Position numbers and translations under genes: made by a program. Below are positions 1-56,523 of a stretch of 56,523 nt of DNA, piece by piece (position 1 is the stretch's first letter; every line of letters begins with the position of its first letter). Under the pieces are notes generated by a model. It had not been told where the DNA came from, did no database searches, and saw nothing but the letters and a program-made list of their open reading frames with translations. Location of the stretch: NCBI RefSeq assembly GCF_002113885.1, contig NW_018408798.1, positions 338,282 to 394,804 of the forward strand, given 5' to 3'. This DNA is from Mizuhopecten yessoensis (taxonomy: Eukaryota).

Positions 1-62
1 TCCGCCACAAATCTCAAAAAACAGTTAAGTTATCCCCTAGTTATAAAATATCATCCTGTATA

Positions 63-560
63 AGAGATGTCAGTATAATAAGTGTCCTGTTTTTAGAGGT
101 GTCAGTTTAACAAATGTCCAGTTTATAGAGGTGTCAGTAAAACAAGTTTAGAGAGGTGTCCGTATAACAAGTGTCCTATTTTAAGAGGTGTCAGTATCAC
201 AGTGTCTAGTTCATAGAGGTGTCAGTGTAACAGGTGTCCTGTTTATAGAGATGCCAGTATAACAAGTGTAGTGTTTATCAAGGTGACACTATAGCAAGTG
301 TCCTGTTTATACATGTGGATATGTAAGTACAGGGATGGAATTTTAAAAAAGGGTGACTGGCCCAAAGGTCCAGTTGAAGTAAAACATTCTCTGGCCATGT
401 TTGAAGTGCACTGGTCCAGAAAACGAGGGAAGGAGGCAGATCGCTCTGCCTCCTATGGCGCTCATTAGTAGGGGGATCTGGGGGTATGTTATATAGGTGT
501 CAGTTTTACAAGTTCCTGGTTTGTAGAGGTTTCTGTTTAACAGTTTTCCTGCTTTGGTGA
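63..560. repeat. Degenerate 32-bp tandem repeat (agaggtgtcagtataacaagtgtcctgtttat), interrupted at about 311-490
   Basis: Units start at 63, 95 and 127; more diverged copies resume near 492. Confidence 0.8.
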
Positions 561-1086
561 TGTCAATATTTCAAATATTTTGTATATAATGGTGTGGTGC
601 GGAGATACCAGATACTAATTAAGTTTTACCTGAATTGGCTACTTTTTATACATAATACTTATTAATTCAGTTTTAATATCACCTTTCATTTGGTTATTAT
701 AAATAGATGTTACTTAATACGACTACAACAGGAAGTTATCATATATAGCTACAGCTATAAAGTGTCTAAAGATGGCTGCATTTATAAATTTCTAAACCAG
801 TCAGTCTGTTGACGATGTGAAAGCTGTCACCATCTACAACAATAAAATGATATTTCTGCGTCAGTAAGATTTTGATAAAGAACCCACCCACACCACAATC
901 ACTATTTCAAATGAAGAAGACGGGCCTGCATATAATTTTGTACAAATCACACATGTTTAGTAGAATGTAAAATGTTCGTCATATTGTGGAGCAACTCTAA
1001 GAAGTCCTATATTATTTCTAAGTCATTACTGTTAGGGTAGACAGCTCATCTTGGTCCTAGTGGCTGAAGCCATCACTGGAGGAACA

Positions 1087-1268
1087 CCAGTTCATCACAT
1101 ATATACTTCCCCAGAATGCTTGTACCCATTTCTGTAGCTGGGTATAGACAAAAGCTATCTATCAGAATATTATGTTATGCCAGTCCATCACATATATGCT
1201 TCCCCAGAATACTTTTACCCATTTCTATAGCTGGATATAGACATAAGCTATCTATCAGAATATTATGT
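1087..1268. repeat. Two-copy 93-bp tandem duplication
   Basis: ccagt(t/c)catcacatatat... starts at 1087 and again at 1180. Confidence 0.9.
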
Positions 1269-1466
1269 CCCAAAAGATATGGTTTATTTGTTGGATATCG
1301 GATTCCATCTTTCTGTCACCTAAACCACATCCTACCATAAATCTACTCTCTCCAGTCTCTGATGCCTAGTGTTACTTAGTAAGCCCTTTTTTCTCTAATA
1401 TTGTCAGTTACAAAATAGGAATGGTTACTGTATAGGAGGAGCAGCAGTTTAACCTTCGCCTTTTTT

Positions 1467-2991
1467 GATAATGAGGGTCTATATAACCCTGGATAATGAG
1501 GGCCTATATAACCCTGGATAATGAGGGCCTATATAACCCTGGATAATGAGGGCCTATATAACCCTGGATAATAAGTCCTATATAACCCTGGATAATGAGG
1601 GCCTATATAACCCTGGATAATGAGGGCCTATATAACCCTGGATAGTGAGGGTCTATATAACCCTGGATAATGAGGGCCTATTTAACCCTGGATAATAAGG
1701 GCCTATATAACCCTGGATGATGAGGGCCTATATAACCCTGGATAATGAAGGCCTATATAGCCCTGGATAATAAGGGCATATATAACCCTGGATAATGAGG
1801 ACCTATATAACCCTGGATAGTGAGGGCCTATATAACCCTGGATAGTGAGGGTCTATATAACCCTGGATAATGAGGGCCTATATAACCCTGGATAATGAAG
1901 GCCTATATAGCCCTGGATAATAAGGGCATATATAACCCTGGATAATGAGTACCTATAAAATCCTGGATAATTAGGGCCTATTTAAGCTTGGATAATGAGG
2001 GCCTATTTAACCCTGGATAATAAGGGCCTATATAACCCTGGATGATGAGGGCCTATATAACCCTGGATAATGAAGGCCTATATAGCCCTGGATAATAAGG
2101 GCATATATAACCCTGGATAATGAGGACCTATATAACCCTGGATAATGAGGGCCTATACAACCCTGGATAATGAGGGCCTGCCTATATAATCCTGGATATT
2201 GAGGATCTATACAACCCTGGATAATGATGGCCTATTTCACCTTGGATAATGAGGGCCTATTTAACCCTGGATAATGAGGGCCTATATAACCCTGGATAAT
2301 GAGGGCCTATTTAACCCTGGATAATGAAGGCCTATTTAACCCTGAATAATGAGGGCCTATTTAACCCTGGATAATGAGAGCCTATTTAACCCTGGATAAT
2401 GAGGGCCTATATAACCCTGGATAGTGAGGGCCTATATAACCCTGGATAGTAAGGGCCTATATAACCCTGGATAATGAGGGCCTATATAACCCTGGATAGT
2501 GAGGGCCTATATAACCCTGGATAGTAAGGGTCTATATAACCCTGGATAATGAGGGCCTATATAACCCTGGATAATGAGGGCCTATATAACCCTGGATAAT
2601 GAGGGCATATATAACCCTGGATAATGAGGACCTATAAAACCCTGGATAATTAGGGCCTATTTAAGCTTGGATAATGAGGGCCTATTTAACCCTGGATAAT
2701 AAGGGCCTATATAACCCTGGATGATGAGGGCCTATATAACCCTGGATAATGAAGGCCTATATAACCCTGGATAATAAGGGCCTATATAACCCTGGATAAT
2801 GAGGACCTATATAACCCTGGATAATGAGGGTCTATATAACCCTGGATAATGAGGGCCTATATAACCCTGGATATTGAGGGCCGATATAACCCTGGATAAT
2901 GAGGACCTATATAACCCTTGATAATGAGGGCCTATATAACCCTGGATAATGAGGGCCTATATAACCCTGGATAATGAGGGTCTATATAACC
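1467..2991. repeat. 25-bp minisatellite (ggataatgagggcctatataaccct), about 61 copies
   Basis: Units at 1491, 1516 and 1541; multi-unit variant blocks are re-duplicated. Confidence 0.98.
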
Positions 2992-3505
2992 TGACAGCGA
3001 GCATTAATAGACAATACACTTTATAAAGTCATTATAAGTGAAGTGGCAAAATCAAAACTTGGACAACGCAGATTTTACCAGTGAACCTGGGCTCAAGTGT
3101 TCCCAGTAAAGAGTATTTAGTTAACTATCTAAAAGGTTCAAATGATTAAGCTACTATCATAAAAATAAAAGTAAATAAGATAAATTACTTTTTGTTAAGA
3201 ATGAATAGAATGCCCACCTGCTACAACCCTAGCCTCAGTGGTGTATTGTGACAGGCTACTTGTACTCTTGGATATTAGTTTTTTCTCAGCTGTCCATACA
3301 GCCGTGGCTAATATAAATCTGTTCCTATGAAATAACTGCTTCAACTTCTTATTACTTCAATACTTGTTTCACCCTTAATAGCTTAGTAACGTACAAATCA
3401 TATCAATTGCACCAGATCAATCTGGTGGATTTCCATGGTTGCCTATACAACTATAAGTGTGCTGGATGTTATAGATGCAGGGTAGATGGATCAATGTATG
3501 CTTCA

Positions 3506-4310
3506 TAATACCTTGGCAAGGCTATACACGGCAGCCCCACTAATACCTTGGCAAGGCTATACACACCAGCCCCACATATACCTTGGCAAGGCTATACACA
3601 CCAGCCCCACATATACCTTGGCAAGGCTATACACGGTAGCCCCACTAATACCTTGGCAAGGCCATACACACCAGCCCCACTAATACCTTGGCAAGGCTAT
3701 ACACGGCAGCCCCACTTATACCTTGGAAAGGCTATACACACTAGCCCAACTTATACCTGGTCAAGGCTATACACGGCAGCCCCACTTATACCTGGTCAAG
3801 GCTATACACGACAGCCCCACTAATACCTTGGCAAGGCTATACACGGCAGCCCCACTTATACCTTGGTAATGCTATACACGACAGCCCCACTAATACCTTG
3901 GCAAGGCTATACACGGCAGCCCCACTTATACCTTGGCAAGGCTATACACACTAGCCCCACTTATACCTTGGCAAGGCTATACACGGCAGCCCCACTAATA
4001 CCTTGGCAAGGCTTTACACGGCAGCCCCACTTATACCTTGGCAAGGCTATACACACCAACCCCACTTATACCTTGGCAAGGCTATACACAGCAGACCCAC
4101 TAATACCTGGTCAAGGCTATACACACTAGCCCCACTTATACCTGGTCAAGGCTATACACGGCAGCCCCACTTATACCTGGTCAAGGCTATACACACCAGC
4201 CCCACATATACCTTGGCAAGGCTATACACACCAGCCCCACATATACCTTGGCAAGGCAATACACACCAGCCCCACTAATACCTTGGCAAGGCTTTACACG
4301 ACAGTCCCAC
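3506..4310. repeat. 35-bp minisatellite (taataccttggcaaggctatacacggcagccccac), about 23 copies
   Basis: Period 35; accounts for the four ORFs between 3486 and 4278. Confidence 0.98.
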
Positions 4311-4446
4311 CCAACCCCCTTTGTATTACACAGTTGGGCCTATATATTGTTGCTGAAATGTCAAAGGCATTCGATTCATTTTTAAAATAGAAAAATTCTC
4401 ATACTGACACTTTGATTAGATCAATCAATACTTCTCTCACATAACC

Positions 4447-4650
4447 ACAGAGGCAAAAGATCCATGTATTGACACAGGCTAAAGATCCACGTTACGACAC
4501 AGGCTAATAATCCGCGTAACGACACAGTTTAAAAGATCCATGTAACGACACAGGCTAAAGATCCACATAACGACAAAGGCTAAAGATCCATGTAACGACA
4601 CAGGCTAAAGATCCATGTTACGACACAGGCTAAAGATCCACGTAACGACA
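4447..4650. repeat. 25-bp minisatellite (aaagatccatgtaacgacacaggct), about 8 copies
   Basis: Units at 4456 and 4481; directly abuts the 82-bp array. Confidence 0.93.
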
Positions 4651-4652
4651 AA

Positions 4653-6716
4653 TGATATATCCTGATCACAGATGATCACTGTAGACAGGACGGTTGTTGA
4701 AGACAGTTATATAGTTCTATATGGAATGTTATTATGATATATCCTGATCACAGATGGTCACTGTAGACAGGACAGTTGTTGTAGACAGTTCTATAGTTCT
4801 ATATGGAATGTTATTATGATATATCCTGATCACAGATGGTCACTGTAGACAGGACAGTTGTTGTAGACAGTTATATAGTTCTATATGGAATGTTATTATG
4901 ATATATCCTGATCACAGATGGTCACTGTAGACAGGACAGTTGTTGTAGACAGTTATATAGTTCTATATGGAATGTTATTATGATATATCCTGATCACAGA
5001 TGGTCACTGTAGACAGGACAGTTGTTGTAGACAGTTATATAGTTCTATATGGAATGTTATTATGATATATCCTGATCACAGATGGTCACTGTAGACAGGA
5101 CAGTTGTTGTAGACAGTTATATAGTTCTATATGGAATGTTATTATGATATATCCTGATCACAGATGGTCACTGTAGACAGGACAGTTGTTGTAGACAGTT
5201 ATATAGTTCTATATGGAATGTTATTATGATATATCCTGATCACAGATGGTCACTGTAGACAGGACAGTTGTTGTAGACAGTTATATAGTTCTATATGGAA
5301 TGTTATTATGATATATCCTGATCACAGATGGTCACTGTAGACAGGACAGTTGTTGTAGACAGTTATATAGTTCTATATGGAATGTTATTATGATATATCC
5401 TGATCACAGATGGTCACTGTAGACAGGACAGTTGTTGTAGACAGTTATATAGTTCTATATGGAATGTTATTATGATATATCCTGATCACAGATGGTCACT
5501 GTAGACAGGACAGTTGTTGTAGACAGTTATATAGTTCTATATGGAATGTTATTATGATATATCCTGATCACAGATGGTCACTGTAGACAGGACAGTTGTT
5601 GTAGACAGTTATATAGTTCTATATGGAATGTTATTATGATATATCCTGATCACAGATGGTCACTGTAGACAGGACAGTTGTTGTAGACAGTTATATAGTT
5701 CTATATGGAATGTTATTATGATATATCCTGATCACAGATGGTCACTGTAGACAGGACAGTTGTTGTAGACAGTTATATAGTTCTATATGGAATGTTATTA
5801 TGATATATCCTGATCACAGATGGTCACTGTAGACAGGACAGTTGTTGTAGACAGTTATATAGTTCTATATGGAATGTTATTATGATATATCCTGATCACA
5901 GATGGTCACTGTAGACAGGACAGTTGTTGTAGACAGTTATATAGTTCTATATGGAATGTTATTATGATATATCCTGATCACAGATGGTCACTGTAGACAG
6001 GACAGTTGTTGTAGACAGTTATATAGTTCTATATGGAATGTTATTATGATATTTTCTGATCACAGATGGTCACTGTAGACAGGACAGTTGTTGTAGACAG
6101 TTCTATATTTTTATATGGCATGTTATTATGATATATCCTGATCACAGATGATCACTGTAGACAGGACAGTTGTTGTTGACAGTTATATAGTTCTATATGG
6201 CATGTTATTATGATATATCCTGATCACAGATGATCACTGTAGACAGGAATAGTTCTATATGGAATGTTATTATGATATTTTCTGATCACAGATGGTTACT
6301 GTAGACAGGACAGTTGTTGTAGACAGGTATATAGTTCTATATGGAATGTGATTATGATATATCCTGATCACAGATGGTCACTGTAGCCAGGACAGTTGTT
6401 GTAGACAGTTCTATATTTTTATATGGCATGTTAATATGATATATCCTGATCACAGATGATCACTGTAGACAGGAATAGTTCTATATGGAATGTTATTATG
6501 ATAAATGCTGATCACAGATGGTAACTGTAGACAGGACAGTTGTTGTAGACAGTTCTATAGTTCTATATGGAATGTTATTATGATAAATGCTGATCACAGA
6601 TGGTAACTGTAGACAGGACGGTTGTTGTAGACAGTTCTATAGTTCTATATGGAATGTTATTATGATATATCCTGATCACAGATGGTCACTGTAGACAGGA
6701 CTGTTGTTGTTGACAG
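4653..6716. repeat. 82-bp tandem repeat, about 25 copies, near-identical in the centre
   Basis: Unit tgatatatcctgatcacagatggtcactgtagacaggacagttgttgtagacagttatatagttctatatggaatgttatta, starting at 4653, 4735 and onward. Confidence 0.98.
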
Positions 6717-6904
6717 CTGGTATATAAAGCAGTTCTCATTGCACATAGCTTTGATATACAAATATCGAAGTTTATTAACACAATAAACAATATGTAAAGT
6801 TTGGATTCCATCCCAGCTAGTATGAGAAGTTTCCACATGGTAATTAATATCTGCTTGGTTATAATTTCTAATAACAATGATAAATTTTCAAATGATAAAG
6901 GTTT

Positions 6905-7415
6905 CCATAGTTCCCAAACAGTAAAACTTTCCATGGGGTAAAAGTTCCCAAACGGTAAAACTTTCCATGGGGTAAAAGTTCCCAAACGGTAAAACTTTCC
7001 ATGGGGTAAAAGTTCCCACAAGTAGAACTTTCCAGTGGGTAAAAGTTCCCACAAGTAAAACTTCTAACAAAGTAAAAGATCACATGTTATAAAACTACCC
7101 ACATAGTAAAACTTCTAACACAGTAAAAGATCACATGTTATAAAACTACCCACTTAGTAAAACTTCTAACACAGTAGAAGATCACATGTTATAAAACTAC
7201 CCACTAAGTAAAACTTCTAACACAGTAAAAGATCACATGTTATAAAACTACCCACTAAGTAAAACTTCTAACACAGTAAAAGATCACATGTTATAAAACT
7301 AACCACTTAGTAAAACTTCTAACACAGTAAAAGATCACATGTTATAAAACTACCCACATAGTAAAACTTCTAACACAGTAAAAGTTTTCATGTTAAGTAA
7401 AACTTCCCACACAGT
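6905..7415. repeat. Array built on a 17-bp monomer: 34-bp dimer period, then 51-bp trimer period
   Basis: gtaaaacttt at 6921 and 6955; gtaaaacttc at 7055 and 7106. Confidence 0.92.
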
Positions 7416-8409
7416 TGAAGTTCCCTCACGACAAATTTTTAAACATGTCATAATTGTATCATTTTGGAAAACATACTAACAATATAGATGTATATCACCT
7501 AGCAAGTATTAAATATTTAGATATAGTATCCTATATGTATATTTAGGGTTGATACAGTTCCATCAAAAATAGCACACATTTTTATGCTGGAGATGAAACT
7601 TTTAATTAGCACAAATGTTATTTTTGCTGCGGTTTATGTATCACAGTGTTATAAACTGGTACATAACAGAAGGGTTTAGACTTACATATGACGTCTCTAG
7701 GCAATAATAACTTGTGCTATATGATAGATCTGTACTTAAAATGTCGGTCACGTCAATTTTTAAAATAAATGTTTGCATTGTTCTTGCTAAAATTCTTAAG
7801 AAGTTATTAAATCGATAGAAATAGCTCTTGATGATAGATTTTGTGACATTAAGATATGTAATCAATAACCATGGAGCCTTATAGGTTTTATTTGCAGTAT
7901 TTTAAGTAGTATGTGTATCTACGTGTTGTTATCAACTCTGACTATTTATGAGTCTAATGAACTATTTATAGCATTATTTAAGATCAAATCGGCCCTTCTT
8001 CATTGTCAATAGTTTATTAGGTCACAAGATTTTGACGTTATTTCCATGGAACATCTCTTGGCAAAGTGTACATTGTATAATTGAAAGGTGTGGTTTTCAT
8101 AGGGAGCAGAGAGGTAAGGGCTCTCCAAGGGAAAGGGGACCAAAAACATTTCAACTTCATGTATTCTAACTGACAAAAGAACCCCACTCGCTGCAGCAAA
8201 GTTTACCTGTCTGTCTGTTTGCTTGTTGGTCCGCGGATAAAGACCTGTCCGAAAAAAACTTCTCGTAAACAAAAAAAAACAATTTCAACAAACGTTGTTT
8301 GCCCTAGCGGCCTCGGGCAAACACTTCCACAGGGCTTCCCCCTACCTCGGGATGATAGTTTTGACTGTTCCCCAAAAAGCCATGAAACAATTGTATAATG
8401 AAGTACCAG

Positions 8410-8790
8410 TCACCAGAACAAGTCTCAGCCATTATTTCATGTGCTTACAACTTCAGAATATAATATAATTGAAGTTGCTGTGTCAGTACCAGAATCGGAA
8501 CAGTATGACCTCTTTATGACAGTTGACCTTCATCTACTAATGACTTCTGACTATAGGTATATAATGTGAAGTTACTGTGTTGGTACCAAAATTGGAAAAG
8601 CATGACCTCCACTCGACCCTTGACCTTGACCTCAAGTAACAAAATACAGGTTTACAGAGCATATCTTAGCCTCTTCCTCTTGTAAAGACTTCAGACATGG
8701 TGTATAAGTTAATGTTTAGAAAGTAATGTGTTGAATACAAAAACGGGAAGACCGCAACCGCATTTGACCTTTGACCTTGGCATCAAGTAT
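8410..8790. mobile_element. Decayed interspersed repeat with about three TGACC(T)TGACCT-type subrepeats (possibly Helentron/HINE-associated)
   Basis: tgacctct..tgacctt near 8507, gacccttgaccttgacctc near 8614 and tttgacctttgaccttg near 8763. The family assignment is from recollection of bivalve repeats, not from a search. Confidence 0.35.
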
Positions 8791-8937
8791 CGACATACAG
8801 GTTTAACGAAGATAATATTTCGATCACTGTATATGTGTGGCCTTCACACTTGGAATATAGATACATAATTAGACGGCACTGTGTCATGAACCATCTGTCT
8901 GATGTTGTATAACATGTGTTACTGTGTGACTTTTCAG

Positions 8938-9059
8938 GACGAGAGGCAGTGCCGCCACCACCACCACCACCACTACCACCACCACCAGTCCACACAATGC
9001 TCACAACAAAACGTCCCAGACAACCTGTCAAAACTCAACACAGAACAACAAACTGGCAG
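8938..9059 (+). CDS. PDE4: PDE4 internal exon, probable LR1 linker between UCR1 and UCR2: (x)TRGSAATTTTTTTTTTSPHNAHNKTSQTTCQNSTQNNKLA
   Basis: Acceptor ttttcag ends at 8937 and donor CAG|GTAAGT starts at 9060. The 122-nt exon is open in the phase 2 to phase 1 frame, and its last G joins the AT of exon 23731 to give GAT (Asp). The peptide is low-complexity, so the call rests on splice signals and phase rather than homology. Confidence 0.75.
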
Positions 9060-9417
9060 GTAAGTGATGACAGGTTCCTTAGACTTAGGTCATACCCTGC
9101 TATGACATTTAAGCATCTTCTTTTCAGAAGAGTCTTTTTTTCTGTTGCTTAGAATCAAGTAGCATGTCCATCATAGATGCCTGACTCACACAGTCGTTAT
9201 GTTCACAACACCAACAGTGACAGGATCCCTGGCTAAGTCTGCTGGTGAAAAATTACAACATCCAGGCCTTTCCTCTTCTATTGGCAAAAATTTAGGATCA
9301 GTCCCTTGTACTGTTGGCAAATGAAAGGCTCAGTGCCTTGTACTGAAGACTAATTACAGAATTCTTGTCTTTTAAAATGGGCAAAATTATAGTGCCATGT
9401 CTTCTTCAAGCCACATG

Positions 9418-11290
9418 CTATCATTGGCAAATAATAGAATTAAAGTCTACTATCACTGGCAAATAATAGAATTCTAGTCTACTATCACTGCCAAATAATA
9501 GAATTCAAGTCTACTATCACTGGCAAATAATATAATTCAAGTCTACTATCACTGGCAAATAATAGAATTCAAGTCTACTATCACTGGCAAATAATAGAAT
9601 TCAAGTCTACTATCACTGGAAAATAATAGAATTAAAGTCTACTTTCACTGGCAAATAATAGAATTCAAGTCTACTATCACTGGCAAATAATATAATTAAA
9701 GTCTACTTTCACTGGCAAATAATAAAACTCAAATCTACTATCACTGGCAAATAATAGAATTCAAGTCTACTATCACTGACAAATAATAGAATTCAAGTCT
9801 GCTATCACTGGCAAATAATATAACTAAAGTCTACTTTCACTGGCAAATAATAAAACTCAAATCTACAATCACTGGCAAATAATAGAATTCGAGTCTACTA
9901 TCACTGGCAAATAATAGAACTCAAATCTACTATCACTGGCAAATAATAGAACTCAAGTCTACTATCACTGGCAAATAATAGAACTCAAATCTACTATCAC
10001 TGGCAAATAATAGAACTCAAATCTACTATCACTGACAAATAATAGAATTCAAGTCTACTATCATTGGCAAATAATAGAATTAAAGTCTACTATCACTGGC
10101 AAATTATAGAATTCAAGTCTACTATCACTGGCAAATAATAGAATTCAAGTCTACTATCACTGACAACTTACAGAATTCAAGTCTACTATCACTGGCAAAA
10201 AATAGAATTCAAGTCTACTATCACTGGCAAATAATAGAACTCAAGTCTAGTATCACTGGCAAATAATAGAACTCAAGTCTACTATCACTGGCAAATAATA
10301 GAATTCAAGTCTACTATCACTGACAATTTACATAATTCAAGTCTACTATCACTGGCTAATAATAGAGTTTAAGTCTACTATCACTGACAACTTACAGAAT
10401 TAAAGTCTACTATCACTGGCAAATAATAGAATTCAAGTCTACTATCACTGGCAAATAATAGAATTAAAGTCTGCTATCACTGGCAAATAATAGAATTCAA
10501 GTCTACTATCACTGGCAAATAATAGAACTCAATTCTACTATCACTGGCAAATAGTAGAACTGAAGTCTACTATCACTGGCAAATAATAGAATTCAAGTCT
10601 ACTATCATTGGCAAATAATAGAATTCAAGTCTACTATCACTGGCAAATTATAGAATTCAAGTCTACTATCACTGGCAAATAATAGAATTCAAGCCTACTA
10701 TCACTGGCAAATAATAGAATTCAAGTCTACTATCACTGGCAAATAATAAAATTTCAAGTCTACTATCAGTGGCAAGTAATAGAATTCAAGTCTACTATCA
10801 CTGGCAAATATTAGAATTCAAGTCTACTATCACTGGCAAATAATAGAATTCAAGTCTACTATCACCGGCAAATAATAGAATTCAAGTCTATTATCACTGG
10901 CAAATAATAAAATTCAAGTCTACTATCACTGGCAAATTACACAATTTGAGTCTGTTGTCACTGGCAAATTACAGAATTTGAGTCAGCTGTCGCTGGCAAA
11001 TTACAGAATTTGAGTCTGCTATCGCTGGCATATTACAGAATTCAAGTCTACTATTGCTGGCAAATTACAGAATTTGAGTGTGCTATCGCTGGCAACTTAC
11101 AGAATTTGAGTGTGCTATCGCTGGCAAATTACAGAATTTGAGTCTGCTATCGCTGGCAAATTACAGAATTTGAGTCTGCTATCGCTGGCAAATTACAGAA
11201 TTCAGGTCTACTATTGCTGGCAAATTACAGAATTTGAGTCTGCTGTCGCTGGCAAATTACAGAATTAAAGTCTGCTGTCGCTGGCAAATT
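9418..11290. repeat. 32-bp minisatellite (ctatcactggcaaataatagaattcaagtcta), about 58 copies, with a second variant after about 10930
   Basis: Period 32 throughout. Confidence 0.98.
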
Positions 11291-11519
11291 TCACACAATA
11301 ACCATTTTTTTGCTTCTTAAGTTCTTGGAGCTATATTTTCTGTCACTAGCAAATTACAACTTGTGTTGGTATTTCATGTTGTGATAAAATTGCAATATTC
11401 CAGATATTTGCTGAAGGTATTTATTCCTTGTATTGTCAAATGACCTGATTGGTTAAGCTGTATGAGAAGCTCATCAGCACCTTTGCTGTGATCAGCCATC
11501 ATCATACACTGTTTTATTG

Positions 11520-14500
11520 TTGTCTATCTGTAATACATACCTGGTACTAACGTACTGGACATGGGTTTGACTGGTGTGTTTACCTGTAATACATACCTGG
11601 TACTACCGTACTGGACATGGATATGAGCATCATACACTGTTTTATTGTTGTCTAACTGTAATACATACCTGGTACTAACGAACTGGACACGGGTTTGACT
11701 GGTGTGTCAACCTGTAATACATACCTGGTACTACGTACTGGACACAGGTATGACTGCAGTGTGTCTACCTGTAATACATGCCTGGTACTACCGTACTGGA
11801 TATGGGTATGACTGTAGTGTGTCTACCTATAATACATACCTTAATACATACCTGGTACTACCGTACTGGACACAGGTTTTATTGTTGTCTATCTGTAATA
11901 CATACCTGGTACCAACGTACTGGACACGGGTATGACTGGCGAGTCTACCTGTAATACATACCTGGTACTACGTACTGGACACAGGTATGACTGCAGTCTG
12001 TCTACCTGTAATACATACCTGGTGCTAACATACTGGACACAGGTATGACTTGTGTGTCTACCTATAATACATACCTTAATACATACCTGGTACTACCGTA
12101 CTGGACACAGGTTTTATTGTTGTCTATCTGTAATACATACCTGGTACCAACGTACTGGACACGGGTATGACTGCTGAGTCTACGTGTAATGCATACCTGG
12201 TACTACTGTACTGGACACGGGTTTGACTGGTGTGTCAACCTGTAATACATACCTGGTACTACGTACTGGACACAGGTATGACTGCAGTGTGTCTACCTGT
12301 AATACATGCCTGGTACTACCGTACTGGACATGGATATGAGCATCATACACTGTTTTATTGTTGTCTGTCTGTAATACATACCTGGTACTAACATACTGGA
12401 CACAGGTATGACTTGTGTGTCTACCTATAATACATACCTTAATACATACCTGGTACTACCGTACTGGACATGGATATGAGCATCATACACTGTTTTATTG
12501 TTGTCTATCGGTAATACATACCTGGTACTAACGTAGTGGACATGGGTTTGACTGGTGTGTCTACCGATAATAAATACCTGGTACTAATGTACTGGACATT
12601 GGTATGACTGCAGTGTGTCTACCTGTAATACATCCCTGGTACTACCGTACTGGACACGGGTTTGACTGCAGGTGTGTGTCTACCTGTAATACATACCTGG
12701 CACTAACGTACTGGACACGGGTATGACTGCTGAGTCTACGTGTAATGCATACCTGGTACTACGTACTGGGCACAGGTATGATTGCAGTGTGTCTACCTGT
12801 AATACATGCCTGGTACTACCGTACTGGACATGGATATGAGCATCATACACTGTTTTATTGTTGTCTATCGGTAATACATACCTGGTACTAACGTACTGGA
12901 CACGGGTATGACTGGTGAGTCTACCTGTAATACATACCTGGTACTACTGTACTGGACACAGGTATGACTGGTGTGTCTACCTGGAATACATACCTGGTAC
13001 TAACGTACTGGACACGGGTTTGACTGGTGTGTCAACCTGTAATACATACCTGGTACTACTGTACTGGACACAGGTATGACTGGTGTGTCTACCTCTAATA
13101 CATACCTGGTACTAACGTACTGGACACAGGTATGACTGGTGAGTCTACCTGTAATACATACCAGGTACTACTGTACTGGACACAGGTATGACTGGTGTGA
13201 CTACCTGTAATACATACCTGGTACTAACGTACTGGACACAGGCTTGACTGGTGTGTCAACCTGTAATACATACCTGGTACTACCGTACTGGACATGGGTA
13301 TGACTGGTGTGTCTACCTGTAATACACACCTGGTACTACTGTACTGGACAAGGGTATGACTGATGTGTCTATCTGTAATAAATACCTGGTACTAACGTAC
13401 TGGACACGGGTATGACTGTTGAGTCTACCTGTAATACATACCTGGTACTAACGTACTGGACACAGGTATGACTGGTGTGTGTCTACCTGTAATACATACC
13501 TGGTGCTAACATACTGGACAAGGGTATGACTGGTGTGTCTACCTGTGATACATACCTGGTACTAACGTACTGGACAGGGGTTTGACTGGTGTGTCTCCCT
13601 GTAATACATACCTGGTACTAACATACTGGACACGGGTATGACTGCAGTGTGTCTGTAATACATACCTGGTACTAACATACTGGACACGGGTATGACTGCA
13701 GTGTGGCTACCTGTAATACATACCTGGTACTAGCGTTCTGGACATGGGTATTACTGTAACACATACCTGGTACTAACGTACTGAACACAGGTATGACTGG
13801 TGTGTGTACACCTGTAATACATACCTGGGACTACAGTACTGGACACGGGTTTGACTGGGGGGTCTACCTGTAATACATACTTGGTACTAACGTACTGGAC
13901 AAGGGTTTGACTGGTGTGTGTCTCCCTGGAATACATACCTGGTACTAACGCACTGGACACGGGGATGACTGTTGAGTCTACCTGTAATACATACCTGTTA
14001 CGTGTGTCTTCCTGTAATACATACTTGGTACTAACGTACTGGACAAGGGTTTGACTGGTGTGTGTCTACCTGAAATACATACCTGGTACTAACGTACTGA
14101 ACACAGGTATGACTGGTGTGTGTCCACCTGTAACACATACCTGGTACTACCGTACTGGATATGGGTATGACTGTAGTGTGTCTACCTATAATACATACCT
14201 GTTACTAGCGTTCTGGACACGGGTATGACTGGTGTGGCTACCTGTAATACATCCCTGGTACTACCGTACTGGACACGGGTATGGCTGGTGAGTCTACCTG
14301 TAATACATCCCTGGTACTAACTTACTGGACATGGGTATGACTGGTGAGTCTACCTGTAATACATACCTGGTACTAACGTACGGGACAGGGGTTTGACTGG
14401 TGTGTCTATCTGTAATACATACCTGGTACTAACATACTGGACACGGGTATGACTGGTGTGTGTCTACCTATAATACATACCTGTTACTAGCGTTCTGGAC

Positions 14501-16955
14501 ATGGGTATTACTGTAACACATACCTGGTACTAACGTACTGGACAAGGGTTTGACTGGTGTGTGTCTACCTGGAATACATACCTGGTACTAACGTACTGGA
14601 CACAGATATGACTGGTGTGTCTACCTGTAATACATACCTGGTACTGACGTACTGGACACGGGTTTGACTGGTGTGTCTACCTGTAATACATACCTGGTAC
14701 TAACGTACTGGACAAGGGTTTGACTGGTGCGTCTACCTGTAATACATACCTGGTACTGACGTACTGGAGTAGTGTGTCCACCTGTAATACATACCTGGTA
14801 CTACCGTACTGGACATGGGTATGACTGCAGTGTGTCTACCTGTAATACATACCTGGTACTAGCGTTCTGGACATGGGTATGACTGGTGTGTCTACCCGTA
14901 ATACATACCTGGTACTACCGTACTGGATATGGGTATGACTGTAGTGTCTACCTGTAATACATACCTGGTACTAACGTACTGAACAAGGGTATGACTGGTG
15001 TGTGTCTACCTATAATAAATACCTGGTACTAATTAACGTACTGGACAAGGGTTTGACTGGTGTGTCTACCCGTAATACATACCTGGTACTACCGTACTGG
15101 ATATGGGTATGACTGTAGTGTGTCTACCTGTAATACATACCTGGTACTAGCGTTCTGGACATGGGTATGACTGTAGTGTGTCTACCCACAGATATGACTG
15201 GTGTGTCTACCTGTAATACATACCTGTTACTACCGTACTGGACATGGGTATGACTGGTGAGTCTACCTGTAATACATACCTGGTACTAACTTACTGGACA
15301 TGGGTATGACTGTAGTGTGTCTACCTATACATACCTGGTACTACTGTACTGGACATGGGTATGACTGGTGTGTCTACCTATAATAAATACCTGGTACTAA
15401 TTAACGTACTGGACAAGGGTTTGACTGGTGTGTCTACCTGTAATACATACCTGGTACTACCGTACTGGACATGGGTATGACTGGTGTGTCTACCTGTAAT
15501 ACATACCTGGTACTACCGTACTGGACATGGGTATGACTGCAGTGTGTCTACCTGTAATACATACCTGGTACTACCGTACTGGACATGGGTATGACTGGTG
15601 TGTCTACCTGTAATAAATACCTGGTACTAGCGTTCTGGACATGGGTATGACTGGTGTGTCTACCCGTAATACATACCTGTTACTAGCGTTCTGGACATGG
15701 GTATGACTGCAGTGTGTCTACCTGTAATACATACCTGGTACTAGCGTTCTGGACATGGGTATGACTGTAGTGTGTCTACCTATAATACATACCTGTTACT
15801 AGCGTTCTGGACACGGGTATGACTGGTGTGTCTACCTGTAATACATACCTGGTACTAACGTACTGGACAAGGGTTTGACTGGTGTGTCTACCTGTAATAC
15901 ATACCTGGTACTAACATACTGGACACGGGTATGACTGGTGTGTGTCTACCTGTAATACATACCTGGTACTAACATACTGGACACGGGTATGACTGCAGTG
16001 TGTCTACCTGTAATACATACCTGGTACTACGTACTGGACACAGGTATGACTGCAGTGTGTCTACCTGTAATACATACCTGGTACTACCGTACTGGACATG
16101 GGTATGACTGGGGAGCCTACCTGTAATACATACCTGGTACTAACGTACTGGACATGGGTATGACTGGTGTGTCTCCCTGTAATAAATACCTGGTACTAGC
16201 GTTCTGGACCTGGGTATGACTGGTGTGTCTACCTGTAATACATACCTGGAACTACCGTACTGGACATGGGTATGACTGGGGTGTCTACCCGTAATACATA
16301 CCTGGTACTACCGTACTGGACACGGGTATGACTGGTGAGTCTACCTGTAATACACACCTGGTAATACTGTACTGGACATGGGTATGACTGTAGTGTGTCT
16401 ACCCGAAATACATACCTGTTACTAGCGTACTGGACACGGGTATGACTGGTGTGTCTACCTGTAATACATACCTGGAACTACCGTACTGGACATGGGTATG
16501 ACTGGGGAGCCTACCTGTAATACATACCTGGTACTAACTTACTGGACATGGGTATGACTGGTGTGTCTACCTGTAATACATACCTGTTACTAGCGTTCTG
16601 GACATGGGTATGACTGTAGTGTGTCTACCCGTAATACATACCTGTTACTAGCGTACTGGACATGGGTATGACTGGTGTGTCTACCTGTAATACATACCTG
16701 GTACTAACGTACTGGACATGGGTATGACTGGTGTGTCTACCTGTAATAAATACCTGGTACTAGCGTTCTGGACCTGGGTATGACTGGTGTGTCTACCTGT
16801 AATACATACCTGTTACTAGCGTTCTGGACATGGGTATGACTGCAGTGTGTCTACCTGTAATACATACCTGGTACTAGCGTTCTGGACATGGGTATGACTG
16901 TAGTGTGTCTACCTATAATACATACCTGTTACTAGCGTTCTGGACACGGGTATGA
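11520..16955. repeat. About 56-bp tandem repeat (gtctacctgtaatacatacctggtactaacgtactggacacgggtatgactggtgt), about 95 copies
   Basis: Largest array in the window, with many length variants. Confidence 0.98.
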
Positions 16956-16999
16956 TCGCAGTACATGGCACGCTAAACTAGACTTGATCAATACAAATA

Positions 17000-17332
17000 T
17001 TGTTTACCATACTCTGTTACCATACATTGTTTTACCATACCCTTTTTACCATAATCTGTTTACCATACTCTGTTTACCATACTTTGTTTTACCATACTTT
17101 GTTTACCAAACTCTGTTTAACATACTTTGTTTTACCAAACTCTATTTACCATACTTTGTTTTACCATACTCTGTTTACCATACTCTGTTTACCATACTTT
17201 GTTTTACCATACTTTGTTTACCAAACTTTGTTTTACCCTACTTTGTTTTACCATACTTTGTTTTACCCTACTCTGTTTACCATACTTTGTTTTACCATAC
17301 TTTGTTTACCATACTTTGTTTACCAAACTTTG
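17000..17332. repeat. 15/16-bp repeat (taccatactttgttt[t])
   Basis: Read directly; accounts for the three overlapping ORFs here. Confidence 0.95.
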
Positions 17333-19235
17333 TATGTGATAAGCCTGCAGTCTGTAGTAAGTTTACCTTCATTTGCTGTAGTAAAAACATAGAATAAACT
17401 GCAAAGAAATAAAGTTTTATCTGGTGTGAAAGTAGAGAGTATGGGTTTTCAATCCCATTTTTATATGGATGTTTAAAACAGGAATAGGTAAAGTGTGACC
17501 CAGGTGATGTAAATCTGGATCAAGTGGCCTTCACCATGAACAACTTTCCTGTGAATAAATTTAATTTCCGACAGTAATAATGTTTGATAATAAAAGCCAG
17601 TTTTATTTTTATTTCACTTGATCCAAAAGACCGAGAGAGTTTTATTCCTGATAATTGGTGTCCATCAACAACCTTTCCTGTAGAAGGCTACTTTTCTAGA
17701 ATAATTGAAGTTATTTTCACTCAGTTTGGTATGGATCATCCTGTAGGCCAATGAGACGTGCCTGGGTGACAGAAGTAGCTATAATTGCCCAAGATAAGAA
17801 TGGGTGTAAATTTTCAAATGACTACTTTAGGTCTAGGAGAATGGATGTTAACCCAACTTTACTCTGCAATTAGTAGGAATCTTTTCTATGGAAAGCACAT
17901 TTGGCATTGTACAAATAAAGTTTCTTTGTACATAGTGAAAACCAAATTATTTGAAAATTTCGCTATATTAAGCAAAACTGGTTTATAGTTTCAAGTAAGC
18001 TTGTTAAATGTATGTGGAGATAAGGTCATTCCTGAAGTTTAATTTTGGAAGATGGTTGTGCAAGACAGGATTAATGCTTTTGAGTATTTAAATACATACA
18101 GGTAGTATACTTAAGTCGGCCAGTTAAAATGTGCTGATCCATGTATACAATACATGCTAGTGAAATCTGAGGATGACAGTGAAATAAGATGGATGTTCAT
18201 TGGTATCAATACATGTTGGTGAATATTCGCTTGAGAAGAGAAACTGGTTGTTGTGTGAAAATCGACGCGGCTGCTTCATTTCTGACGGAACAGTGAAGGT
18301 CTAGGTGGATCAATATCCCAGTGATCCCTCTATCACTTCCCCACATACACCTAGCTGGGCATGCACAGCTTACAGCTAATTCCATAACTTATCCTTTGGT
18401 GATTGTCTTCGTCTTCGATTCTGCCTCTCATTCATTAGCACCAGAGACATGATAACTGTCAAACGTCTAGATGACTGAGATGTATCAGCAAATCGTCGGT
18501 TTTATTAAAGGCAACTTGGTATTCGTTAGCATGTACAGTCTGTGAAAATGATCAAACACAATCATATTCAAAATTGCGTTTATTTTTTTTTATTTTTTCA
18601 TTTATGCATTCATTCTTGTTCATTGATTGTCGCTGATCGAAACGAAAAAGAAGAAGTGCTTGTGACATTCTGTTAATTTCAGATATTGATGCCGTGTTTA
18701 ATGTTACAATTACACTGCATGGCTTCTCTCGGAAGATTCTTTACATATTATGACACATTTTATGAGTATCATGAACAGTAAAAAGTAAATTGCAGACAGT
18801 CATTTCCATTGGATCGGCTACTGAGATATATCTCACTCACACTAACGGAGATACAAAGCCGTGTGACATTAGCATTGCCATATAAACTCTCACATGAATT
18901 GTCCACAGTCCTTTAGGGTGATCAAAGGCAGAGTCAAAAAAATAATACTTGTTCTGTTCAATGAAAATCTAGAAAAGTAAGAAGGGAGATCGATAGATTT
19001 TTAATTTGAAATTTATGTCTATAAAAACATAACAACAACAGACAAGCAATATAATGTTAAAATATTTTGCTAGATCACTTAGTTTACATGTTATCACTAC
19101 GACTGTTTAGCATGTTTAAACACAGATACATAGGATACCAAATAAGTTCTCAATTCACATGGACTTCATTAAACAAGCTTCAGCGAGGTTTATATAATAG
19201 GAAACAGAAACAAGGCTGAGCTTGTTTGTGTAACA

Positions 19236-19292
19236 TGAGTCACTGAATATGATCTACGCAGAAAGGTCATTACCATAGTTTCATGACGTCAT
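19236..19292. promoter_or_regulatory. AP-1 site (TGAGTCA, 19236-19242) and full palindromic CRE (ATGACGTCAT, 19283-19292)
   Basis: Exact consensus matches about 40 bp apart in unique intron sequence upstream of the UCR2 exon. Function untested. Confidence 0.4.
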
Positions 19293-19930
19293 TGTATTCT
19301 TCCTTATGACATATTTTACTTGATGAAATGAAGTTACATATCAAACATTTATGAGTTGGTTTGAGGCAGCATCACAGCTTCAGCAGGTGATCAGTAAATA
19401 TGTGTACACGAACAGGCATGGCAAGTATGGTAGCACAAGGAAACAGACCAAATGTGTATTTGGCCTGTAGGAAATGTTAATTATGAACTCACATGGGAAA
19501 CCACATTCTGTCATATTCCTCCTCAACACTAGTTGTAGTGACACATTTATGTCATGTGTTGTTCCTACATAGACTTCCTCTCTGGAAACCACTTTCAGAT
19601 AAAATCTGGAAAGAATTGAAAGCTGTCTAATATATCTAGGAAATGGTGCCAGGTTGTAAATTTATTTATTTTTATAAAAAAAAAACAAGTTTTTCATCAC
19701 ATTGATTTTTACTTGTTTTTTTTTACTTTTTTGAGTGTGGAATGGACAGATGTGAGAGATACTGGTGTTGATTGGGGCTGAAAGTAGCTTCTCTAAGGTC
19801 ATTGCCTCTAACTAATCCTCTGTTATGTCACAAAGTTCTGCACTCAGAGTAATATCAGAAGCATTTGGCAAAACAAGTCTATCTATTTATACAATCAATA
19901 CAATCGACCAAATTGAAAGGTCACTGTATA

Positions 19931-22386
19931 GGTCATTTGTCTGTAGGGGTCACATGTCTGTAGGGGTCACATGTCTGTAGGGGTCATTTGTCTGTAGGGG
20001 TCACTTGTCTGAAGGGGTCACATGTCTGTAGGGGTCACATGTCTGTAGGGGTCATTTGTCTGTAGGGGTCACATATCTGAAGGGGGTCATTTGTCTGTAG
20101 GGTTCCTTGTATGTAGGGGTCATTTTTCTGTAGGGGTCACATGTCTGTAGGGGTCACATGTCTGTAGGGGTCACATGTCAGTAGAGGTCACATGTCTGTA
20201 GAGGTCACATGTCTGTAGGGGTCCGTTGTATGTAGAGGTCACATGTATGTAGAGGCCACATGTCTGTAGAGGTCACATGTCGGTAGGGATAATTTGTCTG
20301 TAGGGGTCACATGTATGTAGAGGTCACATGTATGTAGGGGTCATTTGTCTGTAGGGGTCACATGTCTTTAGGGGTCACTTGTCTGTAGGGGTCATTTGTC
20401 TGTAGGGGTCACATGTCTGTAGAGGTCATTTGTCTGTAGGGGTCATTTGTCTGTAGGGGTCACTTGTCTGTAGGGGTCACATGTCTGTTGGGGTCATTTG
20501 TCTGTAGAGGTCACATGTATGTAGAGGCCACATGTCTGTAGAGGTCACATGTCTGTAGGGATAATTTGTCTGTAGGGGTCACATGTCTGTAGGGGTCACA
20601 TGTCTGTTGGGGTCATTTGTCTGTAGGGGTCACTTGTCTGTAGGGGTCACATGTCTGTAGGGGTCACATGTCTGTAGGGGTCACTTGTCTGTAGGGGTCA
20701 CTTGTCTGTAGGGGTCACATGTCTGTTGGGGTCATTTGTCTGTAGGAGTCACATGTCTGTAGTGGTCACATGTCTGTAGAGGTCACATGTCTGTAGGGGT
20801 CATTTGTCTGTAGGGTCTCTTGTCTGTAGGGGTCACATGTCTGTAGAGGTCACAGGTCTGTAGGGGTCACTTGTCTGTAGAGGACACATGTATGTAGAGG
20901 TCACATGTCTATAGGTGTCACTTGTCTATAGGGTTCATTTGTCTGTAGGGGTCACATGTCTGTAGGGGTCACATGTCTGTAGGGTCACTTGTCTGTAGGG
21001 GTCATTTGCCTGTAGGGGTCACATGTATGTAGAGGTCACATGTATGTAAAGGTCACATGTCTGTAGGGGTCACATGTCCGTATGGGTCCTTTGTCTGTAG
21101 GGGTCACATGTCTGTAGGGGTCACATGTTTGTAGGGGTCACATGTCTGTAGGGTGTCACTTGACTGTAGGGGTCACATGTATGTAGGGTCACTTGTCTGT
21201 AGGGGTCAGATGTCTGTAGGGGTCACTTGTCTGTAGGGGTCACATGTCTGTAGGGGTCACATGTCTGTAGGGGTCATTTGTCTGTAGGGGTCACATATCT
21301 GAAGGGGTCATTTGTCTGTAGGGTTCACATGTATGTAGGGGTCATTTTTCTGTAGGGGTCACATGTCTTTAGGGGTCACTTGTCTGTAGGGGTCATTTGT
21401 CTGTAGGGGTCACATGTCTGTAGAGGTCACATGTCGGTAGGGATAATTTGTCTGTAGAGGTCACATGTAGGTAGGGATAATTTGTCTGTAGGGGTCACAT
21501 GTATGTAGAGGTCACATGTATGTAGGGGTCACATGTCTGTAGGGGTCATTTGTCTGTAGGAGTCACATGTCTGTAGGGGTCACATGTCAGTAGAGGTCTC
21601 ATGTCTGTAGGGGTCCGTTGTATGTAGAGGTCACCTGTATGTAGAGGCCACATGTCTGTAGAGGTCACATGACTGTAGGGGTCATTTGTCTGTAGGGGTT
21701 ACATGTCTTTAGGGGTCACTTGTCTGTAGGGTTCACATGTATGTAGGGGTCATTTGTCTGTAGGGTTCACATGTCTGTAGAGGTCATTTGTCTGTAGGGG
21801 TCAGGTGTCTGTAGGGGTCACTTGTCTGAAGGGGTCACATGTCTGTAGGGGTCATTTGTGTGTAGGGGTCACTTGTCTGAAGAGGTCACATGTATGTAGA
21901 GGTCACATGTCTGTAGAGGTCACAGGTATGTAGGGGTCACTTGTCTGTAGGGGGCACATGTCAGTAGAGGTCACATGTCTGTAGTGGTCATTTGTCTGTA
22001 GGGTCTCTTGTCTGTAGGGGTCACCTGTCTGTAGAGGTCACAGGTCTGTAGGGGTCACTTGTCTGTAGAGGTCACATGTATGTAGAGGTCACATGTCTAT
22101 AGGTGTCACTTGTCTATAGGGTTCATTTGTCTGTAGGGTTCACATGTCTGTAAGGGTCACATGTCTGTAGGGTCACTTGTCTGTAGGGGTCACATGTATG
22201 TAGAGGTCACATGTATGTAAAGGTCACATGTCTGTAGGGGTCACATGTCCGTATAGGTCCTTTGTCTGTAGGGGTCACATGTCTGTAGGGGTCACATGTT
22301 TGTAGGGGTCACATGTCTGTAGGGTGTCACTTGACTGTAGGGGTCACATATATGTAGGGTCACTCGTCTGTAGGGGTCAGATGTCT
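19931..22386. repeat. 17-bp minisatellite (gtctgtaggggtcacat), about 144 copies
   Basis: Units at 19939, 19956 and 19973. Confidence 0.98.
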
Positions 22387-22725
22387 TATAATTTGGAAAA
22401 TGAGCAAATGTAGGCAAACAGTTAGCAACAAACAAAAAACCTTCATTTATCAAATGAGCTAATGACTTGGATGTGTTTTCCTATTTCAACACATCCAAGA
22501 AATAATTTAACTTTCCTCGGTAACAAGATACAGACATAGCCTTTTCTAGTCACATTTCCGTACTTTGGTACATTTTGTCACTAAAATGCGACAGAGCAGT
22601 TCTTAATATAACACTTTGCTCTACATTTTATAAAAACAAATGGGATTCTTTGAAATTCTATTTGGAGTTATTAATACTAAAGCTTAATAGTTGTAATATC
22701 AGAATCATTTATAACCCATCCCTGG

Positions 22726-23569
22726 TATAATACAGCATCCTAACAGTCACCAGTGACATGAAATACAGCATCCTTACTTACAGTCACCAGTGACATATAA
22801 TACAGTGTCCTTACTTACAGTCACCAGTGACATATAATACAACATCCTTACAATCACCGGTGACATATAATACAACATCCTAACAGTCACCAGTGACATG
22901 TAATACAGCATCCTTACTTACAGTCACCAGTGACATGTAATACAGCATATAATACAACATCCTTACAATCACCGGTGACATATAATACAGCATCCTTACA
23001 GTCACCAGTGACATGTAATACAGCATCCTTACAGTCACCAGTGACATATAATACAGCATTCTTACAGTCACCAGTGACATATAATACAGTGTCCTTACAG
23101 TCGCCAGTCACATATAATACAGTATCCTTACAGTCACCAGTGACATATAATACAGCATCCTTACAGTCACCAGTGACATATAATACAGCATCCTTACAGT
23201 CACCAGTGACATATAATACAGCATCCTTACAGTCACCAGTGACATATAATACAGCATCCTTACAGTCACCAGTGACATATAATACAGCATCCTTACAGTC
23301 ACCAGTGACATATAATACAGCATCCTTACAGTCACCAGTGACATATAATACAGCATCCTTACAGTCACCAGTGACATATAATACAGCATCCTTACAGTCA
23401 CCAGTGACAATAATTATACAGCATCCTTACAGTCACCAGTGAGATATAATACAGCATCCTTACAGTCACCAGTGACATATAACACAGTGTCCTTACAGTC
23501 ACAAGTCACATATAATACAGCATCCTTACAGTCACCAGTGACATATTATACAGCATCCTTACAGTCACT
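22726..23569. repeat. 33-bp minisatellite (taatacagcatccttacagtcaccagtgacata), about 25 copies
   Basis: 11-residue periodicity in the ORF track matches the 33-bp unit. Confidence 0.98.
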
Positions 23570-23739
23570 ATTAACAGATGAGAACTCAGACATTGAACGG
23601 TAACTTAAGGTATATTCACTATTTACAGATGAGAACTCAGACATTGAACGGTAACTTAAGGTATATTCACTATTTACAGATGAGAACTCAGACATTGAAC
23701 AGTAACTTAAGGTATATTCACTATTTACAGATGAGAACT
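23565..23739. repeat. 51-bp tandem repeat overlapping the PDE4 UCR2 splice acceptor (about 3.4 copies)
   Basis: CAG|ATGAGAACT recurs with the AG ending at 23577, 23628, 23679 and 23730. Confidence 0.97.
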
Positions 23740-23843
23740 ACACCAAGCTGGCCATGGATACCCTAGAAGAACTTGACTGGTGTCTTGACCAGCTAGAAAC
23801 CATCCAGACTCATCGGTCAGTTAGTGACATGGCGTCCAGCAAG
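23731..23843 (+). CDS. PDE4: PDE4 exon, N-terminal half of UCR2: (D)[37 protein letters not shown]
   Basis: [21 protein letters not shown] is the PDE4/dunce UCR2 signature. Acceptor tttacag ends at 23730 and donor AAG|GTAGGT starts at 23844; 113 nt, phase 1 to 0. Confidence 0.97.
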
Positions 23844-24043
23844 GTAGGTTTTACAACAAGTAGGACTGACATTGATGAAGGCCTCACTGGATTCTATACT
23901 ATCGCAAATGAGATCCTGACTTACACGCCTTATTATGACATATTGTTGTTTAAATCTGTAACTTGTTGTCAACTTAAGAAGAGTTCTTTATACACAGATA
24001 ATGTGTGATATATTTAAACATTTTGTGGCTCCTTTTCTTACAG

Positions 24044-24137
24044 TTTAAACGGATGTTGAATCGAGAATTGAGTCATTTTGCGGAATCTAGCAAGTCAGGA
24101 AACCAAATAGCAGAATATATCTGTAGCACATATCTAG
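24044..24137 (+). CDS. PDE4: PDE4 exon, C-terminal half of UCR2: [31 protein letters not shown]
   Basis: [18 protein letters not shown] is the UCR2 motif. Acceptor ttcttacag, donor TAG|GTAAGT; 94 nt, phase 0 to 1. Confidence 0.97.
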
Positions 24138-26089
24138 GTAAGTTGTCTTTTCTAGCAGAATACAGTGAACACTTTGTTATAGTGTCACCATCTGTTAAGT
24201 ATAATTATGGCTTATCAAGAGGTTCCACAAAATATTGAGGGATATGTGTAAAGTAAAAAGGAAAAGGAGACAATGAATAACATTAGCAGAAAGTCATGAT
24301 CATGTGGCAGATAAATTGAGATCGGCTTTATATCAAGGTTTTTACTGTATAGTGAAAGTCTGTATATTTACCATATTAAGACCTTCATTTTCTTGATAAG
24401 GGTACCAGGTAGTTGTTTTATCAATTTATATATTGGAAAACTCTCTGTGTGTTACTGTGCAAAGCCACCAAGAAAACCTATATGAAATCTGATTGTGTTT
24501 CATTGCCTACAGCAATGGAGTTACTTCCCTTAGGCTTTAAAGTGACCTGATGTATTTTGGTTACTAGGGCAATGATATAAAAAATATATATGGATCAAAT
24601 GTAAATATATCAACCCTTGAAATAATAAAAATTCTGTTCCTTACTGTTATTCAGCAGCATCAAATGAAGACTGTTTTTATTTATTTATTGAGTAATTTTA
24701 AATGATACACCAGCAAAATTTCCCCAACATGGCTGGAATTTAGAGATTTTTAAATGGAGTTTTGGATGCTCTACAAATTCAGCTGTACATCAAAGACTTA
24801 CAGAATGATGCAAGCACTGATTTACAATTGAGTTTGTCTCCATGTATACTTTTTTTAAACTTCTCTGATTTGAAAATTAGCTAGTTCAAAAATATTGTCT
24901 GCGTCAGGTATTATCACCTGACCTACTCTGTTAGGGTTTGGGCCGTTTTTTATGAAATTCATGTCAGGAGGTTAATCCCTTTCCTGTCTTGCACATTGAT
25001 GCATACCCTCCTCTTCTGTGAAATGAAAATGATGAGGTTTCTATCACTAAAATTAAACAACATTAATCGTTTCATTAAGCACTGTCTGTAAACATTTTAT
25101 AAATTACCGTGTTCATCTAAATTAAAACCCAGTGCTGAAAATTTCAAGATTGAATTCAAATTATTTAGATCATTTTGACGTGGGCATTAAAACAAAATAT
25201 TTTCATCAAAGCTTTTTAAGTCTGATTGCGGAGATATATTAGGCTTTTAAACTAAATTGAAAATTTTCATATACTTATTTTTAATTTGTCTTAATATGGC
25301 ACCCTTATCATCGTAGACATGGATTGTTAGCTTCAAATTATTTTATCACTAGTCAACATTTATACACCAATTCATCATTAAGCTAACCAGGCTTTCAGTG
25401 AAAGTCTGCACTATGTTTTATCTTTATTTTTTTATTCTAATGATGAAGTCATCAGAGGGCAAGGTCAAAAGGTCACTTGGTTACAATAATAAAATAGAGG
25501 AAATCCTTCTGTTATGTATTAAAGCAGAGCTGCACACCAAAAAGGTCTATCAGAAAAAGAAATCAGTATTTGCCTCCAATCGTAAGGATTCATTTAAAAT
25601 CCTTTTCTTTGTTGTATTTTTATTTCAATGTGTTTTTAAAAAATACCATACAGACAATCATTCATGTTTGGTTGTTAATAGGGGATAGAAATCTGGCCAG
25701 AGATATGTTGTTTTACTGTTACAGACAGTTGTATTTGACTCCTGATGAAAAGAATTTGCCATAAATGTAAGAACGGTTTGTGAATGAAATTTGATGGGCA
25801 CAATGAATTGTGGGGGGTTTCACTGAGGCTTCTAATCTGAAAAAAAAGACGCCTACTACTCGGCTGTGGGCATGTTAACAACTAGGGGCATCATTTACAT
25901 CAAATATGGTCAGACAGGATTCTCCGGTACAGTTTTCTCAGCGCCTAAGCAATGGATGACGGCCAACCTGTGATGGATCTCAATGATTTCACTGTCAGCC
26001 ATTAGGCCTATACAACCAAACCTTCCACGATTTTAATTCCATCTGAATTAAACTTCCCAAAATATCTAACTCGCTACTCACGATTTCAG

Positions 26090-26140
26090 ACATATTTCAT
26101 AATACAGAAGAAAAAAATGTTGCCTACGTTTTGGCTATAG
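26090..26140 (+). CDS. Candidate symmetric cassette exon (51 nt): (D)IFHNTEEKNVAYVLAI
   Basis: CTAAC branch-like motif at 26066-26070, tttcag acceptor, TAG|GTAATA donor; phase 1-1 and open. Confidence 0.3.
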   Translation, partial: TYFIIQKKKMLPTFWL

Positions 26141-27589
26141 GTAATATTGGCGCCCTGGTAGACATGTGTGTATTTGGCTGATTAAGGATAAGCCAGACTC
26201 TCTGTGTGGTAACAGATACTGACTTCACTTCACTCTTCTCTTAATAGTCAAACATACACTTAAGTTCTATCCTTATTTGTTTGCAGAAGTGGTTTGCAAA
26301 GAAGAAAAAAAAAAAACTGTAAATTGTATTGAAAGACAAAATTTTAAAAAACACAAAAACTTTCAATAATTTTGACATTTGTCCGAATATTTATGATAAA
26401 AGAATGACTTTGATTTTGATATAACTAAATGTATCAGTTTAGTTAGTGTTTGTGGGTATCTTTTATATCTAGTTTTATCTTTTAAATTCTACACCTGATT
26501 TAATAAAGTTAAAAAATTGTATGTATGCCCTCCACCCCACCTCCCCACCCACCCCCACCCCCCATCATGAACTCACGAGAAGACACTAGGTGTTATTATC
26601 CCACTTGGTTACATGTTTCTTATCATTATGTAATGTTTATAGTGGATAAGGTTTCATGTTAGGTTAAGTGTGGTCGGTTGGCCTCTTTTTTAATTGTTTA
26701 TCTACAATGATTTATATTTCCGGAGTTTCATACAGAGGCGTGTCACTTCACTTCATATTTGTTATAACTTGGAATGTTCTCATTTGTTATAAGTAGGTTA
26801 TGCATTACATCCACATTACTTTCAACAAAATACTTTACGAAAGAACAAAATACTCTATGAAAGAAAAAGTTCACCCCTGTTATATTTTTGCAGTTTTTGC
26901 CCTAGACGAAATGAGGGTTAATTCATCAAGCTAAGAAAACTATAACATTCGTAGTTGTGATGGTAATGAAAAACATAATGTTGATTTATTAAAGTGAAAC
27001 TGTATTAAAAAGCCAAAGGGGAGACAATTTGATAGCGTGGAGGTGTTCAATTATATATTTTAAGTACTAGACCACAAGGAGACATTTAAAAATTCCTACA
27101 TAAATATAAAAACATCACTATCCCTAATGAGAAATATGCTGCAATTTCATTTTACTAATTATATCTTAATGAGTTGTTATATATACAAGGACATGTTAAA
27201 TCTTATAACTGATCCCTTGTACAATGAAAGTATGATTGTGTATAATAAAAGTTGACCAAGTTATATGATTACCTTACATGATGTAGTTACGCTCTAATTA
27301 CGCGGACTGATGGATTTATCAACACATGTATATGAACATGCAGAGGCAATTAACCTTGGTTAAGAACATGTACTGCCGACGTCAGGAAGAACACTTATTC
27401 ACTATCGGACGTTTCAGGAAGACTGATAATTTTTAAAAGTCTTGCTACATTAGCTTTACAGTACATGAGGTCCAGACAGCCCCTTCCTGTGTAAAACCCT
27501 CTGATAAATGTTCACAGAATTATCATTGCAGTCTGTTTTTCTTAGAATCTGATATTCATATGACATACACCAGTAGAAATTCTAGACTT

Positions 27590-28312
27590 CAACAAAACCT
27601 CCCAGATGTTACATTGAACACTGGGACAGGGCCAGATACCAACCCCCAACAAAACCTCCCAGATGTTATATTGAACACTGGGACAGGGCCAGATACCAAG
27701 CCCCAACAAAACCTCCCAGATGTTACATTGAACACTGGGACAGGGCCAGCCACCAAGCCCCAACAAAACCTCCCAGATGTTACATTGAACACTGGACAAG
27801 GGCCAGATACCAAGCCCCAACAAAACCTCCCAGATGTTACATTGAACCCTGGGACAGGGCCAGCCACCATGCCCCAACAAACCCTCCCAGATGTTACATT
27901 GAACACTGGACAAGGGCCAGATACCAAGCCCCAACAAACCCTCCCAGATGTTACATTGAACACTGGGACAGAGGCCAGCCACCAAGCCCCAACAAAACCT
28001 CCCAGATATTACATTGAACACTGGGACAGGGCCAGCCACCAAGCCCCAACAAAACCTCCCAGATATTACATTGAACACTGGGACAGGGCCAGCCACCATC
28101 CCCCAACAAAACATCCCAGATGTTACATTGAACACTGGGACAGGGCCAGCCACCAAGCCCAAACAAAACCCCCCAGATGTTACATTGAACACTGGGACAG
28201 GGCCAGCCACCAAGCCCAAACGAAACCTCCCAGATGTTACATTGAACACTGGGACAGGGCCAGCCACCAAGCCCCAACAAACCTCCCAGATGTTACATTG
28301 AACACTGGGACA
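27590..28312. repeat. 57-bp minisatellite (caacaaaacctcccagatgttacattgaacactgggacagggccagccaccaagccc), about 12.7 copies
   Basis: 19-residue periodicity in the ORFs on both strands. Confidence 0.98.
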
Positions 28313-28429
28313 CCAAGCCCTTGTTAATTGGAATATAGTTCAAATAGCAGAAAAACATCTTTGTCCAAAACAAAATCGTACAACATTTGTCTCCTTCCTC
28401 ATAACTGTCTCATGCATCAAAAGTTGGAT

Positions 28430-28752
28430 CCCTGTATTAGGGACCTGTCCCCTTACCTTTCTCCTGTATTAGGGACCTGTCCCCTTACCTTTCTCCTGTA
28501 TTAGGGACCTGTCCCCTTCCCTTTCTCCTGTATTAGGGACCTGTCCCCTTACCTTTCTCCTATATTAGGGACCTGTCCCCTTACCTTTCTCCTGTATTAG
28601 GGACCTGTCCCCTTACCTTTTCCTATATTAGGGACCTGTCCCCTTACCTTTCTCCTATATTAGGGACCTGTCCCCTTACCTTTCTCCTGTATTAGGGACC
28701 TGTCCTCTTACCTTTTCCTGTATTAGGGACCTGTCCCTTACCTTTCTCCTGT
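28430..28752. repeat. 32-bp minisatellite (cctgtattagggacctgtccccttacctttct), about 10 copies
   Basis: Read directly. Confidence 0.97.
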
Positions 28753-29149
28753 TTCAGACACCTGCCTATCTGCTTCAGAGGTCTGGTAAACTACAACGGT
28801 AGTCTGCCGGCTGCTGGCAACTATTGGTCACATCAGAGCTTTAATAGCTGTGTGAATATGTATCAGTATCTAAAGGAAGTTAATCATGATGGAGTGGCGT
28901 TAAATATTGCTTTTGTTATCCAACTATTACGGTTAGACTTTACAACTGAAAAGTTTTTGACAGTTCTTGAACCCAACTGTGCTAGTTACCACAGGTTTTA
29001 CTTCTTCCGTTGGCGTTATATGTACAGTAAGACCTAAAGTATCCCTTAAGTCATTTCTGAAAGGAAAACCGTACCTTACGGGTTAGGAACAAATATACAA
29101 AATGTAATCAACAACACAATTGTGAGTGTAAAATTTCAGTGTTGCAACA

Positions 29150-29400
29150 AGACCAGGATTTGAACCCTGATCAACGGATTGTTATACTATCGCTCTTACC
29201 GCCTGATCAACAGATTGTTATACTATCACTCTTACCCCCTGATCAACAGATTGTTATACTATCACTCTTACCACCTGATCAACGGATTGTTATACTATCG
29301 CTCTTACTGCTGATCAACAGATTGTTATACTATCGCTCTTACCGCCTGATCAACGGATTGTTATACTATCGCTCTTACCGCCTGATCAACAGAACCTGGT
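29150..29400 (-). mobile_element. tRNA-like (SINE-head-like) sequence whose 36-bp A-box-to-variable-loop segment is repeated about 6 times
   Basis: The minus strand reads (TTGATCAGGCGGTAAGAGCGATAGTATAACAATCCG)n followed by TTGATCAGGGTTCAAATCCTGG. The B box GGTTCAAATCC maps to 29156-29166. The 36-bp repeat is certain; the SINE identity is inferred. Confidence 0.5.
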
Positions 29401-29523
29401 CTATTCGAAACAAAATTAAGGGGAGATAACTGTATATTCAAAAAGCTACTATGGAGCTCTCTAGTGTTATGCCTGCAGTGGGACAGGGATCCTTGAAACA
29501 GTTGTAATAATATAAGTGTTTAT

Positions 29524-30654
29524 GTCAGAGTAATATGATCAGACACTACACGTCAGAGTAGTGATCAGACACTACACGTCAGAGTAGTAATCAGACACTA
29601 CACATCAGAGTAGTGATCAGACACTACACATCAGAGTAGTGACCCCACACTTACATTGAACACTGGGATCAGACACTACACATCAGAGTAGTGATCAGAC
29701 ACTACATGTCAGAGTAGTGATCAGACTCTACACGTCAGAGTAGTGATCAGACACTACACGTCAGAGTAGTGATCAAACACTACACATCAGAGTAGTGATC
29801 AGACACTACATGTCAGAGTAGTGATCAGACACTACATGTCAGAGTAGTGATCAGATTCTACACGTCAGATAGTGATCAGGCACTACACGTCAGAGTAGTG
29901 ATCAGACGCTACATGTCAGAGTAGTGAGCAGACACTACATGTCAGAGTAGTGACCAGACACTACACGTCAGAGTAGTGATCAAACACTACACGTCAGAGT
30001 AGTGATCAAACACTACATATCAGAGTAGTGATCAGACACTACACGGCAGAGTAGTAATCAGACACTACACATCAGAGGAGTGATCAGACACTACACGTCA
30101 GAGAAGTGATCAGACACTACACGTCAGAGAAGTAATCAGACACTACACGTCAGAGGAGTGATCAGACACTACACATTAGAGCAGTGATCAGACACTACAC
30201 GTCAGAGGAATAATCAGACACTACACGTCAGAGTAGTGATCAGACACTACACGTCAGAGGAGTGATCATACACTACACATCAGAGCAGTGATCAGACACT
30301 ACACGTCAGAGTAGTGATCAGACACTACACGTCAGAGCAGTGATCAGACACTTCACGTCAGAGCAGTGATCAGACACTACATGTCAGCACTACATGTCAG
30401 AGCAGTGATCAGACACTACACATCAGAGTAGTGATCAGACACCACACGTCAGAGTAGTGATCAGACACTACACGTCAGAGGAGTGATCATACACTACACA
30501 TCAGAGCAGTGATCAGACACTACATGTCAGAGTAGTGATCAGACACTACACGTCAGAGTAGTGATCAGACACTACACATCAGAGCAGTGATTAGACACTA
30601 CATGTCAGAGTAGTGATCAGACACTACATGTCAGAGTAGTGATCAGATTCTACA
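29524..30654. repeat. 26-bp minisatellite (gtgatcagacactacacgtcagagta), about 43 copies
   Basis: Units at 29551 and 29577. Confidence 0.98.
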
Positions 30655-31040
30655 CCGGAAACGTTCTTTTTGAGTGGGGTGATGTTCTATTGATAAAAAA
30701 AGTGATATCTTTTAAATGATGGATTTAATATGGTATACAGTCCCAAACAGTATCTGTCCTGACACAGTACAGAAAAAAAGGTGATTCATACAAATTCCAT
30801 TAAATGGAAACTTGCGTGATTAATTAACAAATAATCAGATGAACTTCTGTGGCACAGTGGGTGGTTGGTGAGGTGCATACATTTATCATTTCTTTGTGTG
30901 CGTAAAACTACACAGAGGTGTTTTTAAACAATCCAGATGCAACAGTTTTGTTGAAGGTCTGCGGTAGTTCTAATACAGGAAATAGCGAGATCACTGAGAT
31001 ATTGTCAGCAGACGTGATGTACTCATATTTTTTCTCTCAG

Positions 31041-31070
31041 AAATTCCCATTGGACCAGAGTCTCTGGCAG
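31041..31070 (+). CDS. Candidate symmetric micro-exon (30 nt): (E)IPIGPESLA
   Basis: Strong acceptor ttttttctctcag but a weaker donor CAG|GTGCAG; phase 1-1 and open. Confidence 0.25.
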
Positions 31071-31359
31071 GTGCAGCAAGCGGAAGAATTGCGTCAAATG
31101 TTGCACGTCTTCAACCCTCAGTTTATCTGGAGGGCCTCGGCTACAGAGCTCTTGTCTGTGTATCGCAGTCACTGAGTTCGCTACCTACGTACATACTTAT
31201 CACCCAATACACAGCTATTATACTGCAAACCACACTATTGTTTAATTATACTTAATGAATAATACATACATAAACCCTTGGGAAATGAATTTATATATTT
31301 ATTAGTCTTTAACTTGTGGTAATTTCTTATAAGATAAAACAGTGACTTTTGTCTCAACC

Positions 31360-31930
31360 CAACACCACAGTCAAACCTGAATTAACAGAACACACGAGTG
31401 ATTCCTGTCTAAATCGAACACCTTAATCAAACCAATCCAAATGGAACACCACACTCAAACCTGTTAAAACAACACCACGGTGACACCTTTCTTAACAAAA
31501 CGACACAGCAACACCTGTCTAAACAAAACACCACATTGACACCTGTCTAAACAGAACATCACAGTGACACCTGTCTAAACAGAACACCACAGTGACACCT
31601 GTCTAAACTTAACATCACAGTGACACCTGTCTAAACAGAACACCACATTGATACCTGTCTAAACAGAACATCACAGTGAAACCTATCTAAACAGAACACC
31701 ACAGTGACACCTGTCTAAACTTAACATCACAGTGACACCTGTCTAAACAGAACACCACAGTGACACCTGTCTAAACAGAACATCACAGTGACACCTGTCT
31801 TAACAGAACACCACAGTGACACCTGTCTAAACTTAACATCACAGTGACACCTGTCTAAACAGAACACCACAGTGACACCTGTCTAAACAGAACATCACAG
31901 TGACACCAAACCAAACACAACACTGACACC
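31360..31930. repeat. 28-bp minisatellite (acacctgtctaaacagaacaccacagtg) with a degenerate 5' part starting CAGTCAAACCTG
   Basis: Clean copies run from 31511 to 31906. Confidence 0.95.
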
Positions 31931-33704
31931 AGACTTGAGTGAACATCACCAGTATTAATATTATTTGTTCAGAATATAAAGGTTTTCTTGAAGCACTCAT
32001 TTAGAGTTAGTTGAATGTCCTTTATGTATGTGATCCTGGATAGAACTATAGATTTCAGCTCAGATTACATTGTTTCCTCTACGTATTAAATGTGCAAAAA
32101 ACATCCTTCAAACTGAACTTTCATGCAAGTGATATTTCATTGATGAAAGTTAGATTCGCAAGATAAGAGGAAAACAATGTTTAAAAAACATTTAAATGAT
32201 AACTATAAGGTATCTGTAGAAACTATATATTATCACAAAAATTTGTTCATAATAACATAAAATCTGCATTTTCTTAATAAACTGTATTCCAGACAATGAA
32301 GATCCTGGTTGTTTAATTTAGATTTTTGGTCAAAACAACATTATATCTCGGTTGGTTTTACAGTCTTTCAGTCACAAAGTGATGTTTGGAATTATAGAAA
32401 AAATCTTCTCAACGGCTTTTTAACATCTGTGCATACATAGGTAGCAGGGTTGTGTTATGGAAGATGTAATTGGAAATAGATCAAGTTTTGGCACCAATCC
32501 TGGAACATTCTTATTGTAATGGATGATGTTGTCAAAAACAAACAAATCCTTCATCATTCCATTGATTGATTGATGACCTTTGAACCCACTGTTAGCTACT
32601 GATCCTGCCGAAATCTTTAAGCCTGGTATTATCTACGGCCCCAGAACTGTCAAATGGATGCGGCCTCACCTAGATTTTGGCAAAGTTCTAGTTGGTTTTT
32701 TCGGAGAAGTAGGGATAATAGTTATGATGTATAAACAACATTGTTCAAATAGCGGCGGAAAACCTGACTGTGTAATTATAGCCCCCCCTAAGTAGGTCAG
32801 ACATGTTTCCTCCATCTAATGAGGAGAACAGAACACTGAAGAGGAACTTTATAATACAAGTAGTGATATCTGTAATCTAGAACACATATTTGTTTTGTTC
32901 AGAAGCATTTTTGCTCTTTAAAGTTCAAATGAAAATGTATATTTCATTGCTGTGGGTTTGATGACGTGGTCAGTGGTTAAGGAATGTTTTTATCAGGGAA
33001 ATGTTAATCTCTCTGGAGGCTGTGATATACACCGACATGCTGAAGAATCAGCGTGCACCAGCCTTCTAGCTGCATGTAGATACTTTATCTTCTTGTAGAC
33101 TTCATCAGTGGATGTTAAAATCGTATTAATGATCATATATCACTGATAAGTCTGGGAACAGTTGTTTTAATAGCCTTTAAGTATTTAGCTGCATTTCAAG
33201 TATATATGTTCACTGAAGAAGTATTTCTGATAATGAAATCTGGGAAAAAATACCAAGCCATTGATACAGTTTCAAATATAAGGAAGTTTATTTCAATACT
33301 TTATAGAAATCATTAATAGTGTATGAATAAGACAGAAAAAAGAGTAACTGCATGAATTTGCGATGAGTTACTGCTGTACCGAGATTTTGACCTTGATCTT
33401 TGGTTACTAAGCTGGTCATTATGTCTTGACCAGCAGAATGTGTGGCCCAGTCTGTCTGGTAGGACTGTCCTTGAATTGAAGGTTACAAGGCCTATTATCA
33501 CTTGTGCTGTAGGTCATTGTATGGAAATTGTTTTGGCAGTCATTAGTCAAAACTCTTACCAACTTTAACCTAACAAACCACTCACAGAGTCCATACATAA
33601 AAACCTGTCTTTACTGGAAATCTTTGTAGATTACTATACAACTCTTCTTCGGAACCTCCATTAAATAAAACCTATCCTTAAAATCTGTGTAATGTCTGTC
33701 TTTG

Positions 33705-35910
33705 TAACCTCTAATAACTAAAACCTCTCTTTGGAACCTCTATTAGATAAAACCTTTCTTTGGAATCTCTATTAGATAAAACCTTTCTTTGGAACGTCTA
33801 TTAGATAAAACCTTTCTTTGGAACCTCTATTAGATAAAACCTTTCTTTGGAACCTCTATTAGATTAAACCTTTCTTTGGAACCTCTATTAGATAAAACCT
33901 TTCTTTGGAATCTCCATTAGATAAAACCTTTCTTTCGAACCTCTATTAGATAAAACCTTTCTTTGGAACCTCTATTAGATGAAACCTTTCTTTGGAACCT
34001 CTATTAGATAAAACCTTTCTTTGGAACCTCTATAAGATAAAACTTTCATTGGAATGTCTATTAGATAAAACCTTTCTTTGGAACCTCTATAAGATAAAAC
34101 TTTCACTGGAACGTCTATTAGATAAAACCTTTCTTTGGAACCTCTATTAGATAAAACCTTTCATTGGAACTTCGATTAGATAAAACCTGTCTTTGGAACC
34201 TCTATTAGATAAAACCTTTCATTGGAACTTTTATTAGATATAACCTTTCTTTGGAACCTCTATAAGATAAAACCTCTCTTTGGAACCTCTATTAGATAAA
34301 ACCTTTCATTGGAACTTCTATTAGATATAACCTTTCTTTGGAACCTCTATTAGATAAAACCTTTCTTTGGAACTTCTATTAGATAAAACCTTTCTTTGGA
34401 ACCTCTATTAGATAAAACTTTTCTTTGGAATTTCTATTAGATATAATCTTTCTTTGGAACCTCTATTAGATAAAACCTCTCTTTGGAACCTCTATAAGAT
34501 AAAACCTTTCTTTGGAACCTCTATTAGATAAAACCTCTCTTTGGAACCTCTATTAGATAAAACCTCTCTTTGGAACCTCTATTAGAAAAAACCTCTCTTT
34601 GGAACCTCTATTAGATAAAACCTTTCTTTGGAACCTCTATTAGATAAAACCTTTCTTTGGAACCTCTATTAGATCAAACCTTTCTTTGGAACCTCTATTA
34701 GATCAAACCTTTCATTGGAACCTCTAATACATAAAACCTGTCTTTTGAACTTCTATTAACTAAAACCTTTCTTTGGAACCTCTATTAAATAAAACCTTTC
34801 TTTGGAACCTCTTTTTTTAGATAAAACCTTTCTTTGGAACCTCTATTAGATAAAACCTTTCTTTGGAACCTCCATTAGATAAAACCTTTTATTGAAACCT
34901 CTATTAGATAAAACCTTTCATTGGATCCTCTATAACATAAAACCTTTCTTTGGAACCTCTATTAGATAAAACCTTTCATTGGAAACTCTATTAGATAAAA
35001 CCTTTCTTTTGAACTTCTATTAGATAAAACCTTTCCTTGAACCTCTATTAGATAAAACCTTTCATTGGAACCTCTATTAGATAAAACTTTTCTGTGGAAC
35101 CTCTATTAGATACAACCTCTCTTTGGAACCTCTATTAGATGAAACCTTTCTTTGGAACCTCTATTAGATAAAACCTTTCTTTGGAACTTATATTAGATAA
35201 AACCTTTCATTGGAACCTCTATTAGATCAAACCTTTCTTTGGAACTTATATTAGATAAAACCTTTCATTGGAACCTCTATTAGATAACACCTTTCTTTGG
35301 AACCTCTTTTAGATGAAACCTTTCTCTGGAACCTCTATTAGATACAACCTCTCTTTCGAACCTCTATTAGATAACACCTTTCTTTGGAACCTCTATTAGA
35401 TCAAACCTTTCATTGGAACCGCTATTAGATAAAACTTTTCTGCGGAACCTCTATTATATACAACCTCTCTTTGGAACCTCTATTAGATAAAACCTTTCTT
35501 TGGAACTTATATTAGATAAAAACTTTCATTGGAACTTTATTACATAAAACCTTTCTTTGGAACTTTATTACATAAAACCTTTCTTTGGAACCTCTGAAAA
35601 GTCAAACCTGTCTATAGAACCTCTGAAAAGTCAAACCTGTCTTTCTGTCTTCAGAACCTCTAACAATTAAAACCTGTCTTTGGAATCTCTAACAATTAAA
35701 ACCTGTCTTTGGAACCTCTAACAATTAAAACCTATCTTTGGAACCCCTAACAATAAAAACCTGTCTTTGGAACCTCTAGCAATTAAAACCTATCTTTGGA
35801 ATCTCTAACAATTAAAACCTGTCTTTGGAATCTCTAACAATTAAAACCTGTCTTTCGAACCTCTAACAATTAAAACCTGTCTTTGGATCCTCTAACAAGT
35901 TAAACCTTTC
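33705..35910. repeat. 29-bp minisatellite (ggaacctctattagataaaacctttcttt), about 75 copies, with a second variant after about 35650
   Basis: Read directly. Confidence 0.98.
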
Positions 35911-36874
35911 TTGTGAGACCAGAGAAAATCTTTCTGAAGTAAAAGGATATTATGATTGCTTTTAACTAGCTAAGATGTCAAATATAAACTTATCACCATA
36001 GTTAACATATAAAAACTCCGCTTTGTTTTGCTCTGTTGAAACAATATGGCTATGAACTTTAATGACTTTTTTAGGAAAACAAGGAGTAGGTGTCTGAAGT
36101 AATTATAAAAATAGGGGTGCTTGTTTCCAGAGAGAGTCTCCCCAGCCAAACCTCTTTTACCCTTGTGCACTTATAAAGGTTGGTGCTACTCCGCCATGCA
36201 AATATCCCATGTGTCAGGATCATGGCTCGACAAAGTAAGTGTGTCACTCAAAGTAATTATGCTAATGTACGACTAGAATGTTGATCGTCCATGTCGCTCT
36301 GACACGGAGACAGGAAATGACTGCAAGGTGATGTATGGAGACTGTCGCAACGGATATACAAATCATTTAAATACTGGCACCATAGATCTCACCAGAAAAC
36401 ATATTATGCATTTATACACTAATTATATAAACACAAGGTATACTGGCATCAATGTGATCCCATCAGAAAACACATACACAGATTATTAAACACCATGCAC
36501 CATAGATCTCACCAGAAAGCAGATATAAAAGTTATTTAAACAAAAGACACCATAGATGTCACTAGAAAACAGAAAGCACCATTTATTCGCTGTACTTTGG
36601 TCTGACTTAGAAGGCTTCCTGACAAGATATGCTGAGTTTCAAAATAAGAAAGTTAAAACAAAAATCAGAAAGCTTTCTAGAACATTGTTTTTGTTGATAC
36701 AGGCCTCTTGGGCCTCTTGCTGTTGATCTACCTGTTGGGGAAGTCAAGGAGGATATGTTGATACCTGTAATTAATTAACATCTTTTTATCTGTATCTCCA
36801 CATGTATTGACATTGGACACATGTTTCCAGGCTGAAGCTTTTTTACTGTCTGAGACCGTTATAAACAGGAGGAA

Positions 36875-37580
36875 CGGCCATCAAGTTACAGGTGTAAACG
36901 GACACCTGTAGCGGCCATCAGGTTACAGGTTTAAACGGACACCTGTAACGGCCATCAGGTTACAGGGGTAAACGGACACCTTTAGCGGCCATCAGGATAC
37001 AGGTGTAAATGGACACCTTTAGCGGCCATCAGGATACAGGTGTAAATGGACACCTGAAGCGGCCATCAGGTTACAGGGGTAAATGGACACCTGTAGCGGC
37101 CATAAGGTTACAGGTGTAAATGGACACCTGAAGCGGCCATCAGGTTACAGGCGTAAACGGACACCTGTAGCGGACATCAGGTTACAGGTGTAAACGTACA
37201 CCTGTAGCGGCCATCAGGTAACAGGTGTAAACGGACACCTGGAGCGGCCGTCAGGTTACAGGTGTAAACGTACACCTGTAGCGGCCATCACGTTACAGGT
37301 GTAAACGGACGCCTGTAGTGGCCATCAGGTTACAGGTGAAAACGGACACCTGTAACGGCCATCAGGTTACAGGGGTAAACGGACACCTGTAACAGCCATC
37401 AGGATACAGGTTTAAACGGACACCTGTAGCGGCTATCAGGTTACAGATCTATATGGACACCTGTAGCGGCCATCAGTTTACAGGTGTAAACGGACACCTT
37501 TAGCGGCCATCAGGTTACAGGTGTAAACGGACACCTGTAACAGCCATCAGGTTACAGGTTTAAACGGACACCTGTAACGG
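36875..37580. repeat. 37-bp minisatellite with an internal hairpin (gcggccatcaggttacaggtgtaaacggacacctgta), about 19 copies
   Basis: TACAGGTGT / ACACCTGTA inverted repeat in the consensus unit. Confidence 0.98.
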
Positions 37581-39979
37581 TTTAATTGAGGATTTGGCTA
37601 GAGAGGCTGTTAACAACACTTGTTTGTCTGATGGTTAGAATGAAGCAGGGATGTAACCTCCATCGACCTTGACCAGCGCTGGAAAGTTCAACCACAGACC
37701 TCCATCAGTTTACATAATTTGTAGAACTTTTTCCACTTTAAGAAGACTATTTACATACTACAGTAATGGTATAGGAACCTCTCTCCCTGTCTCTCACTAA
37801 TTGTATACTGGGGGGTGGATTAACATGTAATCCTCCACACTGTCATGGTCTTACTATTCACCTCAATACGTGTTTCTCACTTTTCATTAATGTTATAATG
37901 ATGTAGTTGAGAACTTATCTGTGAATAAAGTGTAACTTGAGGATTTTCATATTGTTTGGGGAGAGTTGTGACGTTGCCAAAGTTTTTGTGATGAAGCCCA
38001 CACCTGATTCTTGAAATAGATATACACAGTATGGATTATTCGCGGGATATGTACACAGTTGTCTATAATAAGAAGTCTATGACGTAGTTAGGCAAGAAAG
38101 TTATAATATACCGTTAAAGATGACTTTCAGTGGGAGATTTTAAGATCTAAACTTGTTAACTATACACAGCACCATAAACGCCCAATTAGAGCCCTTGTGC
38201 ATACACCTAATCAATATTGAAAATCACTAACACCAGCGGATCAGTTTGTTTTAGAACATACCATCACCTGATGAATGCAAAGGTCAATTGGTCTCACTTT
38301 TAACGCAAAATTTGTCATAGTTTTTTTTATATAAATGAAAGAGTCTAATCATTAACCGGTACCATTTATTTTCAGAACCAACTTTATCATAACTGGTAAT
38401 ACCGAGATTTCATAAAATCATACAATCAGAAGTATAGACCAGCGGAGAGCATATTTTGTCAGTATTGTCATATTCAGAATTGCCTGAAATCAACCATATA
38501 TTTCTTAAAGGCATATATTCATAATTATAATTTTTCAAATAAACCGTGTTGTGATTGACGGATTCGTGTTAGAGGTTTGACATCACTGGTGATTTAATGT
38601 TCTACGTGACACCTTGTATTTGTGATGTGTGTTAAGAGTTAGCTCCGTTCATTTTTATCAATGCGTCCTTTTGTACTATAGAAATCTGTCATCAAGTCAT
38701 CAAGTAAGCCAAATTTACCTGTCACAAATGTGATCTTATCGATTTATTTACAAGTTAAGAGCTCTTTTAAAAAAGAGGTACATATCACCTTGTATAGCTT
38801 CCATCATTAAGAGTAATACTTAAAGGTTACATTCTAACCAAGTGTCAATGATCACGTGGTATTGGTTATCAAATTTGTAATGAACCAGCCACCTATGACA
38901 AGGTTTCAGTTGGAGGGGAAGATAAGTAGACTCTTAAACCCTAATGAAAACAAAGTGTGGGATATATGTTCTGGCCTATTTTTATACAAGTCCAAACCAA
39001 CATAAAATGAAAGGAATGTTCACAATCTTTAATATGAAATTGTTAAAAAGTGTAAGCTTATTTGTTCAAAAATTAACAAAAGTACTTTAGTGTCTCTATT
39101 CTTTAAGTTTTTCTTTTGTTTGCTAGTGACATTTTTATAAGTTGAACACTGAATTATTTGTATGTAACTACACGTATATATATTTTTATGTACTATGCTA
39201 TGGTATAGAATGTTTGCCTGTCATGCACTCAAACTATGTTATATATACATGACCTCTTGTTACACATATTATGTGTGTCTGAGTGAAATAAAAATCTTGA
39301 AATCTTGAAATCTTGGAATCAGCCAGTCAAGTCTGTCTGTGGACAAAATATGTCCAAACATTTTGTTTCTTGCTATTCATCAAGTTTCCCTGTAACTTAG
39401 CAGCCTGAAGGTATTATCATATGTAGTTGTGTATGTATATCTACTATACTGGTCTCGTAATGTTTGGCAGAGTTATTGCCCTTATTGCCCTGTTTGAACT
39501 CATTTGGACACCTAAGTAAGCCCCTGATAACTTGTCATTCAGTTTGTTTTAGACCTGGTAGGGTTAGTCTGTCATACAGAGTTGCACAGGTCTATCAAAC
39601 ACACGGTACCCCTGATTTTCAGGAATGTGCACATAATTTGGATGGGACATCGGGTATTTAAGTCTTTGGCTAACAAGTTTTAATTGACCAATCACACAGA
39701 GAATCGAGTGATCGTGTGCAGTTGTTAGGATGTTTAATTTCTGAAATGAACATGGGGTATGATAGGTAATGGACGAGCATTAGAACAAGAATATCAATTA
39801 TGTGAAATACTACTGCTGCTATAGATAGAATGCATACCCAGTATACTTGTTGACACCAGAGGAAGGAAGAAGGGGTGGGGACAGATTTATCAACATACCA
39901 TATGTTTAATGGGCAATACATCATCCTCCAGATGTGTTTTACAAGGAGTGAAAAAAATATAATATGTTTTGACTGACAG

Positions 39980-40095
39980 TCGTCGTTTTCATGCATCTGA
40001 GTGCGAAGCGTGCGTCGGTAAGTGTACTAGAACCTGACATCACCTGTTGCGTACGTCATGTGCGGAGGTTTTCCGCATCTTATGTCAGTACCGTG
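39980..40095 (+). promoter_or_regulatory. Candidate internal promoter: CpG-rich patch with TGACATCA (40035), ACGTCA (40053) and Inr-like TCAGT (40085)
   Basis: Dense CpGs compared with the surroundings; motifs read directly; lies upstream of candidate exon 40343. Confidence 0.4.
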
Positions 40096-40342
40096 CAAGC
40101 TCCACATACTCATAGTAAGGGGCTTCCACTTCAAAACTTCGTTTTCAATAAACCAAATAAGCTTTCAGAAACATAAATAGACATTGTATTTAGAATTCTT
40201 TTTCAGTATTTCTTGAGACAAAAAGTGCCTTTTCGGTTTTTGTACAGTGATGAGTTAATCACACAACATGCTGTTTCTTCTCAGCTAAAATTACAATTTA
40301 TATATAGTAGTCTTGCTTGCATTCACGTTCCTAGGTTTTAAG

Positions 40343-40394
40343 ATGATCATGCTTGGAGAGACGGCAGTCTCCAATTGTTCTGCTATTAATATCG
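40343..40394 (+). CDS. Candidate alternative first coding exon of PDE4: MIMLGETAVSNCSAINI(D)
   Basis: ATG with A at -3, then 17 codons plus G, then GTAAGC. Phase 1 matches exon 54572. It lies about 260 nt after a CpG-rich CRE/Inr-like cluster. No transcript evidence. Confidence 0.45.
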
Positions 40395-41090
40395 GTAAGC
40401 CCCTACAACAAACATCACATGCTGATATTGAGAGAGCGACACAATTATACTTATGAAAGCATCACGCTCTTCATCAATCTCTGGCTGTCTGAGCTCCACG
40501 CCGGTGCATTGTCAGATAGATGAGTACATATGTAATTACACAATGAACATTAAACTGTGAATGTTTTAGCATTAATTTTAAGAACTTTGTAAATATTAAA
40601 ATTGAAAGCTGAACTAATTTGAAGTAATTTCGTAATTTTGTTAGATTTAGTTTATTCGACATGTGTATTTGGTTCAATTACGGTTTGTCATCATTACTAT
40701 CAGAGTGATTCAAAAGCTACCTGTGTGTTACTGGGATATATTCTATCATTCAGTTTGGTTATTTTTTCACTCAGGGGCCAGACACTTGAAAATTGTCGGT
40801 AATGACATATAATTTAATTTTGCTAGCTTAGTTAATTATTTGATTGGTTTTGATATTTCCTCTACCTCCAAAGAAAGATGGACGTTACTTGAAACAATCA
40901 TTGACTTTCGCCAGTGACGAAGTCCAGGAGGCCGAAATTTTAGGACTTTGAGTAACATTTGTTCTATATTTTGATTTTTCAGTTTTTAATTTTGAAATAG
41001 CCTGAACAAAATATAAACAGACCTGCTTTTTATGGTTCATTAACATGTTAACAAAAGATAAGATTTACTTGTACTTGTTTTCAGTATTAT

Positions 41091-41193
41091 ACAAAAGTAA
41101 TATTGCTGTAACAAAAGTAGTAATATTGCTGTAACAAAAGTAATATTGCTGTAACAAAAGTAATATTGCTGTAACAAAAGTGATATTGCTGTA
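41091..41193. repeat. 20-bp repeat (acaaaagtaatattgctgta), about 5 copies
   Basis: Read directly. Confidence 0.93.
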
Positions 41194-41910
41194 CAATTAC
41201 TTTCAAGTAGTATTTTCAAGGTTTTGTCCCTTTAATCATTTGTTGCACCGAGACCAAAATAAAGACTGGTATTCTATTGTATGAACTATTAGGCGGGTTT
41301 TGAAGAGTTTACATACACCCTTTATCGACCTATTCCACAAAAGGCCTACAAGAAAATGAGAATCAAAACTTCATTATGTTCTGACCCCTTTGATTTCTAT
41401 CAGTTCATAACGAAGAATTATTTGTTTCTGGGTTGAGCAATATGTGAGCCATGCTCTAATTGTGGCTACTCCGTCACTATAAACCGGAGAAATAACCTAC
41501 AAAAGAATGTTGTATATGATAAATGTCATGACTGAAATAGGTCACAAGGTTTATTACCATGTAGGACTACCTGCCTTACGTTGTTGACAGGTTGACAGAT
41601 ATGAAATTATTCAGAGACATATCTCGGTGAAGGAGACTTAACGTCTTCTGTCCCTTACATAACTCTTCCTCATAAACAAGTTCTAGCCATTGTCGTGAAA
41701 AATTATATAACATTAAACTGTTTTTGTATATTTTTACATTGCTCTTCATCATTTAGTACCATTTATATATGCTATTATTCTCATCCCTAAAAAGCTGTTT
41801 ACATATCATAGCTTTTTGAAATTAAAGAAAAATAAAGAGTGTTTGATAAAATTTCATTTTACAAAACTTTTCACAATAATTTTTTTTTGAAACAATGAAA
41901 CGACCCTAAT

Positions 41911-42101
41911 ATACCCTTAATACCAGTATGGTCAAAGAAAGGAAGCATACACCCTTAATACCAGTATGGTCACAGGAAGGTAACATTATGCCTTTAATAC
42001 CAGTATGGTCACAGAAAGGAAGCATTATGTCTTTAATACCAGTATGGTCACAGAAAGGAAGCATACACCCTTAATACCAGTATGGTCACAGAAAGGTAAC
42101 A
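41911..42101. repeat. About 39-bp repeat (ccttaataccagtatggtcacagaaaggaagcat...), about 5 copies
   Basis: Read directly. Confidence 0.92.
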
Positions 42102-43266
42102 TGACTGAAATAGGTCACAAGGTTTATTACCATGTAGGACTACCTGCCTTACGTTGTTGACAGGTTGACAGATATGACCACTAGGATGACCGGCTAATCT
42201 TCCTCATATGTAGGTGTTTTCTCCTGTAATTGACATAACAATCCGATTATTTTTGACAGAGTAATTGCCATTTGTGTATTTGGAGAATTAATCTGGTTTG
42301 AATAGCTAGTGCCTAAAGGATGTAGGTGTATTCAAGTTAACCTTTTGCAAATTAAGTTAAAATTCAAAATGTTAAAGTTACTTTTCTACACAAGCTAGAT
42401 ACAGTGACACTGCCAAATGATTCCTTTTCAGATGAAAATCTGTAGGTTTTGCCGATAGCAATGTGATCATTTGATCTTTTGTAGTTTTTTTGTTCTGTGT
42501 TTTTCATAAAAGTACTGCAAGATGTGGTTTTTATTTCAGAAATGATCTATAAAAGCTGTCTCCTTGTAATAAACAGGTTTTGGACGTGGTACGGGGATCT
42601 CTAAATGAAAGTTATATATTTTTGTTTCACTCGGGTAATAAGTTGGAATTGGGGTGTTTATTTATGGTGAGCCATTGGCATTGTAGCTGAGTGTTTTGTG
42701 TATGGCGTTCTGTTGTCACTGTTGGTTGGCTGGATAGGGTGATCACTTGTGGTCATTCACTCTTTTAGTGTTGTACATATTTACCTTGGCACCTCCCCGT
42801 AGCTTCGCTAATTAATGCTATGTTGTACCTATAATACTTACCTCAGAGCTCCACAGAATTGTTAGGTTGGTCTATACTTCTTGTATCAAAATGTATGCAG
42901 GCAGTCAAATTCCTTGACTCGAGTTTCATAAAGACTGTTTCTACAATGTAACTTTTAAGCTTTTTTTTCTTTGCATTTTATCATATATATTTTAATTCAT
43001 GACCCACAATATCAAAAACAAAGTCTGGCAAATATTATGCAAATTTGTAAAACTTCAATATTATTCAGTGAGTCACTTCTAGAGGCGATAGAATGTGTTA
43101 CTGTACAAGAAACAGAAGCAGACGGGCAGGAATCTGTTATAAGTATGAATTTTGAAGGCTGTCTAGGATGATGGACGAAGAAGCCACAAGATAAAGCAGA
43201 CTGGACCTCCTGGAGTGGTGATCTCTGGGTCAGTGACACTAGGTCATTGCACGTTGATTACGTACT

Positions 43267-45872
43267 GGCTGTAGAGGAAGTAGCGTCCTAGGTGATTGAC
43301 CACAAGTATAGGGATCGCCCTGACCGGCTGTAGAGGATGTAGCGTCCTAGGTGATTGACCACAAGTATAAGGATCGCCCTGATCGGCTGTAGAGGATGTA
43401 GTATCCTAGGTGATTGACCACAAGTATAGGGATCGCCCTGACCAGCTGTTAATGATGTAGCCTCCTAGGTGATTGACCACAAGTATAGGGATCGCCCTGA
43501 CCGGCTGTAAAGGATGTAGCGTCCTAGGTGATTAACCACAAGTATAGGGATCCCCCTGACTTGCTGTAAATGATGTAGCGTACTAGGTGATTGACCACAA
43601 GTATAGGGATCCCCCTGACCGGCTGTAGAGGATGTAGCGTCCTAGGGGATTGACCACAAGTATAGGGATCGCCCTGACCGGCTGTAGAGGATGTAGTATC
43701 CTAGGTGATTGACCACAAGTATAGGGATCGCCCTGACCAGCTGTTAATGATGTAGCCTCCTAGGTGATTGACCACAAGTATAGGTATCGCCCTGACCGGC
43801 TGAAAAGGATGTAGCGTCCTAGGTGATTAACCACAAGTATAGGGCTCCCCCTGACTTGCTGTAAATGATGTAGCGTACTAGGTGATTGACCACAAGTATA
43901 GGGATCGCCCTGACCGGCTGTAGAGGATGTAGTGTCCTAGGTGATTGACCACAAGTATAGGCAGCCCCCTGACTGGCTGTAGAGGATGTAGCGTCCTAGG
44001 TTATTGACCACAAGTATAGGGATCACCCTGACCGGCTGTAAAGGATGTAGCGTCCTAGGTGACTAACCACAAGTATAAGGATTGCCCTGACCAGCTGTTA
44101 ATGATGTAGCGTCCTAGGTGTTTGACCAAAAGTATAGGGATCGCCCTGACCAGCTGTAGAGGATGTAGCATCCTAGGTGATTGACCAAAAGAATAGGGAT
44201 CCCCCTGACTTGCTGTAAATGATGTAGCGTCCTAGGTGATTGACCACAAGTATAGGGATCGCCCTGACCAGCTGTTAATGATGTAGCGTCCTAGGTGATT
44301 GACCACAAGTATAGGGATCGCCCTGACCGGCTGTAAAGGATGTAGCATCCTAGGTGATTGACCACAAGTATAGGGATCCCCCTGACTTGCTGTAAATGAT
44401 GTAGCGTCCTAGGTGATTGACCACAAGTATAGGGATCCCCCTGACCGGCTGTAAAGGATGTAGCATCCTAGGTGTTTGACCAAAAGTATAGGGATCCCCC
44501 TGACCGGCTGTAGAGGATGTATCGTCCTAGGTTATTGACCACAAGTATAGGGATCCCCCTGACCGGCTGTAAAGGATGTAGCATCCTAGGAGATTGACCA
44601 CAAGTATAGGGATCCTCCTGACCGGCTGTAGAGGATGTAGCGTCCTAGGTGATTTACCACAAGTATAAGGATCGCCCTGACAGGTTATAGAGGATGTAGC
44701 GTCCTAGGTGACTAACCACAAGTATAAGGATTGCCCTGACCGGCTGTAAAGGATGTAGCATCCTAGGTGTTTGACCAAAAGTATAGGGATCGCCCTGACC
44801 GGCTGTAAAGGATGTAGCATCCTAGGTGTTTGACCAAAAGTATAGGGATCCCCCTGACCGGCTGTAGAGGATGTATCGTCCTAGGTTATTGACCACAAGT
44901 ATAGGGATCGCCCTGACCGGCTGTAAAGGATGTAGCTTCCTAGGTGATTGACCACAAGTATAAGGATCGCCCTGACAGGTTATAGAGGATGTAGCGTACT
45001 AGGTTATTGACCACAAGTATAGGGATCGCCCTGACCGGCTGTAGAGGATGTTGCATCCTAGGTGATTGACCACAAGTATAGGGATCCCCCTGACCGGCTG
45101 TAAAGGATGTAGCATCCTAGGTTATTGACCACAAGTATAAGGATCCCCCTGACCGGCTGTAGAGGATGTAGTATCCTAGGTGACTAACCACAAGTATAGG
45201 GATCCCCCTGACTGGCTGTAGAGGATGTAGCGTCCTAGGTTATTGACCACAAGTATAGGGATACAAGTATAGGGATCCCCCTGACCGGCTGTAAAGGATG
45301 TAGCATGCTAGGTTATTGACCACAAGTATAAGGATCCCCCTGACCGGCTGTAGAGGATGTAGCATCCTAGGTGATTGACCTCAAGTATAGGGATCCCCCT
45401 GACCGGCTGTAAAGGATGTAGCATGCTAGGTTATTGACCACAAGTATAAGGATCCCCCTGACCGGCTGTAGAGGATGTAGCATCCTAGGTTATTGACCAC
45501 AAGTATAGGGATCGCCCTGACCGGCTGTAAAGGATGTAGCATCCTAGGTGATTGGCCACAAGTATAGGGATCCCCCTGACCGGCTGTAAAGGATGTAGCA
45601 TCCAAGGTTATTGACCACAAGTATAAGGATCCCCCTGACCGGCTGTAGAGGATGTAGTATCCTATGTGACTAACCACAAGTATAGGGATCCCCCTGACTG
45701 GCTGTAGAGGACGTAGCGTCCTAGGTTATTGACCACAAGTATAGGGATCCCCCTGACCAGCTGTAAAGGATGTAGCGTCCTAGGTTATTGACCACAAGTA
45801 TAGGGATCCCCCTGACTGGCTATAGAGGATGTAGCGTCCTAGGTTATTGACCACAAGTGTAGGGATCCCCCT
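43267..45872. repeat. 59-bp tandem repeat (ggctgtagaggatgtagcgtcctaggtgattgaccacaagtatagggatcgccctgacc), about 44 copies
   Basis: Units at 43267, 43326 and 43385. Confidence 0.98.
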
Positions 45873-46454
45873 GGTAGATCCGGTCTACCTGTCAGTCCAA
45901 GCTGTAATCCACTGTTTCATTATGACATCAGGACTAATTAGGCTCACAAAGCCTGGTTAGCTGACTAAGACAATCGAAATCAATTTCTGTCTAAAACAGG
46001 TACAATTTATTGAATTTTTACATTAGTTTTAAATTGCCCTCAAAATTTCAGTTTGAATTGATTCAAATATAAAAATTTCCTAGCTTCAATTTAAATGTTG
46101 CTGAGAATCATAAAAATTTGTAGTTGTAAATTAAAGTTGACAGAGCTTAGATGACAGGGTATGATTTATTGATTTTTATTCCTCATTCAGCCCGACCCTC
46201 TATTGGTTTTGAGATGGGGCTTACATATGTGTTCTTTTGTGCGCACATGGCTTCCATAGCCTATTTCTAATATGAAAATTGATTGAGGTGTCTATTACAC
46301 CCACTTGAGACAAGATCTGTCCAAATCTTGTCCGATTGACCATTCTAGTGACAGCCGAGATGGTCAGGAGTTGACAAACACTCCAACATTTTCTCTGAAA
46401 ATGGTCGTGACAGCACTGGAATGTCTGTATCATGGGTCATTGACTTGAACCCCG

Positions 46455-46490
46455 GGCCAATCAGCTGACGTATATGACATTGTAAACAAA
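46455..46490 (+). promoter_or_regulatory. Candidate promoter/enhancer: NF-Y box GGCCAATCAG, half CRE TGACG, forkhead-type TGTAAACA
   Basis: Three consensus motifs within about 36 bp. Confidence 0.3.
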
Positions 46491-46515
46491 TTGTAACTTT
46501 GAAATACAGATTTAA

Positions 46516-46621
46516 ATGAGAGATCCATTATTAGTAGACTTGGATGGTAGTGGAGATATGTTGTTTAACAAACGAGGGATGGTACAGTTAATGACAGTGG
46601 TGGATCACATGCTGACTTATG
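46516..46621 (+). CDS. Candidate alternative first coding exon of PDE4: MRDPLLVDLDGSGDMLFNKRGMVQLMTVVDHMLTY(D)
   Basis: 35 codons plus G, then GTAGGT; phase 1; five in-frame ATGs. Immediately downstream of GGCCAATCAG and TGACG motifs. No transcript evidence. Confidence 0.3.
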
Positions 46622-46846
46622 GTAGGTGATATCTAGATATCTAGTCTGTAACATGTAGTTTGATTTGTGAGTTTTTGTGACTAAATTGAATTAATTATCA
46701 ACCAAGTATACCAGCTTTCACTTTATCTAACTACACTGGCCAAGTCCTCACGTGGAAGGAAACACAAGTATTAAAATCACATTGGAAATTAATTCTCTAC
46801 CAATGACTTTAAAATTGTGTCTTCAGTAATGCTAAGTTAAACTGAA

Positions 46847-47062
46847 AAGGACATAGGTACGAGTTATTTAGTTATGTAGCTCTGAATACAGAATTAAAGG
46901 ACATATATAAGGTACGAGTTATTTAGTTATGTAGCTCTGAATACAGAATTAAAGGACATATATAAGGTACGAGTTATTTAGTTATGTAGCTCTGAATACA
47001 GAATTAAAGGACATAGGTACTGTACGAGTTATTTAGTTATGTACGTAGCTCTGAATACAGAA
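46847..47062. repeat. About 55-bp repeat (ggtacgagttatttagttatgtagctctgaatacagaattaaaggacata...), 4 copies
   Basis: Read directly. Confidence 0.93.
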
Positions 47063-47449
47063 GCAATTTCATATTTCAATAAAAAATAAAAATGGTTCTT
47101 GGATTTTATTTTGAATGTCATGGAAACTGGAGTTAAATGGGGAAAGGCAAGTTATGAAATTAGTTAACAAATCTTGTTCACAATAACAGAATTGAAAATG
47201 TCTACAAGAGACTCCATTTTACCTCTACATTTCACAGTAGAGCTAGGTTGTGAACTTATGTAAGTTGAGTTACCCTTGTAACTTAAATTTGCTTCCTATC
47301 TATTTCATTTTGATATTTTTCTTTTAAATATTCACAATAACATTTCCCCGGTGACAGCAAAATCTTGGCATGTGTCTGGATCAAAGTTTGAGGTGAATGG
47401 TTTGGAGTATATTTCAGAAATCAATCCAGAGTGTTAGAGCTGGAGAAGT

Positions 47450-47597
47450 TAGAACACTAGGTAAAGTTGAGGTGAGGTATGATATGGTAGACCTAAATCT
47501 ACCTGTATGAACTTCAGGCACTAGAACACTAGGTAAAGTTGAGGTGAGGTATGATGTGGTAGACATCAATCTACCTGTTTGAACTCCAGCCACTAGG
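47450..47597. repeat. Two-copy 72-bp tandem duplication
   Basis: tagaacactaggtaaagttgaggtgagg at 47450 and 47522. Confidence 0.9.
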
Positions 47598-48367
47598 TAC
47601 GATACTCGGGAGACCTGCTTGCATAGACACAATAACCAAATTGCATTATTTGGCAATAATGCATTCTGTTCGTGCTCTTTGTTTGCCTGATGTTATCGTG
47701 ATGCTGTTGAGATATTGGGTATAAGAGGTAAATGAGAGAAGCCAGCGATGTCTTCCTTTCATCCTCTGTGATTCTAATCGTCCCTGCAATGGATCCCAGA
47801 ACATATTACACCAAAATCGTGCTAAGTCTGCTGTCAAACACACTTAATGAAATTGATTTCCTTACAAAATTCACATCGCATCCAATAAAATCTTGCTGTT
47901 TTATCTTATTTTGCCAAATGAAGATTCTTTGTTTCGTAAACAAGGCAGTTTCAGGTATTTTAAATGAATTGAGTTCAAATGAACCAAACAGAATTGTGTG
48001 AGGTTACTGGTAGTACCATGCCAGTGACCGTGACGACAAAGGAATGACTCGGATGTTTGTATCACTTTCTGGTTCCATCATAAGTATGAGTTACACCACC
48101 TGTTGATCGTATAATGGTATAAATCTCTGCGTATGATGAAAGTTACATCACACTGGCCTTGGTTTCATAACTGTTTCTCTACTAATGATATTCCTGTATT
48201 TAAGTTATTATAAAATGTCTGAGATAATGGTTTGGTGAAACCAAAGCCAGAATGACAACATATTCAACAACAAATTTTTAAATCGACTTATAAAGACCAG
48301 TGTGTGCTAGGTAAATGGTATCAATCGTATAGATTGCTAAGATCAAACCTAATCAAAATTTGAATAT

Positions 48368-48510
48368 ATATGACCTTGACCCATATTCAAGGTCACTGGA
48401 ATTAAATGTATAACATTTTTTGAAATAACTTTTCTAGTAAACCATCGGTCCTATGTGTATTTTGTTTGTAACTTGCTGGGGTAAGGGCTGTCAAATTTGT
48501 TCAAATATAG
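48368..48510. mobile_element. Isolated monomer-like remnant of the same TGACCTTGACC...CAAGGTCA repeat class
   Basis: atgaccttgacccatattcaaggtca (a TGACCTTGA/TCAAGGTCA dyad) followed later by ggggtaagggctgtcaaatttgttcaaat. Confidence 0.35.
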
Positions 48511-48721
48511 GTTCAGATGAGTGGAACTCTTCAATTGATCCCCCTGTGAAACATGAGGTGTAGGAAATGGTGTTTGGTCTGTAGCTTGCTAGGATGTAAG
48601 TGTGTCAGATTTAAGGTCACAGTCAGACACAGGGGTCTAATAATGATATAACTGGTTCCTGCTTAGGCAGACTTTTTAATGTTTAAATGGTCTTGATGTG
48701 ATCAGATTCCTGATTAGATAT

Positions 48722-49028
48722 GCAGTCTTGATATAAACAGGTTCCTGTTTTGGCAGTCTGATATTAACAGGTTCCTGTTTAGGCAGTCTTGATATAAACA
48801 GGTTCATGTTGAAATGGTATTGATATAAACAGGTTCCTGTTTTGGCAGTCTGATATTAACAGGTTCCTGTTTAGGCAGTCTGATATAAACAGGTTCCTGT
48901 TTTGGCAGTCTGATATTAACAGGTTTCTGTTTAGGCAGTCTGATATTAACAGGTTTCTGTTTAAGCAGTCTGATATAAACAGGTTCCTGTTTTGGCAGTC
49001 TGATATTAACAGGTTTCTGTTTAGGCAG
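48722..49028. repeat. 30/31-bp repeat (gcagtctgatataaacaggttcctgtttag), about 10 copies
   Basis: Read directly; contains the AAACAGG/CCTGTTT dyad. Confidence 0.95.
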
Positions 49029-49989
49029 TGTTGCTGTCGTTATACAATGAGGATGTTACTAGTATACAATAATATACCCACACACGTAAAGAGTACAAAC
49101 CAACACACTTAAGCTCTGGGCATGTGCAGAAGGATGTAAAACAAACTGTATGATCCAATACACCGCCAGAGCTTCTAGCCATTCATAGGCACACAACCTC
49201 CATTCATAGTTTGTTGTAGTGAGTGTAGACCACGCTGCTGTAACACCAGCGGATGTGATATACAAGGAAACGCTCGTGTTTTTATACAGAATACTTGTCT
49301 GACAAAGGATGTTATCATCATCAAAATCCGAGTTAGTTGTTGTATAATCAGTAACGGAGGTTTACTGGACAGATGTGTTAGATTTAGAGAAACTTGTCTA
49401 TGATGGTCGCACCAGTGTGAAATTTATAGTCTTACATTAAGTGTGCAGTGTTTATTGACATATTTGACAGCTAGATTAGCCAGGTCTGTTATGGGGTGGA
49501 TTTTTTAAGGACCGTTATGAAACACTCTAACTCAAGGGATTTATGTAAGCCAGACTTTTAAAAGGGACAGAGCTCGTTTGTCATACCTTGTGGTTGTATA
49601 AGAGTGGAGACAACATCTCTCAGGAGGGTCAATGTTTGGACCAGGAAATAATGATTCATTAATTTGGATTATTTTATGCAAAATTCTGTGAATTGTGAGA
49701 CACAGCATATTATTGTGAATGAGGAACATGTTGTTTGGAACAGGAAAGGAAACACATAATGTTTATGTAACGTGAATGACTATCGGAAGGAAATACAGTA
49801 ATTGTAGGAAAAACCGTCAATGATTGTGAGTGAAGAGCTTACACATAAACTCTACATTGACATCAGTAGCAGTAAAACTACACATGACATATGTGTCGTA
49901 CCACACAATAAGTGACTGCTGTGAAGACTGTATTTTAGGAGTGTTTTGATTTCTTGTTGAGATCCCTTTGGACTGTCAGAGTTCACATA

Positions 49990-50143
49990 ATGGTCCACAT
50001 GTCGTCCATGGTTGCTCTGGGTGTTAACATACCCTCGTTCCACGGAGGGGACCAGAAATGTCCCACCCACCATAGGATCCTGTCAGCAAATACTAGTGTA
50101 GGGGTCGGATCACCTCGATCCCCCGTCTGTCGGAGATGGCATT
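49990..50143 (+). CDS. Candidate alternative first coding exon of PDE4: MVHMSSMVALGVNIPSFHGGDQKCPTHHRILSANTSVGVGSPRSPVCRRWH(Y)
   Basis: A GC-richer island in an AT-rich intron: 51 codons plus T, then GTAAGT, then an abrupt drop to AT-rich sequence. Phase 1 matches exon 54572. Confidence 0.5.
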
Positions 50144-51311
50144 GTAAGTGTTACCAATTACATTATTGTATCAAGTTTGTTCAGATTTTTAAATATATTG
50201 TTACATTATATTGAATTCATGATCGGGCCATATTTTTACCAGAAAAATATGAAGAGTTATGTATGTTTTCTGTCTTTATATAATAAACAAAAATGTTTAC
50301 ATTGTTTTATCATTAAGACAGCACTTGGCAAACTGATGCAATCAAAATTTTGGAATTTTCAAAAAAGAAGTCTTTGCTTGTATCGAATTGCAATATGTAA
50401 TTGATAACAACTTCAGAATAAAGGTTCTTAATTGATCTAATGTTTTAAATTTCAAAAAACAAAAAAATAATTTTAAACTTTATTAAAATCTCCTGAAGTT
50501 TAAAGAAATCTGTAATAAGTGTTAAATTTAGACATAAGCTGATCATAAGAACCTTGTACTATAGAAAATTGTCCACAACAATTTTCTTTCCGAAACAAAT
50601 TTTTGGTGTTTTATTTCTATACTGTTTGTTATGTTATTTTCGTGTAAACCTGGCTTACGTCTTACCGATTTCTGGCGGGACTGGAATTTGTCTGACATTA
50701 ATGTGAAATGTTATTCTGCATTTGCATTGGCACAGCCATGTTTGTTTTGGCACCAGGCTGGATTCTAAAGCTGCATATTGTACATGGAAAGCCTCTCAAA
50801 CAAATTCCTTACTTGTATTCATTAGTGAAGAAGGCACCAAGGTGTTTCTATAAATACAGTACCCTGTAGACTCGGTTCCAAGGCATCGGCTAAAGTCAGG
50901 CTACCACCTCTGTTAGATAGCATTAGGGGGCTAAATTGTTTTTTCCTGTTTAGTGTAGGGAAATTAGCGTGAAATTACTTTCCTCAATGGCAGACCATCC
51001 TTAATGGCATACCTATACCGCAGGTAAGGGCTTGCAGTTGTTGTCATAGGAAAGGTCAGGAGAGGCTAAAGGTCATGAGTTCATGATTGTAGGAAGTAAA
51101 GGAAATCTAAGAAGAGATTAATTGCACTTAAAATAAAAATATGTTTTTGACAAGTAGAATGATGGAAAACAATGTAATGTTTACCTGTTGCTTTGGGGAC
51201 AGTTACTGAATGTATAAATCATCTCACAGCACTTCATGCAAGTGATGTACAGACTTGAGCTACTTAAAAGTTTGACATGTAGTGTTAATTTGTAAGCCTA
51301 CGTGGGAATGG

Positions 51312-51393
51312 TATACACTCCGTGGGACAGTGGTAAACTTTATGACTAGCTCTATACACTCCGTGGGACAGTGGTAAACTTTATGACTAGCTC
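51312..51393. repeat. Two-copy 41-bp tandem duplication
   Basis: tatacactccgtgggacagtggtaaactttatgactagctc at 51312 and 51353. Confidence 0.92.
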
Positions 51394-52234
51394 GAGTGCT
51401 GGTCGTACAAACAAAGCTTATCTTTGTAATAAGCATCTCAAGTCTTTGACTGACAAGTAAATTATATAAAATGAAAAACCTAAATCCTCTAGCCTTGAAA
51501 TGGGGCTATTTTTATCATTTTTCCATTTTGCTTTTAAGACCTTAATTGAAATCATCATGATGTATTTAGTGTTCTTGTTTCAAAAAAGAAATTTTTATTT
51601 GATGAAATTTATTTTTCGTATTTCAAGAAGTTGTGTTACCATGATTACATCTGGTTGCTATGACGACTTGAAGTTACAAACAGCAGAAACCAACTAATTC
51701 TAGCTGTAATGCATGCAGACATCATTTGATTTTGACAAGAGGATGTGAACAGAAAGCCTGTAAGCCCCTGTCTATCCTTTTCACCAACCTTCCACATTTT
51801 ACCTCTAAGCGTTTGAGAGTGGTCGAGTGTCTGGGAGATGATTTGACAGCGTCAGAGAGATAGCTAGCCGATTTCATTCAACGATATGTGTTTTCAACCA
51901 AGGCAAAATGCCAACATATTTCTACACTGAAAAAATAGGTTATCTTGGTATACATTAAAACTGCAGAATTTCACGTTTTTTTCTTTTTTTTCGCGCTTGC
52001 CAGCCGAAGAATCAATCTTCTTACATTCAGCTAATTTGCCATTAGTTTTTTTATTTAAGTTTGAAGTATTCTTCACTGTAACATCATGTTACAGAGGCTG
52101 TTATTTGAGATTGTATGTAGGATAATGGAGGTTTTGTACAATACAGAAGACTGCAGTGGTCGGTTCTAAACAGATGTTACTTTACAGCACTGTCGGCTCT
52201 ATAGCCAGCTGTACTGGACAGACATACAGGGAAT

Positions 52235-52442
52235 AAAGACAGTAAAACAGGTGGACATACAAGGGACAAAACAGATGAACAGACAGACATGGGACAAAAC
52301 AAATGGACAAAGGACAAAACAGGTGAACAGACAAGGGACAAAACAGATGAACAGACAGACATGGGACAAAACAGATGGACAGACAGATATACATATTGGA
52401 CAAAACAGATGGACAGACAGACACACACACATATTGGACATA
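52235..52442. repeat. Degenerate ggacaaaacagatg(a/g)acagacagac repeat
   Basis: Read directly; accounts for the ORFs at 52177-52631. Confidence 0.85.
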
Positions 52443-53018
52443 AGGCAGGATGAGTGAAGAAAACAGTTTAAAATATTTGGACAAGGCAGTTTTTTTATTG
52501 AGAAAATACTTGTAACACACAAATGACAAAAACATTTTAACAAATAGATACTGTAAGGGGGTCATTTTTGTGGTGTCAATATTTACCTCTTTGACTTGAA
52601 ATGCCTTTTTTAGTTTTTGCAAGTTGTTCATTTTTGCTTGTTCTCCTTATTGACTTTAACCTATCTTCACAAATTCAATAACTGTTTAATTTTTATTTTG
52701 GAATTTGTTAATCCTCAAATATTTGTAATTCATGATTTTGGCTTCATCTTTAGGCGTAAAAATCCCATAATTACTTCTTTTGCCCCCAATCCTGTGGCGT
52801 TCATGCCCATAATGGCAGTAATAAGTCTGTCAGCCAATAACATGTGCTTTTTATAGCCAATGGCTGATCTCTGATAGACATAAATACTAAATGTGGTCTG
52901 GGTTTATAATGGACAAGCACGGAAAATAATTCATGAAATTTTTTTGTGATTTTTTTTTTTTTTTTTTACCCCTCACTTGTACCGAATCCTAAACAAGAAC
53001 CAATTAAACCCCACACAG

Positions 53019-53087
53019 AAATCATCATCAGAGATGGAGGAACTGACCAGCAGATATTTAGAAAAATTGGCAGATTGATTGATAGTG
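53019..53087 (+). CDS. Candidate symmetric cassette exon (69 nt, or 90 nt from 52998): (E)IIIRDGGTDQQIFRKIGRLIDS
   Basis: Upstream poly-T tract, two in-phase acceptors (caag at 52997 and cacag at 53018), donor GTG|GTAAGC; phase 1-1 and open. Confidence 0.4.
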
Positions 53088-54571
53088 GTAAGCTCTGTCA
53101 ATATGATAAGTTAAAGTTTCACATTTGCTGGGTAAGCTAACCAGGCATAAACTGGTCGTAGTGTTAAGGTAATTTGTAGGTAAAACAACAAGTTGGCATT
53201 TTGGAGAGCGGATAATTACTCGGATAATTACTCGGCCCTCATAAGGCTTTTTCATGCCTCATATACTTCAGATTAGGTCGGGAGGGGTGTGGCCTTCCAA
53301 CCAATTAACAGGTGATCCTAAGGGGGTATACTCCGCTCCCTCAATGTCTTTTGTATCATTGGAGGTGTTGTGATGGGGAGGCATGTCTTATTTTGTCACA
53401 AAGTTCCTGTTTAAAGCTGTTCGCCCTTGGTTTGTCACAGATAGAATTTATGAGTCACCTTTTCTGCTTTACTTATAATAGTGCTGTGTTTTAACATTAG
53501 CTGATATCAAAACCGCAAATTTGCTTATTTTATGACATAACAAGTGACAGGAAAAATATTCATTTTAAACCTGCTCGTAAACCATCTCATGACTTGCAAA
53601 AAAAATTCAAATCATGACAATAAATCTACCTTCAAAATAAGACCATTCATTGTTTACTGAATGATCCGTTAATCTGCCGTACAAGTGTGAGTTACTTCAG
53701 CTGAATCATTGTACAGGAAAAAACAGCACCTTTCCAAACACAGGTAGACATATTTAATCTTATGAAATGTAGACACTTTTTAACGGTATCTATTTGCATT
53801 TTTGCATTGAATTCCATCACTATATACATTATATTCTGATGTAAATTTATTAGAAACAAGAATTTTAAGTGGCATTATTTCTCCTGATATAACGTTGTAT
53901 GCTAGATTTGTATAAGGTGACAAGTTTTGTGTTGAGAGGTGAAATATTTCGTCTGATACATTGCTATTGTCCTTGTGATGGATCAGTCATATAAATAAAC
54001 TTGACTCATTAACTTCAGACATATTGTTTCTAAATTGTTCCGTACCAGAAACATTCACATATATCCTTTTGTTGTCATTATTCTTGTGCCCGAAAATATC
54101 AATTTTATTACCTCTTTTATTGCATACCTGAATTCTTGTGTACAATTAGATGTACACCTTCCAATCACAACCAAGTCAATATATTTGCTTTCATTTTGAA
54201 CATTTTTTTTATTTCATAATTTTTTTATCTATTTTGATAAACACTAAATAATCAAATGTTTTCAGTTCCCAAGGAAGAAAATAGACTTTTTATTTGGCCT
54301 AAAATCAGAAACCCATGATGCCCACAATTATCGGGATTTACGTTAGCCTTCAGGAAGTGGGTTAATTTGTTTGTAATTACTAACACTGTACAAAGAAGAC
54401 AGGAAGTGTATTTCTAGGTAATTTTAAGGGTTGATCGTGAATTAGTGATGAAAGTGTTCCACTCCTTTTGTTTAGTAATATGTAGCTTCCTGTTGGGAGT
54501 GAGGCCAGGTAATTTGAGAAAAGGCTGCTTGGATTAATTGTTACATTTTTACAATGTTTTATTGTTTACAG

Positions 54572-54780
54572 ATAAACAACAGGAGCTTGATGTACCAACA
54601 TTTAAGGTAGAAGATCATAAGGATCAACCAATCAGAGAGGAGAAAGAGGAAACGCCAGAATCTGAACGAAGGCCGATGACAAAAATAACAGGTGTCCGCA
54701 AATTAAAGCACGCCAACAGTTTCACAGGAATCGTACCGAAGTTTGGTGTGGAAACAACACACCAAGAGGACCTCAGTCAA
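54572..54780 (+). CDS. PDE4: PDE4 exon, LR2 and start of catalytic unit: (D)KQQELDVPTFKVEDHKDQPIREEKEETPESERRPMTKITGVRKLKHANSFTGIVPKFGVETTHQEDLSQ
   Basis: DKQ.E and PM..I.GV.KL.H..S....P.FGV match PDE4. Acceptor gtttacag ends at 54571 and donor GTAAAT starts at 54781; 209 nt, phase 1 to 0, in frame with exon 24044-24137. Confidence 0.96.
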
Positions 54781-55100
54781 GTAAATGTTTTTTCAACATC
54801 TAGATTCTTTAACTCAAAGAGGCATAACTGAACTTAAAGAGGCATAACCTATACATATAGCTAACAGTCTTTGCTAACAGATAAGCTCTATATTAACAGA
54901 AAATCTGCAAGAGAATAATTGCTTACTTAATTCAAAATGTCAAACAGTTACAGTAGAGGTTCAATATAAATAGTATTCAACACCAATAAATAGCACCCAG
55001 TGATGAAAATTGTTGCCATGTTTTGTCATATTGCATATTTCATTTAGATTCCTGCTATAAAAACCATTGTAAATGATTAAATATGATTATTACTTTGCAG

Positions 55101-55199
55101 TGCCTTGAGAACATTAACATATGGGGTGCTGACCTTTTCAAAATATCTCAATTCTCCAACAAACAACCTCTTACCTGTGTAACCTATATGATATTCCAG
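55101..55199 (+). CDS. PDE4: PDE4 catalytic-domain exon: CLENINIWGADLFKISQFSNKQPLTCVTYMIFQ (absent from the ORF track)
   Basis: Translated by hand; matches the LE..N.WG...F......N.PLT.....IFQ pattern of PDE4. Acceptor tttgcag, donor CAG|GTGAGT; 99 nt, phase 0 to 0. Confidence 0.96.
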
Positions 55200-55328
55200 G
55201 TGAGTTTCAAAAAGTAGTTAGTATTCATATTTCAGTAAAAACAGTAATACACCAGCAATATGAAAACTAGGTTTAAGTATGACGGAATAATCAAATGATC
55301 TTGTTATATTTATATTAGTACATTAAAT

Positions 55329-55575
55329 ATCTTACTTTAGAGCGATGGACTGATCTTACTTTAGAGTGATGGGCTGATCTTACTTTAGATCTATGAACTG
55401 ATCTTACTTTAGAGTGATGGACTGATCTTACTTTAGATCTATGGACTGATCTTACTTTAGAGCGATGGACTGATCTAACTTTAGAGTGATGGACTGATCT
55501 TACTTTAGATCTATGGACTGATCTTACTTTAGAGCTATGGACTGATCGTACTTTAGATCTATGGACTGATCTTAC
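55329..55575. repeat. 24-bp minisatellite (gatcttactttagagcgatggact), about 10 copies, between two catalytic exons
   Basis: Units at 55331, 55355 and 55379. Confidence 0.96.
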
Positions 55576-55802
55576 ATTAAGCAGGTATGTTATCTGACAT
55601 GCCCCAACACTATCTTACCAATAAGTTGTCAGCAGAAGCACAGGTATATTACAACCTGAAACTAAACAGAAAATATACCTGGCGTATCAGGAATTATTGA
55701 ACGATGTGTTAATTACTCTTTTCTGCTCAGACTGTGAAAATAGCATCAACTTCAACCTATTATATATCACGTCGGTCTAACCAATTTTTTTTTTTTTTGC
55801 AG

Positions 55803-55967
55803 GAACGAAATTTAATGAAAACGTTTCAGATCCCCAACACAACTCTAGTCACATATTTAATGCATCTTGAGGATCATTACCACGCAGACGTACCCTACCA
55901 TAATTCCATGCATGCAGCAGATGTCGTACAATCCACACATGTTCTTCTCTCCTCACAGGCTCTCGAG
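55803..55967 (+). CDS. PDE4: PDE4 catalytic-domain exon: [55 protein letters not shown]
   Basis: Contains the class I PDE YHNxxHAADV metal-binding motif. Poly-T/gcag acceptor, donor GAG|GTAAGG; 165 nt, phase 0 to 0. Confidence 0.98.
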
Positions 55968-55987
55968 GTAAGGACATACAACGTTGG

Positions 55988-56523
55988 TTACCTGTTATTA
56001 TCTGTCACATTGAAGTGACAACAGTGATAACCTGTTATAGTCTGTCACATTGAAGTGACAACAGTGTTTACCTGTTATTATCTGTCACAGTGAAGTGACA
56101 ACAGTGTTTACCTGTTATTATCTGTCACAGTGAAGTGACAACAGTGTTTATATGTTATAGTTAGTCACATTTAAGTGACACTAGTGTTTACCTTTTATAG
56201 TTAGTCACATTGAAGTAACAACGTTAGTTACCTGTTATTATCTGTCACATTGAAGTGACAACAGTGTTTACCTTTTATAGTTAGTCACATTGAAGTAACA
56301 ACAGTGTTTATCTGTTATAGTTAGTCACATTGAAGTGACAACAGTGTTTATCTGTTATAGTTAGTCACATTGAAGTGACAACAGTGTTTACCTGTTATAG
56401 TTAATCACATTGAAGTGACAACAGTGATAACCTGTTATAGTCTGTCACATTGAAGTGACAACAGTGATTACCTGTTATAGTTAGTCACATTGAAGTGACA
56501 ACAGTGTTTACCTGTTATAGTTA
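55988..56523. repeat. 40-bp minisatellite (cctgttattatctgtcacattgaagtgacaacagtgttta), running off the window end
   Basis: Starts about 20 nt after the exon donor; contains the TGTCAC/GTGACA dyad. Confidence 0.97.

What the first reader, a model, noticed from the sequence alone, without database searches (positions are those of the whole stretch)
23565..23739. A 51-bp VNTR quadruplicates the UCR2 splice acceptor, and every decoy leads to a stop
Seen: the unit contains the last 42 nt of the intron plus the first 9 nt of the exon (ATGAGAACT). CAG|ATGAGAACT occurs four times, with AG at 23577, 23628, 23679 and 23730. The AGs at 23628 and 23679 have essentially the same upstream context as the true site. 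Splicing to any upstream copy reads D-E-N-S-D-I-E-(R/Q)-TAA. The units also carry donor-like GTAACT and AG|GTATAT. Inference: copy number could divert transcripts into nonsense-mediated decay or into a product truncated before UCR2, and so tune PDE4 dosage. If it does not, it is a neat test of how the spliceosome picks the last of several near-identical acceptors.
Basis: partly seen in the sequence, partly recalled or inferred. Interest (0 to 1): 0.7.

Follow-up and report, generated by a model that had tools for sequence, protein, structure and literature searches.

The report
Scallop PDE4 splice-acceptor "mirage" repeat
The end of an intron plus the first nine bases of the next exon of a scallop cAMP-phosphodiesterase gene are repeated head to tail, yet the assembled transcripts enter the exon only at the last copy, so this is likely a tolerated repeat of a kind already described in lancelets and humans and not a dial for enzyme dosage.

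Summary
The repeat is real: a 51-bp unit (42 nt intron + 9 nt exon) gives four CAG|ATGAGAACT sites, and decoy use would hit TAA. It stands in 4 of 4 DNA runs, whose depths hint at 5-7 copies rather than 4. Contigs of 4 of 4 RNA or presumed-RNA runs join the upstream exon to the last AG only; rare or NMD-degraded products would not show. The stop is one event with a 59% chance rate. This is a 'mirage' (lancelet term, PMC3087553), with human parallels in CBS 844ins68 and F7. It is ordinary here: the same gene has a hidden 45-bp donor repeat, collapsed in the assembly, and a 43-bp acceptor repeat; the scan found such repeats before on other DNA of this and other genomes. New here is a count: in myosin and kinesin genes 14 of 198 donors but 2 of 193 acceptors are echoed into the intron (Fisher p 0.0035), so the acceptor type is the rarer one. 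Dosage tuning is unsupported.

The parts
8938..9059 (+). Upstream PDE4 exon (linker before UCR2); donor CAG|GTAAGT, phase 1
   Evidence: tblastn with the Argopecten protein; identical to 6 of 6 M. yessoensis isoforms tested; its last 30 nt are the loose end of the RNA contigs
22726..23568 (.). 33-bp minisatellite (24.8 copies) abutting the first copy of the 51-bp unit, sharing the four letters TCAC at the join
   Evidence: TRF; kinship to the 51-bp unit not shown (P 0.157 against shuffles)
23565..23739 (+). 51-bp 'mirage' array, 3.4 assembled copies; unit = 42 nt intron end + 9 nt exon start
   Evidence: single locus in G000; present as a loop in 4 of 4 DNA runs
23576..23577 (+). Decoy AG 1; weak context (matrix score 2.89, below the 5th percentile 4.92 of called acceptors)
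23627..23628 (+). Decoy AG 2; -20..+3 identical to the true site (score 7.95)
23678..23679 (+). Decoy AG 3; -20..+3 identical to the true site (score 7.95)
23701..23701 (+). The one base (A; G at 23599 and 23650) that sets the copy feeding the true AG apart; drops the donor-like score from 5.33 to 0.66 and lies next to a possible branch point
   Evidence: sequence; matrix scores; function inferred, untested
23729..23730 (+). Used acceptor AG
   Evidence: RNA contigs of X13, X15, X14, X11
23731..23843 (+). First UCR2 exon (113 nt), donor AAG|GTAGGT
   Evidence: PF18100; RNA joint skipping 200 nt GT..AG; peptide identical in 9 of 9 scallop proteins tested
24044..24137 (+). Second UCR2 exon
   Evidence: PF18100 positions 88-118; RNA contigs
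24108..24162 (+). Hidden 45-bp donor mirage (30 nt exon + 15 nt intron), 1.2 copies in the assembly, about 14-22 by contig depth; in frame and free of stops
   Evidence: 55-nt contig at 14-22 times flank depth in 4 of 4 DNA runs; 75-nt head-to-tail contig in RNA run X15; one locus in G000

Best explanation
The 51-bp array is a tandem duplication of the intron-end/exon-start junction of the scallop PDE4 gene, the assembled transcripts enter the exon at the last AG, and the upstream copies are likely ignored, making it a likely near-neutral 'mirage' minisatellite. Shown: anatomy, presence in four DNA runs, last-AG use in the major RNA contigs, and the commonness of such repeats in this genome. 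Inferred origin: slippage or unequal crossing-over copied a 51-nt piece across the junction and then expanded it; the 5' part of the first copy is missing where the 33-bp array abuts. Inferred choice of site: copies 2-4 have the same -20..+3 sequence, so strength cannot decide; only the last AG is followed by the real exon body and forms the shortest exon (113 nt, against 164, 215, 266) with the strong donor at 23844, so exon definition would favour it. A likely helper is that each decoy is followed within 22-32 nt by moderate donor-like sites, and the G at -30 in the decoy copies puts one over the possible branch point, whereas the copy feeding the true AG has A. Any leak to a decoy would give a stop after 8 codons and would likely be degraded, costing a small share of mRNA.
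For: Last-AG join in 4 of 4 runs from 3 studies, 2 of them on record as RNA, with contigs unbroken at the base where a decoy path would branch and no loose end at the decoy AGs. Repeat in 4 of 4 DNA runs from 4 studies. 6 of 6 M. yessoensis isoform models aligned read ...NNKLA-DENYTK... without insert; 0 of 134 held proteins carry the decoy peptide (weak, truncated products are seldom annotated). Stop at chance level. Window 47% tandem repeat. Two more straddling arrays among this gene's 26 junctions. 16 of 391 called myosin and kinesin sites echo into the intron. Published mirages do not disturb regular splicing (PMC3087553, PMC3902484), and the distal acceptor is favoured in CBS 844ins68 (PMC2630376).
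Against: All runs are de Bruijn contigs, which drop rare variants; a 51-nt insertion path would be removed as a bubble, and decay would deplete it further, so minor decoy use is not measured. X11 holds an 81-nt loop contig of the unit at depth 10.9 against 96.3 for the spliced contig; it has no link to the upstream exon and X11 also covers other intron sequence, but its source is not settled. Acceptor echoes are rare (2 of 193, one of them weak), so tolerance of duplicated acceptors may not be automatic; in CBS it needed G runs, and this unit has no GGG. Folding does not help: the true site is predicted less open (0.34) than the decoys (0.54-0.60). The role of the -30 base is untested.
Confidence: 0.8

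Rival explanations
1. Dosage dial: a sizeable share of transcripts uses decoy AGs, is destroyed by nonsense-mediated decay or yields a product cut before UCR2, and copy number sets PDE4 level.
For: Decoys 2 and 3 score as the true site; all decoy junctions and both micro-exon options end in a stop; depth ratios differ between runs (3.5-4.9), as a length polymorphism would give.
Against: No decoy junction in 4 of 4 runs; the stop is a single chance-level event; similar arrays sit on many unrelated housekeeping exons; no conservation could be shown, since no relative's DNA was available.
Confidence: 0.07
2. Leaky but buffered: decoys take a few percent of splicing events, decay clears them, and weak selection limits array length; mildly harmful, not regulatory.
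For: Acceptor echoes are rarer than donor echoes (2 of 193 against 14 of 198; 1 against 11 contigs with one type only, p 0.006); the acceptor array here stays short (5-7 by depth) beside the donor array (14-22).
Against: Acceptor echoes are not significantly below the intronic control (1.0% against 2.2%, p 0.46); the 43-bp acceptor array of the same gene has 8.9 copies. This rival differs from the best explanation by degree only.
Confidence: 0.1
3. Assembly artefact: the locus holds one acceptor and the copies are a mis-join.
For: The assembly does misstate repeats in this gene: the 45-bp array 400 nt downstream is collapsed.
Against: The head-to-tail loop stands in 4 of 4 DNA runs from 4 studies at several times flank depth; the unit occurs at one place in G000. 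The error, if any, is too few copies.
Confidence: 0.02

Closest known systems
Lancelet 'mirage' minisatellites (Adh3, globins BflGb6 and BflGb9, troponin C, PGBD5); PMC3087553 and PMC3902484, passages read
   Same: Tandem units spanning an exon-intron boundary, splice signal kept in the copies, regular splicing undisturbed, copy number differing between haplotypes; BflGb6 is also of the acceptor type (intron 3' end + exon 5' part).
   Different: Mollusc, not cephalochordate; only 9 exon bases in the unit; three mirages in one gene; length variation here rests on contig depth only.
Human CBS 844ins68; PMC2630376 and PMC1802585, passages read; the primary papers were not held
   Same: Duplicated intron/exon junction at an acceptor; the distal site is strongly favoured and normal mRNA results.
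   Different: Two copies of 68 bp, against four or more of 51 bp; distal choice there is promoted by G runs between the sites, and this unit has no GGG.
Human F7 intron 7 37-bp VNTR; PMC1557585, abstract, outline and Discussion read
   Same: Polymorphic minisatellite multiplying a splice site; only the exon-proximal site is used. Direct parallel to the hidden 45-bp donor array at 24108-24162.
   Different: Donor side; the given finding is on the acceptor side, where the used site is the last, not the first.

Membership tests
Mirage minisatellite | Tandem unit spans an exon-intron boundary | tested here: met
   42 nt intron + 9 nt exon; boundary fixed by RNA contigs
Mirage minisatellite | Unit of minisatellite size (10-160 bp in the lancelet cases) | tested here: met
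   51 bp; range from PMC3087553
Mirage minisatellite | Copies keep the splice signal | tested here: met
   CAG before ATGAGAACT in 4 of 4 copies; 2 of 3 decoys score as the true site
Mirage minisatellite | Regular splicing is not disturbed | tested here: met
   Major contig in 4 of 4 runs uses the last AG; minor forms not measurable from contigs
Mirage minisatellite | Copy number varies between haplotypes | tested here: inconclusive
   Loop/flank depth 3.96, 4.93, 3.74, 3.54 against 2.06 expected; the tool warns that depth is no copy number
Mirage minisatellite | Border copies escape homogenisation | tested here: met
   The inner stretch is identical; the first copy (23573) and the last (23701) each differ by one base; only two differences, so thin
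Mirage minisatellite | Somatic instability (reported for Adh3) | not testable with these tools
   Needs long reads or small-pool PCR from single animals
Regulated splicing-coupled NMD switch | Alternative site introduces a premature stop | tested here: met
   at chance level (59%)
Regulated splicing-coupled NMD switch | Alternative site is used in RNA | tested here: inconclusive
   0 of 4 runs show it, but contigs drop rare forms
Regulated splicing-coupled NMD switch | Conserved across species or regulated by condition | not testable with these tools
   No related animal genome is offered; no raw reads among the 19 runs listed
CBS 844ins68-type silencing | G runs between the duplicated acceptors | tested here: not met
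   0 GGG in the unit

The most novel reading that the evidence does not exclude
Mirages are a genome-wide feature of scallop introns, at about 7% of donors and 1% of acceptors, which would mean thousands of sites. Donor mirages arise above the intronic background and are harmless; acceptor mirages are filtered out and survive where the decoys carry their own silencer. Here one base does it: G at -30 puts a donor-like site over the branch point of the decoys, while A in the last copy frees the true acceptor. The genome would be a ready-made library for the rules of splice-site competition.
Probability: 0.25. Interest if true: 0.55.

Novelty: new member of a known kind. Interest (0 to 1): 0.25.

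Why it matters
The locus itself matters little: a tolerated repeat of a named kind. Three side results have use. First, short-read assemblies hide such arrays: the next exon's donor looks single but stands about 14-22 times in four animals' DNA, which affects primer design, variant calling and gene models. Second, the donor/acceptor asymmetry puts a number on something described so far gene by gene, and bears on how duplicated splice sites are tolerated and on the mirage route to intron gain proposed in PMC3087553. Third, this array, with identical -20..+3 sites and a single base of difference, is a clean minigene substrate for acceptor choice.

Tried and rejected
Folding of 23480-23900 gave no sign that decoys are hidden: predicted openness of -20..+3 was 0.60, 0.54, 0.55 for the decoys and 0.34 for the true site. 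Descent of the 51-bp unit from the neighbouring 33-bp unit: P 0.157 against 5000 dinucleotide shuffles, 0.029 against 800 intronic 29-mers; left open. Micro-exons of 22 or 32 nt from a decoy AG to a donor-like site in the unit: all six end in a stop and no such joint is in the RNA contigs. Recursive splicing at AAG|GTATAT: by eye the upstream bases are purine-rich; not scored, not pursued. Frame bias among donor echoes: 6 of 14 first steps are multiples of three, no signal. Absence of contigs over 23569-23607 in X5, X7, X9 was not read as a deletion: a hole in contigs proves nothing. Whether other animals carry the A at 23701 cannot be read from contigs; X1's two loop depths (54, 48.7) fit a dropped one-base bubble, weakly. 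The junction translations and two of the six exon checks were off frame by my coordinates and were redone. Romano 2002 and Tsai 1996 were not held. One search for PDE4, UCR2 and NMD listed 1 paper, not read. No structure or complex job was sent; none bears on the question. No supplements were opened; PMC3087553's alignment supplement might show whether lancelet decoys differ at the branch point.

Full report
Observation. The array lies at 23565-23739: period 51, 3.4 copies, 98% matches. ATGAGAACT follows CAG at 23578, 23629, 23680 and 23731. The exon that starts at 23731 matches PF18100, the PDE4 upstream conserved regions. Six window exons are identical to 6 of 6 Mizuhopecten yessoensis PDE4 isoforms tested (15 of the cluster's 25 members were listed, 9 proteins aligned), so the window is Yesso scallop PDE4. 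The decoy junctions read DENSDIER*, DENSDIER* and DENSDIEQ*.

Is the stop meaningful? No. It is one TAA copied with the unit. Of 7774 intronic 14-codon windows in this window's non-repeat introns, 59% hold a stop, and 2 of the unit's 3 frames are closed.

Is the repeat real? Yes. The run search listed 19 runs, all kept as contigs; I laid 8. In 4 of 4 DNA runs from 4 studies the unit forms a loop and the unique exit contig starts at 23710, the first word that leaves the loop. Loop depth over flank depth is 3.96, 4.93, 3.74 and 3.54, where the assembled copies predict 2.06; a simple model turns this into about 5-7 acceptors. The tool warns that depth is no copy number, and one run may be the assembly's source. 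The unit occurs at one place in G000.

Which AG is used? In X13 and X15 (RNA on record, one study) and X14 and X11 (RNA guessed, two studies) the contig over the exon carries the end of the 9059 exon as its loose end and joins at 23731, then skips the 200-nt intron to 24044 (13 further pieces were not shown). No loose end lies at a decoy AG, and the contigs are unbroken at the tenth exon base, where a decoy path would branch. This shows the major product only. X11 also has a loop contig of the unit at depth 10.9, unlinked to the upstream exon, beside other intronic cover; unspliced RNA or DNA is the simplest source, but this is not settled.

How is the last one chosen? A matrix trained on this gene's junctions and on sites called in other genes scores decoys 2 and 3 the same as the true site (7.95) and decoy 1 low (2.89). 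So intrinsic strength does not decide. What differs is context: only the last AG has the exon body behind it and a 113-nt distance to the strong donor (score 11.39); the decoys would give 164, 215 and 266 nt. Exon definition is established knowledge; that it decides here is inference. One base also differs: G at 23599 and 23650 makes ACG|GTAACT (5.33, above the 5th percentile of called donors, 4.35), and A at 23701 drops it to 0.66. The same base lies in the best by-eye match to the branch consensus (consensus recalled). That this silences the decoys is a hypothesis. Folding gave no support for masking by structure.

The same gene has two more such arrays. First, the donor of the next exon: the assembly shows only a 10-nt direct repeat at 45-nt spacing (1 of the 24 junctions without an assembled array shows this sign), but the 55-nt contig 24108-24162 has 14-22 times flank depth in 4 of 4 DNA runs, forward minus loop-back depth is near single-copy depth in 2 of 4, and RNA run X15 holds the head-to-tail unit. 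Its unit is in frame and has no stop, which counts against 'every decoy is poisoned' as a rule. Second, outside the window, a 43-bp array of 8.9 copies ends in the acceptor of a catalytic-domain exon (L009:1143-1512); five decoys score 13.9-15.7 against 13.2 for the true site. I have no RNA test for that one.

Base rate. The window is 47% tandem repeat; scallop genomes are reported rich in them (11.3% in C. farreri, PMC5700196; 21.7% in A. pleuronectes, PMC10225492; passages). I took all 85 myosin-head and 127 kinesin exon matches in G000 (58 contigs). By eye, 3 of 170 myosin edges (2 more borderline) and 13-14 of 254 kinesin edges are straddled. An automated test called 198 donors and 193 acceptors from the 212 matches; the rest scored too low and were dropped. 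A 16-mer across the junction recurs in the intron, with up to 2 mismatches, at 14 of 198 donors and 2 of 193 acceptors (Fisher p 0.0035); two other settings gave 16 and 1, and 13 and 1. Intronic control points gave 225 of 7191 (3.1%) after donors and 165 of 7345 (2.2%) before acceptors; donors exceed the control (p 0.006), acceptors do not differ from it (p 0.46). By contig, 11 have a donor echo only and 1 an acceptor echo only (p 0.006); adding PDE4's own assembled sites weakens the Fisher value to 0.028. Limits: two gene families, sites called without RNA, overlapping control points, collapsed arrays missed, one of the two acceptor echoes weak.

Known kinds. [quoted passage not shown] Human CBS 844ins68 duplicates an acceptor junction and the distal site is favoured (PMC2630376, passages), helped by G runs (PMC1802585, passage) that this unit lacks. 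Human F7 intron 7 is the donor-side case (PMC1557585, abstract and Discussion). I found no paper on mirages in bivalves or on a donor/acceptor count in searches; the library lacks most subscription papers, so this is weak. Earlier notes of this scan report the same kind in this genome (ANKLE2 and SOUL donors) and in urchin, abalone and worm genomes; they are unchecked leads, and one pointed me to the lancelet papers.

Verdict. A real, probably polymorphic acceptor mirage, ignored by the major splicing path: a new member of a known kind, interest 0.25. The dosage dial has about 7% odds. The bolder reading, a genome-wide donor/acceptor asymmetry with a one-base silencer on surviving acceptor mirages, has about 25%.

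Noticed in passing
window 24108-24162: 45-bp repeat across the donor of the second UCR2 exon, collapsed to 1.2 copies in the assembly but about 14-22 copies by depth in four DNA runs; in frame, no stop, so a later donor would insert 15 residues per unit.
   Followed up: yes
L009:1143-1512 (G000 C5471 about 400718-401087): 43-bp array of 8.9 copies multiplying the acceptor of a catalytic-domain exon of the same gene; decoys score as high as or higher than the true site.
   Followed up: partly
L061-L155 (myosin and kinesin genes): Donor-straddling repeats are frequent (14 of 198), acceptor-straddling ones rare (2 of 193); examples L107 70 bp x22, L093 55 bp x33, L129 47 bp x27, L092 acceptor 59 bp x2.
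   Followed up: partly
window 24324-24355: Contigs at many times flank depth in DNA runs (bin depth 21-303 against 6-14) with a one-base gap and loose ends: another collapsed or dispersed repeat in the intron.
   Followed up: no
window 24133-24400 and beyond: Runs X11 and X13 cover the intron after the second UCR2 exon (depth 24.5 and 7.6): slow splicing, retained intron, an alternative 3' end or DNA.
   Followed up: no
window 24137-24138: In X15 the spliced path splits one base after this donor (depth 120 to 95.4), which may mark a second downstream acceptor or exon.
   Followed up: no
L009:1689 and 1959: The last intron of the gene begins with the same six letters as the exon after it (AG|GTCAGC on both sides), like an old duplication of a proto-splice site; may be chance.
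   Followed up: no
window 8955-8987: A CCA/ACC triplet repeat in the upstream exon encodes a threonine run 7 residues longer than in three other scallops.
   Followed up: no
G000 C76663:46986-47819 and 51817-52674: Two long uninterrupted matches (28-32% identity) to the PDE catalytic domain in tandem, apparently without introns.
   Followed up: no
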